Assembly (NCBI GenBank): GCA_965279375.1
Contig: OZ257156.1
Span: forward strand, 4,288,001-4,352,000
From: Gemmatimonas sp.
GTDB lineage: Bacteria; Gemmatimonadota; Gemmatimonadetes; Gemmatimonadales; Gemmatimonadaceae
Direction: 5' to 3'
DNA length: 64,000 nt
The notes beneath the pieces were generated by a model. It worked only from the letters and a program-made list of their open reading frames with translations. It was not told the origin of the DNA and did no database searches. How positions within the stretch are numbered: the first letter of the stretch is position 1; each line of letters begins with the position of its first letter. Below, piece by piece: positions 1-64,000 of the stretch. The position numbers and the translations under genes were made by a program.

Positions 1-4
1 GAGC

Positions 5-358
5 ATGGGCGGCGGGACGGCGATGAATGTCAGCGGCGTGGCGGCATTCAAGAACACGGGGGCTGGACAACCGGTGGGCCTGAACGTGCGCGCCACGGTG
101 GCGTCGCCCGCCCTGCCGGTGATCGAGAGCCTCGCGGAGCGGATCGGTGATTGCGGCCGTGACGTAGGACAGCTGGTCGAGCGCTCCGCGCACATGCTGC
201 ATCGGCTGACCGGCAACGCCCCGATCTTGTACGACGAGAACGGCGGTGTTCCAGCGGAGCCCGGCAGTACGCTGGGGCAGCTCCACGCGCGCATCGAACG
301 GCTCGATCGAGAAATCACCGCCATGCGGCGACTCGTCGACGCGCTGGAGGTCCTGTGA
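5..358 (+). CDS. Phage hypothetical protein (C-terminal coiled coil; true start may be upstream of window)
   Basis: ORF with stop/start overlap to next gene. Confidence 0.6.
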   Translation: MGGGTAMNVSGVAAFKNTGAGQPVGLNVRATVASPALPVIESLAERIGDCGRDVGQLVERSAHMLHRLTGNAPILYDENGGVPAEPGSTLGQLHARIERLDREITAMRRLVDALEVL

Positions 359-564
359 GCCGCCGCGCCTACAAGGCCCGCCGGGCGCAGCGCGCGAACC
401 GGGTACGGGCGGAGGACGGGAACGGCATGGCGCATGGGCGCTGTGCCGTGTGCAACGACACGCGCCCCCTGGTCGCCACGACGGGGCTCTGCCGGCAGTG
501 CACCGCGGACGGGGAGGCGATGATGCAGCCGATCCGTGCGACGTCGATGGGACTGCGCGCATGA
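355..564 (+). CDS. Small CxxC...CxxC zinc-finger-like phage protein
   Basis: CAVC and CRQC; GTGA/ATGA coupling on both sides. Confidence 0.55.
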   Translation: MSRRAYKARRAQRANRVRAEDGNGMAHGRCAVCNDTRPLVATTGLCRQCTADGEAMMQPIRATSMGLRA

Positions 565-917
565 GTCACCACTCGCTGCGCGCACGCGCCGCCGCTTACG
601 AGATGCAGGTCTTGGCCAAGACCTTGGAGGCGGCACTCAACGGCGCGCCTGGCGAAGTCACCGGGCGCCCCAAGCGCGGCTTCACGCTGTTCGTCTTTCC
701 CTTCGACGATCCAAAGGCGGAGGCGCTCTACATCAGCAACGCGAATCGGCAGGAGCTGCTGATCTCGGTGCTGTCGTTCCTGCACACGCAGCCGAAGGAC
801 GCGATGGCCGCGGCGTTCGCGCGCTTCGAGCAGCTGATGGCGGAAGCGGTGATCGAGGAGCTCATCGCGCCGCCTGGCGAATCCCCGGAGCCCCCGCAGG
901 ACGGAGTGCCGGAGTGA
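561..917 (+). CDS. Phage hypothetical protein
   Basis: ATGA overlap at 561; GFTLFVFPF...YISNANR segment. Confidence 0.65.
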   Translation: MSHHSLRARAAAYEMQVLAKTLEAALNGAPGEVTGRPKRGFTLFVFPFDDPKAEALYISNANRQELLISVLSFLHTQPKDAMAAAFARFEQLMAEAVIEELIAPPGESPEPPQDGVPE

Positions 918-1546
918 TGGCTCGGCATTTCTCGTATCGCCGCGATGGAGCGAGTGCCTTCACGCCCGACGTGATCGCGAAGGTGCAGCGACACGCCGGC
1001 AAGGCGCGCGCCCGCAATGCCAGCGGCGCGGGGATCGAAGATCTGATCGAGCGGACACACGCCGTGTATGCGGCGCGTGGTCAGGCGCACCTGACGAAGC
1101 AGGAAGTCCCCACGATCGGGCCGCCGACGGCGCGCCGCGTCGTCGGCTATGCGATCGTCGACTACCTCGGCTTCGAGCAGGGCGGCCGCGGTCTCGCGCT
1201 GGATGTGAAGGGCGTGACCGGCCGGACCGCGCTCGAAGTCCCGACGATCCTGCCCATCGCGCACAAGCACCACAAGCAGTCGGTGCGCGATCATGAGCGC
1301 ATTCGCGAACAGGCCAAGTACCTGCTCACGGTGCGGCGCCTCAACGTCTCCGTCGCGTTCCTGTGCGTCGACAAGACGCGTGAGCGCGCGTGGATCATGA
1401 CCGATGTCGAGCGGGTGGCGCGAGGCGAGGACGTGCCGCTGCGCACGCGTGACACCGATCTCTGGCCGGCCGTGCCGTTCGCCTCGGTCGAGGCGATCGC
1501 GCGCGGCGAGCCGTTGATCGATTACCTCAGCGTGTGGGCCCGATGA
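917..1546 (+). CDS. RecU-like Holliday junction resolvase (PD-(D/E)xK nuclease)
   Basis: GAGIEDLIE...Y...G.AHLTKQEVPT...VDYLG...LALDVK...EQAKYL follows the RecU motif order. Confidence 0.65.
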   Translation: MARHFSYRRDGASAFTPDVIAKVQRHAGKARARNASGAGIEDLIERTHAVYAARGQAHLTKQEVPTIGPPTARRVVGYAIVDYLGFEQGGRGLALDVKGVTGRTALEVPTILPIAHKHHKQSVRDHERIREQAKYLLTVRRLNVSVAFLCVDKTRERAWIMTDVERVARGEDVPLRTRDTDLWPAVPFASVEAIARGEPLIDYLSVWAR

Positions 1547-1866
1547 GCACCCCCACACGTCCGCTGCCCGGTCGCGTCGTACGTCCGCGCAAGGCCGGCA
1601 CGCACTACGTCGTGCGCGATGCGCACGGCGATGCGCGGAACACCGGCCGCACCAAGAGCGAAGCGCTCGCCCCGCATGCCGGCCTGCTGCACAAGCGCGT
1701 CGTCTACGGCAGTGATCAACCGACCCCGCTGCGCAAAGGCCGTCTCTGGCTGTTCCTGTTTCGGCGTGGCTGGCGCTGCACGCTGGAACCACTCCCCCTC
1801 ACGCTGCAGCGCCCCACCACAGCGCTGGCAGCTCGTCACGCCGCCCCACGCCCGAGGACACGATGA
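1543..1866 (+). CDS. Phage hypothetical protein
   Basis: Translationally coupled ORF. Confidence 0.55.
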   Translation: MSTPTRPLPGRVVRPRKAGTHYVVRDAHGDARNTGRTKSEALAPHAGLLHKRVVYGSDQPTPLRKGRLWLFLFRRGWRCTLEPLPLTLQRPTTALAARHAAPRPRTR

Positions 1867-2465
1867 GCCCGACCACGGCGCCGCCGGATGAACCACCGGC
1901 CCTGCCCCATGAACGCCAGATCACGACGCTGCTGCGCAACGCCGATGAAGCAGCGTGGAAGATTCCGAGCGCCCTGACGGCACGGTTGCCGTTCGCGACG
2001 TTCGCGCTCGGCATCGATCGCGCGAGCCCAAAGGCACCGGCCACGCTGGTGCTGCAGACGACGCTCCCCTGCCCGCCCCCGACGACCGAGGAGTGCGCGC
2101 GCTACCGGCTCCTGCCCGGGATCCCGCGCTATGCCCTCACGGTGCCGGAGGATTGCTGGTCCGGCAGCATCACGGTGGCGCTGACGCAGGGGGTGACGTT
2201 GTCGCCTGACGACGCCCTTGCGTTGTTGGCTGGGGAGAACTTCACCGACCTGGCCACGAAGGCCCCGCCCAACGGACGGCCCTTCACCGTCACCTGGCTC
2301 ACGGCGCTCGCGAATCTCGCCACCGCCACGATGCACATGCATTGGCAGGGGCTCGCGCTGCGCTACGACCGGCACGCCGTGCATCGCGTCCGCGCGGCCG
2401 TGCGGGAGCACGCCCTGAGCCTGCACGGCGCATGGGGACAACCACTGACCGGAGAGGTCCGCTGA
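1863..2465 (+). CDS. Phage hypothetical protein
   Basis: Translationally coupled ORF. Confidence 0.6.
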   Translation: MSPTTAPPDEPPALPHERQITTLLRNADEAAWKIPSALTARLPFATFALGIDRASPKAPATLVLQTTLPCPPPTTEECARYRLLPGIPRYALTVPEDCWSGSITVALTQGVTLSPDDALALLAGENFTDLATKAPPNGRPFTVTWLTALANLATATMHMHWQGLALRYDRHAVHRVRAAVREHALSLHGAWGQPLTGEVR

Positions 2466-3643
2466 TGTCGACGAATACACTGCCGCCGTTTGTGCCGGAC
2501 GCCCTGGTGATCCGCACGACCGGTTCCGATGGCGCTGCCTATGGGGGCTTCCAATGGCCGCGCGAAGTGGGCGCGATCGTCACCGCACCAGACTGGGATC
2601 CGGCGCCGATCTGCGGACACGGCCTGCACGGCCTGCTCGATGGCGACGGTAACTGGTCGTACTTGAGCGACGCCTCGGACGCCTTGTGGTGGATCGTCGA
2701 AGTCGTGCGCGCCGAGTGCGTCGTGATCGATGGCGACAAGGTGAAGTTCCCGCGCTGCCGGGTGAAGAGCATCGGCCAGAGTGCGGCCGCGGTGCGGGAG
2801 ATCATGGCGGCACATCGAGCGCGCGTCGCCGAGATCATCGCGGAAGCGATGCAGTCTGCCACGGCAACGATCGCGACGGCCGACGAGACGTCGGCCGTGG
2901 GCCATGGCGTCCGCGGCCACGCGAGCAGCCATGGCGTCCGCGGCCACGCGAGCAGCCATGGCGACAGCGGCCACGCGAGCAGCCATGGCGTCCGCGGCCA
3001 CGCGAGCAGCCATGGCGACAGCGGCCACGCGAGCAGCCATGGCGACAGCGGCCACGCGAGCAGCCATGGCGACAGCGGCCACGCGAGCAGCCATGGCGAC
3101 AGCGGCCACGCGAGCAGCCATGGCGTCCGCGGCCACGCGAGCAGCCATGGATACCGCGGCCACGCGAGCAGCCATGGATACCGCGGCCACGCGAGCAGCC
3201 ATGGCGTCCGCGGCCACGCGAGCAGCCATGGCGACAGCGGCCACGCGAGCAGCCATGGCGTCCGCGGCCACGCGAGCAGCCATGGCGACAGCGGCCACGC
3301 GAGCAGCCATGGCGTCCGCGGCCACGCGAGCAGCCATGGCGACAGCGGCCACGCGAGCAGCCATGGCGACAGCGGCCACGCGAGCAGCCATGGCGACAGC
3401 GGCCACGCGAGCGTCGCGGGCAAGCAGAGCATCGCGGCGGCACTCGGACCCAACTCGCGTGCGAAAGCGGGTGCGGACGGATGGATCGTCTGCACCGCCT
3501 GGAACATCCCCGATCGCTGGGATCAGCGCACGTGGTCGATCGCGTGTGTGAAAGCGGCGAAGGTCGGCGGCCCGGAAGGCATCAAGCCCGACACTTGGTA
3601 CGCACTCTCGTTCGATGGCGTCTTCGAAGAGGTGGCGTCATGA
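2465..3643 (+). CDS. Phage repeat protein (DUF7666-like N-terminus, His-rich nonapeptide repeats, conserved C-terminus)
   Basis: GFQWP...CGHGLHG...KVKFPRC N-terminus; HGxxGHASS repeats; GIKPDTWY C-terminus. Confidence 0.75.
   Translation: MSTNTLPPFVPDALVIRTTGSDGAAYGGFQWPREVGAIVTAPDWDPAPICGHGLHGLLDGDGNWSYLSDASDALWWIVEVVRAECVVIDGDKVKFPRCRVKSIGQSAAAVREIMAAHRARVAEIIAEAMQSATATIATADETSAVGHGVRGHASSHGVRGHASSHGDSGHASSHGVRGHASSHGDSGHASSHGDSGHASSHGDSGHASSHGDSGHASSHGVRGHASSHGYRGHASSHGYRGHASSHGVRGHASSHGDSGHASSHGVRGHASSHGDSGHASSHGVRGHASSHGDSGHASSHGDSGHASSHGDSGHASVAGKQSIAAALGPNSRAKAGADGWIVCTAWNIPDRWDQRTWSIACVKAAKVGGPEGIKPDTWYALSFDGVFEEVAS
2903..3412 (+). repeat. Tandem 27-bp repeat, 19 units, three variants (HGVRGHASS/HGDSGHASS/HGYRGHASS)
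   Basis: Directly counted: CATGG-variable 7 nt-GGCCACGCGAGCAGC units. Confidence 0.97.
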
Positions 3644-4008
3644 TGCGCGACTACGTCACACGGATCTTCGTCTTCGGTTCGAATCTCGCCGGCCACCATG
3701 GGGGCGGATCGGCACGCGCCGCCATGGATGAACACGGCGCCGTGTGGGGCGTCGGTATCGGCCCCACAGGCAACGCGTACGCCATCCCGACGTGCGACGA
3801 GCGCATCGCGCCGCTCCCGATCGACGTGATCGCCGATCACGTGCGCACCTTCCTCGTGTACGCGGCGTCGCATCCGTTCGACGTCGTCGCGATCGGGACT
3901 GGCATCGCGGGATTCACGGCCGAGCAGATGGCCCCGTTGTTCGCTGGCGCCCCGGAGAACGTCGTGTTGCCGTCGGGTTGGCGCGAGATCGCGGGGCCAC
4001 CCCGATGA
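3640..4008 (+). CDS. A1S_2505-like phage protein (macrodomain-like)
   Basis: IFVFGSNLAGHHGGGSA...YAIPT...IGTGIAG motif. Confidence 0.75.
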   Translation: MMRDYVTRIFVFGSNLAGHHGGGSARAAMDEHGAVWGVGIGPTGNAYAIPTCDERIAPLPIDVIADHVRTFLVYAASHPFDVVAIGTGIAGFTAEQMAPLFAGAPENVVLPSGWREIAGPPR

Positions 4009-4187
4009 AGACCCTGGGCAACGTCTTCTTCGGCGCCTGGTTGCTGCTGACGGTGTCGATTCCCGTCGTGCTGTGCACGTGGCCGCGTGATCGCTTCATG
4101 CAGCGCCGACACGGCTGGTGGATCGCGTGGTTCGCCTTCCTGTTCGCCACGATGGCGATCACGCTGTACGCCAGGAAGTGGGCATGA
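4005..4187 (+). CDS. Small two-TM membrane protein
   Basis: Two hydrophobic segments; ATGA coupling both sides. Confidence 0.6.
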   Translation: MKTLGNVFFGAWLLLTVSIPVVLCTWPRDRFMQRRHGWWIAWFAFLFATMAITLYARKWA

Positions 4188-5941
4188 CGGCGGCGACGCT
4201 GCAGTTCTCCGACGACGTCGTGACCGCGTTGCTGCGTTCCCGCATGTTGGTGCAGGCCAACAGTGGCGGCGGCAAGTCGCACTTGTTGCGCACGCTGCTC
4301 GAGCAGACGCACGGGCACGTGCAGCACCTCGTGCTCGATCCGGAAGGCGAGTTCTCGACCCTGCGGAGCGCCTTCCCGTATGTGCTGGCGGGGAAGGACG
4401 GCGACGTGCCCGCGCATCCGAAGGTGGCGCGCGTGCTGTGCCGTCGCCTCGTCGAACTGGGCGCGTCCGCGATCGTGGATCTCTACGATCTGTCGATCAC
4501 GGAGCGTCGCGAGTTCGTGAAGCTGTTCCTGCTCGAGCTCATGGCGTTGCCGCGCGCGCTGTGGAAGCCGGTGCTCGTCGTGCTCGATGAAGCGCACGTC
4601 TTCTGTCCGGAGCGTGGCAGTGGCGAGGCCCAGAGCACCGAGGCGGTCGTCGCGCTGTGCACGCAGGGCCGGAAGCGTGGCTTCGCGGCTGTGCTGGCCA
4701 CCCAGCGGATCAGCAAGCTCCATAAGGACGCTGCGGCGGAGCTGCTCAACAAAGCGGTCGGGCGCACCGGCCTCGACGTCGACATGCGGCGCGCTGGAGA
4801 CGAGCTGGGTTTCGACAAGGAGCAGCGCAGTCATCTGCGCGAGCTCGCGCCAGGCGAATTCTTCGTGTACGGCCCGGCGCTGGGAGCGGCGGTGCGCAAA
4901 GTGCGGACGGCCGCAGTGCGTACTGTGCATCCGGACGCGGGGGGCGCGAGTGTCCGCACCCTGTATCCCGCGCAGGCGAACGTGCAGGCGATGATCACGC
5001 AGCTCGGCGATCTTCCGTCGGAAGCCGCGCGCGAGGCCGAGACGGTTGCGGAGCTGCAGCGCACCGTGGCAGGCCTCCGCACCGAGCTGCGGAGGGCGCA
5101 GCAGGGCAAGCCCGCCATGCGGGTCGATGTCGACGCCACGAAGACGGTCGAGTCGCTCGAGCGGCTGCGTCGCGACATCACGCACGTGGGCGAGGTGAAT
5201 CAGCGCCTACAGGCCGGGATGGCGTCATTCACCGAGCGGGTGCGGACGGTCGCGGCGCAACTCCGCAGCGCGGTGTCGTCCCTCGATGCTGTCGAGATGG
5301 AGGCCCAGCGTGCCGCCGAGGCCACGGCAGTACCGCCGGCGACGCCCGATGTCGTGCGCACGCGGACGAGCATCACGCCGAGCACGAGCCGTCGCGTCAC
5401 CGTTGATGGTCCGTCACTGCCCAGCGCGGACGCGCTCGGTCGTCCGATCTCCGGACCGCAGCAGCGGATGCTCAACGCGTTGCGCGAGTTCGAAGTGCTC
5501 GGCCTGCAGGCCCCGGCCTACAGCCACGTCGCGATCTGGTCGGGGCAGAGCCCCAAGTCCTCGGGCTTCGACAAGAACCTCAGCACCCTGAGTGCGCTCG
5601 GTCTCGTGGCCCGACAGTCTGGCAAGCGCCTCAGCCTCACGGCGGATGGCCGGGCCAGTGCGGCCACCGTCACGAAGCTCCGCACCCTCACCGACCTCCA
5701 CGACGCGTGGATCGGCTACGTGTCGGGCCCTCAGCAGCGGATGCTGCGCGCCCTGATCGACTGCTACCCGGACAGCCTGTCACGTGAGCAACTCGCGAGC
5801 GCGAGCGACCAAAGCGTGACCTCGTCCGGCTTCGACAAGAACTGTTCGACGCTGAGCGGCTTGGGCCTGCTGGCCCGACGGGCGGGCAAGCAACTCGCCG
5901 CCGGCGACCTTCTCTTCCCCGAGGGCATGATCCGTGAGTGA
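4184..5941 (+). CDS. HerA/FtsK-like (DUF87) ATPase with coiled coil and duplicated C-terminal winged-helix-like domains
   Basis: Walker A ANSGGGKS, DPEGEF, Walker B VVLDEAH, GRKRG, ATQR. Confidence 0.85.
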   Translation: MTAATLQFSDDVVTALLRSRMLVQANSGGGKSHLLRTLLEQTHGHVQHLVLDPEGEFSTLRSAFPYVLAGKDGDVPAHPKVARVLCRRLVELGASAIVDLYDLSITERREFVKLFLLELMALPRALWKPVLVVLDEAHVFCPERGSGEAQSTEAVVALCTQGRKRGFAAVLATQRISKLHKDAAAELLNKAVGRTGLDVDMRRAGDELGFDKEQRSHLRELAPGEFFVYGPALGAAVRKVRTAAVRTVHPDAGGASVRTLYPAQANVQAMITQLGDLPSEAAREAETVAELQRTVAGLRTELRRAQQGKPAMRVDVDATKTVESLERLRRDITHVGEVNQRLQAGMASFTERVRTVAAQLRSAVSSLDAVEMEAQRAAEATAVPPATPDVVRTRTSITPSTSRRVTVDGPSLPSADALGRPISGPQQRMLNALREFEVLGLQAPAYSHVAIWSGQSPKSSGFDKNLSTLSALGLVARQSGKRLSLTADGRASAATVTKLRTLTDLHDAWIGYVSGPQQRMLRALIDCYPDSLSREQLASASDQSVTSSGFDKNCSTLSGLGLLARRAGKQLAAGDLLFPEGMIRE

Positions 5942-6212
5942 CACCACCACGACCGCCGCGCCGACCACGGAGCCGCTGCGTCCGCCGTCGCAGGGCCCGG
6001 CACGCTATCTCGTCGTCGTCACCGAAGTCCGCGACATCGAGTACCACGAGCAGAACTACATCCCGAATGGCAAGGAGGGTGACCGCGTTGTCTACGGGCA
6101 CGTCACCACGTGCAAGCGCGACCGACAGTCCCGTGAGATCTTCAAGAGCGAGTTCACCAAGCGTCCCTCGATTGCCGCGCTCGCGACCCTGATCGAAGGC
6201 GGTGCGTCGTGA
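5934..6212 (+). CDS. Phage hypothetical protein
   Basis: Coupled ORF. Confidence 0.55.
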   Translation: MSDTTTTAAPTTEPLRPPSQGPARYLVVVTEVRDIEYHEQNYIPNGKEGDRVVYGHVTTCKRDRQSREIFKSEFTKRPSIAALATLIEGGAS

Positions 6213-6442
6213 GCGCGCTCCGGGCGATGCGGAAATACGCGCTCACGTTCTCGACGGATGGGCGCACCACAACCTACATCACGCCCGAACGCGTCCAGGC
6301 GGCGCTCGACCTGGGCGAACCGCCGATCGTCGTCGCGGTCGATGTGCTCGGGATCATCGCGAAGCAGGGCGACGTCGGCATCGAAGATCCGTCGCTCTGC
6401 GCGTTCACGGCGTGGCAGGCACTGAACGGAGGACGCGCATGA
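6209..6442 (+). CDS. Phage hypothetical protein
   Basis: Coupled ORF. Confidence 0.55.
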   Translation: MSALRAMRKYALTFSTDGRTTTYITPERVQAALDLGEPPIVVAVDVLGIIAKQGDVGIEDPSLCAFTAWQALNGGRA

Positions 6443-7026
6443 ACGACGGACTCCGCGTGACGCCCGCGGCGGTTCTGGCTGCGGCGAACGGCGACCTAGA
6501 GAACATGCTGGCCGCGATGACGCCGGGTGGCATTGAACGGCAGGAAGCGCAGGGGCAGGCGAAGTTCGTCGCGAGCGAGACGCTCCCGATTGAGTGCAAG
6601 AACGTCTCGCGTGACGCGATGATCGCGCTGGGCTTCGTGTTCGGCCCGCCGGTGGACGATCTGTTCGTGAGCTGCACGCTGCCGCCGGGCTGGACGAAGC
6701 GGGCGACGGAACACGCGATGTGGTCGGAGCTGCTCGACGCGCAGGGGCGCACGCGCGCCTCGATGTTCTACAAGGCCGCGTTCTACGACCGTGCCGCGTT
6801 CATGCGATTCGACAGCCGCTACCGCCTTGAGTCCTACGCCGAGGGCTCCACGGACGACATGCGGGCATGTCTCGTACGAGACGGCAACACCGTGCTCAAG
6901 CTGTTCGGCGAGCGCGCGTCTCGCGACTACGAGGTGGGCGAAAAGCTCGAGGCCGAAGGGTTGGCGTGGATCACGGAGCGCTTCCCAAACTGGCGCGACC
7001 CGCTGGCCTACTGGGAGGAGGCATGA
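6439..7026 (+). CDS. Phage hypothetical protein
   Basis: GGAGG RBS, ATGA overlap; GIERQEAQGQ...FYKAAFYDRAA. Confidence 0.7.
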   Translation: MNDGLRVTPAAVLAAANGDLENMLAAMTPGGIERQEAQGQAKFVASETLPIECKNVSRDAMIALGFVFGPPVDDLFVSCTLPPGWTKRATEHAMWSELLDAQGRTRASMFYKAAFYDRAAFMRFDSRYRLESYAEGSTDDMRACLVRDGNTVLKLFGERASRDYEVGEKLEAEGLAWITERFPNWRDPLAYWEEA

Positions 7027-7349
7027 GCGCGATCGTCAGTATGGCGGAGCGAGCGCCGATCACGCGCGACGAAATGCTCGCAGCATACGACAGGCTGCAA
7101 CGCATCAATGATGTCACGGTGTCCGACGACGAACTGAAGGACCTCGAGACAATCGTGCTCGCCTCCGAAGACTTGGGTGTGGTGAACATCACCTACTCAA
7201 TCGTGTCGAAGCGCGCCCAGAAGGCCGACCCTGATCTGCACTATGCCACGGATGTTCGGCACGTTTCGCGCTTTCAGGAGTCTGCCGGGCACATCGTCAT
7301 TCGGCTCGCGCGAGAGATCCGGAAGCTGCGCGCGGGTGGTGCGTCATGA
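7023..7349 (+). CDS. Phage hypothetical protein
   Basis: GGAGG RBS, coupled ORF. Confidence 0.6.
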   Translation: MSAIVSMAERAPITRDEMLAAYDRLQRINDVTVSDDELKDLETIVLASEDLGVVNITYSIVSKRAQKADPDLHYATDVRHVSRFQESAGHIVIRLAREIRKLRAGGAS

Positions 7350-8113
7350 GCGCCGTGACTGCAACCGACGCAGCCACCGAGGCGTTCGTGCTGGTCCGGT
7401 GTGCCGAGCACGCGCACGTGACGTCAGAGACTGCCGTGCGCGATCTCCAGCGGCAGCTTCCCGCGCAGCACCACGAAGACGCGCGGTCATCGAAGTGGCG
7501 TCGCGGTTACTCGGCTGGGTACCTCGCGCTGCAGGATGGTCTCGAGTCGCTCCTCAAGGACCTGCGCGACACGCAGCTGCGCTTGAGCCACAAAGAGAAG
7601 GCGGTGGAGAGCCTGCACGAGGTGGCGGAGGGTCTGCGCGCCGAACTCGCGGACGTGGATCGCACGCTCGGCAACGTCGCGGCCTTCGATGCCTGTACGA
7701 CGCGCGTGGAGAAAATCGCGCTGGCAATGGCGACGGCGAAGCGTGCCGACGAGGGGGAACATGCGAATGCGCTTCTCACCGCGGAGGTCGAGCGGCTGAC
7801 TAAGCGGTTCTCCGAAGTCACCGAAGCAAGTGCCACCGGTGCTGATACGATTCGAGAGCTGCGTCAGCAGGTCGAGACACTCACCCAGGAGCGCACGAAG
7901 GCGCGCGAGCAGCGCAACGACGCGCGAAAGCTCGTGGAGGAGCTGCAGGACAATCTGGCGGGACGCGTCCTGTCGCCGACGCAGCCGTTGACCTTGGCTA
8001 AGTGGATCGAGATGGGCACGAAGACGTTCGGTTGGCGCACAGAGATGCGTCAGGTGAACAGCTACACGCAATGCACGGTTCTTGTCTCGCCCCATGAGGT
8101 GCGCCCGTCATGA
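7346..8113 (+). CDS. Coiled-coil phage protein
   Basis: Heptad-rich ORF, coupled. Confidence 0.6.
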   Translation: MSAVTATDAATEAFVLVRCAEHAHVTSETAVRDLQRQLPAQHHEDARSSKWRRGYSAGYLALQDGLESLLKDLRDTQLRLSHKEKAVESLHEVAEGLRAELADVDRTLGNVAAFDACTTRVEKIALAMATAKRADEGEHANALLTAEVERLTKRFSEVTEASATGADTIRELRQQVETLTQERTKAREQRNDARKLVEELQDNLAGRVLSPTQPLTLAKWIEMGTKTFGWRTEMRQVNSYTQCTVLVSPHEVRPS

Positions 8114-8466
8114 TCGCACTCTCGATCCGGCAGCCGTGGGCGTGGCTCATCGTCAACGGTCACAAGGATATCGAAAACCGCTCGTGGTCGACGAAGGTAC
8201 GCGGCCGCGTGCTGATCCATGCTGGAAAGATGGTCGACACGGACGGGTACAACTTCGTGTGTCGGGAATTTCCACACATCGCCCTGCCGACGACATTCGA
8301 TGTCGGCGGAGTGGTCGGCGAGGCGCATATCACGGACTGCGTGCGAGAGAGCACCTCACCATGGTTCATTCGCGAGTACGGCTTCGTCTTGAAGGACGCC
8401 AAGCCGCTGCCCTTTTTCGGAATGCGCGGCCGGCTCGGCTTCTTCGTGCCTGAGGCGACGAAATGA
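8110..8466 (+). CDS. ASCH domain protein
   Basis: ALSIRQPWAWLIVNGHKDIENRSW...LIHAG signature. Confidence 0.92.
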   Translation: MIALSIRQPWAWLIVNGHKDIENRSWSTKVRGRVLIHAGKMVDTDGYNFVCREFPHIALPTTFDVGGVVGEAHITDCVRESTSPWFIREYGFVLKDAKPLPFFGMRGRLGFFVPEATK

Positions 8467-8729
8467 AGCCCGTGCACCCCGGCGCCGAGTTCGCCGAGCA
8501 CGTGGAGATCCATGGCGAAGAGCAGCTCGACTCATCGCCGCTGCCGGTCTTTCACGGGCTGATGGGCACGGAGCAGCGCGATGTCTACATCACCCGCTGG
8601 ACCTTCACCGCAGAGGAGCGGGCGCGCATCGCGGCCGGCGAAGATGTCGCGCTGCTGTCCTGGGACATGGTCCCGCGGCATTGCCTGAGCCTCTTCGTGG
8701 ACGCCATCGGTTCGCCGGAGCGTGGCTGA
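8463..8729 (+). CDS. Phage hypothetical protein
   Basis: Coupled ORF. Confidence 0.6.
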   Translation: MKPVHPGAEFAEHVEIHGEEQLDSSPLPVFHGLMGTEQRDVYITRWTFTAEERARIAAGEDVALLSWDMVPRHCLSLFVDAIGSPERG

Positions 8730-9178
8730 TGCGCACGCGCGACGTGAAGCTGTACTACTGCGACCACTGCAAGAAGAAGGGCATGGTTCGCTGGCGCATG
8801 GCTAAGCACGAACAAGGCTGCACGGCCAACCCGACGCGCGCCTGTGGCGTCTGCGGCACGGCGAGCACCGACGTCGCCGAAAACGTCGCCGTGTTGGCCG
8901 CTGCTGGCCTCGAGGCGCTGCGCATCGCGGTCGGGACGTGTCCCGCCTGTATGCTCGCCGCCGTCCGCAGCTACATGCGTGGGCACTACGAACGAGCGCT
9001 GGAGCGCGAACGCGCTGCGCCGCCGCGACCGATCGACGCACTCGACGTCTGGCACGACGATGCGCCAGCGGATCCGATCATGGAGGCGTGCACGAAGTGG
9101 GACTACAAAGCCGAACGCTCGGCCTACTGGCGCGAGCGCAACGAAGAGAGCGCTTTCGCTATGGGAGGGCTGTACTGA
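8729..9178 (+). CDS. Cys/His-rich zinc-binding phage protein
   Basis: YYCDHC...HEQGC...CGVC...CPAC. Confidence 0.65.
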   Translation: MRTRDVKLYYCDHCKKKGMVRWRMAKHEQGCTANPTRACGVCGTASTDVAENVAVLAAAGLEALRIAVGTCPACMLAAVRSYMRGHYERALERERAAPPRPIDALDVWHDDAPADPIMEACTKWDYKAERSAYWRERNEESAFAMGGLY

Positions 9179-9358
9179 ATGATCGCCGCACTGCAATTCT
9201 GGCTCGCCAAAATCCTCGTCGAGGTCGGCCTCTGGGTCGTGTTCGTCGGCGCTGTGGTGCTGGTGATCTTCGGACCAGTGGTGCTCGGCGCCCGTCGTGA
9301 TGCCAAAGAGCGTGCGGATCAGCTGCGCGCCAAGCGCGAGCAGGAGACCGCCTCGTGA
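9179..9358 (+). CDS. Small membrane protein (59 aa, not in ORF track)
   Basis: MIAALQFWLAKILVEVGLWVVFVGAVVLVIFG; GGAGG RBS; overlaps next start. Confidence 0.55.
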   Translation: MIAALQFWLAKILVEVGLWVVFVGAVVLVIFGPVVLGARRDAKERADQLRAKREQETAS

Positions 9359-9699
9359 GCACCTTCGAACAGGACGTCACCCAGGCGCTGCAGGCCTCGA
9401 TCCTCGCGACCGTCCGGAAGGCGGACTTCGTGCGGATCGACTACGAGCAGCGTCCCCGGATCGATGCCGCCCTCATGGCGGAGGCGTACCAGCGCGTCGA
9501 TCGCGCCCGAGTCCGCGAAGAGCTGACGCGAATCATCGAGACCCGGATGGCCGACGCGATCTGGAACGCGATGGCCAGCGAACTCGCCACCGACATGAAG
9601 AAGGTGCTGTCGGACAACGACATGCGGGCGGAGATCCGCGTCTATCTGCGTGAACGGATGCGCGGTCTGGCGGCAGCGCTGGCGGAGCCGATCGTATGA
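9355..9699 (+). CDS. Phage hypothetical protein
   Basis: Coupled ORF. Confidence 0.6.
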   Translation: MSTFEQDVTQALQASILATVRKADFVRIDYEQRPRIDAALMAEAYQRVDRARVREELTRIIETRMADAIWNAMASELATDMKKVLSDNDMRAEIRVYLRERMRGLAAALAEPIV

Positions 9700-10115
9700 G
9701 CACGACCGCGAACGGCACCGCGCTCACCGTTGCCGGCGTGCACTACGTGCGCGTGGGCGACGGCTGGCGCTGCACCGGCGGCGCACGCGACTTCGCGATG
9801 GGGCCGCGCACCAACGCCATGCTGGATCGGATCGCCGCCGATGCGGAGCGCCTCGCGGCGACGGAACCGGATGCCGCGCGGTGGCGTGCGCTCGCTGGAA
9901 GCGAGAACGGGAAGGAGGCGCTGCACAACTGTGAGTGCTTCGAGTCTCCGACACAGTGTATCGGCGCAAGCCTGACCGGCGATGATGGGAGGCACTTCCA
10001 CGGCTGCCTGAACTGCCACCGCGTGATGTTCAACGATATGGGTGGCAATCCCCTGGCAGCACGGATGCGAATGGTCGTCACCGACGTGACCACACAGGGT
10101 CAGGTCCCCGTATGA
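9696..10115 (+). CDS. Phage hypothetical protein
   Basis: Coupled ORF. Confidence 0.55.
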   Translation: MSTTANGTALTVAGVHYVRVGDGWRCTGGARDFAMGPRTNAMLDRIAADAERLAATEPDAARWRALAGSENGKEALHNCECFESPTQCIGASLTGDDGRHFHGCLNCHRVMFNDMGGNPLAARMRMVVTDVTTQGQVPV

Positions 10116-10648
10116 GCGAGAACGCGAACGCTATCGAGCTGCTCCGTGTGAACGTTGCGCAGAGCAAGGAGATTCAGCGCGCACGCCCGGCGACCACGGA
10201 TCTCCTGCACCCTGTGAGCATCGAGCAGGCCGAGGCGGCGCTCGCGCGGCTGGCCGATGCGGAGCGTGCTGCGGAGGCCGCGAAGTCGCGCGCACGCCGC
10301 GCCTGTCAGCACATCGTGGCCGAGATCGGCGCCGATGGACCGCTCGACGTCGATCAAGCAGCGGAGCGCATCGTGAAGGAGCTGCGGCTGCTCCGTCGAC
10401 ACACTGCCGGCGTCACGATCGACCGAACACCGGACGGCGGGATGCTCGAAGTCCGGTTCACGATCTCGAAGCGAGAGCTCCGGACGCGCGGACCGAACGC
10501 GTTGGAACATGCGATCCAGTATTGCCGCGACGCCTTCCGGAAATGGATGGAGGACGATGCCAAGGACAGCGCAGTCGACCGGGCGCGCGCCCTGAACACC
10601 GCCTTGGCGGACGCAGCACGCACGAAGGGGAGGACGCACCATGGGTAA
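10112..10648 (+). CDS. Phage hypothetical protein
   Basis: Coupled ORF. Confidence 0.55.
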   Translation: MSENANAIELLRVNVAQSKEIQRARPATTDLLHPVSIEQAEAALARLADAERAAEAAKSRARRACQHIVAEIGADGPLDVDQAAERIVKELRLLRRHTAGVTIDRTPDGGMLEVRFTISKRELRTRGPNALEHAIQYCRDAFRKWMEDDAKDSAVDRARALNTALADAARTKGRTHHG

Positions 10649-11228
10649 GGTCGGCGTCGGGATGCCGCACGCACTCCTCCTCGAGGCGTTCGGAGAACAG
10701 GTATACGCGGCGTTCGGCGAGGTGCCGTATCAGGTCGGCTCGTCGCTCACCACGACCGCCTGGCGTGACGTGGACGTGCGGCTCATGCTGGACGACGACG
10801 CCTACGCGGCGATGGGCTTCGGTGACCCTGATCGGCCGCACAGCAACATGAAGTGGGTGGCCTACACGCTCGCGTTCTCGGCGCTCGGCAAGCAGATGAC
10901 CGGCCTGCCGATCGACTTCCAGATCCAGCAGACCTCGCACGCCAACGCAAAGAACGACGGCGGTCGGTCCGCGTTGGGGATTCGATCTGCGATGGCGAAA
11001 CGCGCCGCACAGGACGACCCCGCGCCAGCCCCAACCACGCAGCCGCCCATCGACGCCGGCGTGCTCTGGGCGTTCCTGCGCGGCGTCCTGCTGGCCGGCG
11101 TCGACATCTACGAGCGCACCGAGATCGCGGCCGGAATGACGGAGCGGATCAGTGCTGCGATCGACGCAAAGGCCAGCGAATTCACGGAGGCCTTCCTGGC
11201 CAAGCTCCCCGAGACAGCCCATGTCTAA
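10641..11228 (+). CDS. Putative minimal nucleotidyltransferase (Pol-beta superfamily)
   Basis: YQVGSSL...RDVDVR and distal IDFQ match the hG[GS]...DhD...D pattern. Confidence 0.65.
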   Translation: MGKVGVGMPHALLLEAFGEQVYAAFGEVPYQVGSSLTTTAWRDVDVRLMLDDDAYAAMGFGDPDRPHSNMKWVAYTLAFSALGKQMTGLPIDFQIQQTSHANAKNDGGRSALGIRSAMAKRAAQDDPAPAPTTQPPIDAGVLWAFLRGVLLAGVDIYERTEIAAGMTERISAAIDAKASEFTEAFLAKLPETAHV

Positions 11229-11607
11229 GCCAGCGCGCGAGGCGTCCGCGCGAGACGCGGTGATGCAGTTCGCCGACGGTGTACGCACGCTCACGCGAGA
11301 GCACAACAATCGTCCGCGCACCCCGGACAACGCGGCGGAGGAACTACGCGCCTTCGCGGCGCTGGCCGGCCCGTTGATCGAACGTCTCCAAGTAGCGGAG
11401 GAGGTACTGTTCTGGGCGCTCAAGCTCGGCCCAGACGTGCGTGTGGTGTTCTATGAGCTGCGTCGCGGATGCCACGCGGTCAGTGGCTGCAACCTGATCG
11501 GGCTGAAGTTCGCCGTTCGGGATGCCCGGAATTCGTCGTCGTCACGCCTTGCGCAATTGGACCGGGAGCGGGCTCCTCATGCCACGACTGACGGCACCAA
11601 TGCCTAG
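11221..11607 (+). CDS. Phage hypothetical protein
   Basis: Overlapping ORF. Confidence 0.45.
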   Translation: MSKPAREASARDAVMQFADGVRTLTREHNNRPRTPDNAAEELRAFAALAGPLIERLQVAEEVLFWALKLGPDVRVVFYELRRGCHAVSGCNLIGLKFAVRDARNSSSSRLAQLDRERAPHATTDGTNA

Positions 11608-11833
11608 CACACTGCCGCCGCTTTCCACGCTCCGCACCCTGACGCAACACGTCGAGACGGCCGCGGCCGCGCTCCGCGAGATCATCCGGCAGCATGACAT
11701 CGCCGCCGGCGACGGACCACACGACGCGGCGCTCTCGCAGCGCCGATTCACCACGGCCTGCGCACGTATCACCCAGGCGCACGGGATGCTGACGCCAACC
11801 CCCACGCCACCACCACGAGGTCCGAAACCATGA
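11600..11833 (+). CDS. Phage hypothetical protein
   Basis: ORF overlapping neighbours. Confidence 0.45.
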   Translation: MPSTLPPLSTLRTLTQHVETAAAALREIIRQHDIAAGDGPHDAALSQRRFTTACARITQAHGMLTPTPTPPPRGPKP

Positions 11834-12033
11834 GCAACGCCATTCGCACGGCTCCGTACGTGTATCAGCCGTTTGGCTCGGTGACGCATCGAAACCGCGC
11901 CGCGACGGGACGGCTGTTCGCCATCGGAGGACTGCACGCGCAGACGCGCATCGAAGGCCTCACGCGCGAGGAGGCTGATGCGATCGTGGTCGCCTTGGCC
12001 GGCGTGCCCCCGTGTGAGGACGCGCCACGATGA
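11830..12033 (+). CDS. Phage hypothetical protein
   Basis: Coupled ORF with GAGG RBS. Confidence 0.55.
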   Translation: MSNAIRTAPYVYQPFGSVTHRNRAATGRLFAIGGLHAQTRIEGLTREEADAIVVALAGVPPCEDAPR

Positions 12034-12428
12034 CGACGCCTCCCAAAGTCCCCGACACCGAGCGCCCGGACATCCCCGTCGGCCGCCATATCGTGCGCTG
12101 GCTGCGACCCGTGAACGACGACACGGTCCGGTTTCAGTTGCTGCGGAACACGCGTACGGGCGTGCTGTGGTGCCGCGCGCAGTGCTTCCCGTCGTGCACG
12201 AACGTGCTGATGTACACCGATATCCCGGCACCCGAGGACGAGGAGGGCGAGGTCCATCTCACCGAGGCGGCCCTCGACGCGGCCGAGCGGCAACTCCTCG
12301 GCGAAGTGGAGACGTTCCTTCGCGACTACCCCGAGCTCGACGTTCGACTCCATCCAAAGATCCGGTATCAGACACCGCTCCCCGGATCCGACACCGATGC
12401 ACAACCCGTCGTATCACCCCATCACTGA
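12030..12428 (+). CDS. Phage hypothetical protein
   Basis: Coupled ORF. Confidence 0.55.
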   Translation: MTTPPKVPDTERPDIPVGRHIVRWLRPVNDDTVRFQLLRNTRTGVLWCRAQCFPSCTNVLMYTDIPAPEDEEGEVHLTEAALDAAERQLLGEVETFLRDYPELDVRLHPKIRYQTPLPGSDTDAQPVVSPHH

Positions 12429-12454
12429 TACGCTGTCCCCGACAACCAGACCCC

Positions 12455-13051
12455 ATGCGAAAAATCCCCACGCTTTTTGCCCGCAATCACAACGGCGACA
12501 AGCAAGTCCGCAACGAAGTCACGCCCGGCTGTGAATGGGTGCTGGCCGGCGAAGGCACCGCCACGCGCAAGTACGACGGACTCGCCATCCTGATCCGCGA
12601 TGGGCAGGTCTTCAAGCGCTACGACGCGAAGCCAGGGCGTACGCCGCCGCCGGCCTTCGAGCCCTGCGACCCTGCACCGGATCCGGTGAGCGGCCACTGG
12701 CCCGGCTGGGTGCCGATCGACGAGCGCGCCGATGGGATCATCCTGGAGGGACTGCGGTTCTGGCGTCTCGCGCACAGCGCGGAGCCAGCGAACGGCACCT
12801 ATGAGGTCTGCTCGCCCAAGATCGGCACCCGTGGTGGGGCAGACCCCGAACGGTTGCCATGGACCATCATGGTGCGACACGGCGCCCTCGAGCTCGAGGA
12901 CATGCCCCGCAGCTTCGAGGGCATCCGCGCCGCGCTCGATGGGGCGCGCATCGAAGGTATCGTCTTCCATCACCCGGACGGCCGCATGGCGAAGATCAAG
13001 ACGAAGGACTTCGGCCTGGTCGTGCATCCTGTCGAGGCGCTGACCGCATGA
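12455..13051 (+). CDS. ATP-dependent RNA ligase-like protein (DUF5565/RLIG1-like)
   Basis: MRKIPTLF, ATRKYDG (KxDG), GHWPGWVP, GTYE, IEGIVFHH, MAKIK motifs. Confidence 0.75.
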   Translation: MRKIPTLFARNHNGDKQVRNEVTPGCEWVLAGEGTATRKYDGLAILIRDGQVFKRYDAKPGRTPPPAFEPCDPAPDPVSGHWPGWVPIDERADGIILEGLRFWRLAHSAEPANGTYEVCSPKIGTRGGADPERLPWTIMVRHGALELEDMPRSFEGIRAALDGARIEGIVFHHPDGRMAKIKTKDFGLVVHPVEALTA

Positions 13052-13251
13052 CGGTCACCGTCCAGGTCAACGGGACCAGGCACGGATGCGGCGGCTGTCG
13101 GTGGTGGTGCCCCAAAGCCGAGGCGAGCCTCGTGCGCAAAGGCGAGTGCCGTGCGGCCCCGCCGCAACTCCGCACCGATCCGCAGGACGCCGTCTGGCCC
13201 CTGACGGTCGAAGATGAGTGGTGCGGACACTTTCAACTCCCCGTGCAATGA
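13048..13251 (+). CDS. Small Cys-rich phage protein
   Basis: CGGC...GECRAAPP...WP...WCGHF. Confidence 0.65.
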   Translation: MTVTVQVNGTRHGCGGCRWWCPKAEASLVRKGECRAAPPQLRTDPQDAVWPLTVEDEWCGHFQLPVQ

Positions 13252-13646
13252 ACGGCCCCGATCTCACCGCCGGACCCGTCTGCTGTCGCGACTGCGGACA
13301 GCCGGTCAAGATCGTCTGTGATGCACACGGCACCGACTGTGTGCTCGATCTCCGACCGCTGCCCCCGCAGGCCACCGCGATCCGGACCGCGACCACCCGA
13401 GAGATCCGGGCCGCACAGGTTGCGATCAAGGACGGCACCCATCGTCGCCTCGGCGTAGCTCGCGCCCGGGTCCTCGAGGTCATCAGTCCGGATCCCGAGC
13501 GACCGACCACCACGGGCCAAGTCGCGGATCTCCTCGGGATGAAAATGCCGAACGCCAGCTTCCAGCTCGCCGAATTGGTTCGCATGGGGCTGGCCTTGCG
13601 CATTCGGCACGTCCACTATGCACGTGTCCCGCACCGTCCAGCGTAG
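13248..13646 (+). CDS. Zn-ribbon plus winged-helix DNA-binding protein
   Basis: CRDC...; TTGQVADLLGMKMPNASFQLAELVRMGL. Confidence 0.6.
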   Translation: MNGPDLTAGPVCCRDCGQPVKIVCDAHGTDCVLDLRPLPPQATAIRTATTREIRAAQVAIKDGTHRRLGVARARVLEVISPDPERPTTTGQVADLLGMKMPNASFQLAELVRMGLALRIRHVHYARVPHRPA

Positions 13647-13648
13647 CC

Positions 13649-13996
13649 GTGACCACCACACCACACGCCGAGGTCCTGATGGTACCGCCCCTCCGCCGAA
13701 GGAAGGACGCGACGGAACCCACGCCCATGCCCTTCACGCCTGATCGTGTCGCTGATGCCTTTACGACCACGACCGGCGACATCCAGCGCACCGCGGCGGA
13801 CATCGCCGCCTGCATTCGCCACGCCTGCACGCCGGGCTGGGCCGTAACGCACAACGACCTGATTCGCGTCCGGCGCATTCTTCGGCTGCTGGTCGCCGAT
13901 GGTCGCGCCCACCGCGTCGGGACCAAGCCCGCTGAACCCGGGCAGTCCCGACCGACCGGGCGACAGCCGATGCTGTGGGCGCGCGGACGTGGCTGA
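13649..13996 (+). CDS. Phage hypothetical (possible winged helix)
   Basis: TAADIA...VRRILRLLVADGRAHRVG. Confidence 0.45.
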   Translation: MTTTPHAEVLMVPPLRRRKDATEPTPMPFTPDRVADAFTTTTGDIQRTAADIAACIRHACTPGWAVTHNDLIRVRRILRLLVADGRAHRVGTKPAEPGQSRPTGRQPMLWARGRG

Positions 13997-14291
13997 TGAG
14001 ACCACCACGCCGCTGCGCTCTGGCCAGTATGTCGACACCGGCATGGGGGGCACGCGTCGTCGACTTACGCTCGAGGAAGCCGAAGCGGGCTGCTTACCCA
14101 TCCCGTTCACGCAGGAGGAGTGGGCACGGCTCTACTGCGCCTCGGAGGGCCTTACCGTGCCCGCAGATCTCCATGTGCGGCGTGTGAACGCGCACGAGGT
14201 GGAGATCACGTCGCCGAGGACGACGCAGCGGAAGCGTCTGCTGCGGATCTGCGCGCGACCTCGGATGATCCGGCGGGCTGAGCTCCTGTGA
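13989..14291 (+). CDS. Phage hypothetical protein
   Basis: ORF overlapping neighbours. Confidence 0.45.
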   Translation: MADETTTPLRSGQYVDTGMGGTRRRLTLEEAEAGCLPIPFTQEEWARLYCASEGLTVPADLHVRRVNAHEVEITSPRTTQRKRLLRICARPRMIRRAELL

Positions 14292-14872
14292 CGCCGCGCA
14301 AGCAGGCGTCCACGAAGGCCACCGCCAAGACGCGAAAGGTGTCGTCGGTCGGCAAGAAGCGCACAGCGAAGGCCCGTGCAGCGGAGAAGACCTCCGCCCC
14401 CACGGTGCCGGTGAAGCGTGGGCGTCCGCCGAAAATACCCAGCGCAGAGCAGCTGGGCGTCGTGGAGCGACTGGCCGCTATGGGCCTGACGTATGAAGAA
14501 ATGGCCTACGCGATCAACATCGACATCAAGACGTTCCGCGCCCATCGCGACGCGCACTTTCTCCCCGCGATTCAAAAGGGCAAAGTCCGCGGCAAGATTA
14601 CGAGCGGCGCCTCCCTGATGCGCGAGGTCAACAAGGGCAATCTCGGCGCGATTGTCTGGTACGAGAAGACGCGGCACGGCATGACCGAGAAGGTCCACAC
14701 CGTGCTGAGTAACCCCGAGGGCGGTCCTGTCGAGTCGCATGTGCACCACTCCGGTGCGGTCGCGATCGGCCTGTTCCTGCCTCCGAACGGACGCGATGTC
14801 CCGGCGAGCGGCCAAGTGTTTCCGCCGGAGCTCACGCTGCCGAGCAACTCCCGGGAGATCACGTCTCCCTGA
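14288..14872 (+). CDS. terS: Terminase small subunit
   Basis: GRPP, HTH (LAAMGLTYEEMAYAINIDIKTF), GNLGAIVWYEKTRHG; upstream of terL. Confidence 0.8.
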   Translation: MTPRKQASTKATAKTRKVSSVGKKRTAKARAAEKTSAPTVPVKRGRPPKIPSAEQLGVVERLAAMGLTYEEMAYAINIDIKTFRAHRDAHFLPAIQKGKVRGKITSGASLMREVNKGNLGAIVWYEKTRHGMTEKVHTVLSNPEGGPVESHVHHSGAVAIGLFLPPNGRDVPASGQVFPPELTLPSNSREITSP

Positions 14873-14908
14873 TGGTTACCACACCACGGTTCACCACCCG
14901 AGGATTCT

Positions 14909-16237
14909 GTGCGACTTGACCCGTACCAGGCGCGAGCCCGCGAGCTCTGCGCCGCTGATGGCCACGACCCCGATGCGCGCGTCGGCGAAGGACGCGGCCA
15001 GCCGATGTGGTGTCGCTACCGCGATGCCGCGCGCGCTGAGCATGTCGCGACCGAAGCCGCGGCGCTGACCGCCACCCTGCCGCCGCAAGGCGAGGCCTTC
15101 GCGAACGCGCCGCTCACTGTCTTGGGCGAGCACGACGCCAACACCATCACGCAGATGCAGAACTGTCTCCGCATCGGCAACACGGTGGCGGGCGTGATCT
15201 GCGCGGACGGGCACCTTGGCTATGCGCAGCCCGTTGGTGGCGTGATCGCCTACGAGGGACAGGTCTCGATCTCAGGCGTAGGCTTCGACATCGGCTGCGG
15301 CAACATGGCTGTGAAGCTCGACGTCCCCTTCACCGCCGTGCAGGACAAGGCGCTCGATCTCGCGCGCGAGATTGCGCGCGTCGTGTCATTCGGCGTGGGC
15401 CGCACCAACGACGAGCGCGTCGAGCACGATCTATTCGACGACAGCGAGGAGTGGGACGCGTCGGGAATGCTCGACTACCGCCAGAAGGCGCGCGCGCAGC
15501 TCGGCACCGTCGGCAGCGGGAACCACTACGTCGATCTGATGCGCGATGAATCCGGCTTCGTCTGGATCGGCGTGCACTTCGGGTCGCGTGGCTTGGGGCA
15601 CACGAGCGCGACGCGCTATCTCAAGCTCGCCGGCGGCGTCGATGGCATGAACGTGCCGCCGGCCGTCGTGACCGAGTCAAGCGAGATCGGGGCGCGCTAC
15701 CTCGCCGCGATGGATCTGGCCGGCCGCTACGCCTACGCGGGGCGCGAGTGGGTCGTGGAGCGCGTGCGGCAGATCGTCGGTGGCTCCGTGCTCGACCGCG
15801 TGCACAACCACCACAACTACGCCTGGAAGGAGACACACGGCGGGCGTGACGTGTGGGTCGTGCGGAAGGGCGCGACGCCGGCGTTTCCGGGGCAGCGTGG
15901 ATTCGTTGGCGGCAGCATGGGCGACGACTGCGTCATCCTAGAAGGCGTCGAGAGCCCGCAGAGCGCGTCGGCGCTGTACTCGACAGTGCACGGCGCCGGG
16001 CGTCTCTTTGGTCGGAAGGAAGCCATTCGCCGATTCACGCGCGCCGAGATGGACGCGTGGCTGGTCGAGCGTGGCGTCACACTGCTCGGCGCGGGACTCG
16101 ATGAGAGCCCGATGGCGTATCGTCGACTACCGGACGTGCTGGCGCATCACGCCGGCACGGTGGTGGTGCGGCACACGCTGACGCCGTTCGTGGTCGTGAT
16201 GGCCGGCGATGGTGAAGTAGATCCGTTCAAGGACTAA
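14909..16237 (+). CDS. rtcB: RtcB family 3'-phosphate/5'-OH RNA ligase
   Basis: DGHLGY, GVGFDIGCG, LGTVGSGNHY, HFGSRG, HHN, VRKGATPA, GSMG, HGAGR, DESPMAY. Confidence 0.95.
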   Translation: MRLDPYQARARELCAADGHDPDARVGEGRGQPMWCRYRDAARAEHVATEAAALTATLPPQGEAFANAPLTVLGEHDANTITQMQNCLRIGNTVAGVICADGHLGYAQPVGGVIAYEGQVSISGVGFDIGCGNMAVKLDVPFTAVQDKALDLAREIARVVSFGVGRTNDERVEHDLFDDSEEWDASGMLDYRQKARAQLGTVGSGNHYVDLMRDESGFVWIGVHFGSRGLGHTSATRYLKLAGGVDGMNVPPAVVTESSEIGARYLAAMDLAGRYAYAGREWVVERVRQIVGGSVLDRVHNHHNYAWKETHGGRDVWVVRKGATPAFPGQRGFVGGSMGDDCVILEGVESPQSASALYSTVHGAGRLFGRKEAIRRFTRAEMDAWLVERGVTLLGAGLDESPMAYRRLPDVLAHHAGTVVVRHTLTPFVVVMAGDGEVDPFKD

Positions 16238-16255
16238 CCAGCGCACCGAGGCCCA

Positions 16256-16501
16256 ATGCACAAGACAGTTCCGAGCATCGCCGGTAGTACGTCCATCACC
16301 GTCGGTGCGTGCGATCTCCAACGCGGCCGTGTCGTGTCGTGGAGCGGTGGCACGCCACACCGGATCGTCAACGTGAACGACCTGACACTCACCGTGCGGC
16401 CCTGCCATCACTGGCGCTGGGTGGAGGCGCTGCACTCCCTGCTCGAGCAGTGGGTCGTGTACCCGTGGCGCGATTGGCGCGCCCGGACCCGTCGTCGGTA
16501 G
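16256..16501 (+). CDS. Phage hypothetical protein
   Basis: GAGG RBS; abuts terL. Confidence 0.5.
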   Translation: MHKTVPSIAGSTSITVGACDLQRGRVVSWSGGTPHRIVNVNDLTLTVRPCHHWRWVEALHSLLEQWVVYPWRDWRARTRRR

Positions 16502-17980
16502 ATGCCGCCGCGCGGATACGGGAGCGGGCTCACCGGCCGCGCACTGAAGCACGGGGAGACGAAGGTCGCACACGCGCCCGTCACCAACGTCTCCCCGCCG
16601 GAGCGCCGACCGGGCGATGGCGACGGCCCGATGGTGCCGCAGCCTGGCCCGCAGATGAAGATCCTCTCGTCGCCCGCCGACATCGTGATGGGAGGCGGCG
16701 GAGCTGGCGGTGGCAAGACTTGGGTGCTCGTCGCGGAGCCTGCGCGACATCAGCACGTGCCGGGCTTCAACGCCGTCTTCTTCCGCCGCACCTACTCAGA
16801 GATCACGAACCCCGACGCGCTGTGGGATGAGAGCGTGAAGGTGTACGGCCGGCTCGGATGGCGTGGTGTGAAGGGCAACCTCGAATGGACGACACCGGCT
16901 GGTGGGCGCATCGTCATGGCCCACGCGCAACACGAGAAGGACGTCGAGAGTTGGAAGTCCGCCCAGATCGCACTGCTGCTCTTCGATCAGCTCGAGACCT
17001 TCACGGAGTACCAGTTCTGGTACATGCTGAGCCGCAACCGCTCGACGTGCGGCGTCCGTCCGTACGTGCGTGCGACGTTCAACCCGGAGCCGGGGTGGCT
17101 GGCCGATCTGCTGCAGTGGTGGTGGGATCCAGCGACCGGCTATCCCATCCCCTCGCGCGATGGCGTGATTCGGTGGTTCGCCCGAATCTCGGGCGAGATC
17201 CACTGGGCCGATACGCGCGAGGCCTTGATCGAGCGCTTTGGTCCCGAGTCGCAGCCGCTGTCGATGACGTTCATCAAGGCCGTCTTGGGCGACAACAAGA
17301 TCCTCGAGGCGAAAGACCCCAGCTATCGCGCGAAGCTGATGGCGCTCCCGATTGTCGAGCAGGAGCGTCTGCTGCGGTCGAACTTCAAGATTCGGCCAAG
17401 CGCGGGCAGCGTGTTGCCGCGCGGCAAGTTCAAGCTGATCGAGCAGCTCCCAACCGATGTGCTGCGCTGGGTGCGGGGCTGGGACAACGCCGCCACGAAG
17501 GGCGCCGGCGACTGGTCCAGCGCGGTGAAGATCGGCGTGCGCGCGAACGGACGCTTCGTGATCGCGCATCGCTGGCGTGATCGCGTCGACACTGGCGGCC
17601 GTGATGAGATGATGCGGCAGCTCGCGCAGCTCGATGGCGTAGACTGCGACATCGCCATCGCCCAAGAGCCGGGCAGCGCGGGCAAAGACATCGTCTTTCA
17701 CACCAAGCGCGACCTCGCGGGGTTCACGGTCGCCTCGTATCCGGACACCGGCGACAAGCTCGCGCGCACGAAGCCGTTCGCGAGTCAACTCGCCATCGAC
17801 AACGTGGATGTCTACCTGTGGGACCCGCACGAGGTGGAGCTTTTCCTCGCCCAGATGGACGCGTTCCCCACCGCGAACGTACCGGATGACGACGTCGATG
17901 CGATGACGAAGGCGTTCAAACATCTGACGCAGGGCAACACGCAGTCCGCGTGGAGCGAGGAGGAGTTCTCGCTGGTGTAG
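16502..17980 (+). CDS. terL: Terminase large subunit
   Basis: PQPGPQ, GAGGGKT, ATFNP, RGWD...A, QEPGSAGK, DDDVDA nuclease motif. Confidence 0.93.
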   Translation: MPPRGYGSGLTGRALKHGETKVAHAPVTNVSPPERRPGDGDGPMVPQPGPQMKILSSPADIVMGGGGAGGGKTWVLVAEPARHQHVPGFNAVFFRRTYSEITNPDALWDESVKVYGRLGWRGVKGNLEWTTPAGGRIVMAHAQHEKDVESWKSAQIALLLFDQLETFTEYQFWYMLSRNRSTCGVRPYVRATFNPEPGWLADLLQWWWDPATGYPIPSRDGVIRWFARISGEIHWADTREALIERFGPESQPLSMTFIKAVLGDNKILEAKDPSYRAKLMALPIVEQERLLRSNFKIRPSAGSVLPRGKFKLIEQLPTDVLRWVRGWDNAATKGAGDWSSAVKIGVRANGRFVIAHRWRDRVDTGGRDEMMRQLAQLDGVDCDIAIAQEPGSAGKDIVFHTKRDLAGFTVASYPDTGDKLARTKPFASQLAIDNVDVYLWDPHEVELFLAQMDAFPTANVPDDDVDAMTKAFKHLTQGNTQSAWSEEEFSLV

Positions 17981-17986
17981 GGCTTG

Positions 17987-18018
17987 CCTTGCGCTTTTGG
18001 CATGGCATCCCCGACGAT
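17987..18018 (+). promoter_or_regulatory. Conserved phage promoter motif copy 1 (portal, possibly leaderless)
   Basis: CCTTGCGCTTTTGGCATGG...GACGAT. Confidence 0.7.
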
Positions 18019-18025
18019 TGAGCGC

Positions 18026-19738
18026 ATGGCCACTACCGAGAACCTCGCGCCACTGCCGATCGCCTCGTTGGGGGAGTCTCCGTCTGCCGGCGGAGATGCT
18101 GAGGCCACCGACCGCCCCGACTGGCGGGATCCGGCCAGCGCCGCGATGCTCGATGTCTGGAGTCGCTGCCGCGACGCATACGAAGGCACCGACGCCTTGC
18201 TGGCCAACGCCCGGCGCTATCTCCCGAAGCATCCGAAGGAGAAGCCGGCCGACTACGCGGCGCGGTGCGCGCACTCGGCGGTGTTCAACGCATACGGCGC
18301 CGTCATCGCAGGTCTGACAGGGCTCGCCTTCGCCAAGCCGGCCACGCTCGGCGCCGATGTGCCGAAAGCGATCCGGGACCACGCCGAGAATATCGACGGC
18401 CGCGGTCGCACGTTGCCGCTGTTCGCGCGGGATCTCACGAAAGACGGCCTCACGGTGGGCAGCACCGGCTTCATGGTGCTCTATCCGCCACGCCCGGAGA
18501 GTGCCACGGCGAAAGACGAGCAGGATGGTCTGCTGCGGCCGTACTGGATCGATCTCAAGGTCGAAGACATCCTGTCGTGGGATGAGGCCACGATCGGCGC
18601 GAAGGTGATGACGACGCAGCTCGTGTTCCGGGAGCGCGTCCGTGTCCGGCATGGGCGGTTCGGGAACCGCACGGTGGTGCGGTTCCGCGAGTTCCGACAC
18701 GACGTCACTGGACCCCTGGGGCTGCTTGAGCCCGTGACGTACGCGGTCTGGGAGGAGCGGACCCGCACCGATCGCCCAGGCAAGCGCACGGAGTGTGTGC
18801 TGCTCGAGGAGGGCACGCTGGTCAATGGTCGCGGCGCGCCGTTCAGCCGCATCCCGTTCATCCCGGTTATCCTGGGCGATCCGACGTCGCTCGTCACAGC
18901 GCGGCCGTCGCTCAAGAACCTGCTCGACCTGATGCTCAAGCTGTTCCGCATCGACAGCGATCGCACGTTCCTGATGCACTTGGCGTGCGTGCCGATCCCG
19001 GTGCGGAAAGGCTACGTCGCGCCGCGTGATGCGAGCGGGAAGCCGCAACCCGGTGGCGTCGCCGCCTCGAACGTCCTGATGGACCTGCCGGCCGACACGC
19101 CGCAGGCCTCGGGCGCATCGTTCTCGTGGGCCGAGATCACCGGGAGCGCCTTCGAGCCGACGCAGCGCGAGATCGAGAAGCTCAAGGCCGACATGGGCGC
19201 AGTGGGCCTGCAGTTCCTCGCACCGTCAACGCGCGCCGCTGAGACAGAGGGTGCGCGTCGTCTCGACGCCCGCATCGAGAACGCGTCGCTGTCGTCCACG
19301 ATCTCGACCGTCGAGGCCGCGGTTGAGGAAGGCCTCAAGCTGCACGCAGAGTACATGGGGATCGAGCTGGTCACGAACGGCGAGCAGTCGGGCGGCAGCT
19401 TCACGGCGAATCGCGACTACGAGCGGACCGTCCTGAGCGAGGCGATGATCAAGGTCTACAGTGATCTCGTGCTCGCTGATCAGATGACGCTCGAGACGTT
19501 CTACCTGATCCTGCAGCAAGGACGCGCGCTGCCCGATGGCTTCGACGTCGCGAAGGAAGTCTCGCGCCTACAGGGGCTCCTCGGTGATCGCATGGATGCC
19601 GCGCGCGTGCGGGGCATCGCCCTCGCGCCCGATCCGACCGAGGACCCATCAACCGATCCGAGTACGGACCAGAGCACCGATCCTGCCCCTGCTGACGCGA
19701 CTGGCAGCACCACACGCGTCCCACCGGGTGGCGCGTGA
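18026..19738 (+). CDS. Portal protein (DUF4055-like)
   Basis: YLPKHPKE...Y..R, NIDGRG, LRPYW, IPFIP, AAET; follows terL. Confidence 0.88.
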   Translation: MATTENLAPLPIASLGESPSAGGDAEATDRPDWRDPASAAMLDVWSRCRDAYEGTDALLANARRYLPKHPKEKPADYAARCAHSAVFNAYGAVIAGLTGLAFAKPATLGADVPKAIRDHAENIDGRGRTLPLFARDLTKDGLTVGSTGFMVLYPPRPESATAKDEQDGLLRPYWIDLKVEDILSWDEATIGAKVMTTQLVFRERVRVRHGRFGNRTVVRFREFRHDVTGPLGLLEPVTYAVWEERTRTDRPGKRTECVLLEEGTLVNGRGAPFSRIPFIPVILGDPTSLVTARPSLKNLLDLMLKLFRIDSDRTFLMHLACVPIPVRKGYVAPRDASGKPQPGGVAASNVLMDLPADTPQASGASFSWAEITGSAFEPTQREIEKLKADMGAVGLQFLAPSTRAAETEGARRLDARIENASLSSTISTVEAAVEEGLKLHAEYMGIELVTNGEQSGGSFTANRDYERTVLSEAMIKVYSDLVLADQMTLETFYLILQQGRALPDGFDVAKEVSRLQGLLGDRMDAARVRGIALAPDPTEDPSTDPSTDQSTDPAPADATGSTTRVPPGGA

Positions 19739-20055
19739 CGATCCGCACTGCTGCGCGCGATGAGCAGTCCGAGCCCGAAGACGTCGAGCCGAATGGCTAC
19801 GTGCGTCTGACGTCGGCCAAGACCGGCACGATCGACCTCCGCATCGACATGCTGCCCCTCGTCCGCGACTGGCAGCACCACACGCGTCCCACCGGGTGGG
19901 TGCAGGGCGTGTCACGCTACGGCGCGGTGCTCGACTTCTGGTGGCCCGACATTCGCGAGATCGAAGTGCGCACGCCTGAGGCGATCGCGAACGAGTTCCG
20001 GATCGACGGCGCCTACGCGCGCGTCGTGCGCGACGACGACGACTCGTGGAAGTGA
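19735..20055 (+). CDS. Phage hypothetical protein
   Basis: Coupled ORF. Confidence 0.55.
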   Translation: MTIRTAARDEQSEPEDVEPNGYVRLTSAKTGTIDLRIDMLPLVRDWQHHTRPTGWVQGVSRYGAVLDFWWPDIREIEVRTPEAIANEFRIDGAYARVVRDDDDSWK

Positions 20056-20081
20056 GTCGTCCGCGCCGCCGGCGGTAGCGG

Positions 20082-21344
20082 ATGGCGACGTACTCTATTC
20101 CCCCGGTCGGACCGGGCTGGCAGCTCGCCGCCCTGGTGGCGCGTTACCGCTACGCCGCTTCGATCGAGCAGGAAGTCCTCGGCATTCTCGAAGACGCCTA
20201 TCGCGAGATCGCGCGGCGACTGCAGCGTGGGCCGCTGCTGACGCGCGTCGATCGCGCCGCGCTGGAGGATCGCTTCCTAGAAGTCCGCACCCTGCTGACC
20301 GAAGCGTACGGGACGGCGCGCGCGGCGACGACGCCGCTGTTGCGCGAGTATGCGGCGCTCGAGCGCGAAGTCGCTGGCCGCCAGATCGCCGCGTTGGCCG
20401 CCGTGCAGCGCGCCACCGTCGCGGATGCGATGGCCTCCAGCACGATCGAACTCGCGCGCACGATCGGCGCGGAGCCCGGCGGCGCATCGCTGGTGCTGCA
20501 GGGAGTGCCCCGCCAGCTCGTCGTCTCCGCTGCACGCCTCACCGAGATCGTCGAGACGCTTGATGTCGGCGGGATCAACTTCGGCGACTGGTGGGTGAAG
20601 GCGCGCGATGACGGCGTGCTGCGCGTGCGGCGGCTGATCCAGACCGGCGTCGTGCAGGGCCTGAACCCGAGCGATATCGGGGCGCGCATCTGGAGCAGTC
20701 GCCTCACGCCGGGCCCCAACGCGTGGCGCCAATCGCGCAGCGTCGCGATGACGGCGGCCCGCACGGTCGTGACGGCGCTCCAGACCGACGCACAGCTCGC
20801 CGCCGAGGCACAGTTCTCGAGCGTCATCGGGGCCTACGAGTTTCAGGCCGTCATCGACAGCCGCACGTCTGAGATCTGCCGGCCGCTCGATGGGACGATC
20901 TATCGGCGCGGCGATCCGAAGATGCCGATCCCCCCGTTGCACCCGAATTGCCGGAGTGCCTTGGTGCCGGTGGTCGATCTGCCGGGCATTCGCCGGGATC
21001 CGCAGGCACCGCGGCTGTCGTATGACGCGTGGCTCCGTCAGCAGCCCCCGAACGTGCAAAACCTCGTGCTCGGCAAAGGCGTTGCAGAGCACTACCGCGC
21101 GAACAAGGCCTCGCTGAGCGATCTGCTCAGTGTCGATCGCCGGCCGATCGGGCTCACGCAGCTGCGACGCGTGCTCACGACGACGCACGGCGAAAGCTAC
21201 GTCGCGTGGGTGCAGTCGCTCCCCAAGGCCGCGCAGCGCGCGGTGCTCGGCCCTGCCCTGGCGAAGCAACTCGCGAACGGCACGGCGAATCTCGCCGACA
21301 TTCTGCAGGCCAGCGCCGCCGGCGGAATCATCACGCGCACGTAG
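20082..21344 (+). CDS. Minor head/morphogenesis protein (SPP1 gp7 / Mu gpF family)
   Basis: ART...AVIDSRTSEICRPLDG...PPLHPNCRS. Confidence 0.92.
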   Translation: MATYSIPPVGPGWQLAALVARYRYAASIEQEVLGILEDAYREIARRLQRGPLLTRVDRAALEDRFLEVRTLLTEAYGTARAATTPLLREYAALEREVAGRQIAALAAVQRATVADAMASSTIELARTIGAEPGGASLVLQGVPRQLVVSAARLTEIVETLDVGGINFGDWWVKARDDGVLRVRRLIQTGVVQGLNPSDIGARIWSSRLTPGPNAWRQSRSVAMTAARTVVTALQTDAQLAAEAQFSSVIGAYEFQAVIDSRTSEICRPLDGTIYRRGDPKMPIPPLHPNCRSALVPVVDLPGIRRDPQAPRLSYDAWLRQQPPNVQNLVLGKGVAEHYRANKASLSDLLSVDRRPIGLTQLRRVLTTTHGESYVAWVQSLPKAAQRAVLGPALAKQLANGTANLADILQASAAGGIITRT

Positions 21345-21387
21345 CGCCTCGTGGCGCCCTGTTGCGTGTGTTGCGTTCTGTTGTTTC

Positions 21388-21419
21388 CCTTGCGCTTTTG
21401 GCATGGGCATTCCTACGGT
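21388..21419 (+). promoter_or_regulatory. Conserved phage promoter motif copy 2 (scaffold/capsid)
   Basis: CCTTGCGCTTTTGGCATGGGCATTCCTACGGT. Confidence 0.75.
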
Positions 21420-21499
21420 TCCGTCGTGCGGGACGTGGGACGCGTCCGCACCGTGCCGCACGGGTGATCCGACGGCGCGCCTCTCACCACTAGGAGCGT

Positions 21500-22294
21500 A
21501 TGCCCGAGATCGTTCTCTCCCCCGTCGTCGATACCATCGAAGAAGTCGTCGAGTCGCATCGTGATCTGTACGAAGCGCGCGATGGCAAGTTCGTGCTGGC
21601 CAAGCCGGTCAAGCTCGAAGATGTCGCCGGACTCCGCAGCGCCCTCGACAGCGAGCGGAAGCTCGCGCGAGACCTCGCCGCGAAGGCGAAGGACCTGCCT
21701 CCCGATGTGCAGGAGCGACTCAAGAAGGCCGAAGAGCTCGAGCGACTCGAAGCGGAACGGAAGGGCGAGTACCAGAAGCTGCTCCAGACGAACGAAGAGA
21801 AGTCGAAGGCCGCGATCGCCGAACGTGACGCGCGCATCCAGCAGGTCACGACCGAATTCACCAGCACGTTGATGGAGAACACCGCCACGCGCGCGCTCGA
21901 CGCAGCGGGTGGCAGTGTCGAAGGCCTGCTCCCGCACGTGTTGCCCGAGCTGCGCGCGGTCGAAGATCCGGCGAAGCCCGGCAAGTTCGTCGTGATCGTG
22001 GTCGACAAGAAGGACCCGAGCAAAGAGCGCCTGAACAGCAAGGCGCAGCCCATGACTGTCGAAGAGTTGATCGCGGAGAAGCGGGAGCACCCGACGCTCG
22101 CGCTGCTGTTCAAGGCCTCACCGGCCAGCGGGAGCGGAGGCAGTGGCTCGCGCTTCACTCCGGGACAGCCGCGTCTCGTGCGCGTGACGCGCGAAGAGGT
22201 GAAGGACCCGGCGCGCTATGCCGCGCTGAAGGCGCAGAAGGAGAAGGGCGAGATCGACGGCGTCATGCTCGATGATGGACGTCGCCTCATCTAA
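21500..22294 (+). CDS. Capsid scaffolding protein
   Basis: EDVAGLRSALDSER, coiled coil, LFKAS..SGSGG; upstream of capsid; AGGAG RBS. Confidence 0.8.
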   Translation: MPEIVLSPVVDTIEEVVESHRDLYEARDGKFVLAKPVKLEDVAGLRSALDSERKLARDLAAKAKDLPPDVQERLKKAEELERLEAERKGEYQKLLQTNEEKSKAAIAERDARIQQVTTEFTSTLMENTATRALDAAGGSVEGLLPHVLPELRAVEDPAKPGKFVVIVVDKKDPSKERLNSKAQPMTVEELIAEKREHPTLALLFKASPASGSGGSGSRFTPGQPRLVRVTREEVKDPARYAALKAQKEKGEIDGVMLDDGRRLI

Positions 22295-22514
22295 CCGTCG
22301 TTCGCAGTTGTAGCACGCAGTCGTAGCAGCAGCACACATCGCGTTGTCGGCGGGATGCCGACGACGTGCCACGCACTCGACTCGAGCGCGTGTTGCGCGT
22401 GGGGCGCGCACCAACTCCCGGCGTGGATCGGCATTCGGCCATCCCGCCTCGATCGGTGCGCGCCCTTCGTCGTCTCGGGCCGTCGCACCTCGACATCACT
22501 CCGAGGATCGCACG

Positions 22515-23651
22515 ATGGCCACGAATACTTACGGCAACTACAACGAAGTCTTCTTCGCCCAGGAAGCGCTGCCCTTCCTGAAGAACTCCCTTGGTCTCGC
22601 CTCGCGCATCTACCGCGAGCTCGACGGCGGCACGAAGGAGCAGGGTGACACGACGCAGATCCGTCGCCCGTCGACGTTCGTCGCGCAGAACGCGCCCAGC
22701 ACGGCGCAGGATCTCAACACCCAGAAGGTCACCCTGACGCTCTCGCAGTGGCAGGAAGTGAAGTTCGAGATCACGGACAAGGACCGCGCGCTCACGTCCG
22801 ACAAGATCATCACGGACCACATCGCCCCGGCTGCGTACGCGCTGGCCAACAAGGTCGATGTCGACCTTGCGAGCCTCATCCTGCGCGTGCCGAACGTCGC
22901 GCAGCTCTCCGGCACGTTCGACATCAAGGATCTCGCGAAGGCCACCCAGGTGCTCTTCGATCTCGGCGTGCCGATCGACGATCCGGGCAAGCTCTTCGGC
23001 ATGGTCGACGGCAACCTGAAGACCGAAATCCTCGGCTACATGGCCGGCAAGAACATGATGGGCTACGGCACCGATGCCGCCCGTCAGAAGGGTACGCTCG
23101 CCGAGATCATGGGTGTGAACTGGTTCGCGAACCAGAACACGCCGTCGTTCACGACCAACACCCTCGTCGACGGTGTCGGTGCCCTGACGGCGAACGCCGC
23201 GATCAACGCCACCACGATCGCGATCGGCTCGATCGACGCGACGGGCTCGGTCAAGATCGGCGACACGTTCAGCATCGCCGGCATCACGACGCGCTTCACC
23301 GTCACGGCGAACGCGACGGCGACCGCTGGTGCAATCGCGGCGCTGCAGTTCGAGCCCTCGCTGCCGGCTGCGGTGCTGTCCGGTGCGGTCGTGACGTTCC
23401 ACACGCTCGCGGCGGCGAAGAAGGTGAACTGCGTGTTCCACAAGAACTTCGCCGCGGTGAAGTTCGCCCCGCTGCCCGACGACATGCCGGGTGTGCAGGT
23501 CTACACCGTCACGGATCCGGATTCGGCGCTCTCGATCCGCGCCCGAATCTTCTACGAGGGCAACAACTCGAAGATGTTCGTCGCGCTGGACTGCCTGTAC
23601 GGCTTCCAGATCCTCGACTTCAACTTCGCCACGCGGTTGTACGCCGCGTAA
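22515..23651 (+). CDS. Major capsid protein (P22 coat-like, with insertion domain)
   Basis: GDTTQIRRP, IAPAAYALANKVD, FHKN, LDCLYG. Confidence 0.9.
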   Translation: MATNTYGNYNEVFFAQEALPFLKNSLGLASRIYRELDGGTKEQGDTTQIRRPSTFVAQNAPSTAQDLNTQKVTLTLSQWQEVKFEITDKDRALTSDKIITDHIAPAAYALANKVDVDLASLILRVPNVAQLSGTFDIKDLAKATQVLFDLGVPIDDPGKLFGMVDGNLKTEILGYMAGKNMMGYGTDAARQKGTLAEIMGVNWFANQNTPSFTTNTLVDGVGALTANAAINATTIAIGSIDATGSVKIGDTFSIAGITTRFTVTANATATAGAIAALQFEPSLPAAVLSGAVVTFHTLAAAKKVNCVFHKNFAAVKFAPLPDDMPGVQVYTVTDPDSALSIRARIFYEGNNSKMFVALDCLYGFQILDFNFATRLYAA

Positions 23652-23652
23652 T

Positions 23653-23697
23653 CGACGGGACCCGGTGCACCGCTTCTGGTGCACCGGGTCCTTGTCG
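23653..23697 (+). terminator. Strong hairpin after capsid gene (terminator/attenuator)
   Basis: GGACCCGGTGCACC-GCTTCT-GGTGCACCGGGTCC perfect 14-bp stem; weak U-tract. Confidence 0.65.
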
Positions 23698-23729
23698 TGT
23701 TCCCACTCCCCAACCTGAGACCTCCGCCC

Positions 23730-23996
23730 ATGGACATCACGCGTCCGACCGTTCGGCTCTTCGTGCCGAAGTTCGATGCTGTCGTCACGGTCAATGCCGA
23801 CGAGGAAGCGCAGTTCCGCACGCAGTACGGCGCGCGCGGCGAGCACGAACCCGCGCCCGAGCCGAGCAAGCCCAAGCCGTTCCTGACGAAGGCCGAGAAG
23901 GCTGCGGCAGAGAAGGCGGCTGCTGACGCGGCTGCCGCTGAGAAGGCCGCCGCCGACGCTGCCGCGTCCGGCAGCTCGACTGGCTCGAGCGAGTAA
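23730..23996 (+). CDS. Small phage protein with AAAEK-like low-complexity tail
   Basis: ORF after capsid. Confidence 0.6.
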   Translation: MDITRPTVRLFVPKFDAVVTVNADEEAQFRTQYGARGEHEPAPEPSKPKPFLTKAEKAAAEKAAADAAAAEKAAADAAASGSSTGSSE

Positions 23997-24002
23997 GCAT
24001 CG

Positions 24003-24539
24003 ATGCCCATCACCATCGACGCGACCGTTAACACCAGCACCGCCAACAGCTACGTCACGCTGGTGGAGGCGAACGCGTACATCGCGTCGCGCCTCTTCAG
24101 CACGGCGTGGACAGGGGCGGCGGATGATGACGTGCGGTCGATGGCGCTGATCACCGCGACGCGTCGGCTCGATCAGGAGACGTGGCGCGGGGTGCGGACC
24201 AACTCTGCCCAGGCGCTCGCATTCGGGCGTATGGGCATCTGGTTGGATGAATCATCGCTCTACATCGACGGACAGATGTATCGTGGCTCGGTCGATCCGA
24301 ACACGATACCAGTGCCGATCAAGCAAGCCTGCATCGAGACCGCGGTCGACCTGCTCACGAAGAACGTCGACGCGGCTGCACGCGATGCGCTGTCGAAGTT
24401 CGCGAGTCTCAAGATCGGCAGTATTGGCCTCACGTTGAAGGACACCGCGCCCGCCACGGCCGATGATCTGCGGCCCACGGTGTGGCGTCTGATCGCGCCG
24501 TACCTAGGCGATACCACCGCCTCGTTCGATCGCGGCTGA
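24003..24539 (+). CDS. Head-tail connector/adaptor (DnaT-like family)
   Basis: ANSYVTLVEA.AY...ALITATRRLD...QALAF.R...IPVPIKQAC.E. Confidence 0.8.
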   Translation: MPITIDATVNTSTANSYVTLVEANAYIASRLFSTAWTGAADDDVRSMALITATRRLDQETWRGVRTNSAQALAFGRMGIWLDESSLYIDGQMYRGSVDPNTIPVPIKQACIETAVDLLTKNVDAAARDALSKFASLKIGSIGLTLKDTAPATADDLRPTVWRLIAPYLGDTTASFDRG

Positions 24540-24540
24540 C

Positions 24541-24966
24541 ATGTCCATCGCGACGGACATCGCCAACGCGCTCGGCGCTCCCCTGCTCTTCCTCGCTAAA
24601 GAGCTCGGCTGTCAGGTCGCGCGCTACACGCCGACCACAACGCGTACGGCGGACAAGCAGAGCACGCGCACCTACAGTGCCGATCTCGCCGCGGCGGCGT
24701 TGCCGGCGTTCTTCGAACCGGGCAGGACGCCGACCGAAGCCCTGCAGAAGCCCTTCGGTGTGCGGACCACATCGCACGGCACCCTGCTCTTTGTGAAGCA
24801 GGACGCGATCCCGCTGCCGATCATCTCGCCATTCGACGGCTTCAAGATCACGACGGGCCCGTACGCCGGATACACTTGGATCGCCGAGGCCGAAGGCGTG
24901 CCCGACGACGTTGGGGCCACGATGTCGGTCGTCGTAATCGCAGCACCCGCAGGAGCGATCACATGA
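24541..24966 (+). CDS. Putative head-closure protein
   Basis: Position and size in neck module. Confidence 0.5.
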   Translation: MSIATDIANALGAPLLFLAKELGCQVARYTPTTTRTADKQSTRTYSADLAAAALPAFFEPGRTPTEALQKPFGVRTTSHGTLLFVKQDAIPLPIISPFDGFKITTGPYAGYTWIAEAEGVPDDVGATMSVVVIAAPAGAIT

Positions 24967-25553
24967 CGTGGCGCACCGAGTCGGGACAGCGCCCTGACGC
25001 GGCGCTCGATGCGTTCGCCAACGGCGTGCGGGAACGTGCGCCGCAGGCCCTCGGTGCGGTCGCGGTCGCGCTCAAGGCCGAGATCCAGCGCCAGCTCTCG
25101 AAGCCGGGCGCCGGCAAGTACTACGCGAAGTTCGCCGACGATGGTCGCCAGAACGTGGGCCCGTTTCGCGGGCGCAAGCGCACTGGCCCGCTGACGAAGT
25201 CGCAAGCGCGCGCCGAGAAGCTCAACAACGAACGCCAGGCGACGGCCGCGCGCCTCAATGCGGGCACGCAGTCGCTCGACACGGTCACGCGTAAGCAAGT
25301 CCTCACGGGATTGCACCGCGCGTCGAAGCCCGGTGATCCGCCGGCAGCCGACACGGGCGCACTGAAGCGCAGCGCCTTCGTGGAGCGCATTCGCACCGGT
25401 GCACGCGTCGGCGTAGCGATGCTGTACGCGGCGTGGCTCGAGTTCGGCACGCGAAAGATCGCGCCGCGTCCGTTCCTGCGACCCGCGCTCGCGGTCGTGC
25501 GCGCGCGCTTCGGGCCGATCATGCGGGCGACGCTGCGCGGGGGTGGGCGATGA
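24963..25553 (+). CDS. HK97 gp10-like tail completion protein
   Basis: ASKPGDPPAADTGALKRS...YAAWLEFGTRKIAPRPFLRPAL. Confidence 0.85.
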   Translation: MTWRTESGQRPDAALDAFANGVRERAPQALGAVAVALKAEIQRQLSKPGAGKYYAKFADDGRQNVGPFRGRKRTGPLTKSQARAEKLNNERQATAARLNAGTQSLDTVTRKQVLTGLHRASKPGDPPAADTGALKRSAFVERIRTGARVGVAMLYAAWLEFGTRKIAPRPFLRPALAVVRARFGPIMRATLRGGGR

Positions 25554-25978
25554 CGATCACCGATCCGGTGCAGGTCTGGTTCGAGACGACGTGCACGATC
25601 ATCGACGCGGACGCCGAACTCCGCGCGCTGTTTGGTCGCACGACCGATCTGTGTCTGCCGTGGGATGACTTCACGGTCGACGGGCCCCTGCCGGTCATCG
25701 CGCTGCAGGTCATCGAATCAACGCCGCTCGGCAACACCGACCGACGCGTCACGCTGCAGTGCAGCGCCTACGCCGCGAAGCAGAGCGACGCGAACAAGAC
25801 GATCGCCTACCTCGACTTCTCGCTCTTGAAGTACCCGGCCTACAACGCACGTGGGTTGCAGGTCGGTCGTGACCCGAGCACGCGCGCCGTGCGTCGGTGG
25901 CCCGGCGCCGATCCACGACAGGACGACGCCGCCGTTTGTCGGGCCGATGTCGATCTCACGTTTCTCATCCCTGGCTAA
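25550..25978 (+). CDS. Putative tail terminator
   Basis: Position between gp10-like gene and tail tube. Confidence 0.55.
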   Translation: MTITDPVQVWFETTCTIIDADAELRALFGRTTDLCLPWDDFTVDGPLPVIALQVIESTPLGNTDRRVTLQCSAYAAKQSDANKTIAYLDFSLLKYPAYNARGLQVGRDPSTRAVRRWPGADPRQDDAAVCRADVDLTFLIPG

Positions 25979-26002
25979 CCGCCACCATCACCGAGGTATC
26001 CC

Positions 26003-27466
26003 ATGGGCGTTCTCGACAAGCGGTTTAACACTCTCGTTGCACTCCACGTGTTTGTGGACACGCCCACGGGCGGCGGATCCACAACCCTGACGGCCGCCGC
26101 GGCCGCCGGTACCAGCACGCTGTCGCTGACCTCGGCCACCAACTTCGCGATCGGCGACGACATTCGCGTCGGCACCGGTGAGACGATGGAGCTGGTGCGC
26201 ATTCTGAACTTGGTCACCACGACGGTCACGACGGCGAAGCCGCTCAAGTTCGATCACCCGATCGCAGAGCCGATCGTCGAGCAGTCGGCGATCAACCTCG
26301 GCGTGCCCGAAGCGGACGGCTTCCGTCTCCGCTACAACGGCGAGACCACGGACGTCTTCGCGGCCACGCAGCGACTACCGTACGGTGTTCTGACCGGCTA
26401 CGTCGACCTCGGTGCGACGTGGCGCTACGAGGTCATCACGGCCGACACGCTCGCGATCGCATTCGGCCTGCCGCGCGCGAACGTCATCGGTGACGGCACC
26501 GCGGTGCAGCAGACCGGTACTGTCGGGCCGCGTCTCTTCACCACGGACGGCTCGATCTTCGGCGGCATCACGAACGTCAACGTCGTGGCCACGGGCCAGC
26601 TGCAGGACGGCAGCTACCTCAAGATCGATCTGTACAACGTGAGCTTCGATCCGACGGCGGTGACCAGCACCTTCGCGCGTGGTCAGCTCGCCACCGTGCC
26701 CGTGCGCGTGCTCGCATCGTCTGGCGCGATCGACGACACCAACACGCTCTTCACGCCGTCGAACATCATCCAGACCTTCGCGAGCTCGAAGGCGGACATC
26801 TTCTCCGAGATCACGGCGGTGCAAACGCTGACCGACTCGGGTACATCGACGACCACGACGGCGAGTGTCGCCGCCGGTCTGTATCAGATTCCGGTCACCT
26901 CCGCGACCGGCATCACGGCGGGTTCGTGGATTCGCATCGGCAGCGGTGACCTGGCTGAGTATCACCTCGTGCATGGCGTGGTGTCGCTCAACGTGCAGCT
27001 CCGCACGCAGACGCTACGCGCGCAGGCCTCGGGCGTCGCGGTGGTGCTGCAGACGCGCACGACGCTCAGCGTCGCCCAGGGTGGCTTCACCTTCGCGGCC
27101 TCGGGCTCGGTCGAGACGCAGCGTTCCGAGAACTTCCGCACCTCGCTCGCCTACCGCGCGTCGAACGTGTCGATCGCGCTCTCGTGCAACCTCGACGCAA
27201 TCACGGCGCTCAACTACGCGCTCGCGCTCGGCATCCCGACCGCACAGTACGCCAACAACGTGCTGCCGCTCGGTGCGCAGATCGGCAAGGCGACGGGCGT
27301 GAACCTGCTCTTCACCGGCCTGACGCAGGGTGGCAAGACGGTATCGATCTGCGGCTGGAACGCCACCGTCAACATCGGCGGCGAGACGCAGTTCACGCAG
27401 GCGGCCGCGGCCCAGATCCCCGTGAGCGTCAAGCCGTCGGTCCTGCAGGCCTTTGTCAACGCCTAA
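26003..27466 (+). CDS. Major tail tube protein with internal duplication
   Basis: Position before chaperone/TMP; two homologous halves. Confidence 0.7.
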   Translation: MGVLDKRFNTLVALHVFVDTPTGGGSTTLTAAAAAGTSTLSLTSATNFAIGDDIRVGTGETMELVRILNLVTTTVTTAKPLKFDHPIAEPIVEQSAINLGVPEADGFRLRYNGETTDVFAATQRLPYGVLTGYVDLGATWRYEVITADTLAIAFGLPRANVIGDGTAVQQTGTVGPRLFTTDGSIFGGITNVNVVATGQLQDGSYLKIDLYNVSFDPTAVTSTFARGQLATVPVRVLASSGAIDDTNTLFTPSNIIQTFASSKADIFSEITAVQTLTDSGTSTTTTASVAAGLYQIPVTSATGITAGSWIRIGSGDLAEYHLVHGVVSLNVQLRTQTLRAQASGVAVVLQTRTTLSVAQGGFTFAASGSVETQRSENFRTSLAYRASNVSIALSCNLDAITALNYALALGIPTAQYANNVLPLGAQIGKATGVNLLFTGLTQGGKTVSICGWNATVNIGGETQFTQAAAAQIPVSVKPSVLQAFVNA

Positions 27467-27470
27467 CCCC

Positions 27471-28385
27471 GTGCCAACCGCGCAACGGTCAGGGAAGAAG
27501 CACGCCACGACGCCCGATCCCATCCGCGAGGATGGGGTCGGGCGCGACGTGTTGCAGGAACGCGCTGAGGTGCTGCTCCGCTCGGTGGCCCGGCAGTCGA
27601 ACGTGACGCCGGAGCTGCTGGCCGCGCATCGTCCTGGCGGCGCCGACAATCCCGACACATCGGCGATGGGGTGGCTCTCGTATCTCTGCCAGCTCCATCG
27701 CTGGCACGCGACGGGGCCCGCGCAGCCCGAGAACAAGCGCGCCGGTCGGTGGGATGCGCAGGCGATCGAGGATCTGCGCGACGCGATGGCCGCCCAGCCG
27801 ATTCAACTGCGCCTCGAGGACGGACGCGAAGTCGCGGTCTACCCGAAGGGCGACTACGCCCTCGGTCGTATCGTCGCCGGACAGGTCGCGCTGCAGTGGG
27901 CGACCGAGCACCGCGTGCTGCTGCTCAATCTGCAGTCGGAGGGCCAGACGCTGTCGGCGCGCGAAATCCTCTCGCTCCGGCAGGCCGTCGAGTTCGAGTC
28001 CGCGCTCACGCGCGAATTCGTTTGGATCCTCACGCATCCTGGCGCCGACGTGCCGTGGGACGATGACACGACGTGGGACCACGAGCTGCCCGACTGGACG
28101 CGTGGGGTCACGTCATTCGACCTCATCGCGATTCGCCGCGCGCATCTCGAGGTGAACCTGATGCGCATCAACGCGATCGCCGCACGCACCGACGCGATCG
28201 TGAATGGCTCCGAAGCGATGCCGCTGCAGGCCTTCCTCGGCGTGATGGCGGCCGACCTGCACATCCCGCCGCGCGAGTTCGCCCGGCGCTGGTCACTCGG
28301 CGAGATCATCGCGTCGAACATGGCGAAGCACGAAGCGACCGAGCGCGCGCACGCGCAGGCGCGCCGCGAGGCCGAGCATGGCTGA
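27471..28385 (+). CDS. Putative tail assembly chaperone
   Basis: Position between tail tube and TMP. Confidence 0.5.
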   Translation: MPTAQRSGKKHATTPDPIREDGVGRDVLQERAEVLLRSVARQSNVTPELLAAHRPGGADNPDTSAMGWLSYLCQLHRWHATGPAQPENKRAGRWDAQAIEDLRDAMAAQPIQLRLEDGREVAVYPKGDYALGRIVAGQVALQWATEHRVLLLNLQSEGQTLSAREILSLRQAVEFESALTREFVWILTHPGADVPWDDDTTWDHELPDWTRGVTSFDLIAIRRAHLEVNLMRINAIAARTDAIVNGSEAMPLQAFLGVMAADLHIPPREFARRWSLGEIIASNMAKHEATERAHAQARREAEHG

Positions 28386-31300
28386 GGAGACGAAGCTCGA
28401 CACCCTGTTCTACGACCTCGAACTGCATACGAAGCAGTTCGATACGCGGATGGCGTCGGTGAAGAAGACGCTGCGCGATCTGACCAAGGATGGCTCGGTC
28501 GGGATCACGCTCGGCGCCGAGACCAAGCAGGCCGAATCGGCGTTGAAGTCGGCCGCGAAGGCGACCAAGGCGGTCGCCGCCGAAGCCGACGACCTGGGTA
28601 AGGGCTTCAGTACCTCGGGCGCCATCATCGATGGCGTCTCCAAGCGCATCGGCGTGTCGCTGACCAATCCCCTCGCCGCGACGGCCGCGCTGACGACGGC
28701 GCTGGTGGGCATCACGATCGCGGCGACGAAGATGGCCGCCGACGTCGACGTCTCGTTCCGACAGCTCGACGCCGCGCTGCCGAATGCCAACACGAACCTC
28801 GGCGTGCTGCGCACCGAGATCGCAGACCTCTCGACGGTCACCCCGCGCACCCAGAAAGAGCTCGCTGGCCTCGCAGCGTCGCTCGCGAAAGTCGGCGAGT
28901 CCGATCCTGCGGAGATCGCGCGCGACCTCCGTACCATCACGCTCGCCGCGGACGCACTCGGCCTCGCGGACGCGAGTGGGCTGGTCGATACGCTGGATCT
29001 GTTGGCCGACGGGTTCGACCTGACGTCCGAAGGCGCGCGCCAGGCGCTCGTTCAGATCGTCGCGATCACCAAGGGTAAGATCGGGATCGACGAGCTGACC
29101 GGCACGCTCGACAAGGCGGGCACGAAACTGAATGCGCTCGGCATCACCGCGGTCGATGCGGCGCGGGGCGTGACCGCGCTCCTGGATGCGGGTGTGAACC
29201 GTCGCCAAGTCACGACGGGCCTGGTCGCGATCATCGACGAGGCCACGACCGCGACCGCGCGCGCGCTCGCCGCGTCCGATTCGAATCGCGAAGGCGACGC
29301 GCAGGCGCTGCGGATCTTCGCCGACACGGTCAACCAGACCACGATCGCGACGAATGGTCTGCTGCCGACGCTGGCGACCCTGTACGATCGCCTGGACGGG
29401 AGCAAGGAGAAGTTCCAGCAGGCCGGTCTCGGGCTGAACGAGTATCAGATCGCCCAGAAGGCCGCAGCGGCCGCGACGGAAGATGCCGCGAAGCCGATTG
29501 AGACCTACGAACAGAACGTCGCCCGCCTGACCGAATCGGCGGACCTCAATCGGCAATCGGCGGAGTCGCTGTCGACCTTGCTCAAGAACGAGCTGGGTGC
29601 CGTGCTGATCGATCTCGGCAACAATATCCTGCCGCCCGTGTTGGCCGGGCTGACCGCACTCGCCGACCTGTTCTCGAGTGCGCGGCGGGCTGCACGCGAC
29701 GCGGCCGAAGAGACGGCGCGCGCGAATCAGCTGTTTCGCGAAGGGCGCGATGGGTTCGGTGCGAAAGCCGGTATTGGCGTCGCCAATACGCTCGCGAAGC
29801 GTCCCGCCATCGTCGAGACGGCGTCGCTCGACCAACTGCGTAATTTCCAGGCCGCGCTGCGCAGCACGCAGTTCAGCGGCAATGGTGGGGGTGAAGTCGA
29901 CAAGCAGCTCGCGGCCGTCGAAGCGCAGATCACCAAGCTCGCGCCGGCGCTCGGGGTCATCACTGCGACCCTGCCGAAGACCACGACGGGCTTCACCAAC
30001 ACCGGGACCGCCGCCGCGTCGGCCGCCGAGAAGTTCACCACGCTGCTGACCGCAGCGAGCGCCTACGCGACGTCCCTGCGTGAGGCCGACAACCCCATCG
30101 CGGCCGCGATCGCGAAGCAGAAGGAACTTGTCGACGCGCTGACCAAGACGCGCGATAGCCTGAAGGGCGCGGCGCGCGCCAAGGCCGATGGACAGTTGAA
30201 CGCCGCCATCGCAGAGCTCAACGCCGGCATCGATGTGCTGCGCGCGCAGAAGGGCGACGAGCTCGTGCAGCGCATCAACACCGCGATCACGACGCTGTCG
30301 GGCAACGCGGTCGACACGCTCCGGATCCAGTTCGAGCAGCTCGAGCGTGAGACGCTCAAGAACGCGGACGCCGCAGAGAAGCTCGGCACCGCCGAAGGCG
30401 CTGCCGCTGCCACTCGCGCGCGCAACTCGATTCCGGCCATCCGGAAGCAGGCCGAGGCGCTGATCGATCTCACGCAGAAGCAGGAAGCGTTCGAGAAGAT
30501 CACCAAGGTCGGCGACTCGCTCGGACAGCAGTCCGGCATCGCGGGCATCACGCTGCGCGTCTTTGCCGTGACGAAGCTGCGGGAGCAGGAGACCGCACTG
30601 CGCGCCACGATGGAGGACACGACGCAGTCCGTCACGGTGCGCGAGAAGGCGGAGCGCCAGCTCACCGCCGTGGTCGCGGAGCGACAGAAGCTCGAGGGCA
30701 AGACGCAGCCCGTGGCATCAACGGCCGACGCCGTGATGAAACTCGGCGTGGGAATGCGCGCCGCGGCACAGGATGCGCTCGTTTTCGTCCAGGCGCTCGG
30801 CAAGGGCGGCACGGCCCTCGCGCAGATCATCAGCGGCGTCGGCACCATCGGGAGCGGCCTGCAGTCGGCCGGCGCCGCCGCGAAAGCCGCTGGTGGCTTC
30901 GACAAGGCCCTCGGTAGCGCGAGCGGGATCGCGTCCCTGATCCCGGGCATCGGCTCGATTGTGGCCGGCACCATCGCGGCCGTGCAGGGCTTAGGCATCG
31001 GCAAGGGCAAGAGCACTGAAGAACAGCGCACGCAGCAGATCGCCGAGGAGAACACCGCGGCGGTGCAGGCGCTGACGAAGAACATCGGCGAACTCACGGC
31101 CACGACGCTCGCGGTCTCAAAGCTGAACCGCGTGCAAGGCGCGCTTGGTAAGCTCGAAGGCGCATTCCAGACGGGATCGAAGGACCTCCGGATCGGCAAC
31201 CTGCCAGACGACGCGAAGCTCAACGTGACCGCGTTCCTGTCGAAGCTGGGCCTGTCGATGAAGGACCTCGAGGATGTCGCGAAGCCGCTGGGCATTCAGC

Positions 31301-33438
31301 TCGACGGCACGGTCGGCTCGTTCCGCAGCCTATCTGTCGCGATCGCCAACCTGCCATTCCGCCTTCTCGGCACTGGCTTCGACGACATCACGAAGCGGCT
31401 CGATCTGCTGTCGCTGATCACCGGCAAGGCCAACGATCCACTCGATCAGTTGGCAAACAAGTTCCGGGCGTTGGTGCCGCTCGCCCCGAAGCTCGCCGAG
31501 CTGTTCAACATCGACGAGCTGGACACGAAGGAAGGTCGGGATCGCCTTCGTGCGCAGGTCGCCAAGCTCCTCAAGGACGGACTGAACCTCGACCCGAACT
31601 CTCCAGAGGCGAAAGAGTTTCAGCAGCTCCTCGGCAATTTGTCGCCGCAGGAGTTTCTCGCGTTGTTCGGCGACATTCTGAAGGGCTTTGACGGCTTTGT
31701 TGAGGCCGCGGACGGAAGTGCAGACAAGCTCCGCGAGTTCAACGACCTCGCGCGTGCGCTGGGCGTCACGGGCCTCGCGTATGTGAACGGGTTGGTATCG
31801 GCCTACGCCAACACGATCAAGGAGGTGGCTGGTCTCACCGATGGCCTCGACGTCACGACGGCAGAAGGGCTCGCGGCGCTGAAGCAGCGCGTCGCAGACA
31901 TCATCACCACACTGTCCGACAACGGCATCACGGACGCTGAGCAGAAGATCGTCGATGCACTGTTCAGCATCGTCGACGCAGCCGAAAGCGCGGCAACCGG
32001 CATCGACAGCGCGGCGGCGCGCATTGCGGCGGTCGCGAAGGACATCGCCAAAGCGTTCGCCGACCTCGATAGCACCAACACGATTCTCGGAGGCGATGCG
32101 AAGACGCGGTTCCGCCGCAGTGCGGATGCGACGGTCAACTCGCAGGGCATCACCCCGGAGCTTGAGGCGATCCTCAGCAACATCGACATCAACACCGCCG
32201 CAGGCATCGCGGCGGGTCGGAAGAAATTGCAGGACCTGTACGCAGATCTCGCGAAAGATGGGATCAGTGAGAGCGAGCAGATCGTCGTCGACTTCATCAA
32301 AAATCTGTTGGGCGACCTCGACGCAGTGGCCGAGGAGGGCACCACGTCGCTCGCACAGAAGCGCGCCAACCGGATCAGCGGCGCCGGGCGTGACGTTGCC
32401 GTCAACGACCTTGAGGGGCTCGACGCCTTCAAAGTCATCCTCGACGGCTATGGCGAGACGTTCAGCACGCTGTTCAGCACCTTCGATCTCTCGACGCTGA
32501 ACGGTGTGAAGGGTGCAAAGAAGTCCCTCAGTGACTTCTTCGCGCAAATCCGCGACATGAGTGACGCGGACGTTTACGCGCAGTTCGGGGTCTCGAAGGA
32601 CGAGTTGCTCGCCGGTATCGACGCGATGGACAACGGCCTCGATGGACTGAGCGGCTCTCTGCAGAACACGGCGGCGGCGACCGCTGCGGCCACCAAGGCC
32701 AGCGACGACTTCCTCTACGACCTCAACCAGACGTGGCTGGAAGCGACTGGTCAGGGCCTCCAGGCGCAGCTGAACGTCATCGCGACGTGGGTCGACAACA
32801 TGATCGCCGAGGCCGAGCGCCTCGGGATCGCGACCGATGCAATCAAGGCACAGATCCGGGCGATCGGCGCCTCGCGCGTCGCGACGGCGACGGCGAATGC
32901 GGCGCAGCAGAGCGGTCAAGCGAGTGCCGCACAGGCCGAGGCACAGCGGCAAGAGCAGATCGCGTATGAGCGCGGCCTCTTCGAAGGCCAAGGCACGAAG
33001 TCGGGCGCGCTCGACACGTTCGTCAAGGCCGTCGAGGGCGCGGTGCTCAACCCGACGCAGAACTTCGTCGCGTCCGACATCACGGCCGCGACGGGCACGC
33101 AGGTACTCCGCATGACGGATTACCTGGCGCAGCTGCTCCAGGAGAACCAGACGCTCGTCGCGCTGTCCCGTCGCCTGGTGGAGCTGATCAGCAGTGCGAT
33201 TGGCGGACCACTCCCTGCCCTGCGGGTGCCGTCGTTCACGCCGCTGAGTGCGGTCTCGGGCCCATCTGCCGCGCCGCCCATCACGCTCGTGTTCAACCTG
33301 CATGGGCCGCTGACCGGGCTGACTCCACAGGAGGCGATGCGCCAACTCGCCGAAGCCGCCGCGCCCTACATCAGCGCCATCATCGCGCGTGACGCCGGCA
33401 CGCAGGCGCGCAATGCTGGCTCCCCGACGCTGAACTAG
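28378..33438 (+). CDS. Tail tape measure protein (1686 aa)
   Basis: Very long Ala-rich helical protein in canonical position. Confidence 0.92.
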   Translation: MAEETKLDTLFYDLELHTKQFDTRMASVKKTLRDLTKDGSVGITLGAETKQAESALKSAAKATKAVAAEADDLGKGFSTSGAIIDGVSKRIGVSLTNPLAATAALTTALVGITIAATKMAADVDVSFRQLDAALPNANTNLGVLRTEIADLSTVTPRTQKELAGLAASLAKVGESDPAEIARDLRTITLAADALGLADASGLVDTLDLLADGFDLTSEGARQALVQIVAITKGKIGIDELTGTLDKAGTKLNALGITAVDAARGVTALLDAGVNRRQVTTGLVAIIDEATTATARALAASDSNREGDAQALRIFADTVNQTTIATNGLLPTLATLYDRLDGSKEKFQQAGLGLNEYQIAQKAAAAATEDAAKPIETYEQNVARLTESADLNRQSAESLSTLLKNELGAVLIDLGNNILPPVLAGLTALADLFSSARRAARDAAEETARANQLFREGRDGFGAKAGIGVANTLAKRPAIVETASLDQLRNFQAALRSTQFSGNGGGEVDKQLAAVEAQITKLAPALGVITATLPKTTTGFTNTGTAAASAAEKFTTLLTAASAYATSLREADNPIAAAIAKQKELVDALTKTRDSLKGAARAKADGQLNAAIAELNAGIDVLRAQKGDELVQRINTAITTLSGNAVDTLRIQFEQLERETLKNADAAEKLGTAEGAAAATRARNSIPAIRKQAEALIDLTQKQEAFEKITKVGDSLGQQSGIAGITLRVFAVTKLREQETALRATMEDTTQSVTVREKAERQLTAVVAERQKLEGKTQPVASTADAVMKLGVGMRAAAQDALVFVQALGKGGTALAQIISGVGTIGSGLQSAGAAAKAAGGFDKALGSASGIASLIPGIGSIVAGTIAAVQGLGIGKGKSTEEQRTQQIAEENTAAVQALTKNIGELTATTLAVSKLNRVQGALGKLEGAFQTGSKDLRIGNLPDDAKLNVTAFLSKLGLSMKDLEDVAKPLGIQLDGTVGSFRSLSVAIANLPFRLLGTGFDDITKRLDLLSLITGKANDPLDQLANKFRALVPLAPKLAELFNIDELDTKEGRDRLRAQVAKLLKDGLNLDPNSPEAKEFQQLLGNLSPQEFLALFGDILKGFDGFVEAADGSADKLREFNDLARALGVTGLAYVNGLVSAYANTIKEVAGLTDGLDVTTAEGLAALKQRVADIITTLSDNGITDAEQKIVDALFSIVDAAESAATGIDSAAARIAAVAKDIAKAFADLDSTNTILGGDAKTRFRRSADATVNSQGITPELEAILSNIDINTAAGIAAGRKKLQDLYADLAKDGISESEQIVVDFIKNLLGDLDAVAEEGTTSLAQKRANRISGAGRDVAVNDLEGLDAFKVILDGYGETFSTLFSTFDLSTLNGVKGAKKSLSDFFAQIRDMSDADVYAQFGVSKDELLAGIDAMDNGLDGLSGSLQNTAAATAAATKASDDFLYDLNQTWLEATGQGLQAQLNVIATWVDNMIAEAERLGIATDAIKAQIRAIGASRVATATANAAQQSGQASAAQAEAQRQEQIAYERGLFEGQGTKSGALDTFVKAVEGAVLNPTQNFVASDITAATGTQVLRMTDYLAQLLQENQTLVALSRRLVELISSAIGGPLPALRVPSFTPLSAVSGPSAAPPITLVFNLHGPLTGLTPQEAMRQLAEAAAPYISAIIARDAGTQARNAGSPTLN

Positions 33439-33440
33439 CC

Positions 33441-36400
33441 ATGGCCTTCACGCTCGAACGCACGACGGGCTTCAACGGCCGCGCCCTGGGGAAGCTCGCG
33501 GTGTTCGCCATCGCGGTGACGCGCTCGATCGACGGTAACGATGTCCTCGAGGCAACGGTCGGCTTCCCGGCGGGCAGCACGTTGCAGAATCGCAGCACGC
33601 TGCGGCTCACCGATGATGACACCGGTGATGTGTCCGAATGGCGTATCAATCACTTCGAGACTGATGCGGCCGAGGGAATGCCACGGGCGCGCCTGACGGG
33701 TGCGAGCCCCCTCAGCGACTTCGCCACGATGGGGGTGATCTCCCAGACGCAGAACGGGCAGCGCATCACATCGTTCGGCGGCGTCAAGACGATCGCGCAG
33801 TGGCTGACCGACTCCATCCTCACAAGCCTGCCGGCGGACATCGCGCCGTGGCTCGATACCACGCTGGGCACGATCAGCTCGACGGCGCTCTACACGCTGT
33901 CGTTCACCAGCTGGACGCCGCTCGAGCTGATGCGCAGCCTGGAGACCGCGAGCAACGGCGAACTGGTGCTCGAGCGCCAGAGCGGCACGGGCAAGTACCG
34001 CATCGGCCTCCCCGCGCAACGCGGTAGCACGACGCCGGACGTTGTGATCTCGCAGGGCAAGAACCTGCTCCAGTACGCGAGCGAGTCCGACGATGCGGAC
34101 GTGGTCTCGGTGATCGAGCCCTTTGGCTCGGTGGCGAATGGCGACTACGGCCCGTGGAGCATCGGCGAGAACGCCTGGCAGGTCACCGCGATCGATGCGT
34201 CGCTCTGGGTCACGCTGCGGGACAGCACCGGGGCGCAGACCCCGGTCGCCTTCGACGACCAGTACAACAACCACGGGCTCGTGTGGGAGTACGCCGGCAC
34301 GCTGCAGCGGGCGTCGATCGTGGACTCGCGCGCCGTCGATGGGGCGGTGAAGCTCAGTGCCGCGTTGGGGCTCGGCGCCGGCATGGTCGTGAGCATCACG
34401 AAGAGCACGCTCGGCGAACCGCTCGGCGAAGTCTCGAACCCCGCGCTGACCGCGACCGATACCGGACGGCGCATTGAGCCCATCACGGTCGAGGGCGGCC
34501 GCGGTGAGCGAAACTACATGCCGAACGCGCAGCTGCAGAACGGCGCGACGGGATGGTCTGTCGGCGACGCAGGCGCGGTCATTCCGCGCATTAAGCTCAA
34601 CGTCACACGCACCCTGCAGGCGAATGGCGCGCGGAGTGCGGGCTCGAGCGCCGCCCTGCCGATTCGCGGGCTGACGGCGAACGAGTGGGTGTACGAGGGC
34701 GACCAGCTCGTGGTCGCCGGTGCCAACATGGCCATCACGGCCGATGCGGTGCCGACGACCGCCGGTGGCCTCACCCTGACGGTGGCGCCAGGCCTGCCGG
34801 GCGCGATGGCGGACAACGACCCGCTCACGCTGCAGCGCACGCGCGTGCGCAACCTCCTCACCGATGGCGTGCAGTCGATCCTTGGGCCGCTGCGCGTACG
34901 TGCGACGGATGCGGACCAGCTCAGTGACTACTTCCTGATCCCGGCCATCACGACGAAGCTCGTCGTCAACGGCTACGACGCCGGCACATCGCCGATCGGG
35001 ACGCTGCGAGCCACGCAGTTCGAGACGGCGGGTAAGCTGCGGCTGTGGAACGCGGACTACGCGCGGTTCTTCTACAACAGCCTTCCGGCCGGGTCGATCT
35101 ACGACGCGAACATCTACGCGTACTCGCCGCTTTGGAACAGCGGGACGTCGAAGCTGACCGTGACGGTGGATCCAAGCTACACGTACATGATCGGCAGCAT
35201 GACGATCGGGACCACGACGCTCGTTCCCAATGTCGCGGGCAACATCGTCGATGCCGCCGGCAATCGCCGCACGTTCGTGAACTTCCCGTTCGTGCTCGAT
35301 GCGATCGCCGGCGCCGTGCTGACGATGGTCCCGGATCCGCGAATGCTGGGCAGCGGCGAAACGTTTGAGTACGTCGCCACGATGGGCAGCTCGTCGATGC
35401 CGTGGAGCAATACGACGTGGGCAGATGGCACGACGGTGACGCTCACTGAGACGCTTGAGACCCGGACGCTGCGGCTCAATGGCGCGCACATCAGCGGCGC
35501 CACTTCGCTCGCCTTCAAGAACGTCGCCGAACTCGCACGCCGCGACATCCTGACCACCGACGCGGTCTACATCAAGCGGCGGATCTCGGGCACCGTCCGC
35601 GTCACCGCAGTCTCGCGCACGCAGATCGTCGGCGATGATGGCGCAGGCGGCTCCTATACGTACTGGAAGAACGACTTAAGTGTCGATCTGGCGACCAGTA
35701 CGCTCGACAACCTGGCGTCGGCCGACTACACCTCGCAGCCGGTCACCATCGGCGGCATCAACGTGACGTTGCCGGTGCTTGCGGCGACGACCACGCTCTA
35801 CTCGCCGGCGGAGTTTGGCCTCAACGACACGTTCCCGATGACCTACACGGTCACGATGGACGTGATCGACAGCTACACGCCGAGCACAAATGCGTCGTGG
35901 AACAGCGCGGCGCGTGCGACCGTGTCGATCACGATCCCGAGCGGGCGGTCGTACCCGCAGGGCACGAAGGTGTCGACGAACTTCGCCGGGACCTTCACGC
36001 TGATCAACGGCGGCATGGCGTTTGGCGAGTCGCTGATGCGGCTCACCGCGGGGGTCACCGGTCCTGCCTCAAGCATCACGATCGAGACGCGCGACGCAAA
36101 GCTCGGGAAGAATCAGTACGGGGTGAACTACTACAGCCCGCTCGCGGTCGGCTACGAAGACGGCGCGTGTTACCGCATCAAGGCGAGCGCCGGCAGTGTC
36201 ATCCCGATCGCCGGTGATGTGCTCTTCGCGTCGGTGAACTACCAGGTGAACGCGTCGGGCGTGGGCAACATCCCGATCAAGGCCGCCAACACGGTGGCGT
36301 TCGGTGATGGGACCACGATCACGATCACGCGCCCCAGCCTCATTCCCGCGGACGAGCCGAGCACGGGCAATATCGTGCGTATGTTGGGCGCCACGTGGGC

Positions 36401-38906
36401 GGGCGCTGGGCAGCTTGAGACGAAGCTCCCGGTCACCTACATCGACGTGCAGAGCCCGGCGGGCATTCAGATCACCGCGTCGGTGTGGTTCGTGCTCAAC
36501 TTGCCTGTCACGGGTGTGCCGCTGACCACGCCGTTGACGATCAAGCTCGTGCAGTAAGGGCTCACCGATACCGTGCTGGTGACGGCCTCCGTCGCCGAGG
36601 TCTACGGGACTGGCGGGCCGCAGGTCGTCCGAATCACGACGTCAGCCGTCGCGATGGTGTCAGGTCTGTATCGCATCGACTGCGTGGGCGTGCCGGGCAC
36701 CGCCTATCAGAGCAATCAGTACTTCGCCGTCCTCAAGGGCATGATCCACAAGGGCGATGACGCGGAAACGCCGTTCGTCGATCTGTCCCATGCGAATGCG
36801 CTCCTGCTGACGGCAAACATTCGCCTCCTCGCGGGCTCGCGCGAGCGGCGCGCCATCACCGCCACGGTCGCGCAGCTGCAGTCGGCGATCGGGTTCACGC
36901 CCTCGCGTGCCGGCCTCGAACCCGGCGTGACGTATGTGCTCGACGACGTCGGCGAACGCCTGCGCTTGGTCGCGTCGATCCGCGACTATCTGAACACCTC
37001 GCGCACCGTCATCAAGCTCGAGAACCAGAGTCGCAATCTCGCACGCCTCCTCGGCGCTGGCGGCATCTCCACGCTGGGTGGATCAGGCGCCGTCACCTCA
37101 GTAGTGGCGAGCAGCAGCGGCAGCAGTGGCACGTCCGCCTCCGCGCCGTTCGATCGCTGGAGCTTCACGAACCCTGAGTGGGGCATGGTGCTCGACGGCG
37201 TCACCGACGACAGTGCCGGCATTCTTCGGATGATGGACGCCGCAAAGACGGTCGCGCGCACGCGCGGCTGGCGCCAGTACTTCCGTCAGGCGCTAGACGT
37301 CGATTGCCTGGTGACCGACTACACGCCGAACGTGAACGCCGGCGTGCTCTATGGCTGTGTGTATCCCGTCGATGGCGTCACGATCACGCCCGGAATGCGG
37401 ATCGCCGTGAAGAACGGCACGCCCAACGATGCGCTCTTCGCTGGCATCTGGATCGCGTCGACTACCGCGTGGACGCGCGCGACGGACCTCGACTCGTGGA
37501 CCGATCTCACCGGCGGCGGCGTCTACTCCAGCACGATCATCCGAGTGGTGAACGGCACGCTGTGGGAAGACTCCGAGCACATGGTCGGCTACAACACGCT
37601 GGGGACTGGCAGCTACACCGGCACGCCGTCCTGGTATCTGAGTCTGATCAACCCGATCGGCGATGACGTGCGGCTGACGCTGCCGGCGGGCTATGAGTGC
37701 CGCCACACGCAGCGCTTCACCGTGCCGTTCGGCTGCGCGCTCGACGCCCAGGGCAAGATCATCAGTCACATGAGCACGCGCGCCGAGTTTGCGATCAAGG
37801 CGCTGCAGCATGGACGCATCATCCGCCTGAACCAATACGTCGACAACGGCAGCGGCGTGCAGCTCGTCTCGCGTGCAGGCGTCAACCACGGCGACATCAT
37901 TACGCAGAACCGACTCGCGACGTCGTCCGTCGATTGCTGGGGCCTGAACATCAAGGGATTCGCCCACACCATTCGATCGATCTCGGTGGGCTTGTTCGGC
38001 GGCAACGTGCTCGACGAGTCTGCCGATCTCCAGGTCGGCACCGCGTACATCGTGTACGGCATTCGGCAGCTCGAACTCCTCAGCACGCACAACAACCTTT
38101 GGTCGAATGTGACCATCGACAACACCGCGGCGGGCGGCGTCGGCATCCGACTGAATACCTGCCAGAACACGCGCATCTACGGAAATGTGTTCAACCTCGA
38201 TGGTACGATGGGCGCGAACACCAACTTCTCGACGCCGCTGCTGGTCGGCGACGCGAGCTATGCCTCGGATGGGAACGAGTGCTTCGGCGTGACGCTGGAC
38301 CTCAACGTCTACAATACCGGCGGCATCGTCTGCGACATCGGCAACATGCGCGAGTCGCTCATCCGACTGAACACGGCGCGCGACTACTTCACCTACGGGT
38401 CGAAAGACTACGTCATCGAGCAGATCGTGAAGTGGCAGGATCGCGCGCGCGATTCCGTGGTCATCGAAGCGAACGTCGCAGCCAGCATCCCGACGATTGC
38501 AAGCTTTGCGGCCGGTGTCACGGCGGGCGGTGTGGTCACGTACAACCAGAGCGGTCTCCTCAAGCGCGTGCAGAGCAATGGCACGACGTTCACGGTCGGC
38601 GCAGGCGGCGGCGGTAGCTCGCGCACGACTGGTACGGTGACAGTCGATTTCGGCGCCGCCCCCGGCTCGAGTGCGCAGAAGGTCGTCGTCACCGGCCAGA
38701 CTGGGATAGCGCTCGGCTCGGTGGTTGAAGTGTTCTTCGTCGGCGCCGCGACCGCCGACCATTCGGCCTATGAGCACGAAACCATTCTGCCACTCCACAC
38801 CGTGGCCGTTGCTGGCGACATCATCGCCGGGACGGGCTTCACCATCTACGTCACGTCGAGCCTGCGGCTCTCGGGCCTCGTATCGCTCGCGTGGGCGTGG
38901 CAGTAA
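33441..38906 (+). pseudogene. Large tail-tip/tailspike protein (~1820 codons) interrupted by in-frame TAA at 36555-36557
   Basis: ORFs 33441-36557 and 36573-38906 share a frame; N-terminal Tal-like (GKNL...VVSVIEPFG); C-terminal DGVTDDS beta-helix start and GIW...WTRATD fibre motif. Confidence 0.7.
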
Positions 38907-38924
38907 CCAACACAGGAGAGAACG

Positions 38925-40397
38925 ATGGCCGGAATCCGCATCGAAGGAGACGCCTCGGGCAACGTCGCCGAGGTGACCTCTGCCAAGCAGCTCAAGATCG
39001 TCCCTGAGACCAACCCGTCTGGCAATCCCGGCAACGTCGGCGCGATGACGATGCACTCGCTCAACGACAACGGGCAGGTCAGCGGAACGCCGCGCGTCTC
39101 CTCGCCGGAAACGTCGAGCGACTATCGGCTGCGCGTCGGCATGGACCTCATGCTCGACACTGAGGTGTTCAACTACGCGGCGCAGAACACCAGCAAACAC
39201 AGCTACACTGCCGTCACAATGGCGAATGCGCTGTCTGGTGGCTTCCTGAACATCAACTCCGCAGGCATCACGACGCTCAACACGGCGACGCGGTTCTTCA
39301 CGCAGCGCATGTTCGTGCTGCCCGGCCAGCAGACCTCGCTCTACGCCGAGACGCTCGCGGCGCTGTCGGCGGCGCCGGCCACGAACACGACGATCGACTT
39401 CGGCCTGTTCATCTGCGGCGCTGGCGCACCGATGGCGCCGACCGATGGCGCATACTTCCGCATCACCAACGCGGGCGTCTACGGCGTCGTGAACTACAAC
39501 GGCACCGAAACTGGCTCGGCCATCTTCAGCTTCACGCCGGTCGTCAACCGCGTGTATCAGTTCCTAGTTACGGTCACGAACCGCAATGTCGAGTTCTGGA
39601 TCGACGATGTGCTGTACGGCGAAATCTCCACGCCGGTCGGGCAGTCGCAGCCCTTCCAGTCGCAGTCGCTCCCGTACGCGATCCGGCATTCGATTGGCGG
39701 CACGGCTGCCGGATCAGCGCTCTCGCTCAAGGTGGCCGCGTACTCCGTGGCGCTCGGCGACTCGTCGGCGTCCAAGGACTTCGAGACGGCACTCTGCAAG
39801 TCGGGCCAAGGCGCCGCACAGGGGCAGTCGGGCGGTACGATGGGCACGACGGCCAACTACGTGAATTCGGCGGACCCCGCGGCCGCGGCGGCGCTCTCCA
39901 ATACCACCGCACTGGTGACGGGGCTTGGTGGGCAGTACCGCTTCAACGCGGGGGTGACTGCGGTGACAGACGGCATCGTCACCAGCTTTCAGGTACCAGC
40001 GGGAACGGTCGCGGTACCGGGCCGCTCGCTCATCGTCACTGGCATCAATCTGTCGGCCGTCAACATGGGAGCGGCCGTGGCGACCACGGCATCGACGATT
40101 GCCTGGTCACTGGCATTCGGTCACACGGCAGTGTCGCTGGCCACCGCGGAGACGGGCTCGTTCGTCTCGGGTACAGCCAAAGCGCCACGCCGCGTGCCGC
40201 TCGGTTTCATGACATGGCCCGTCGGTGCAGGTGTCGGCCAAGGGCCGCAGAACGGCGACATCTACATTCCGTTTACGTCGCCCATCGTCGTGAACCCGGG
40301 CGAGTTCATCGCGTCTGTCGCGAAGTTCATCATGGGCACGGCGACGGCCTCGCAAGTGATCTGGGGCCACGTGACCATCGTCGGCTACTTCGAATAG
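38925..40397 (+). CDS. Putative virion/tail-associated beta-rich protein
   Basis: AGGAG RBS; Gly/Ala/Thr-rich; after tail spike. Confidence 0.65.
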   Translation: MAGIRIEGDASGNVAEVTSAKQLKIVPETNPSGNPGNVGAMTMHSLNDNGQVSGTPRVSSPETSSDYRLRVGMDLMLDTEVFNYAAQNTSKHSYTAVTMANALSGGFLNINSAGITTLNTATRFFTQRMFVLPGQQTSLYAETLAALSAAPATNTTIDFGLFICGAGAPMAPTDGAYFRITNAGVYGVVNYNGTETGSAIFSFTPVVNRVYQFLVTVTNRNVEFWIDDVLYGEISTPVGQSQPFQSQSLPYAIRHSIGGTAAGSALSLKVAAYSVALGDSSASKDFETALCKSGQGAAQGQSGGTMGTTANYVNSADPAAAAALSNTTALVTGLGGQYRFNAGVTAVTDGIVTSFQVPAGTVAVPGRSLIVTGINLSAVNMGAAVATTASTIAWSLAFGHTAVSLATAETGSFVSGTAKAPRRVPLGFMTWPVGAGVGQGPQNGDIYIPFTSPIVVNPGEFIASVAKFIMGTATASQVIWGHVTIVGYFE

Positions 40398-40409
40398 GCG
40401 GATCGACCC

Positions 40410-41204
40410 ATGCCGATCACACACTATATCGACGACGAAGACAACGACGCGCTGAACCTGATCGTCTACGAGGCCGAGCCGGACCTCATGGGGCTGATCA
40501 CGTCGCGCGAGCAGCAGACGTGGCCGGGCAAGGCCGGCGTCGTCGTCAGTCCAGTTCGGACAACGGACCAGCGCACGTTTCGCTTCGTCTACGACACCCG
40601 CGTCACGACGCCGGCGGCGCGCCTGGCGTTGGTCGACCTCTTGGCGGACAAGTTCTGCACCGGGCTGAAAGAGATTCGCGAGGCGCATTCGCCCGATCGC
40701 GCGATGCGCGGACTTGCGCGGGTCTTTCAGGCCAACGTGCCGCTCGGTCCGCGCCAGGTGAACATCGCACCGCGCGTCGTCGTCGAATTCGCGTGTCCGA
40801 TCGCCTCCAAGTGGGATGTGCAGGCGCAGTCCCGGTGGCTCACGACGACGCCGGTCGACATCCCGTGCGGCACTGTCTCGCACGGAGGCCAACTCTGGCT
40901 CCCGGGGCCGCTCTCCGCCGAAGTGCGCATCAAGTATCGCAACGCGGCGGGCCAGCTCGTCGGCGAGTTGGTGTTGATGCCATCGATTGGCTCGAGCGAC
41001 ACGCTCATGGTCGATCTCTCGGCGAATCAGCTCTGGAAGGTCGACAGCGTCAACGTCTACACCGATGCCTACGCGATGAAGACCGGCGGGCAGTGGTTTG
41101 TGCTGTCGCATCGCTATGGCAATCGCGCCCTCGACGTGTGGGGTACGCTCGAGGTGACCGGCGCGACCGGCACCTACTTCTACCGTCGCAACTGGAGCAA
41201 CTAG
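40410..41204 (+). CDS. Putative distal tail (Dit)-like protein
   Basis: WPGKAG...R.F...SPDR...EFACP pattern reminiscent of siphovirus Dit. Confidence 0.5.
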   Translation: MPITHYIDDEDNDALNLIVYEAEPDLMGLITSREQQTWPGKAGVVVSPVRTTDQRTFRFVYDTRVTTPAARLALVDLLADKFCTGLKEIREAHSPDRAMRGLARVFQANVPLGPRQVNIAPRVVVEFACPIASKWDVQAQSRWLTTTPVDIPCGTVSHGGQLWLPGPLSAEVRIKYRNAAGQLVGELVLMPSIGSSDTLMVDLSANQLWKVDSVNVYTDAYAMKTGGQWFVLSHRYGNRALDVWGTLEVTGATGTYFYRRNWSN

Positions 41205-41936
41205 GTGACGATCCCACTCGCGCCCCCAGATCTCGACCCGACCGAGCTCGCGCTCGTCAGTCGCTGCGTCTACCACTATCGGCCGTCCGATCTGACGGTC
41301 GACATGCTGAACGGCCAGAAAGGCACGTTCACGCGCAACGCGACGGCGACGTTCTTGGACTCCCTGGGCGTGACCTGCACGGCTGGCTACGGGCAGCCGC
41401 GGTTCGAGCCGCGCAGCTTTCTGGGCTCGACGCGCATGGGGCTCCTGTTGGGCACCAGCGATCGGCTCACCTTCGCGGCGGATCTGCGCCCACGCGCCTT
41501 GGCGTTCTGGTTCGCGTTCGAGCAGATCGGCGCGATCGGGGCGGCGGGCACGGGCCTGTTCTCGCTGTGCAACGATGCGGCGACCGGTGCGCGCCTCGTG
41601 CTCGATTCCAGCGGCGCGTTCTATCGCCTCACGCACCACAACGGTTCCAGCTCGATCACCGTCACGCTGGCCGCCGCGCCGGTCAACGGTGATGACGTCG
41701 TTCTATGGGGCTACCTGTACGGCGACGGCAGCGTGCAGCTCTTCCAGCAGATCGGGTCCGCCAATGCGACCAACACCGCGCGCAGCAGTGCGAACGCGCT
41801 GGGAAGCGCGTGGGCCACGGGCGCGCGCCTGCGCTTCAACGGCGTCGGGACTGGCGGCACCGGTAGCCTCTGGCTCGATCGCTTTCGTATGATGTTGGCC
41901 CTCCCGACCTACGCCGAGTTGAGTCGCACGCAATGA
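41205..41936 (+). CDS. Concanavalin/LamG-like virion protein
   Basis: TFTRNATATF...PRFE...GLLL N-terminus plus beta-sandwich-like remainder. Confidence 0.55.
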   Translation: MTIPLAPPDLDPTELALVSRCVYHYRPSDLTVDMLNGQKGTFTRNATATFLDSLGVTCTAGYGQPRFEPRSFLGSTRMGLLLGTSDRLTFAADLRPRALAFWFAFEQIGAIGAAGTGLFSLCNDAATGARLVLDSSGAFYRLTHHNGSSSITVTLAAAPVNGDDVVLWGYLYGDGSVQLFQQIGSANATNTARSSANALGSAWATGARLRFNGVGTGGTGSLWLDRFRMMLALPTYAELSRTQ

Positions 41937-42598
41937 GCTCGATCGCTTCCCTCCTGACGACCGCGCCACGCATCGCCACGTGGCAAGACGCTGAGACGGT
42001 GCTCGCCATCATCGCCGCCTGTGCGGGCGGCCTCGCTACCACGGCGACCGCGGCGCGCTGGGCGTGGCTCCGCGCGATCAAGGTGCGCGAGGCCCGACGC
42101 GAGCGTGATGCGCGCTCGCAAGCGATCCTGACGCGCCTCGACACCCTCGCTGAAGGGGTGGGGCAGATCGCGCACGAGGTCCGGGACAACGGCGGCAGCT
42201 CGCTCAAGGATGTCGTTCGCGAAATCCGGTCGAGTTTGGCCCTCGAGGTCTCAGCGCGACGTGTCACCGAGACGCGCGCCATCTGGGAGCGTCGCGTCCA
42301 ACACGACGGCACCATCGTGCCGGTCTACGTGAGTCCCGAATGGACGCACCTTACCGGGCTTACGCGCGAAGACACCGAGAACGGAGGCTGGATGCGGGCG
42401 ATCGCGTCGGCCGATCGGGAGCGGATCGTGGCGAATGCGATGGAGGCGTGGGACGATGGGCGCATGTTTCAGGCGGAATACGACGTAGTCAATGTGCTGA
42501 CCGGCGTCCGCACTGCCGTGCGCCACCGCAGCACACCCGTGTTGGACGCCCGCGGCCGCATCGTCGGCTGGGTAGGACATCTCCAGCCGCTTTGGTAG
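41933..42598 (+). CDS. Membrane-anchored PAS-domain protein
   Basis: TM segment, NGGSSLKD motif, then YVSPEWTHLTGL...GWMRAI...DRER...AEY...PVLDARGRIVGWVG (PAS_3/PAC). Confidence 0.85.
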   Translation: MSSIASLLTTAPRIATWQDAETVLAIIAACAGGLATTATAARWAWLRAIKVREARRERDARSQAILTRLDTLAEGVGQIAHEVRDNGGSSLKDVVREIRSSLALEVSARRVTETRAIWERRVQHDGTIVPVYVSPEWTHLTGLTREDTENGGWMRAIASADRERIVANAMEAWDDGRMFQAEYDVVNVLTGVRTAVRHRSTPVLDARGRIVGWVGHLQPLW

Positions 42599-42600
42599 TT

Positions 42601-42632
42601 CCTTGCGCTTTTGGCACGGTGTTTCCTACGGT
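42601..42632 (+). promoter_or_regulatory. Conserved phage promoter motif copy 3 (lysis genes)
   Basis: CCTTGCGCTTTTGGCACGGTGTTTCCTACGGT. Confidence 0.75.
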
Positions 42633-42676
42633 TCGCTCGTGTCACTCCACCCTGCAACCCAAACCGGGAGGTGATC

Positions 42677-42940
42677 GTGTCGAAGGCGCGCGCGTGGGCG
42701 TGGTTTCTGTTGGGTGTCCAGATCATCAACGCCGTGGCGTTCGCGCTCACGGCGATGTCGTCGTTTCAGCTGTCGCCGGGCATGAAGGAGCAGGTCATGA
42801 CGGCCAACATTGCCATCGCGTCCGTGGTCGGTGGTCTGCAGGCGTTCGCCAAGTCGTTGAGTGATCGCGATGGCGACGGCACACCCGATCTGTTCGACGA
42901 GGCGCCGGACGATCCCTCGCACGTGGAACCGGTGCTGTAA
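42677..42940 (+). CDS. Putative holin (2 TM) with DRDGDGTPD tail
   Basis: GGAGG RBS; two hydrophobic helices; directly upstream of endolysin. Confidence 0.6.
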   Translation: MSKARAWAWFLLGVQIINAVAFALTAMSSFQLSPGMKEQVMTANIAIASVVGGLQAFAKSLSDRDGDGTPDLFDEAPDDPSHVEPVL

Positions 42941-42941
42941 C

Positions 42942-43483
42942 GTGCCAACGTCGCCGACGTCGCTCGCTGAGGTCGCGGCACGTCCGCGCCGACTCCCGTC
43001 GTGGATTCAGCCGACGGATGATCCGCTCGCGGTCGCGATCGTGATGGCCGCGCGCGAGGCCGTGGGGGAATGCGAGGTCCCGGCCTCGTCGAATCGCGGG
43101 GCCATGATCGACGCCTGGAACACGGAGCGCGGCGCGCCGCTCGGCTCGTACTGTGCGCGAGCTTCGCGGCGTCGATGTGGGCGCAGCAGGGCGCACCAAC
43201 CGCCGGCGTCGGCCACGATCCCTCGTGTGATCGGCTGATGCAGTGGTGCGTGCAGACCTCGCGCTTCAGCAAAGCCCCGGCGCTCGGGGCCTTCGTGTTC
43301 TACGGCGTCCCGGGTGATGCGCAACACGTCGGCATCGTGCAGCGTGTCGCGCCCTACGTCATGAGCATCGAAGGCAACGCTGCGTGGGGCGGCACGTTCT
43401 CGCGCAACGGGGAAGCGGTGATCGCGCGACGCGTCGATCTCGGACGCGTGCTGGGCTACGGGCACGTGCAGGCCCGCAGCTGA
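42942..43483 (+). pseudogene. CHAP-domain endolysin with 1-nt deletion frameshift at ~43152
   Basis: SNRG...GSY in one frame, CASF...HVGIV...IEGN in another; restoring one G gives YWCASF. Confidence 0.85.
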
Positions 43484-43623
43484 TGCGTGACTTCGGCTAC
43501 TTCCCGATCGTGCGGCGTCCGCTGCACCTCGCGCGCTGGTCCGGCGTCGTGCTGGCGGGCCTGTTGGCCGTCATCGTCGGCGTCGAGCTGTGTACGTGGG
43601 CTGCCGCGGCGGTGTGGCGATGA
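43483..43623 (+). CDS. Small single-TM protein
   Basis: TGATG coupling; hydrophobic segment. Confidence 0.5.
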   Translation: MRDFGYFPIVRRPLHLARWSGVVLAGLLAVIVGVELCTWAAAAVWR

Positions 43624-43940
43624 ACCTCCGCGCGCTCGAGGCGCAGCTCTGCGTCATGGACGGCGATCGCCTACGCCACGTAGAAACCGTGGCCGAGGCT
43701 AACGGCGTGCTGTTTCTCTGCCCGCTCTGCATGGCCCATCACCCGGATGGTGTCGGCGTCCACATGGTGCACGTGCTCTTCGCGGAGCGTTGGGTGCCGG
43801 ACAACGCCGTCCCGGGCCCCGGTCGCTGGCAGGCCTCGGGCACGACGATCGATGACCTCTCGCTGATGCCGAGTGTGCATCTCACCAGCCCCGGCGGCTG
43901 CGGATGGCACGGCTGGGTCGTGCGTGGAGACGCCACATGA
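43620..43940 (+). CDS. DUF6527-like Cys/His protein
   Basis: FLCPLC...W...G.T..DLSLMPSV...CGWHGWVVRG. Confidence 0.7.
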   Translation: MNLRALEAQLCVMDGDRLRHVETVAEANGVLFLCPLCMAHHPDGVGVHMVHVLFAERWVPDNAVPGPGRWQASGTTIDDLSLMPSVHLTSPGGCGWHGWVVRGDAT

Positions 43941-44521
43941 CCGCGCCGCGCTATTACCGGCGCCGCCCCTCGATGCTCGCGGATGTCGCGGGCGTGCTGC
44001 TCTTCCTGGCGATCATCATCGGCGCGACGCGGCAGTGGTTGCAGAACCACGATGCGCGGGTGCGCGCTGAGGTCTATCAGGCGGCCGAGCAGCACGCCGC
44101 CGCGACCATCACCCTGCGCCGCGCAGCGTGGCAGCGCACGTACGACTCCCTCGCGACGCTCTCGCGCGTGCGAGACACCGTACTGGTCACGCAGATCCGC
44201 ACCGTGCGCGAACTCGTCACGCGCGTCGACACCGTGCGTGACTCGAGCGCCGTCGCGCAGGCACTGCGCGCGTGCACCGCCCTCTCGGATGACTGCGACA
44301 CGTTCCGCGTCAGTGCGACGCGCGCGCTCGTTGCTGCGGACTCGCTCCGCCAACTCGACTCCGCGCGCGTGATGACACTCGCGGTTGGACGCGCCGCCGC
44401 GAGTGACTCAGTCGCGCGTGTGATCCGCCAACGCAATGCGCGGCCTGGCTGGCGCGTCGTGTTCTCCACGGCGGCAGTGTCCGCCCTTACCGCGTATGTC
44501 GCGGGAGTTGTCACTCGATGA
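43937..44521 (+). CDS. Putative spanin-like protein
   Basis: N-terminal TM, coiled coil with Cys pair, C-terminal hydrophobic segment; in lysis cassette. Confidence 0.5.
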   Translation: MTAPRYYRRRPSMLADVAGVLLFLAIIIGATRQWLQNHDARVRAEVYQAAEQHAAATITLRRAAWQRTYDSLATLSRVRDTVLVTQIRTVRELVTRVDTVRDSSAVAQALRACTALSDDCDTFRVSATRALVAADSLRQLDSARVMTLAVGRAAASDSVARVIRQRNARPGWRVVFSTAAVSALTAYVAGVVTR

Positions 44522-45045
44522 AACGTGCCCTCGGTGCTGCAGCAACACTTGCGATGGCCGCCGTCGTGATCGCCGCTGCGCCGAAGGCTGGCGTGTCGCT
44601 TTCGAACCGTGTCGCCGCGACGAAGGATGCGCGCGTGCTGACCGCAACGATGACGCCCAAGAGTGGATGGGTGGGCCCGTATCGCTGGCGTATCACCGTC
44701 AATGACAGTCTGCGCTGGACCGCGACGGCGCAGCGGGTGGTGGACACGACGACGCTGGGCTTTCCGGTGTGCGTGCGCTACCGCGCGACGGTGTTTCCCT
44801 TCACGCCGGCGCGGGATTCCCTGACGCGCGTGCTCACGCTGTGCCGCACTGGGATGCCGGATGAAGTGGCGCACCTCGACTCGTACCCGGTGCAAACGAT
44901 TCGCGCCAACAAGCCGCCGCGCATCGGCGACTCGACGTCCTACGTCTGCAAGCTGCTGAGGAACAAGTACAACGGCACCGTGCTGTACTTCGATCCGAAG
45001 TGCCGCGATCTCGCAGATGATTTCTACCACGAGCGGCGCCCATGA
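44518..45045 (+). CDS. Secreted protein with signal peptide
   Basis: MKRALGAAATLAMAAVVIAA; four Cys. Confidence 0.6.
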   Translation: MKRALGAAATLAMAAVVIAAAPKAGVSLSNRVAATKDARVLTATMTPKSGWVGPYRWRITVNDSLRWTATAQRVVDTTTLGFPVCVRYRATVFPFTPARDSLTRVLTLCRTGMPDEVAHLDSYPVQTIRANKPPRIGDSTSYVCKLLRNKYNGTVLYFDPKCRDLADDFYHERRP

Positions 45046-45560
45046 CGATCGATTGGGCAGCCGTACACACCGTCGCGCTGAAGCGCGCCCGACGCGAGTC
45101 CGATGATCACGACGAGGCCGATGACGTCGCGTCGATGGTCATGGCGCGTATGTTCTTCTCGGGCACTGAGATCGACGACCCGCAGCGCGTGGCATACGTC
45201 GCCGCACGCAATGCGTTGCTCGATGTGCGCAAGCGTCTGCACACCCGACACGAGCGGCCGTGGCGTGATGGCGATGACGCGGTCGACGAGACGGCAGATC
45301 CGCTCGCCGCGCTGATCGCCGCGCAAGAGCACGCTACACGCCGCCGCGCCCTTCGCTTGGCGCTGCGTGCCCTCTCGCCAGCCGACCGGCAGGCCGTTCG
45401 TCTCTACCACCTCCGGGGCGTGCCGGTGCCCGAAGTGGCGCGCGCGCTTCGGACGACCGAGGGCGCCATGAAGATGCGGCTGATTCGCGCGCGGCACGCG
45501 ATGCGCGCGACGCTCTGCCCCCTGCTTACGAGTGTTTCCTCCTCTTCCTGCCCATCATGA
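45042..45560 (+). CDS. ECF-type sigma-70 factor
   Basis: Region 2 EADDVAS...AARNALLD; region 4 LSPADRQAV.L...EVARAL..TEGAMKMRLIRAR. Confidence 0.88.
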   Translation: MTIDWAAVHTVALKRARRESDDHDEADDVASMVMARMFFSGTEIDDPQRVAYVAARNALLDVRKRLHTRHERPWRDGDDAVDETADPLAALIAAQEHATRRRALRLALRALSPADRQAVRLYHLRGVPVPEVARALRTTEGAMKMRLIRARHAMRATLCPLLTSVSSSSCPS

Positions 45561-46033
45561 CGACACCGACGCCGACCTCCAGTGAGATCCTCGCCGCGCA
45601 CATCGAGCAGCGCAATGCATGGATCTCGACGCAGTTCCAAACACCGGCTCAGGCCGAACCGTACCTCCTCGTGCTCGAGGCGCGCGCCGCTGCATTCGCC
45701 GCGCACGTCGCCTCGATGGACATCGCGCCTGAGATGACTGTCTGGGCGCTCGCGATGGCGCGCAAGTACGGCAGTTGGGTGCGGGCGCACTTCTTCATTG
45801 CCGACTGGATCACCGCGCTGCTGATCGTGCGATACGGCGAAGAGCCAGACGCCGAGAAGTCGACGGATCAGCGCGTCGATGACGATGGCGTGCGGATCTT
45901 CCAAGGCTGGCCGCGCGCCTTCAGCGATGCTGATCTCCAGCGCGCGCAGGAACTCCTGCAGGGCAAGAACTGGTCTGCGGACCTCACGCTGCTCGCGCGT
46001 GACGCGGGCCTCTCGACCACGGAGACCGCGTAA
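45557..46033 (+). CDS. Phage hypothetical protein
   Basis: Coupled ORF. Confidence 0.6.
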   Translation: MTTPTPTSSEILAAHIEQRNAWISTQFQTPAQAEPYLLVLEARAAAFAAHVASMDIAPEMTVWALAMARKYGSWVRAHFFIADWITALLIVRYGEEPDAEKSTDQRVDDDGVRIFQGWPRAFSDADLQRAQELLQGKNWSADLTLLARDAGLSTTETA

Positions 46034-46471
46034 ATGTCGCAGCTCACCGACTTCGCCGAAAACAAGCTCGTCGACGCGCTCTTTCGCGCGCAGACCCTCG
46101 GCGCGCCCGCGACCCAGTACTGGGCGCTCTTCACTGCGGCGCCGGGCGAGACCGGCGGTGGCACTGAGACCACCTACGGGAGCTACGCGCGCGTCGCAGT
46201 CACAGCGTCACTGGCCAACTGGGCTGGTACGCAGAGCAGTGGCAGCACGACCGCGTCGAGCGGCACCGGCGGACAGACCAGCAACAACGCGGCGATCACG
46301 TTCCCATCGCCGACCAGTGGTCCGGCCACGCTGACACACTTCGCGATGATGGATGCGTCGACCGCCGGCAATATGTGGATGTATGCCACTCTCACGGCAT
46401 CGCGTACCGTCAACAACGGCGACGCCGCGCCATCCTTTGCTATCGCGGCACTCACCGCGACGGCGGCGTGA
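46034..46471 (+). CDS. Phage fibre/decoration-type structural protein
   Basis: DFAENKLVD...ALFTAAPGE..GGTE...SYARVAV...N.AAITFP...THFA.MDASTAGN. Confidence 0.75.
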   Translation: MSQLTDFAENKLVDALFRAQTLGAPATQYWALFTAAPGETGGGTETTYGSYARVAVTASLANWAGTQSSGSTTASSGTGGQTSNNAAITFPSPTSGPATLTHFAMMDASTAGNMWMYATLTASRTVNNGDAAPSFAIAALTATAA

Positions 46472-46959
46472 TGTCACCGCTGTTTGCTGTGTTCGACATT
46501 GCGTCCGGTGCGCTCATATCCGTGGGCAGCGTGGTCGCAGACCCGCTGCCAGCAGGGATGGCCGCGCTCGACATCTCTGCGGTGGACATGGCGGTCTCGG
46601 AGTGGGACGCGGCGACGCGCACCATGGTACCGCGTGGCCCGCTCGTGCTCACCGAAATGAGTCGCGGCGAATGGATGGCGCGGCTCGGCGATGCCCGCGA
46701 AGACATGCTCAACGAGCTCCGGATCGACCCCGCCGTGCCCATCCCGATTCGGGGCAAGATCGAACGGCTCTACAAGGTGATGGACCGCCGGACCGGCGTC
46801 GATGTGTCGTTCGCTGAGACCATCGCGGGCGTCAATGCGCTCGCCGCGCTAATGGTGTGGGCGAAATCGGCGATGGGGCGCACGGAAGGTCTGGACGTCG
46901 CTGACGTGCCCGCGTTCGTGGCGATGATGCTCGCGCCCAAGGTGGTACCCGTTGTCTAA
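46471..46959 (+). CDS. Phage hypothetical protein (possible fibre chaperone)
   Basis: Coupled ORF; WDAATR motif. Confidence 0.55.
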   Translation: MSPLFAVFDIASGALISVGSVVADPLPAGMAALDISAVDMAVSEWDAATRTMVPRGPLVLTEMSRGEWMARLGDAREDMLNELRIDPAVPIPIRGKIERLYKVMDRRTGVDVSFAETIAGVNALAALMVWAKSAMGRTEGLDVADVPAFVAMMLAPKVVPVV

Positions 46960-47791
46960 CTGGCCGCTGCTGAACGCGAGCGCGACAGAAAGCGTCGGCC
47001 TTGTGCGCGCCAGCTCACGCGGCACCGACTTGGCCAGCGGCGCCGCGCACACGTGGTCCTCCTGGGTGCAGCTCACCGCCGCGACCTCGCGCTCAGCGGA
47101 AGGGTTCCTCGTCAATGTCGTGTCCTCGGCGGGCTGTGGCCGGATTCAGCTCCTCGAGATCGGTATCGGCGCGAGTGGCAGCGAGGTCACGCTGTTCGGG
47201 CCATTCGCGATCGATGGGAACGCCGGCATCGCCACCGAAGGGCAATCGCTGTTCGTACCGATCCGCGTCCCCGAAGGCGCACGCATCGCGGCGCGGGTGC
47301 GCAACTCGACCGGCAGCAACACGGGCCAGGCGAACACTCGCGTCTCGCTGACCTTGTTCCGTGGCGGTGGGCTGTTCCCGGTCGGGATGCAAGAGACGTT
47401 CGCCGTGGGGTTGTCGCTCACCACGGGCAGCGTGACCAGCACGACGCAGTTGGATTCCGGCGCGACGGCCAACACGGCGGGGGCTTGGGTGGAACTCACC
47501 GCGTCCACGCCGGTCGAGACCCGCGGCTTTTACATCTGTCAGTCGTTCAATGCGGGTGATGGCACGCGCGCCACGTACATCATCGACGTCGGCATCGGCG
47601 CGAGTGCGGCCGAAGTCGTCGTCGCGAGCTTTCCCGTCACGGGCGACTTCACACAGCAAGGCGGCCCCAAAATCCTCGGCCCGTTCCCGTTGCATCTGCC
47701 AGCCGGGACGCGCATCGCGGCGCGATCGCAGTCGAGCAGTAACGCGGCGTCGAGCCGGAATTGCGGCGTCTTTCTCGTTCTCATCGGGTAA
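46952..47791 (+). CDS. Two-domain (internally duplicated) beta-sandwich virion-like protein
   Basis: WVQLTAAT...IGIGASGSEV...PEGARIAAR repeated as WVELTAST...VGIGASAAEV...PAGTRIAAR. Confidence 0.7.
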   Translation: MSNWPLLNASATESVGLVRASSRGTDLASGAAHTWSSWVQLTAATSRSAEGFLVNVVSSAGCGRIQLLEIGIGASGSEVTLFGPFAIDGNAGIATEGQSLFVPIRVPEGARIAARVRNSTGSNTGQANTRVSLTLFRGGGLFPVGMQETFAVGLSLTTGSVTSTTQLDSGATANTAGAWVELTASTPVETRGFYICQSFNAGDGTRATYIIDVGIGASAAEVVVASFPVTGDFTQQGGPKILGPFPLHLPAGTRIAARSQSSSNAASSRNCGVFLVLIG

Positions 47792-47795
47792 CCGG

Positions 47796-48146
47796 ATGCC
47801 AGTCTCTATCGCTGCCAGCGGCTCACAGACCGCGACGCTCAACACCGACCACACGCTAACGACCACCGCTGGCCCCACGGGCGGTGGCGTCTTTCAGTTG
47901 CGCGTGGATACCAACGCGCTCGTCAACGGCGAGACGGTGTTTCTCACGGTGCAGACCAAGACGCGCAGCACGGACGTGACGCGCCAAGTGTACCCGCGTG
48001 CCGTGTTCACGCACGTGCAGCAGGACCCGATCAAGGACAGCCCCGCGATCGCGGTACCGAACGGCTGTGAAATCGTCGCGATTTTGCGGCAGGAAGGCGG
48101 CACCGGTCGCGCCTTCCCGTGGGCGCTGTACCGACTCGACGCGTAA
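47796..48146 (+). CDS. Phage hypothetical (structural-like) protein
   Basis: ORF in operon; GTGRAFPW C-terminus. Confidence 0.6.
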   Translation: MPVSIAASGSQTATLNTDHTLTTTAGPTGGGVFQLRVDTNALVNGETVFLTVQTKTRSTDVTRQVYPRAVFTHVQQDPIKDSPAIAVPNGCEIVAILRQEGGTGRAFPWALYRLDA

Positions 48147-48863
48147 GTGTTCGCGCAAGCGCTCCCCAACCTCAGTGGAGCGCTCCTTGGATCGCTCTCT
48201 CCAGCCGCACAGGGACTCTCTGGTGCGGTGACGTTCGGCGTGACCGCTGCTGGAGCGCTCACCGTGCCGAAGGACTTGGCAGGCAGCCTCGCGATGAGCG
48301 TGACCAGCAGCGGGATGATCGTTGTCCCAAAGGCGCTCGCCGGCGCAATCGCGATGAGCATGACGATGGCGGGCGACGTCGTGGTGCCCAAGGCGCTGAC
48401 TGGCGCGTTGGCGTTGGGCGTGGTGGTGAACGGCGGCATTGTGACGAGTAGCGCGCTCGCGGGAGCCATCCCGCTCAGCGTGTCCGCATCCGGCAGTCTC
48501 AACGTGCCGATAGCGTTGTCTGGTGCGATCGCGCTCAGCCTGGTGGCGAGTGGATCGATCTCGGTCCCCAAGAGTCTCGCAGGCGGCGTCGCGCTCGCCA
48601 TCACGGCGGCTGGGGTGTTGACCATCCCGAAGCTGCTCGGCGGAGCGGTGAGCATTTCGGTCTCGCTCGTCGGAGCGCTGCTCGATACGACGCTGTTCTC
48701 GCACTACGTCGACGGGACGCAGCAAATGATGGCGCGGTACTTCGGCAGCATCGTCGTGCTGTCGAGTCACGAGGGGGATGTCACCGCGGCGCCGTCGTTC
48801 ACCGGAGCAATCACAACGCTCGACCCAACCTCGAGCGTGACTCTTATCGCGGGTGAGCCCTGA
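48147..48863 (+). CDS. Fibre-like protein with ~20-aa repeats
   Basis: About 8 copies of LxGAxxxxxxxxGxxxVPK. Confidence 0.65.
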   Translation: MFAQALPNLSGALLGSLSPAAQGLSGAVTFGVTAAGALTVPKDLAGSLAMSVTSSGMIVVPKALAGAIAMSMTMAGDVVVPKALTGALALGVVVNGGIVTSSALAGAIPLSVSASGSLNVPIALSGAIALSLVASGSISVPKSLAGGVALAITAAGVLTIPKLLGGAVSISVSLVGALLDTTLFSHYVDGTQQMMARYFGSIVVLSSHEGDVTAAPSFTGAITTLDPTSSVTLIAGEP

Positions 48864-49237
48864 TGCCGAACAACATTGCGCCTGAGTTGCCCATCGACAA
48901 CAACGCGTTGATGTGGTGCGAGATCTTCGAGAAGGTACCGAACGGGACGACGGGCACGATCGAAAGCGTGCCGGTCACTGGACGGACCGACATCGTCGCG
49001 TACATCGCCGCGACGGAGCTACTCTCCGATCTCACGCCGATCAACGCGGCGCTGTCGATCCCGCTGCCGCAGATCGGTTCGACGAATCGGTATTCGTCGA
49101 CGATGCTTGGCTCCCTGCTCAAGACGCACTTGCTCGCGCTCGCCGAGCAAACCGTGTACGTACACTTCCGCATGGGCGCCGGGCCCTGGCACGAGGTGGC
49201 GCAGACCATCGTGAAGAACGTGCGAGCGGCTACGTAA
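48863..49237 (+). CDS. Phage hypothetical protein (paralog group A)
   Basis: Coupled ORF. Confidence 0.6.
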   Translation: MPNNIAPELPIDNNALMWCEIFEKVPNGTTGTIESVPVTGRTDIVAYIAATELLSDLTPINAALSIPLPQIGSTNRYSSTMLGSLLKTHLLALAEQTVYVHFRMGAGPWHEVAQTIVKNVRAAT

Positions 49238-49238
49238 G

Positions 49239-49613
49239 ATGGCCCGTCCACCGGCGGTGATCGTGCCGCCCGATCCGATGCTCGTCGTGGATCGGCGCAC
49301 CCCGTTTGTCTGCCACTCGCCTGTGTTGCTCGATGCACAGGGGCGGCCGTTGGTGAACCGCACGGTGCGGCTCGCGCTGTGTGCCGCCGAGGATCCGGCG
49401 ACCGAGATTCACAACACCCTGGCGGGCTACGGCGTGGGCGTCGGCGATGGGTCCTACTCGCTCGCCTTAGTGCCGTACGCGCTCTGGCTGCGCCTCGCGG
49501 ACTTCGCGAACCTGCGGATCTATCTCGTCGCAACGGCCGCGCAGATGGTGCCGGTGAGTCTTCCGCTCCGCGTGGTATGGCGCGCAGACACGTATCCGGT
49601 GGTGCCGGCATGA
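49239..49613 (+). CDS. Phage hypothetical protein (paralog group A)
   Basis: ORF adjacent to previous. Confidence 0.6.
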   Translation: MARPPAVIVPPDPMLVVDRRTPFVCHSPVLLDAQGRPLVNRTVRLALCAAEDPATEIHNTLAGYGVGVGDGSYSLALVPYALWLRLADFANLRIYLVATAAQMVPVSLPLRVVWRADTYPVVPA

Positions 49614-49852
49614 GCTCCCGCCACGAAGCCCGGACACTGCGCGGCACGGCCGCGTGGGAAGCGTCGATCGACCGCGACGACGCCTTACGAGCGGCGCAGC
49701 CCCCGCGCCCCTCGAGTTCGGATCCGCTGCGGCGCTGCGCGACGTGCGGCCAGTGGCCCGTCATGGACAAGCAGAAACGATGCCGCGCCACCGGTAGCCC
49801 GCACGTTTACGTGCCCGCGCCCATCGTGGGCCAGCCGATCATCCGCGGATGA
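49610..49852 (+). CDS. Small Zn-finger-like protein
   Basis: CATC...C...H; coupled. Confidence 0.45.
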   Translation: MSSRHEARTLRGTAAWEASIDRDDALRAAQPPRPSSSDPLRRCATCGQWPVMDKQKRCRATGSPHVYVPAPIVGQPIIRG

Positions 49853-50067
49853 GTCGTCGCAGGGCGGCTGCAGTACCAGACGCTGCCGCGCCGGAGCTCG
49901 AGCCCGCGATCGAACCGCAGGTCGCGCGCGAGGCCGCGTGGGCGGCGTTCTGGGCGCCGGTGACGCCCATGCTGCTCACCGACGCGGAGCTCGTCGCGCT
50001 CGAGCGCGACCTCGTCCTCACCGCAGGCCGCCCCCGCCGCCCTCCGTCGCAAAAAACTTCCACTTGA
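49849..50067 (+). CDS. Phage hypothetical protein
   Basis: Coupled ORF. Confidence 0.45.
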   Translation: MSRRRAAAVPDAAAPELEPAIEPQVAREAAWAAFWAPVTPMLLTDAELVALERDLVLTAGRPRRPPSQKTST

Positions 50068-50092
50068 CCAATTAGGCGGTCAGTCTTATTGT
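50064..50092 (+). promoter_or_regulatory. Sigma70-like promoter with overlapping inverted repeat
   Basis: TTGACC-17-TATTGT; TGACC-N8-GGTCA. Confidence 0.65.
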
Positions 50093-50167
50093 TCTGGAGT
50101 CGGGCGCAATGAGCGCTGACCAGCACCGCAGACCGCTGATGAGGTCCGCAACAGGTGGAGCAGCACA

Positions 50168-50638
50168 ATGGCAAAGTACCCCCTCCCTGCATGGTGTCGC
50201 ATCGTCCGCCGCGTTGAAGCCAACGTGGTGGCGACCTACCACCAGATGCCGCAGATCCGTCGCCCGTTCGACGCGGTCGCCTACGTGGCGCCGAAGCTCG
50301 CGATCGAAGACGTAGAAGTCTTGGTCGTCATGATGCTTGACGCGCAGAATCGCGTCATGGGCCTGCAGGAAGTCACGCGCGGGCTCGTGAATTCGTCGCT
50401 GGTCCATCCGCGCGAAGTGTTTCGCATGGCGATCGTGATGGGCGCGACCAGCATTGTCGTGGCGCACAACCACCCCTCCGGCGATCTCACGCCAAGCCCC
50501 GAAGATCGGCACGTGACCGAGCAGCTGGCGGCAGCCGGCAAGCTGCTCGACATCCCGCTCTTTGACCATTTGATCGTTGGGAGCCAGAGCATCGCGCTCG
50601 AAGTGTTCACCTCGTTCGCACTGAACGGACTCCTGTAA
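50168..50638 (+). CDS. RadC-like JAB domain protein
   Basis: VHPREVF...AHNHPSGDLTPSPED...LFDHLIVG. Confidence 0.93.
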   Translation: MAKYPLPAWCRIVRRVEANVVATYHQMPQIRRPFDAVAYVAPKLAIEDVEVLVVMMLDAQNRVMGLQEVTRGLVNSSLVHPREVFRMAIVMGATSIVVAHNHPSGDLTPSPEDRHVTEQLAAAGKLLDIPLFDHLIVGSQSIALEVFTSFALNGLL

Positions 50639-50694
50639 CGCACGGGCGGGCACGGTCGAGTGACCGTGCCCCACCCCCCTGACTGGACCACGCC

Positions 50695-51099
50695 ATGACT
50701 GATCAGACGAACCGCCCGGACTTGACCTACGACACCCCGCCACGGCCACCGCTTCGCACGGTCGATCGACCCGACGACAGTCGGCCCGCAACGCCCGAGG
50801 CGCAGGCCGCGCTCGTCAACATGATTGCGATGCACGCTCCACACGTGGGCGAACCCTTCTCGCAGCGACAGTTGGCCCGGAAGGTGCTTGCCGGCCGCAG
50901 CTACCAGGCCGTGCAGGCGTGGCTGAATGGCGAGCCCGTACCGCGCGTCACCGCCGACTGGCTGCTGCACGATCTGCAGCGCGTCGATGCACGCGCCGAG
51001 GATCGCATGATCCGCGTCGCGGCCGATGAAATCGCCATTGTCGTGCGTAGCGGCATGACCACGTCGCCCGCGTCGCTCGAGGAGCACGATCGTGTCTGA
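50695..51099 (+). CDS. HTH DNA-binding protein
   Basis: SQRQLARKVLAGRSYQAVQAWLNG. Confidence 0.6.
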   Translation: MTDQTNRPDLTYDTPPRPPLRTVDRPDDSRPATPEAQAALVNMIAMHAPHVGEPFSQRQLARKVLAGRSYQAVQAWLNGEPVPRVTADWLLHDLQRVDARAEDRMIRVAADEIAIVVRSGMTTSPASLEEHDRV

Positions 51100-51636
51100 T
51101 CTCGTGCTTCGTGGCAATCGCCCGTGGTCGTGCAGAGCGAGCAACTCTACGAAGTCTCCATCGACCCTGCGACCGGTGCACGAATCGAAACGCCGTTGAC
51201 GCACGCCACCGTCTTCATTGCGTTGGTGCACTCCGCGGACGTCAATCGGCCGATCGAAGACGTCATCGTGCATCGGCTGCTCTACTCGCAGGCAAACGAA
51301 GTGCTGCCCAGTGGCGTGTACGAAGTCGCGTTCGGTCCACGGGCTGCGCGGCGACATCTTGAGGGACGCTCGAGCGTGTTGGTGCGGGTCGAGATCCCTG
51401 GTGTCTACGTGCAGGTCACCGAACGCCGGATTGATCGCCCGGCCGAACCACGACGTCGCACCGCGCGGCCGATCGCGCCGAGGATGCTCAGGTGGGCATT
51501 GGTGAGCGGAGGGCGCCAGTCACTCGCGTGCGTTGCTGCGTGTGGTACCATGGAGATGCGCTGTCCTGCCGACACGAGAGGAGACGGTCACGCTGGGAAT
51601 GACATCACCACCAAGATCGCGCTGACGTTCCGCTGA
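51092..51636 (+). CDS. Phage hypothetical protein (paralog group A; probable frameshift near 51122)
   Basis: GAGGAG RBS and GTG at 51092 are out of frame with body ORF 51124-51636. Confidence 0.45.
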
Positions 51637-51792
51637 CGCGAGCCGCGATCGTGAGGGCATGATCTATCTCCTCCAGCTGCCCGACGGCACGATCCTGCAG
51701 TGCCGTGACGCCTTCAACGCGCACCAGCTCGCGTCGATCTACCTGTTGCTGCTGCGCCCGGACCCACCGCCCCCCAGCCCCACGTAGCCTAA

Positions 51793-51823
51793 CCTTGCGT
51801 TATTGGCACGGTGCGAGCATCTT
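51793..51823 (+). promoter_or_regulatory. Conserved phage promoter motif copy 4 (divergent)
   Basis: CCTTGCGTTATTGGCACGGTG...CATCTT. Confidence 0.55.
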
Positions 51824-51832
51824 CGACAGACC

Positions 51833-52309
51833 ATGAACGCGCCGCCGCTCCCCGAGTCTGTCTCACTACCGCCCGACGTCCGACGCGACGGGGCGGCGTT
51901 GCTCCAGTCGTCGGCGCCGTTGCGCCGGTATCCCGTAAGCGCCGCTCCGGGCTTCGCGATCGAGGTCTCCGACCACCCGGAGCCCGTCTACCTCCTCGGC
52001 GACGCGGCCAGCATCGAGACGCCGGTGCCGTGTCGCGTGTGTGGCACGTGGAACCCGGCCGTGCTGAGCGGTCGGCATTTTTTCCTCTCGTTCGAGCCCG
52101 ATGCCGCGCTTGAGATCACCAGCGTGCGCCGCGTGCAGCACCACATCGGACGACTCGCCTTTCCATCCGGCTGGGCCGCATCGCCTTGGCTCACCGCGCC
52201 GTCACGCAAGCAGCTCCTCAAGCGACTCGACGAATTCACCGCGGCCTTTGTCGAGCAGCGGCTCGTCCGTCGTCCCGCGCTCTCCCGTACCACGACGGGC
52301 GCGCGATAG
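51833..52309 (+). CDS. Phage hypothetical protein
   Basis: ORF downstream of promoter motif. Confidence 0.55.
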   Translation: MNAPPLPESVSLPPDVRRDGAALLQSSAPLRRYPVSAAPGFAIEVSDHPEPVYLLGDAASIETPVPCRVCGTWNPAVLSGRHFFLSFEPDAALEITSVRRVQHHIGRLAFPSGWAASPWLTAPSRKQLLKRLDEFTAAFVEQRLVRRPALSRTTTGAR

Positions 52310-52346
52310 CAGCACCCTGCAGGTCACCACACTACCCGAGGACCGT

Positions 52347-53186
52347 ATGAGCCCCACCGACGTGCTACTGCATCCCACACCCCCGCTCCCCGCCACCGCG
52401 CTGCAGGTCGATCTCGAGATGGTATCGACGGCAACAACGCCGCCGGCGGAAGCGGAAGCGGAACCCTCAGCGCATCCGCAGCAGGCGGAGAAGGACGCCG
52501 AGGCGAAGCGTCTCGCTGACGCCACCCGCACCGCCGCCGTGCTGGATGCGGCGGCCGTGTTGCTGGCCGAGCGCCCGCGCCGTGCGTCGCTGCGCGAGCT
52601 CGCCGACGAAGCCCTGATGATCGACGCGATTCTCGAAGCCGCTGAGGGCGATCTCACCCCGGAGCTCGAAGCGCGTCTCGACGCGCTGACCGAGGACCTC
52701 ACCCTCAAGGCGGACGGCATCGGCGACTGGCGCGAGACCCTGCAGGCCGAAGTGAATCGCTTCGCTCTGGAGAAGAACCGGTTCAAGGCCGAGACCGATC
52801 GCCTCGCCGCGATCGAGAAGAGCGCCCAGGCGCGCCTCGCCCGCTTCGACGAGCGCACGAAGCAGACGATGCAGCGCATGGGCCGCCTGAAGCTCGAGGG
52901 CGACGTCTGGACCATCACGGTGCAGAGCAATCCGCCGAAACTGATCGTGGACAACGCGGACGCCGTGCCGGCGAGCTACGTGATCACCGAGACCGTGAAG
53001 TCGGTCGATACCGCGGCGCTGAAGGAGGAGTTGATCGCGCGTAAAAAGGCCGACGAAGCGCTCGAGAAGGTCCTCAAGAAGGCCGCGACCGACGAAGAGC
53101 GAGAGGCGATCCGCGCTGCGCAGCCCGCACGGGCCGCGATCGATGGGGCCCATCTCGAAGTCGGCACCACGCTGCGAGCGCGATAA
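52347..53186 (+). CDS. Siphovirus Gp157 family protein
   Basis: LKADGI...KAETDRLAA...TITVQSNPPKL...VPASY...IDGAHLE...LR. Confidence 0.85.
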   Translation: MSPTDVLLHPTPPLPATALQVDLEMVSTATTPPAEAEAEPSAHPQQAEKDAEAKRLADATRTAAVLDAAAVLLAERPRRASLRELADEALMIDAILEAAEGDLTPELEARLDALTEDLTLKADGIGDWRETLQAEVNRFALEKNRFKAETDRLAAIEKSAQARLARFDERTKQTMQRMGRLKLEGDVWTITVQSNPPKLIVDNADAVPASYVITETVKSVDTAALKEELIARKKADEALEKVLKKAATDEEREAIRAAQPARAAIDGAHLEVGTTLRAR

Positions 53187-53191
53187 GCGTC

Positions 53192-53599
53192 GCGCGCATG
53201 GCGCCGGGTGTCGGACTGCGTAAGCACCGAACGGCTGATCGCCGTGGCCCACCCGGTTGTCATGCGCGCACCGTGCTGCGCTAGGTCATGCGTATGCTTC
53301 GCCCGTAGTGTGCCGGGTTGAAGGGCGCCCCTGACTTGTAAGGTCTTGATGCCGACTCCGGCGGCAACTGAGAGGCCTCGAGGCGCAGCACGGAGCGCAG
53401 GCTGAGCAGTCTGAGCCACGGTGTAACGCGTGACGCGAGCGACCGCGACGGTGCAACTCCTTAGCGAACACTCACGGATAGACGGGGATGAACGATCTGT
53501 TCAGCCAGCAGTCAGATAGGCTACGCGACGGCCGCGAAAGGAAGCGTCGAAAAGCTGGCAGGAAGTCGCTCGGCAAACGTCATGCGTTGCATCGGCTCA
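53192..53599 (+). ncRNA. Candidate large structured non-coding RNA (unknown family)
   Basis: No convincing ORF; more than 12 nested stems with many G-U pairs valid only on + strand. Confidence 0.75.
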
Positions 53600-54262
53600 T
53601 GGTCGTGGGGCGAGTTGCGCGAGGAGCAGCTGCCTGATCGCTTCGCGGTCGCTTGGTGGGACACGCCAGTCGCGATGATACTGTTTTCCGGTGAATCGAA
53701 TCACCGTGCGCTTGCTGTGTGCGATGTCGCGCAGCGCATCGAGGTACGGGGTGGCGTCCACATCCCACCACTCCCAGATGCCGCCGGCCGCATTGTCGCG
53801 ATCCACCGCATCGGCTCCGTACGACTCCGGCGTCCAGTCGTAGTAGCCGCTGTCAGTCTTCACCGCGTAGTTCCGGATGAAGAGCCAGTCGTCCGCCACG
53901 TAGGTGACCTGCAGTCGCATCACGAGGCGCTTCCCGGTGTCGATCAAGTACGGCTTCACCGCCGTGCGACTGTTGACGAACTTCGGCGAATTCGGGTGCG
54001 TGTACGTGGTCTGGCCGGTGACGGAATCGATCGTCTTGCGCAGCGCCTTGAGGGCGACCCGCTCCTCACGAAACGCGGCGGTATCTGCGGCCGGCGTGGT
54101 GTCGGTCAAGACGGGCAGCCTCGAGGTGTCGGCAGCCGCGCTGCGCGCCGGCGCAGCGTCAGAGCATTTCCCGATGATCAACAGCCCAATAAACGCAGCG
54201 ATGAGACCGCCGCAGCCCAGCGGAAGACAGCCCACGTCGACGCCATTTGCAATCTTTACCAC
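53597..54262 (-). CDS. Membrane-anchored/exported moron protein
   Basis: Opposite strand; GCGGLIAAFIGLLIIGKC TM; periplasmic-like domain. Confidence 0.7.
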   Translation of the reverse strand: MVKIANGVDVGCLPLGCGGLIAAFIGLLIIGKCSDAAPARSAAADTSRLPVLTDTTPAADTAAFREERVALKALRKTIDSVTGQTTYTHPNSPKFVNSRTAVKPYLIDTGKRLVMRLQVTYVADDWLFIRNYAVKTDSGYYDWTPESYGADAVDRDNAAGGIWEWWDVDATPYLDALRDIAHSKRTVIRFTGKQYHRDWRVPPSDREAIRQLLLAQLAPRP

Positions 54263-54423
54263 GTAAATCGCCTCATCGTTAAGGAACCGTCACCGGGGAC
54301 CGCAGACGCTGCACCGACGCGTCTTGCCAGTTTTCCCCACACTGTCCACAGCGGACAAATTGTCCCGTTGCCTCGCGTGCACCGGATTCGTAGCGTACTG
54401 ATGCACCCCGAAACAAAACCGAA

Positions 54424-54684
54424 ATGACTGATTGGGTGGTCTACAATTACCGCGTGATTTTGCCCTGTGCGCACCCGGTGCGCGCCAACCCGGGCGACAT
54501 CATTCGCGTCCGTCCTGGGCATCCGACCGCGCCGGTCGCCGTGTGGCGACGACAGCGCGGCGAATGGACCCGTATCCGCGTCGGCCCACCGAACTACGGT
54601 GGCTTGATCATTCAGGAGTACAACGGCGTCATATCGCGACCGGAGGCTTCAGAGGCCCAACACTCAGATATGGGCGCTGCTTAG
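54424..54684 (+). CDS. Phage hypothetical protein
   Basis: ORF preceded by TTGCCT-17-TAGCGT (54368-54396). Confidence 0.5.
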   Translation: MTDWVVYNYRVILPCAHPVRANPGDIIRVRPGHPTAPVAVWRRQRGEWTRIRVGPPNYGGLIIQEYNGVISRPEASEAQHSDMGAA

Positions 54685-55210
54685 CGTCTTCCGCATCCGC
54701 CGCGGCTTCTGCTTCGGCCAACCCATCAAGCTCGCGCAGCGTGTCGGCTGATACGGGCCCCGGCAGGGTGGCGGGTGCAGACGCCGGACGCTCCGCGGTG
54801 CTGCCGCCAAGGATCACTTGCCGACCGACCTGCTCCAGCCCGCCGATGAGGTTCAGCTGCTCTTGGCGCGCCATGTCGAGCAGTCGCAGCACAGAACGGG
54901 CGTTGCCCGCGATCGCGCCGAGCTGAAACTCCGAGGCCAATCGAAACTCGGTGCCGAGACCGGCTGGTGGATCCGGCAGCGCCGCGGTGCCGACGTCGGT
55001 CCGGTATCGCTCCGCCCACTCTCGAATTTTTGTCCAGTTCGCGGCACGCGGCTGCGCGATGTGCCCCTGCGCAAAGTCCGTGAGGGACTTCACCGAGACC
55101 CCGACTTCAGCGGCCACGGGAGTGGAGCCACGCCGCGCCAAATGTTCACGCGCCAATGCGCGTGCCGACTCTACGGCTTCATCAGTAGTCACGACAGGAA
55201 GCTCCACCAA
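54629..55210 (-). CDS. Putative CI-like HTH repressor
   Basis: VAAEVGVSVKSLTDFAQG...PR HTH; divergent from cro-like gene. Confidence 0.65.
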   Translation of the reverse strand: MVELPVVTTDEAVESARALAREHLARRGSTPVAAEVGVSVKSLTDFAQGHIAQPRAANWTKIREWAERYRTDVGTAALPDPPAGLGTEFRLASEFQLGAIAGNARSVLRLLDMARQEQLNLIGGLEQVGRQVILGGSTAERPASAPATLPGPVSADTLRELDGLAEAEAAADAEDAKQRPYLSVGPLKPPVAI

Positions 55211-55228
55211 GCGCGGACGTATCCGCTA

Positions 55229-55262
55229 TTGCGTCCAATGTCGGGACTCCCTACATTGTAGG
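55229..55262 (+). promoter_or_regulatory. Rightward promoter with two operator-like sites
   Basis: TTGCGT-17-TACATT; palindrome CCTACATTGTAGG (55250-55262) and 10/13 copy at 55232-55244. Confidence 0.65.
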
Positions 55263-55316
55263 CACTCGCCGTCAGTATAGTGGCCCTTGCGCCAACACCA
55301 GCAGGAACGGAGCCCG

Positions 55317-55517
55317 ATGAGTGCCTCACGATACCTGACCCTTGCCGCAGTAGCGCGACGTCTTGAGCGAGCGATCCCGACCATTACGGCCATGATCGCG
55401 CGTGGTGAGCTCGAGAAGGAGCTGCTGGAAACCGGTGACGGCACGTCGCAGCTGATCGTGCTCCGTGAGTCCGTGGAGCGCTATGAAGCCGCACAACAGA
55501 AGGCCGCCGTCGCGTGA
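55317..55517 (+). CDS. Cro/excisionase-like small HTH protein
   Basis: YLTLAAVARRL...TITAMIARGEL...RESVERY. Confidence 0.7.
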   Translation: MSASRYLTLAAVARRLERAIPTITAMIARGELEKELLETGDGTSQLIVLRESVERYEAAQQKAAVA

Positions 55518-55528
55518 TGCGGTCGCCC

Positions 55529-56020
55529 TCATCCGGCGCGCAGCCGCGTGCGTCGCTCCGCCTTCCGGATGTCGGCCATCGTGCGGCCACTCCGCAGCAG
55601 TCCATCGAGCGTCGTATCGGCGCGCAGCACGCAATCGCCTGGGATCTCCGGCGCGGAGGCGTTGCTCGCGTCACCAAAAGCAACCCAGCCCGGATCGACC
55701 TCGAGGCCGAAGCTGTCGTATGCCCAGGCGCACAACGCCGACACGAAGTCGAGCGTGAGGCCACGGTGTCCGCGCAGCAGCCGGCTGGCAGTGCTGTAGT
55801 TGGGGCTCAGATCGCTCGGCAGGTACGGATTCAACCCTTCGATCACCACCGGGTGACTCAGGTGGAAATCCGGCCCGCCGTCGGCGCGCTGATCGAGCAG
55901 CGACAGCACGAGGCGACAGCGATTGGCGACCGCCAACTGCAGCGGACTGGCTTGGGCCGGATTCGGGCGCGGGTCGGACGGGTGGCGCTTGACGGGCGCG
56001 AGATCGTGGCGACGGGGCAT
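55529..56020 (-). CDS. XRE-like HTH regulator
   Basis: YSTASRLLRGHR...VDPGWVAFG. Confidence 0.6.
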   Translation of the reverse strand: MPRRHDLAPVKRHPSDPRPNPAQASPLQLAVANRCRLVLSLLDQRADGGPDFHLSHPVVIEGLNPYLPSDLSPNYSTASRLLRGHRGLTLDFVSALCAWAYDSFGLEVDPGWVAFGDASNASAPEIPGDCVLRADTTLDGLLRSGRTMADIRKAERRTRLRAG

Positions 56021-56233
56021 ACAGCACTCGGGATGCGTGGTGGTCGTGCAATGGCGCTCTCGGCGCGGTGCCGCACATCCGGTGCAACCCACACGCCACG
56101 GTGCGCCGCGAACGTCGCACGCCACGCCGAACCGGCGCGCGGCGCCGCTCCAGCGGGCTACAGGGGAGCCCCATGTGCGAAAGTTGTCGCCCCCATGCGA
56201 AATCGGGAAGGGCGATGCGGCATGGCTCCAACG

Positions 56234-56262
56234 AAAAACGCCGGACCCGAAGGCCCGGCGTT
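56234..56262 (-). terminator. Rho-independent terminator-like hairpin
   Basis: AAAAACGCCGG...CCGGCGTT; U-tract on minus strand. Confidence 0.5.
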
Positions 56263-56423
56263 CCCGACCCAGCCACCACAGCCGGGGTTTTCGCAGCGAG
56301 TCCCGAGGTCAGACCCCACTCGCCACTAAGGCGAAAGTACACGAGACCCGCGCGTCTCGCCAGCGGTTACGCACGTCGTTGTTGTCTGCTGTGTCCCACC
56401 ACACCACACGTCCCGAGGTCTGT

Positions 56424-57608
56424 ATGGCAGTGCTGTTCAAACCCGCTGCGCGCACCAAGGTAAAGCTCAAGATCCTCATTCTTGGGCCGACCAACAGCGG
56501 TAAGACTTTTGGTGCGCTTCACATTGCCGATGGCCTGACGCCTGGGAGCATCGGCCTCATCGACTCCGAGCACGATCGCGCCGACTATTACGCCGAAGTG
56601 GTCAAGTTCGTAAAGGCGTCGCCGGAGTCCCATCACCCGAAGGCCTACATCGCGGCGATTCAGGCCGCGGTCGATGCGGGCCTCGAGACGCTGATCATCG
56701 ACAGCCTCTCGCACTGCTGGCTCGACGTGCTCGCGCGCAAGGACGCGTTCGACAAAGCCAATCCAAGAAGCAACCAGTGGACCAACTGGGCGATCTTCGG
56801 CGCGGAATGGGATGCGCTCATTCGCTACATCCTTGAGGCGCCCATCCACATCATCTGCACGGGGCGATCAAAGATGGCCTACGAGCAGGTCGAGCAGGGC
56901 GGGAGGAAGACGGTTGTCAAGCTCGGGCTCGCGCCGCAGCTCCGCGAAAATACAGAATACGAATTCGCGATCGCGTTCTCCATAGAGTTTAACCATCGCG
57001 CCCAGGTCAGTAAGGACAACACGAACCTGTTGTCCGAAGAAGGCCGCGTGTGGAATCTCGTCGATGGCTCCGTGCCGGCGTTGTTGCGGCAGTGGATGCA
57101 GACCGCGCGTGAGGTGGAGCGTCCGACGCCGGAGACTTCGATGGCGATCGACGATTCCCTGCTGCTCGTGCCGGTGGGCAAGCAGGAGACCGCGCGTCGT
57201 CGTGTCGCGGAGCGTCGTCAGCGCGGGCTCAGCGAAGTCGAGGCGCAAGCGCTCTTGCAGAGCATCCGCTCGCTCGCCCCGACGACGCCGGCATCGCCCA
57301 CACCGGATGCCGAGCCGACGACACCGCCTGCACCGACACCACCAGAGCCGACGACCACCGCACCGCAGGGCGATGCTGCTACGATGACCGCGGCACGCGC
57401 CGCGCTCCTGACCGTGAAGCTCAACGTCGGGACGGTCACGCTCGGCTCGTGCGACGATGCCACGCTGGTGGATCTCGCCGGCAAGGCGCGCGCGAAAGGT
57501 CGCGACAGCTTGGTGGCCGCGATCGAACTCATTCTCGAAGATCGCGCACTCGCGCGCGACGCGGCACAGGCCGATGAACCCGCTGCAGAGGAAGCGGTAG
57601 GGGCATGA
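56424..57608 (+). CDS. Sak4-like AAA_24 recombination ATPase
   Basis: GPTNSGKT, IDSE, IIDSLSH.W, HIICTGRSK, EYEF. Confidence 0.85.
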   Translation: MAVLFKPAARTKVKLKILILGPTNSGKTFGALHIADGLTPGSIGLIDSEHDRADYYAEVVKFVKASPESHHPKAYIAAIQAAVDAGLETLIIDSLSHCWLDVLARKDAFDKANPRSNQWTNWAIFGAEWDALIRYILEAPIHIICTGRSKMAYEQVEQGGRKTVVKLGLAPQLRENTEYEFAIAFSIEFNHRAQVSKDNTNLLSEEGRVWNLVDGSVPALLRQWMQTAREVERPTPETSMAIDDSLLLVPVGKQETARRRVAERRQRGLSEVEAQALLQSIRSLAPTTPASPTPDAEPTTPPAPTPPEPTTTAPQGDAATMTAARAALLTVKLNVGTVTLGSCDDATLVDLAGKARAKGRDSLVAAIELILEDRALARDAAQADEPAAEEAVGA

Positions 57609-58153
57609 GCCCACGAACGCCTCCCGCATCGCAGAACGTGGTCGAGATGTACGTCCAGCAACGCCTCAGTATCCCGCAGATCGCAGCTGCCATCGGAGAT
57701 CCAAAATCGCGCGTTCGGACAGCGCTACTCAACGCTGGTGTCGCTCTTCGGTCTCGCAAGGACGGAGTTCGCCTACGACGCGATGACCTTAGCTCACAAA
57801 GGCGTGGCCGAAAGAGAGGACCACACTCGGAAGCAACGCGCAGACGAATGAGCGAGCAGCGCCATGCGTGGGCAGAGGCTAACGCGGCTGGTATTTCGGT
57901 TCGCAGCGGATACGCGGAGCATACACGTGGGGAACACAAGGGTCGGCTCGTGCACGACGTCATCATGGAGGCGCGAATCGGCCGAAGAATGCGCGCGGAT
58001 GAGATCGTGCACCATATCGACGGTGACCGTCTGAACAACAACGAAAACAACCTCGCGCTGATGACTCGATCTGCGCACTCACGACTTCACCGCCGAGAAG
58101 ATCAGCTTTCCGGCAACATCCGAGGGAGAAAGGCAAATGGCACGTTCGCTTAA
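57605..58153 (+). CDS. HNH endonuclease with N-terminal DNA-binding segment
   Basis: HSEATRRRMS; VHHIDGDRLNN..NNL...HSRLH. Confidence 0.88.
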   Translation: MSPRTPPASQNVVEMYVQQRLSIPQIAAAIGDPKSRVRTALLNAGVALRSRKDGVRLRRDDLSSQRRGRKRGPHSEATRRRMSEQRHAWAEANAAGISVRSGYAEHTRGEHKGRLVHDVIMEARIGRRMRADEIVHHIDGDRLNNNENNLALMTRSAHSRLHRREDQLSGNIRGRKANGTFA

Positions 58154-58622
58154 TCGCGTCACCTTGATCGGCAACGTCGGTCAAGCGCCCGAAGTCCGCA
58201 CCGTCGGCAACGGCTCGCGCGTCGCGTCATTCTCGCTCGCGACGGGGCGTACCTGGACCGATGCGGGCGGCGCGAAGCAGGAAAAAACGGAGTGGCATCG
58301 CTGCATCGTGTGGAACAACAAGACGTCCTCGCTCGCCGACGTGGTGGAGAAGTACGTCGCGAAGGGTGATCGCATCTACGTCGAAGGCGAGATCGAGTAT
58401 CGCCAGTGGCAGGATGCAGAAGGCAATACGCGCTACACGACGGAGATTCGCGTACGCGAGCTGCTCATGCTCGGCTCCAAGCGTGATGGGGCGGAGGCCG
58501 CAGGCGACGTGCCGGCGGGATCGAAGGCGGCACGGCCACGCGCCGCGAAGCCGAGTGTGTCGGACGACTTCTCGGACTTCCCGTCGGAACTGGACGATGA
58601 AAGCGACGACCTCCCGTTCTGA
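58137..58622 (+). CDS. ssb: Single-stranded DNA-binding protein
   Basis: LNRVTLIGNVG, KTEWHR, IYVEG, C-terminal DDLPF. Confidence 0.96.
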   Translation: MARSLNRVTLIGNVGQAPEVRTVGNGSRVASFSLATGRTWTDAGGAKQEKTEWHRCIVWNNKTSSLADVVEKYVAKGDRIYVEGEIEYRQWQDAEGNTRYTTEIRVRELLMLGSKRDGAEAAGDVPAGSKAARPRAAKPSVSDDFSDFPSELDDESDDLPF

Positions 58623-58896
58623 AACCGTCGACGTGCGGCACGCCGTGTCGCCATTCGGGGTGCAGTCCGATGGCGCGCGGCAGCTGCTCGGCGTCAGCCT
58701 CGATGTGCTGCACAAGATCCCCTTCACCGTCCTGCCCTATCTCCGCCTCGGCACGCATCGCTGGTATCTGGTGCGACACCTCGAGCTGCTGGCGGAACGC
58801 CTGATCGCGCTGCGCATCGCGCGAGGCGCACCCAAACACATGGAGTCGCTGCACGAACTGCTGCGCGACCTCCCCACGATGGACTACGCGCAATGA
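58597..58896 (+). CDS. Small excisionase-like HTH protein
   Basis: ARQLLGVS...LPYLRLG..RWY. Confidence 0.5.
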   Translation: MKATTSRSETVDVRHAVSPFGVQSDGARQLLGVSLDVLHKIPFTVLPYLRLGTHRWYLVRHLELLAERLIALRIARGAPKHMESLHELLRDLPTMDYAQ

Positions 58897-59867
58897 CCCC
58901 TGTGTATCCGAAACTGGCGTTCGACCGAGAAGAGTTGGAGGCGGCACGTGCCGAGGCGCTGCTACGGACTCGTGGCTATCGGCTGCTCGCCCCCTTCACC
59001 GGTGGCAAGGCCGTCTACGCCCACGAGACGGTGTATGATGCGCCGGAAGCGATCGCCTGTGGCCTGATGGTCGATACCGAGACGACGGGCAACGATCCGC
59101 GCGTTGACCAGGCGATTCAACTCGCGATCGTACCGTTCTACTACGCCGTCGACAGTGGGGCCGTGCTGACGGTGGAGCGCGCGTATGCCGCGCTCGAGGA
59201 ACCCACGCGCGCGATCGCCGCGGAAGCGACCGCCGTGCATGGTCTGTCGATCGAGGATGTGCGGAACGAACGTTTCGATGACGAGCGCGTCGCGGCGCTG
59301 TTTGCGCGCGCCTCGCTCGTGCTCGCACACAACGCCGCGTTCGACATGCCGATTCTCGCGCGGCGCTTTCCGACGATCATCGCGACGCAGGGCGCTCCGG
59401 TGTGGGGCTGCACCTGGCAGGACATCGACTGGAAGGCGCGTGGCTATGACAGTGCGAAACTCGGTGCGCTGCTGCAGGGCCACACGGGATATCACTTCGC
59501 CGGTCATGACGCGGCTGACGACTGCTATGCCGCCGTGCACGTGATCGCGCAGCCATTCGCCGATGGCACGACACCCTTGGCGGAGCTACGCAGGACGCTC
59601 GCGCGCAGTCGCGTGCGCGTCTTCGCCGTCGGGGCGGCCTTCGAGGCGAAGGACAAGCTGTCGGCGCGTGGGTATCGCTGGAATGATCCGAGTAAGCCAG
59701 GCGCACCCTTCCCGAACGACGCGAAGGCGTGGGTGCGAGAACTCGCGGATGACGAGCTCGAGGCGGAGCGCGGACGGCTCGACACGGACGTGTATCGCTT
59801 CATCGGCGGCAGCCTGCGTGCACTGGTCGATACGATCGATCCCGCCACGCGTTTTCTGCGAGGCTGA
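58893..59867 (+). CDS. DnaQ-like 3'-5' exonuclease (DEDDh)
   Basis: VDTETTG, AHNAAFD, HDAADD. Confidence 0.92.
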   Translation: MTPVYPKLAFDREELEAARAEALLRTRGYRLLAPFTGGKAVYAHETVYDAPEAIACGLMVDTETTGNDPRVDQAIQLAIVPFYYAVDSGAVLTVERAYAALEEPTRAIAAEATAVHGLSIEDVRNERFDDERVAALFARASLVLAHNAAFDMPILARRFPTIIATQGAPVWGCTWQDIDWKARGYDSAKLGALLQGHTGYHFAGHDAADDCYAAVHVIAQPFADGTTPLAELRRTLARSRVRVFAVGAAFEAKDKLSARGYRWNDPSKPGAPFPNDAKAWVRELADDELEAERGRLDTDVYRFIGGSLRALVDTIDPATRFLRG

Positions 59868-59868
59868 G

Positions 59869-60243
59869 ATGACGATTGCGGCCGTGCCGGATGCCGATGT
59901 CCGGACCTTCGAGGCGGTGCTGGAGCAGTGGACGCACGATGAAGTTGTCTTGCGTCGACATGGCCAGCACGCCCTGGCGGATCAACTCGCGCAGTGTGCG
60001 GCCGATGTGCGCGCCGGCGCCGAGGAATTCCTCACGCTCCTCGCTGAGTCGGAAGCCGCGCTCTACAGCGGTGAGACCGCACGTTGGTTGCAGAAGCGAT
60101 TCCCGGCGCTCGAGCGGCGTGGTCTCGCGCTCAAGCGTGGCCGGACGCGCTACTATCGCCAGTGTGCGATTCCTCGCCGCGCCGAGACCGCGCGGGCCTT
60201 TGAGGCAGGCCGCGATGCGGCACGCCGCACCAAGAGCGCCTGA
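59869..60243 (+). CDS. Hypothetical, possible recombination directionality factor
   Basis: EAALYSG...WL...GRTRYY; directly upstream of integrase. Confidence 0.5.
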   Translation: MTIAAVPDADVRTFEAVLEQWTHDEVVLRRHGQHALADQLAQCAADVRAGAEEFLTLLAESEAALYSGETARWLQKRFPALERRGLALKRGRTRYYRQCAIPRRAETARAFEAGRDAARRTKSA

Positions 60244-60245
60244 CC

Positions 60246-61586
60246 ATGACGACTGCGCGCACGACGAAGAAGCGGAAGGAGCTGTATCGCGCGGGTCGCC
60301 ATGGCGACACCGTGCGCGTGGTCGTCGATACCGTCGAGCAGCGCGCGATTGTCTACTACCGCGACGCCGATGGCGTCGAGCACAAGAAGAAGTACCCTCT
60401 GAGCAAAGAGGGGCGCGCCGAAGCGATCGCGTTCGCGGAAGGGTGGCACGCGGAGCGCGAGCGCATGGTGCGGGCGCGACGCGAGGCCGTCACCCAGACT
60501 GTCGTGACGGTGCGAGATCTCTGGACTGCCTTCAAGGCAAGCGAGTTCTCGAGTGATGTCGGCGAAGGCCTGCGCCAGGCGACACAGGTGTCGTACACGC
60601 ACCACTTCCGCCGCTTCGAACTGTTCGTTGGGAAGGATCGTGCGGCCGAATCCATCAAGGTCCATGAGCTGGCGACGATGCGGAAGGAGGAGCGGGCCGC
60701 AGGGCGCGCCCTCAACCAGACGCGCCAGACCATGAACGTGGTGCGCATTGTGTTTCGCTGGGGCATCGAGCACGAGATGCTGCAGCACTCCCCGCTGGCC
60801 GTGATGCGGTGGAAGACCCGCAAGGATGCGCCCGCCCCGTTGGCTCCTGACGAGTACTCGACCGAGGAGTTCGAAGCGCTGCTGCGGGTCGTGGATCGCG
60901 ACGACACGCGGCAGTGGCGCGCGTGGGTGTTCCTGATGCTGGCCGGCCACTACGGGCAGCGCGCGAACGCCGTGCTGCATCTGCGGTGGCGCGACATCGA
61001 TGTCGATGCCGGCGTGATCACGTGGCCAGGGCGCTACCAGAAGCAGGGCAAGGACCTCCCGCGGCCGTTGACCTGGGAGGCGTGGTCGGCGCTCCTCACC
61101 GCGCGGGCGCAACGTGAACGGGTGGTCACATTCAAGAAACTGGCACACCACACCAATACTTTGGCGTCCGCAGCCCGGTTAGATGAGGCCGACTGGGTCC
61201 TCTTCGCAGAGCGCGACAAGGCCAAACCGATGAGCTACCAGTCGATGCACTACCACCTCGTCCACGCGGAGAAGCGCGCCAAGGTCGAGCCCAAGCCGTA
61301 CCGGAAGGCGCACGGATTCCGCCGCATGGTGGTGGGCAACGTGATTGCCGCGACCGGTGACCGGATGCTCGGGCTCGAGGTCGTGGGCGACAAGGATCCC
61401 AAGGTCCTGACGTCCTACGATCGGCGGCTGGCGGCCCGGGTGGCGGCCGGCATGGCGGCGGTCGCGACGACCGGGGCCGATGGAGAGGCATTGTCGAAAG
61501 CGTCCCGGAATCTTCCCGACGTGCCGACAAACGAAACGGCGCCCACCGAAGCGGACGCCGTAAACCCAACAACGACAGAGGTTTAG
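60246..61586 (+). CDS. int: Tyrosine recombinase/integrase
   Basis: YGQRANAVLHLRWRDID, HGFRR, SYD; adjacent to tRNA. Confidence 0.9.
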   Translation: MTTARTTKKRKELYRAGRHGDTVRVVVDTVEQRAIVYYRDADGVEHKKKYPLSKEGRAEAIAFAEGWHAERERMVRARREAVTQTVVTVRDLWTAFKASEFSSDVGEGLRQATQVSYTHHFRRFELFVGKDRAAESIKVHELATMRKEERAAGRALNQTRQTMNVVRIVFRWGIEHEMLQHSPLAVMRWKTRKDAPAPLAPDEYSTEEFEALLRVVDRDDTRQWRAWVFLMLAGHYGQRANAVLHLRWRDIDVDAGVITWPGRYQKQGKDLPRPLTWEAWSALLTARAQRERVVTFKKLAHHTNTLASAARLDEADWVLFAERDKAKPMSYQSMHYHLVHAEKRAKVEPKPYRKAHGFRRMVVGNVIAATGDRMLGLEVVGDKDPKVLTSYDRRLAARVAAGMAAVATTGADGEALSKASRNLPDVPTNETAPTEADAVNPTTTEV

Positions 61587-61601
61587 CAATGCTACCCCGA
61601 G

Positions 61602-61673
61602 AGCCACAGATCGGGATTGAACCGATGACCGCCCGATTACGAATCGGGTGCTCTACCGCTGAGCTACTGTGGC
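61602..61673 (-). tRNA. tRNA-Thr(CGT); probable prophage att site
   Basis: Cloverleaf; CCCGA-TTCGTAA-TCGGG anticodon arm; no encoded CCA. Confidence 0.95.
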
Positions 61674-61706
61674 GACTGCAACAACACCTGCGAACCGTGT
61701 CGAGCA

Positions 61707-61788
61707 TGCCTTCGCGCGGACTCGAACCGCGACGCCTTTCGGCACTACCACCTCAAAGTAGCGTGTCTACCAATTTCACCACGAAGGC
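61707..61788 (-). tRNA. tRNA-Leu(GAG)
   Basis: Cloverleaf with long variable arm; TTGAGGT loop. Confidence 0.95.
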
Positions 61789-61862
61789 AGTCTGCTCGAC
61801 GGCGGTACTCCAACTCCAGACCCAAACCGCAATCGAACCTTGCGGTGACATCTCGCAAACTA

Positions 61863-61937
61863 CGGGAGCGACGGGGCTCGAACCCGCGACCTCTCGAGTG
61901 ACAGTCGAGTGCTCTAACCAAACTGAGCTACGCCCCC
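61863..61937 (-). tRNA. tRNA-Asp(GTC)
   Basis: Cloverleaf; CTGTCAC loop. Confidence 0.95.
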
Positions 61938-62038
61938 AACACCGAACGAACCAGAGGAACCGTAGCGTGACCGCTCGTGCTCACGTGCTCGCTTGCTGCA
62001 CCAACCCTGCTGCTCCCCCGACTCCTACCGGGGAGCCA

Positions 62039-62110
62039 TAGCCCCAACGGGAGTCGAACCCGTCTCTCGACCTTGAAAGGGTCGCGTCCTAACCGATAGA
62101 CGATGGAGCC
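62039..62110 (-). tRNA. tRNA-Glu(TTC)
   Basis: Cloverleaf; CTTTCAA loop. Confidence 0.95.
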
Positions 62111-62138
62111 GACTTTCCTACAGACCAGCACCTGCCAG

Positions 62139-62211
62139 TAGCGGTAACGGGATTCGAACCCGTGTTCCAGCCTTGAGAGGGCTGTGTCCTAGTCCCCTAG
62201 ACGATACCGCC
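62139..62211 (-). tRNA. tRNA-Glu(CTC)
   Basis: Cloverleaf; CTCTCAA loop. Confidence 0.95.
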
Positions 62212-62380
62212 AAGGTGATTCCGCCGGAGGCGGAATCGCCCTGGCGGTCTCGGGAGATGCGCATCGCTTCGCGAAGCACACCCCTTCCTGCTTCGAGTCG
62301 TGATCGCGTTGCGGTCACTCCTCTCTTCGAGCTCGGCCGACAACCCGAACCCGCTCGAACATCGACAACGTGTGCACCAA

Positions 62381-62453
62381 CAGGCCCGGAGGGAATCGAA
62401 CCCCCAACCGCCGGTTTTGGAGACCGGTGCTCTACCAATTGAGCTACGGACCT
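62381..62453 (-). tRNA. tRNA-Trp(CCA)
   Basis: Cloverleaf; CTCCAAA loop. Confidence 0.95.
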
Positions 62454-62486
62454 CCGAGGCGGAGGCCTGACGGCTGCCGCTCGCAG

Positions 62487-62561
62487 GGTGACCAACGGGA
62501 ATTGAACCCGCAACCCCCGGAACCACAATCCGGTGCTCTAACCAATTGAGCTATGGCCACC
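62487..62561 (-). tRNA. tRNA-His(GTG)
   Basis: Cloverleaf; TTGTGGT loop; encoded G-1. Confidence 0.95.
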
Positions 62562-62639
62562 ATGGTCGGATGCGAACGCTTTTTTACGACGCTGCACCCG
62601 CACGATCACTCCGGTCAGTCACCTGAATCAGAGCACAAA

Positions 62640-62668
62640 ATCGTAACTACTCGAACACCCGTTTGCAA
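62640..62668 (-). promoter_or_regulatory. Sigma70 promoter of tRNA operon
   Basis: TTGCAA-17-TACGAT on minus strand. Confidence 0.7.
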
Positions 62669-62691
62669 GCGGTGTTGCGTGATTCAGCTGC

Positions 62692-63258
62692 TTAGTCCTT
62701 CGCGCGATCCAGATACTCGCCCGTCGTCGGATTCACGCGCACGCGCGTGCCCGATTCCACGAATTCCGGAACGTTGATCGTCACGCCGTTCTCGAGCTTT
62801 GCCGGCTTCGACGACGCGTTCTTCGTCGCACCGCGCACAACCGGCGCCGTCTCGACAATCTCGAACACCATCGAGTTCGGCAGTTCCACGCCAATCGGGC
62901 GACCGTTGTAGAACTCGCAGATGATCTTCATGCCAGGCTGCATCCAAGGCGCCGAATCACCCAACGCCTCTTCATCCATCTCGAGCTGATCGTAGTTCGA
63001 GACGTTCATGAAGTGGAACGTGTCTCCACCCTGATACATGAACTCGAGTTCCAACGTCTCCATCGACGCCTTCTCGATCGCATCCGCCGCGCGGAAACGA
63101 TGTTCGAAGTTGGAACCCGTACGCAGGTTCTTCATCTTCGCCTGCACCATCGCGCGGAGGTTACCCGGCGTGTGGTGACGGAATTCGATGATGCGGCACG
63201 GATCGCCCTCGAAGACGAGGACCATGCCGCGGCGGATCTGAGTCGCAGGAATGGCCAT
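62692..63258 (-). CDS. efp: Translation elongation factor P
   Basis: HHTPGNLRAMVQ, SKPAKLENG...VPEFV..G..VRVNP.TGEYL.RA. Confidence 0.96.
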   Translation of the reverse strand: MAIPATQIRRGMVLVFEGDPCRIIEFRHHTPGNLRAMVQAKMKNLRTGSNFEHRFRAADAIEKASMETLELEFMYQGGDTFHFMNVSNYDQLEMDEEALGDSAPWMQPGMKIICEFYNGRPIGVELPNSMVFEIVETAPVVRGATKNASSKPAKLENGVTINVPEFVESGTRVRVNPTTGEYLDRAKD

Positions 63259-63397
63259 GCGAACGACACCTTCGACTAAGGGACACCGAGACGTGGCGCC
63301 GTTCACTTTCGCGAAGGTCGCCTGTGCATCATCGGTTCAGTGACATGCCAAGTACAGCCCCGCAACGTAACCCGGCTCAGTACGTCAGGTCAACCGA

Positions 63398-64000
63398 CTA
63401 GCGAAGGAACGTTGTCACGCCGCCAAGAACTCCAGTCCTCCGCTCGGCGCCCGGCGGTGGCGGTGGCCCGCCCGAACCGCTCCGACGCTCCGCTTCGAGC
63501 ACCACATCCAGCAGATGTCGACGCCCGATGCCAGACTCGACGCGAAGGACCACCACGCGTTCGGAAAAGTGATCGGCGATCCCCTGCACGAGCCCCTCCA
63601 GCGCCGCGGCAACCTCCGGTACACCAGACACGCCAAGCCGCAACGTTTTCGCGTCCCGCAGCTCCACGTCCACATACGGCGGTTCGAGGTCGGGAAACAG
63701 CGCGCTGCTGACATCGCTCGCCACCGCAGTGATCTGCAGCAGCAGCTCTCGCGAGGACTGATACCGCCGCCCCAGCACCGGAAGCTCGCGAAAAAGCGGC
63801 GCGACCAATCCGCGCCCCAACAACACGCACAGCTCGGTGGTCGCTTCCTGCCGGACCGAGGCGAGCGCCGTCACGAACGTGGATGCTCGCGAGGTCACCC
63901 CCAGATCGAGCGTGCGCGAAATCGCCGATGCACGGGTCGCCGCCAACACCGCGTCCCCGTACTGCGCGCGCACCGCGTCCTCAAGCATGACCAGTATCGA
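63398..64000 (-). CDS. H-NOX/HNOB-like protein (5' end at or beyond window edge)
   Basis: V...YG, LLG, LFPDLEPP, LEGLVQGIADHFSE match the H-NOX scaffold. Confidence 0.6.
   Translation of the reverse strand, partial: SILVMLEDAVRAQYGDAVLAATRASAISRTLDLGVTSRASTFVTALASVRQEATTELCVLLGRGLVAPLFRELPVLGRRYQSSRELLLQITAVASDVSSALFPDLEPPYVDVELRDAKTLRLGVSGVPEVAAALEGLVQGIADHFSERVVVLRVESGIGRRHLLDVVLEAERRSGSGGPPPPPGAERRTGVLGGVTTFLR

Follow-up and report, generated by a model that had tools for sequence, protein, structure and literature searches.

Strand-specific predicted folding of a 410-nt spacer between converging prophage genes in Gemmatimonas

In a Gemmatimonas prophage, a non-coding gap between the stop codon of a gp157/Gam-like gene on the + strand and the stop codon of a convergent lipoprotein-like gene on the - strand is filled almost exactly by a well-defined predicted fold of the + strand. 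The gap spans positions 53187-53598 of the window, by which we mean the whole 64-kb stretch of DNA that was analysed. The observation is real, strand-specific, and extreme for the genome. As an explanation, we tentatively favour, with a rough probability of one in three (about 0.35), that the spacer is a cis-acting structured 3' region, which would protect the gp157 transcript and insulate it at the convergent junction. The original prediction saw in the gap a functional phage RNA under selection for its structure. Of this reading, the well-defined fold of the RNA strand, the non-coding character and the novelty with respect to Rfam have stood, but neither a homologue nor the expected promoter was found. 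Because no homologue was found, the case for selection on structure comes from a single sequence.

The predicted fold and its strand asymmetry

The + strand of 53187-53600 has an MFE of -204.8 kcal/mol, compared with -177.9±5.9 for 100 dinucleotide shuffles. It clearly beats these shuffles (z -4.57, 0/100 as good), whereas the - strand does not (MFE -164.7, z -0.18, 43/100 as good). The + strand ensemble is also narrow, with a diversity of 33 against 103±30 in shuffles (0/60 as low), versus 65 for the - strand (6/60 as low). With DNA energy parameters, the contrast between the strands is smaller than with RNA parameters (z -2.94 for + and -1.64 for -). In the predicted + strand fold, 288 of 414 nt are paired; 16 of the 144 pairs are G-U, and the mean pair probability is 0.92. 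The fold consists of three closed domains and a small linker hairpin (Table 1), begins one nucleotide past the gp157 stop, and reaches into the stop codon of the convergent gene, with which the last pairs of domain 3 overlap.

Table 1. Predicted structural elements of the spacer and genes around it (window coordinates)
Feature	Position	Strand	Details
Conserved phage gene	51803..52309	+	upstream of gp157, overlaps long gp157 ORF; GC3 frame fits
gp157 / Mu Gam-like gene	52347..53186	+	Pfam PF05565 2.9e-20; PHROG 253 3.6e-23
Joint closing helix of domains 1 and 2, 4 bp	53187-53190/53395-53398	+	MFE; pair probability 0.84
Domain 1	53192..53269	+	12+7-bp closing stem, three-way junction with GUAA hairpin and 5-bp hairpin; MFE -50.3
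Domain 2	53271..53393	+	12-bp closing stem (1 G-U, 53271-53282/53382-53393), two branched arms, 53283-53337 and 53341-53378; MFE
Linker hairpin AGGCU-GAGC-AGUCU	53399..53412	+	pair probability 0.74
Domain 3	53413..53598	+	5+16+8-bp closing stem, multi-branched interior; closing-stem pair probabilities 0.87-0.99
Convergent conserved hypothetical gene, 221 aa	53597..54262	-	signal/lipoprotein-like N-terminus; stop codon 53597-53599

The domains differ in how far their strands diverge. Domain 1 is closed by helices 53192-53203/53258-53269 (12 bp, 2 G-U) and 53204-53210/53250-53256 (7 bp), and its MFE structure contains the GUAA hairpin at 53217-53226 and the ACGGC/GCCGU hairpin at 53231-53245. 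It reaches a z of -4.29 on the + strand (0/300 shuffles as good) and of -3.31 on the - strand, with a local-fold z of -5.2. The corresponding values are -3.39 (1/300 shuffles), -1.76 and -3.88 for domain 2, and -4.37 (0/300 shuffles), -1.32 and -4.71 for domain 3. The latter is built from helices 53420-53435/53578-53593 (16 bp, 3 G-U), 53436-53443/53565-53572 (8 bp) and 53504-53509/53554-53559, with AGUC/GGCU and CGACG/CGUCG as further helices in the MFE structure. The linker hairpin folds no better than shuffles (z -0.6).

Most stems of the original prediction are present both in the sequence and in the MFE structure, with two exceptions. The AGGTC/GGCCT junction with three hairpins in domain 2 is replaced by the two arms listed in Table 1, and the TGAAC/GTTCA hairpin has to compete with another pairing that has a probability of about 0.6. 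The assertion that non-Watson-Crick pairs are G-U on the + strand holds for all six such pairs in the three long closing helices, none of which is A-C, but the helices were defined on the + strand, which biases this count. A proposed pseudoknot between AGTGT (53307-53311) and ACACT (53468-53472) was dropped: both partners are unpaired in the MFE structure, but 5 bp is chance level.

The fold signal is less exceptional than a single z-score implies, yet still unusual. In 414-nt windows placed on a fixed grid across the 64 kb (616 window-strands), the native z has a mean of -0.37 and a standard deviation of 1.10, with nine values at or below -3. The z-score of the site depends on tuned boundaries, because the two grid windows that straddle it give only -2.06 and -2.18, compared with -4.10 on the same scale for the tuned coordinates. 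An RNALfold scan of the 64 kb with z-scores (span 200) detected 43 non-overlapping folds with z at or below -4 on the + strand and 32 on the - strand, many of them in coding DNA. What sets the element apart is the distribution of such folds. The three domain folds tile 0.95-0.97 of the gap on the + strand and 0.00-0.05 on the - strand, and among the 10 strand-windows, at 8 places, that have 80% coverage or more in 224 kb scanned, all others have at least 36% on the opposite strand.

At the scale of the genome, the element ranks first among 147 convergent gaps of 250-900 nt. Among 761 intergenic gaps, as defined by a crude GC3-based gene caller, it takes fourth place in fold coverage and first place in strand asymmetry (388 nt, followed by 352 nt in an 843-nt gap). 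The measure marks the element as extreme and says nothing on function. It is not validated as an RNA detector, because the next 20 most strand-asymmetric gaps contain a single RNA known to Rfam, a tRNA, and the host tmRNA has a local-fold coverage of 0 (z -2.14 sense, -0.95 antisense).

Other strong local folds occur in the window. Strong scores on both strands at 2850-3400 (z about -4) are due to a tandem array with a 33-nt unit of the type GCCATGGCG[TC/AC][CA]GCGGCCACGCGAGCA. A very strong local hairpin at 23502-23705, again on both strands (z -6.6 and -5.8), lies right behind the major capsid gene (22344-23651) and is probably a terminator or attenuator. The strongest local fold of the window (62192-62257; z -6.5 and -7.2 on the two strands) falls into the interval between tRNA-Glu and tRNA-Trp in a host tRNA cluster. 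Finally, + strand local folds are dense at 12697-13482 (five, z -3.7 to -4.2).

The gap and its prophage setting

The host genome is complete (5.31 Mb, 65% GC), and the window is mostly prophage. An integrase gene (60246-61586) adjoins tRNA-Thr (61601-61673) at the prophage end, and the end of the tRNA is repeated exactly, over 35 nt, at genome positions 4274283-4274317, 13.7 kb left of the window start. From these two ends, the prophage measures about 75 kb, close in size to G528, a complete related phage of 73.7 kb with terminal repeats. Recognised genes include those for terminase, portal, capsid, a tape-measure-like protein, RtcB ligase, a sigma-factor-like protein, RadC, AAA_24 and SSB. 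The RtcB-type RNA ligase (14909-16237; Pfam 1.1e-63; PHROG 1075 1.2e-72) probably serves in the repair of cleaved tRNAs.

The flanking genes converge on the gap, a layout that the original prediction had missed. Given the convergent flanks, a role at the 3' end or as an insulator is no less likely than that of a ribozyme, scaffold or guide that stands alone. On the gp157 side, the longest ORF begins at 52101, but the GC3 frame signal is seen only from near 52300, and the start is probably the ATG at 52347, which is preceded by GAGGA. The product of the conserved gene further upstream has counterparts with 60-61% identity in the related phage loci L092 and L098. Within this gene, just ahead of the first ATG of the long gp157 ORF, there is a terminator-like hairpin with a T run (52055-52085), which is probably not a working terminator.

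On the other side, the convergent gene is a - strand ORF; it is this ORF that agrees with the GC3 frame, and not the + strand ORF that overlaps it. Its 221-aa product matched no Pfam or PHROG family, but has 10 other homologues, and 27 columns are invariant in a 7-sequence alignment. The protein has a hydrophobic N-terminus with a cysteine, its family shares a conserved YVADDWLF and WEW core, and a lipobox-like LGSC is seen in the more distant homologues. The protein may be a lipoprotein of the prophage, for example of the superinfection-exclusion type.

The gap itself has no coding signal, with GC by codon position flat across 53220-53580. Among its six short ORFs, none matches a PHROG family at an E-value under 0.48, and tblastx against related phages and the own genome gave only chance-level matches. 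A protein-coding or decayed gene was dismissed on these grounds. The notion that this is the longest gene-free gap of the prophage was not confirmed, as other stretches with weak codon periodicity exist. On the + strand, the gap contains 143 G and 121 C (GC content 64%).

No sigma-70-like promoter was found in 51500-54600, and none in the gap on either strand, so that the promoter postulated at 51793 is not borne out; the scan is of limited reach, because the phage encodes a sigma-70 region-4 protein (ECF-like, 45042-45560) and phage promoters may not resemble sigma-70 sites. A hairpin followed by a U run was likewise absent from 53187-53600 on either strand, and the five terminator-like sites that were found, at 52055-52078, 54194-54214 and 54436, are all outside the gap. 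An intrinsic terminator was therefore rejected as the identity of the element.

Relatives of the element and competing explanations

Homologues of the element were found neither in phage and plasmid records nor in about 700 related genomes, 59 neighbour-gene loci and four related virus records. Blastn with 53150-53650 returned none from the phage and plasmid records. BLAST of the element itself matched 0 of 60 relatives, and in 400 genomes of the class it gave only fragments of 20-55 nt, of at most 45.5 bits, in 51 of the 400 (to this count only, the unpublished genome G381 contributes one chance fragment). Covariance models of the three domains (R1-R3) match only the window itself. The domain-3 model reached a best E of 0.06 in 86 other genomes of the genus and 150 other genomes of the order, with none at E <= 0.01 in the order sample, and none of the three models matches in the related virus records G527-G530, which were searched whole.

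Searches by way of the neighbouring genes had the same outcome. The 59 loci with homologues of the convergent gene gave no blastn or nhmmer match, and no covariance model match better than E 0.15. The gp157 protein as a lone query against genome contigs and viral contigs led to no homologue of the element, and in the 86 other genomes of the genus it has one distant match, without a gap behind it. Two exact-word scans of viral contigs produced 0 matches and 1 chance match in a coding region.

Two related phages, G528 and G527, were reached via the neighbouring AAA_24 and RadC genes, and the element is absent from both. G528 has RadC, the genes 50695, 51803 and 55529, AAA_24 and SSB in common with the prophage at 50-66% identity. 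In the corresponding slot (L092), it carries an HTH-peptidase gene and a canonical bidirectional terminator. G527 (L098) has a 51803-like gene and a gp157 homologue (40% identical), directly followed by further genes, and no structured stretch was detected behind this homologue (z about 0). As regards conservation of the neighbourhood, the slot is variable: the two related phages hold other cargo in it, and the element, itself cargo, is an orphan among the collections reached.

No public run that contains the stretch is on record as RNA. Near-identical short contigs of the region do occur in other public runs, in 16 entries from 12 studies, and four of them were compared with the sequence. They do not bear on expression, and stretches that they leave uncovered do not count as evidence. 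A 172-nt contig from another sample, which covers 53239-53410 (domains 1-2), has a single difference, A53283G, which would convert an A-U pair of domain 2 to G-U. The same run yields another contig, 238 nt long and over 52147-52378, which has 14 differences. This is a single observation, and the two contigs may stem from different genomes.

The cis-acting role that we favour would work as follows. Transcription of the + strand would run from gp157 through the spacer, which would form the end of the message and fold along its whole length, between the two stop codons, into three closed domains of high stability. Such a structure could block 3'-to-5' exonucleases and thereby stabilise the upstream message. 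It could also act as a G-rich structured buffer that denies Rho a loading site where the long rightward transcript meets the leftward lipoprotein-like gene. The - strand transcript, less folded and C-richer, would be the better Rho substrate.

This role is preferred because the fold spans the gap from stop to stop, neither promoter nor terminator turned up in it, the + strand is G-rich, and Rho is present in the host genome. With the gap filled in this way, there is no room for a promoter of the element's own outside gp157. As the + strand is G-rich and Rho is present, Rho is expected on the poorly folded, C-richer - strand transcript and not on the + strand transcript. Restriction of the structure to the + strand, and the first ranks among convergent gaps and in asymmetry among all gaps, also count in its favour. 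By analogy, the terminator of G528 at a convergent junction in the corresponding slot would fit a 3'-end function there. Against a cis-acting role, a three-domain element of 410 nt far exceeds the need of a 3' stabiliser, and, as no terminator follows, transcription of the + strand may simply continue through the next gene in antisense. Moreover, the phage of locus L098 has a gp157 homologue with no such element after it, no homologue of the element was found, and strong local folds are common in this GC-rich DNA.

An alternative is that the spacer is functionless, a remnant of palindrome-rich DNA that was inserted, or of a module that decayed, between cargo genes, with the fold as a by-product of GC-rich inverted repeats. 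We regard this as somewhat unlikely, although a good deal is consistent with it. The slot holds variable cargo, and different genes take its place in G528 and G527. The element is single-copy and has no homologue in the collections, domain 1 folds well on the - strand too, the 64 kb contain 75 local folds with z at or below -4, many within genes, and on the fixed grid the site reaches a z of only about -2.1. Against it, the strand asymmetry is the strongest of 761 gaps, and all six wobble pairs of the closing helices are G-U on the + strand. The element is not repeated in the genome, and there is no translated similarity to a decayed gene. A REP- or MITE-type repeated palindrome was discarded, since both BLAST and the three covariance models find a single copy in the own genome. 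Besides, it is rare for phages to retain 410 nt of DNA that serves no purpose.

A free-standing ornate phage RNA of a new class, with a start of its own or cut from the gp157 transcript, and acting in trans or by self-assembly as scaffold, decoy, ribozyme or guide, is unlikely in our estimate. The three independently closed and well-defined predicted domains with a GNRA loop and multi-way junctions would suit such an RNA. Thermodynamically, the element gives a far stronger signal than the host tmRNA, it tops 761 gaps in strand asymmetry, and the contig over domains 1-2 has 1 difference, versus 14 in the contig over 52147-52378. No known family accounts for it either. When the 4227 models of Rfam 15, presumably including GOLLD and ROOL, were applied with the family gathering thresholds as criterion, only seven tRNAs (61.6-62.6 kb) passed in the window, none of them in the gap. 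Even at E <= 10, the best match in 53000-53800 had 21.4 bits, against a threshold of 71. The novelty with respect to Rfam that was claimed for the element is thus supported.

On the other hand, the known ornate RNAs recur, and the GOLLD and ROOL classes are defined by many homologues with covariation, whereas the element has no homologue in any collection searched. It is framed by neither promoter nor terminator, its proposed pseudoknot has only 5 bp, and helices as long and perfect as these are seen more often in hairpin elements than in globular RNAs. Typical partner proteins were not found in the genome. A retron or another defence reverse-transcriptase ncRNA was ruled out, as PF00078 has no match in the genome. 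A bacterial Y RNA, considered since the phage carries RtcB, was set aside in the absence of Ro/TROVE (PF05731) from the genome and of an Rfam match. ARAGORN detects no tRNA or tmRNA in the gap, and inspection of the element by eye fitted no hammerhead core, sigma-54 promoter or integron attC motif. The more specific idea of a new orphan class, a phage RNA of about 410 nt and three domains that acts alone as scaffold, decoy or self-assembling particle, in an order that apparently lacks RNase III and so would tolerate very long helices, is a shade less probable still. A functional RNA like GOLLD or ROOL would, on the evidence of this one sequence, be an orphan candidate.

A role at the level of DNA, in which the spacer would be read in single-stranded or cruciform form, for example in recombination or as a signal for replication or single-strand initiation, is very unlikely: the spacer does have long inverted repeats (arms of 16-31 nt), beats shuffles on the + strand with DNA parameters as well, and lies in the early/recombination region next to the Gam-like, AAA_24 and SSB genes, but the signal is stronger with RNA parameters, there are no iterons or notable direct repeats, the GC content leaves no AT-rich unwinding region, and the element is missing from related phages that share the replication and recombination genes.

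Comparison with known systems

If the RNA is real, it is an unusually large structured element at a place where two phage transcription units meet, and it might shed light on the way in which phages form 3' ends in hosts that lack RNase III. Otherwise, it serves as a warning that many coding stretches in 65% GC DNA approach z-scores near -4.6, and that single-sequence thermodynamics are no substitute for covariation.

GOLLD and ROOL are large ornate RNAs, and are frequent in phages and prophages according to two reports (10.1101/2024.12.08.627333; PMC5737381). The element resembles them as a predicted multi-domain RNA of several hundred nucleotides, located in a gene-free stretch of prophage DNA, and without a known function. 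Unlike GOLLD and ROOL, it matches no Rfam model and has no homologue in the searches above, and it is shorter and dominated by long closing helices.

A second comparison is with stabilising or processing 3' stem-loops, of which the lambda sib retroregulator behind int, with its RNase III route, is a well-known type. Like these, the element lies directly behind a phage gene and on the same strand as the gene, and its helices of 19-29 bp are long. In size, it exceeds a typical 3' stem-loop about tenfold. The closing stems of domain 1 (12+7 bp) and domain 3 (5+16+8 bp) have the length expected of an RNase III-type helix (about two turns). In a report on RNase III (PMC6212723), sites of the enzyme are enriched in the intergenic parts of transcripts, in 5' UTRs and in ncRNAs.

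In contrast to lambda sib, the RNase III route as such is unlikely to apply to the element, and processing of this type was dropped, since searches of the host genome detected no gene for this enzyme. PF14622, PF00636 and TIGR02191 match nothing in the complete genome, whereas controls do match. Of 30 relatives, each at least 95% complete, a single one has a TIGR02191 match, whereas control genomes do match. A bacterial order without RNase III, as the genome and 29 of the 30 relatives suggest, would be notable in itself.

The closest counterpart by position is the bidirectional terminator of G528 (L092, 12715-12755). As with the element, converging units meet there, in the slot between the RadC and the AAA_24/SSB modules. 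The G528 terminator is a single 14-bp hairpin that is flanked by A and U runs and folds equally well on both strands, whereas the element occupies 410 nt, dispenses with a U run, and folds on one strand only.
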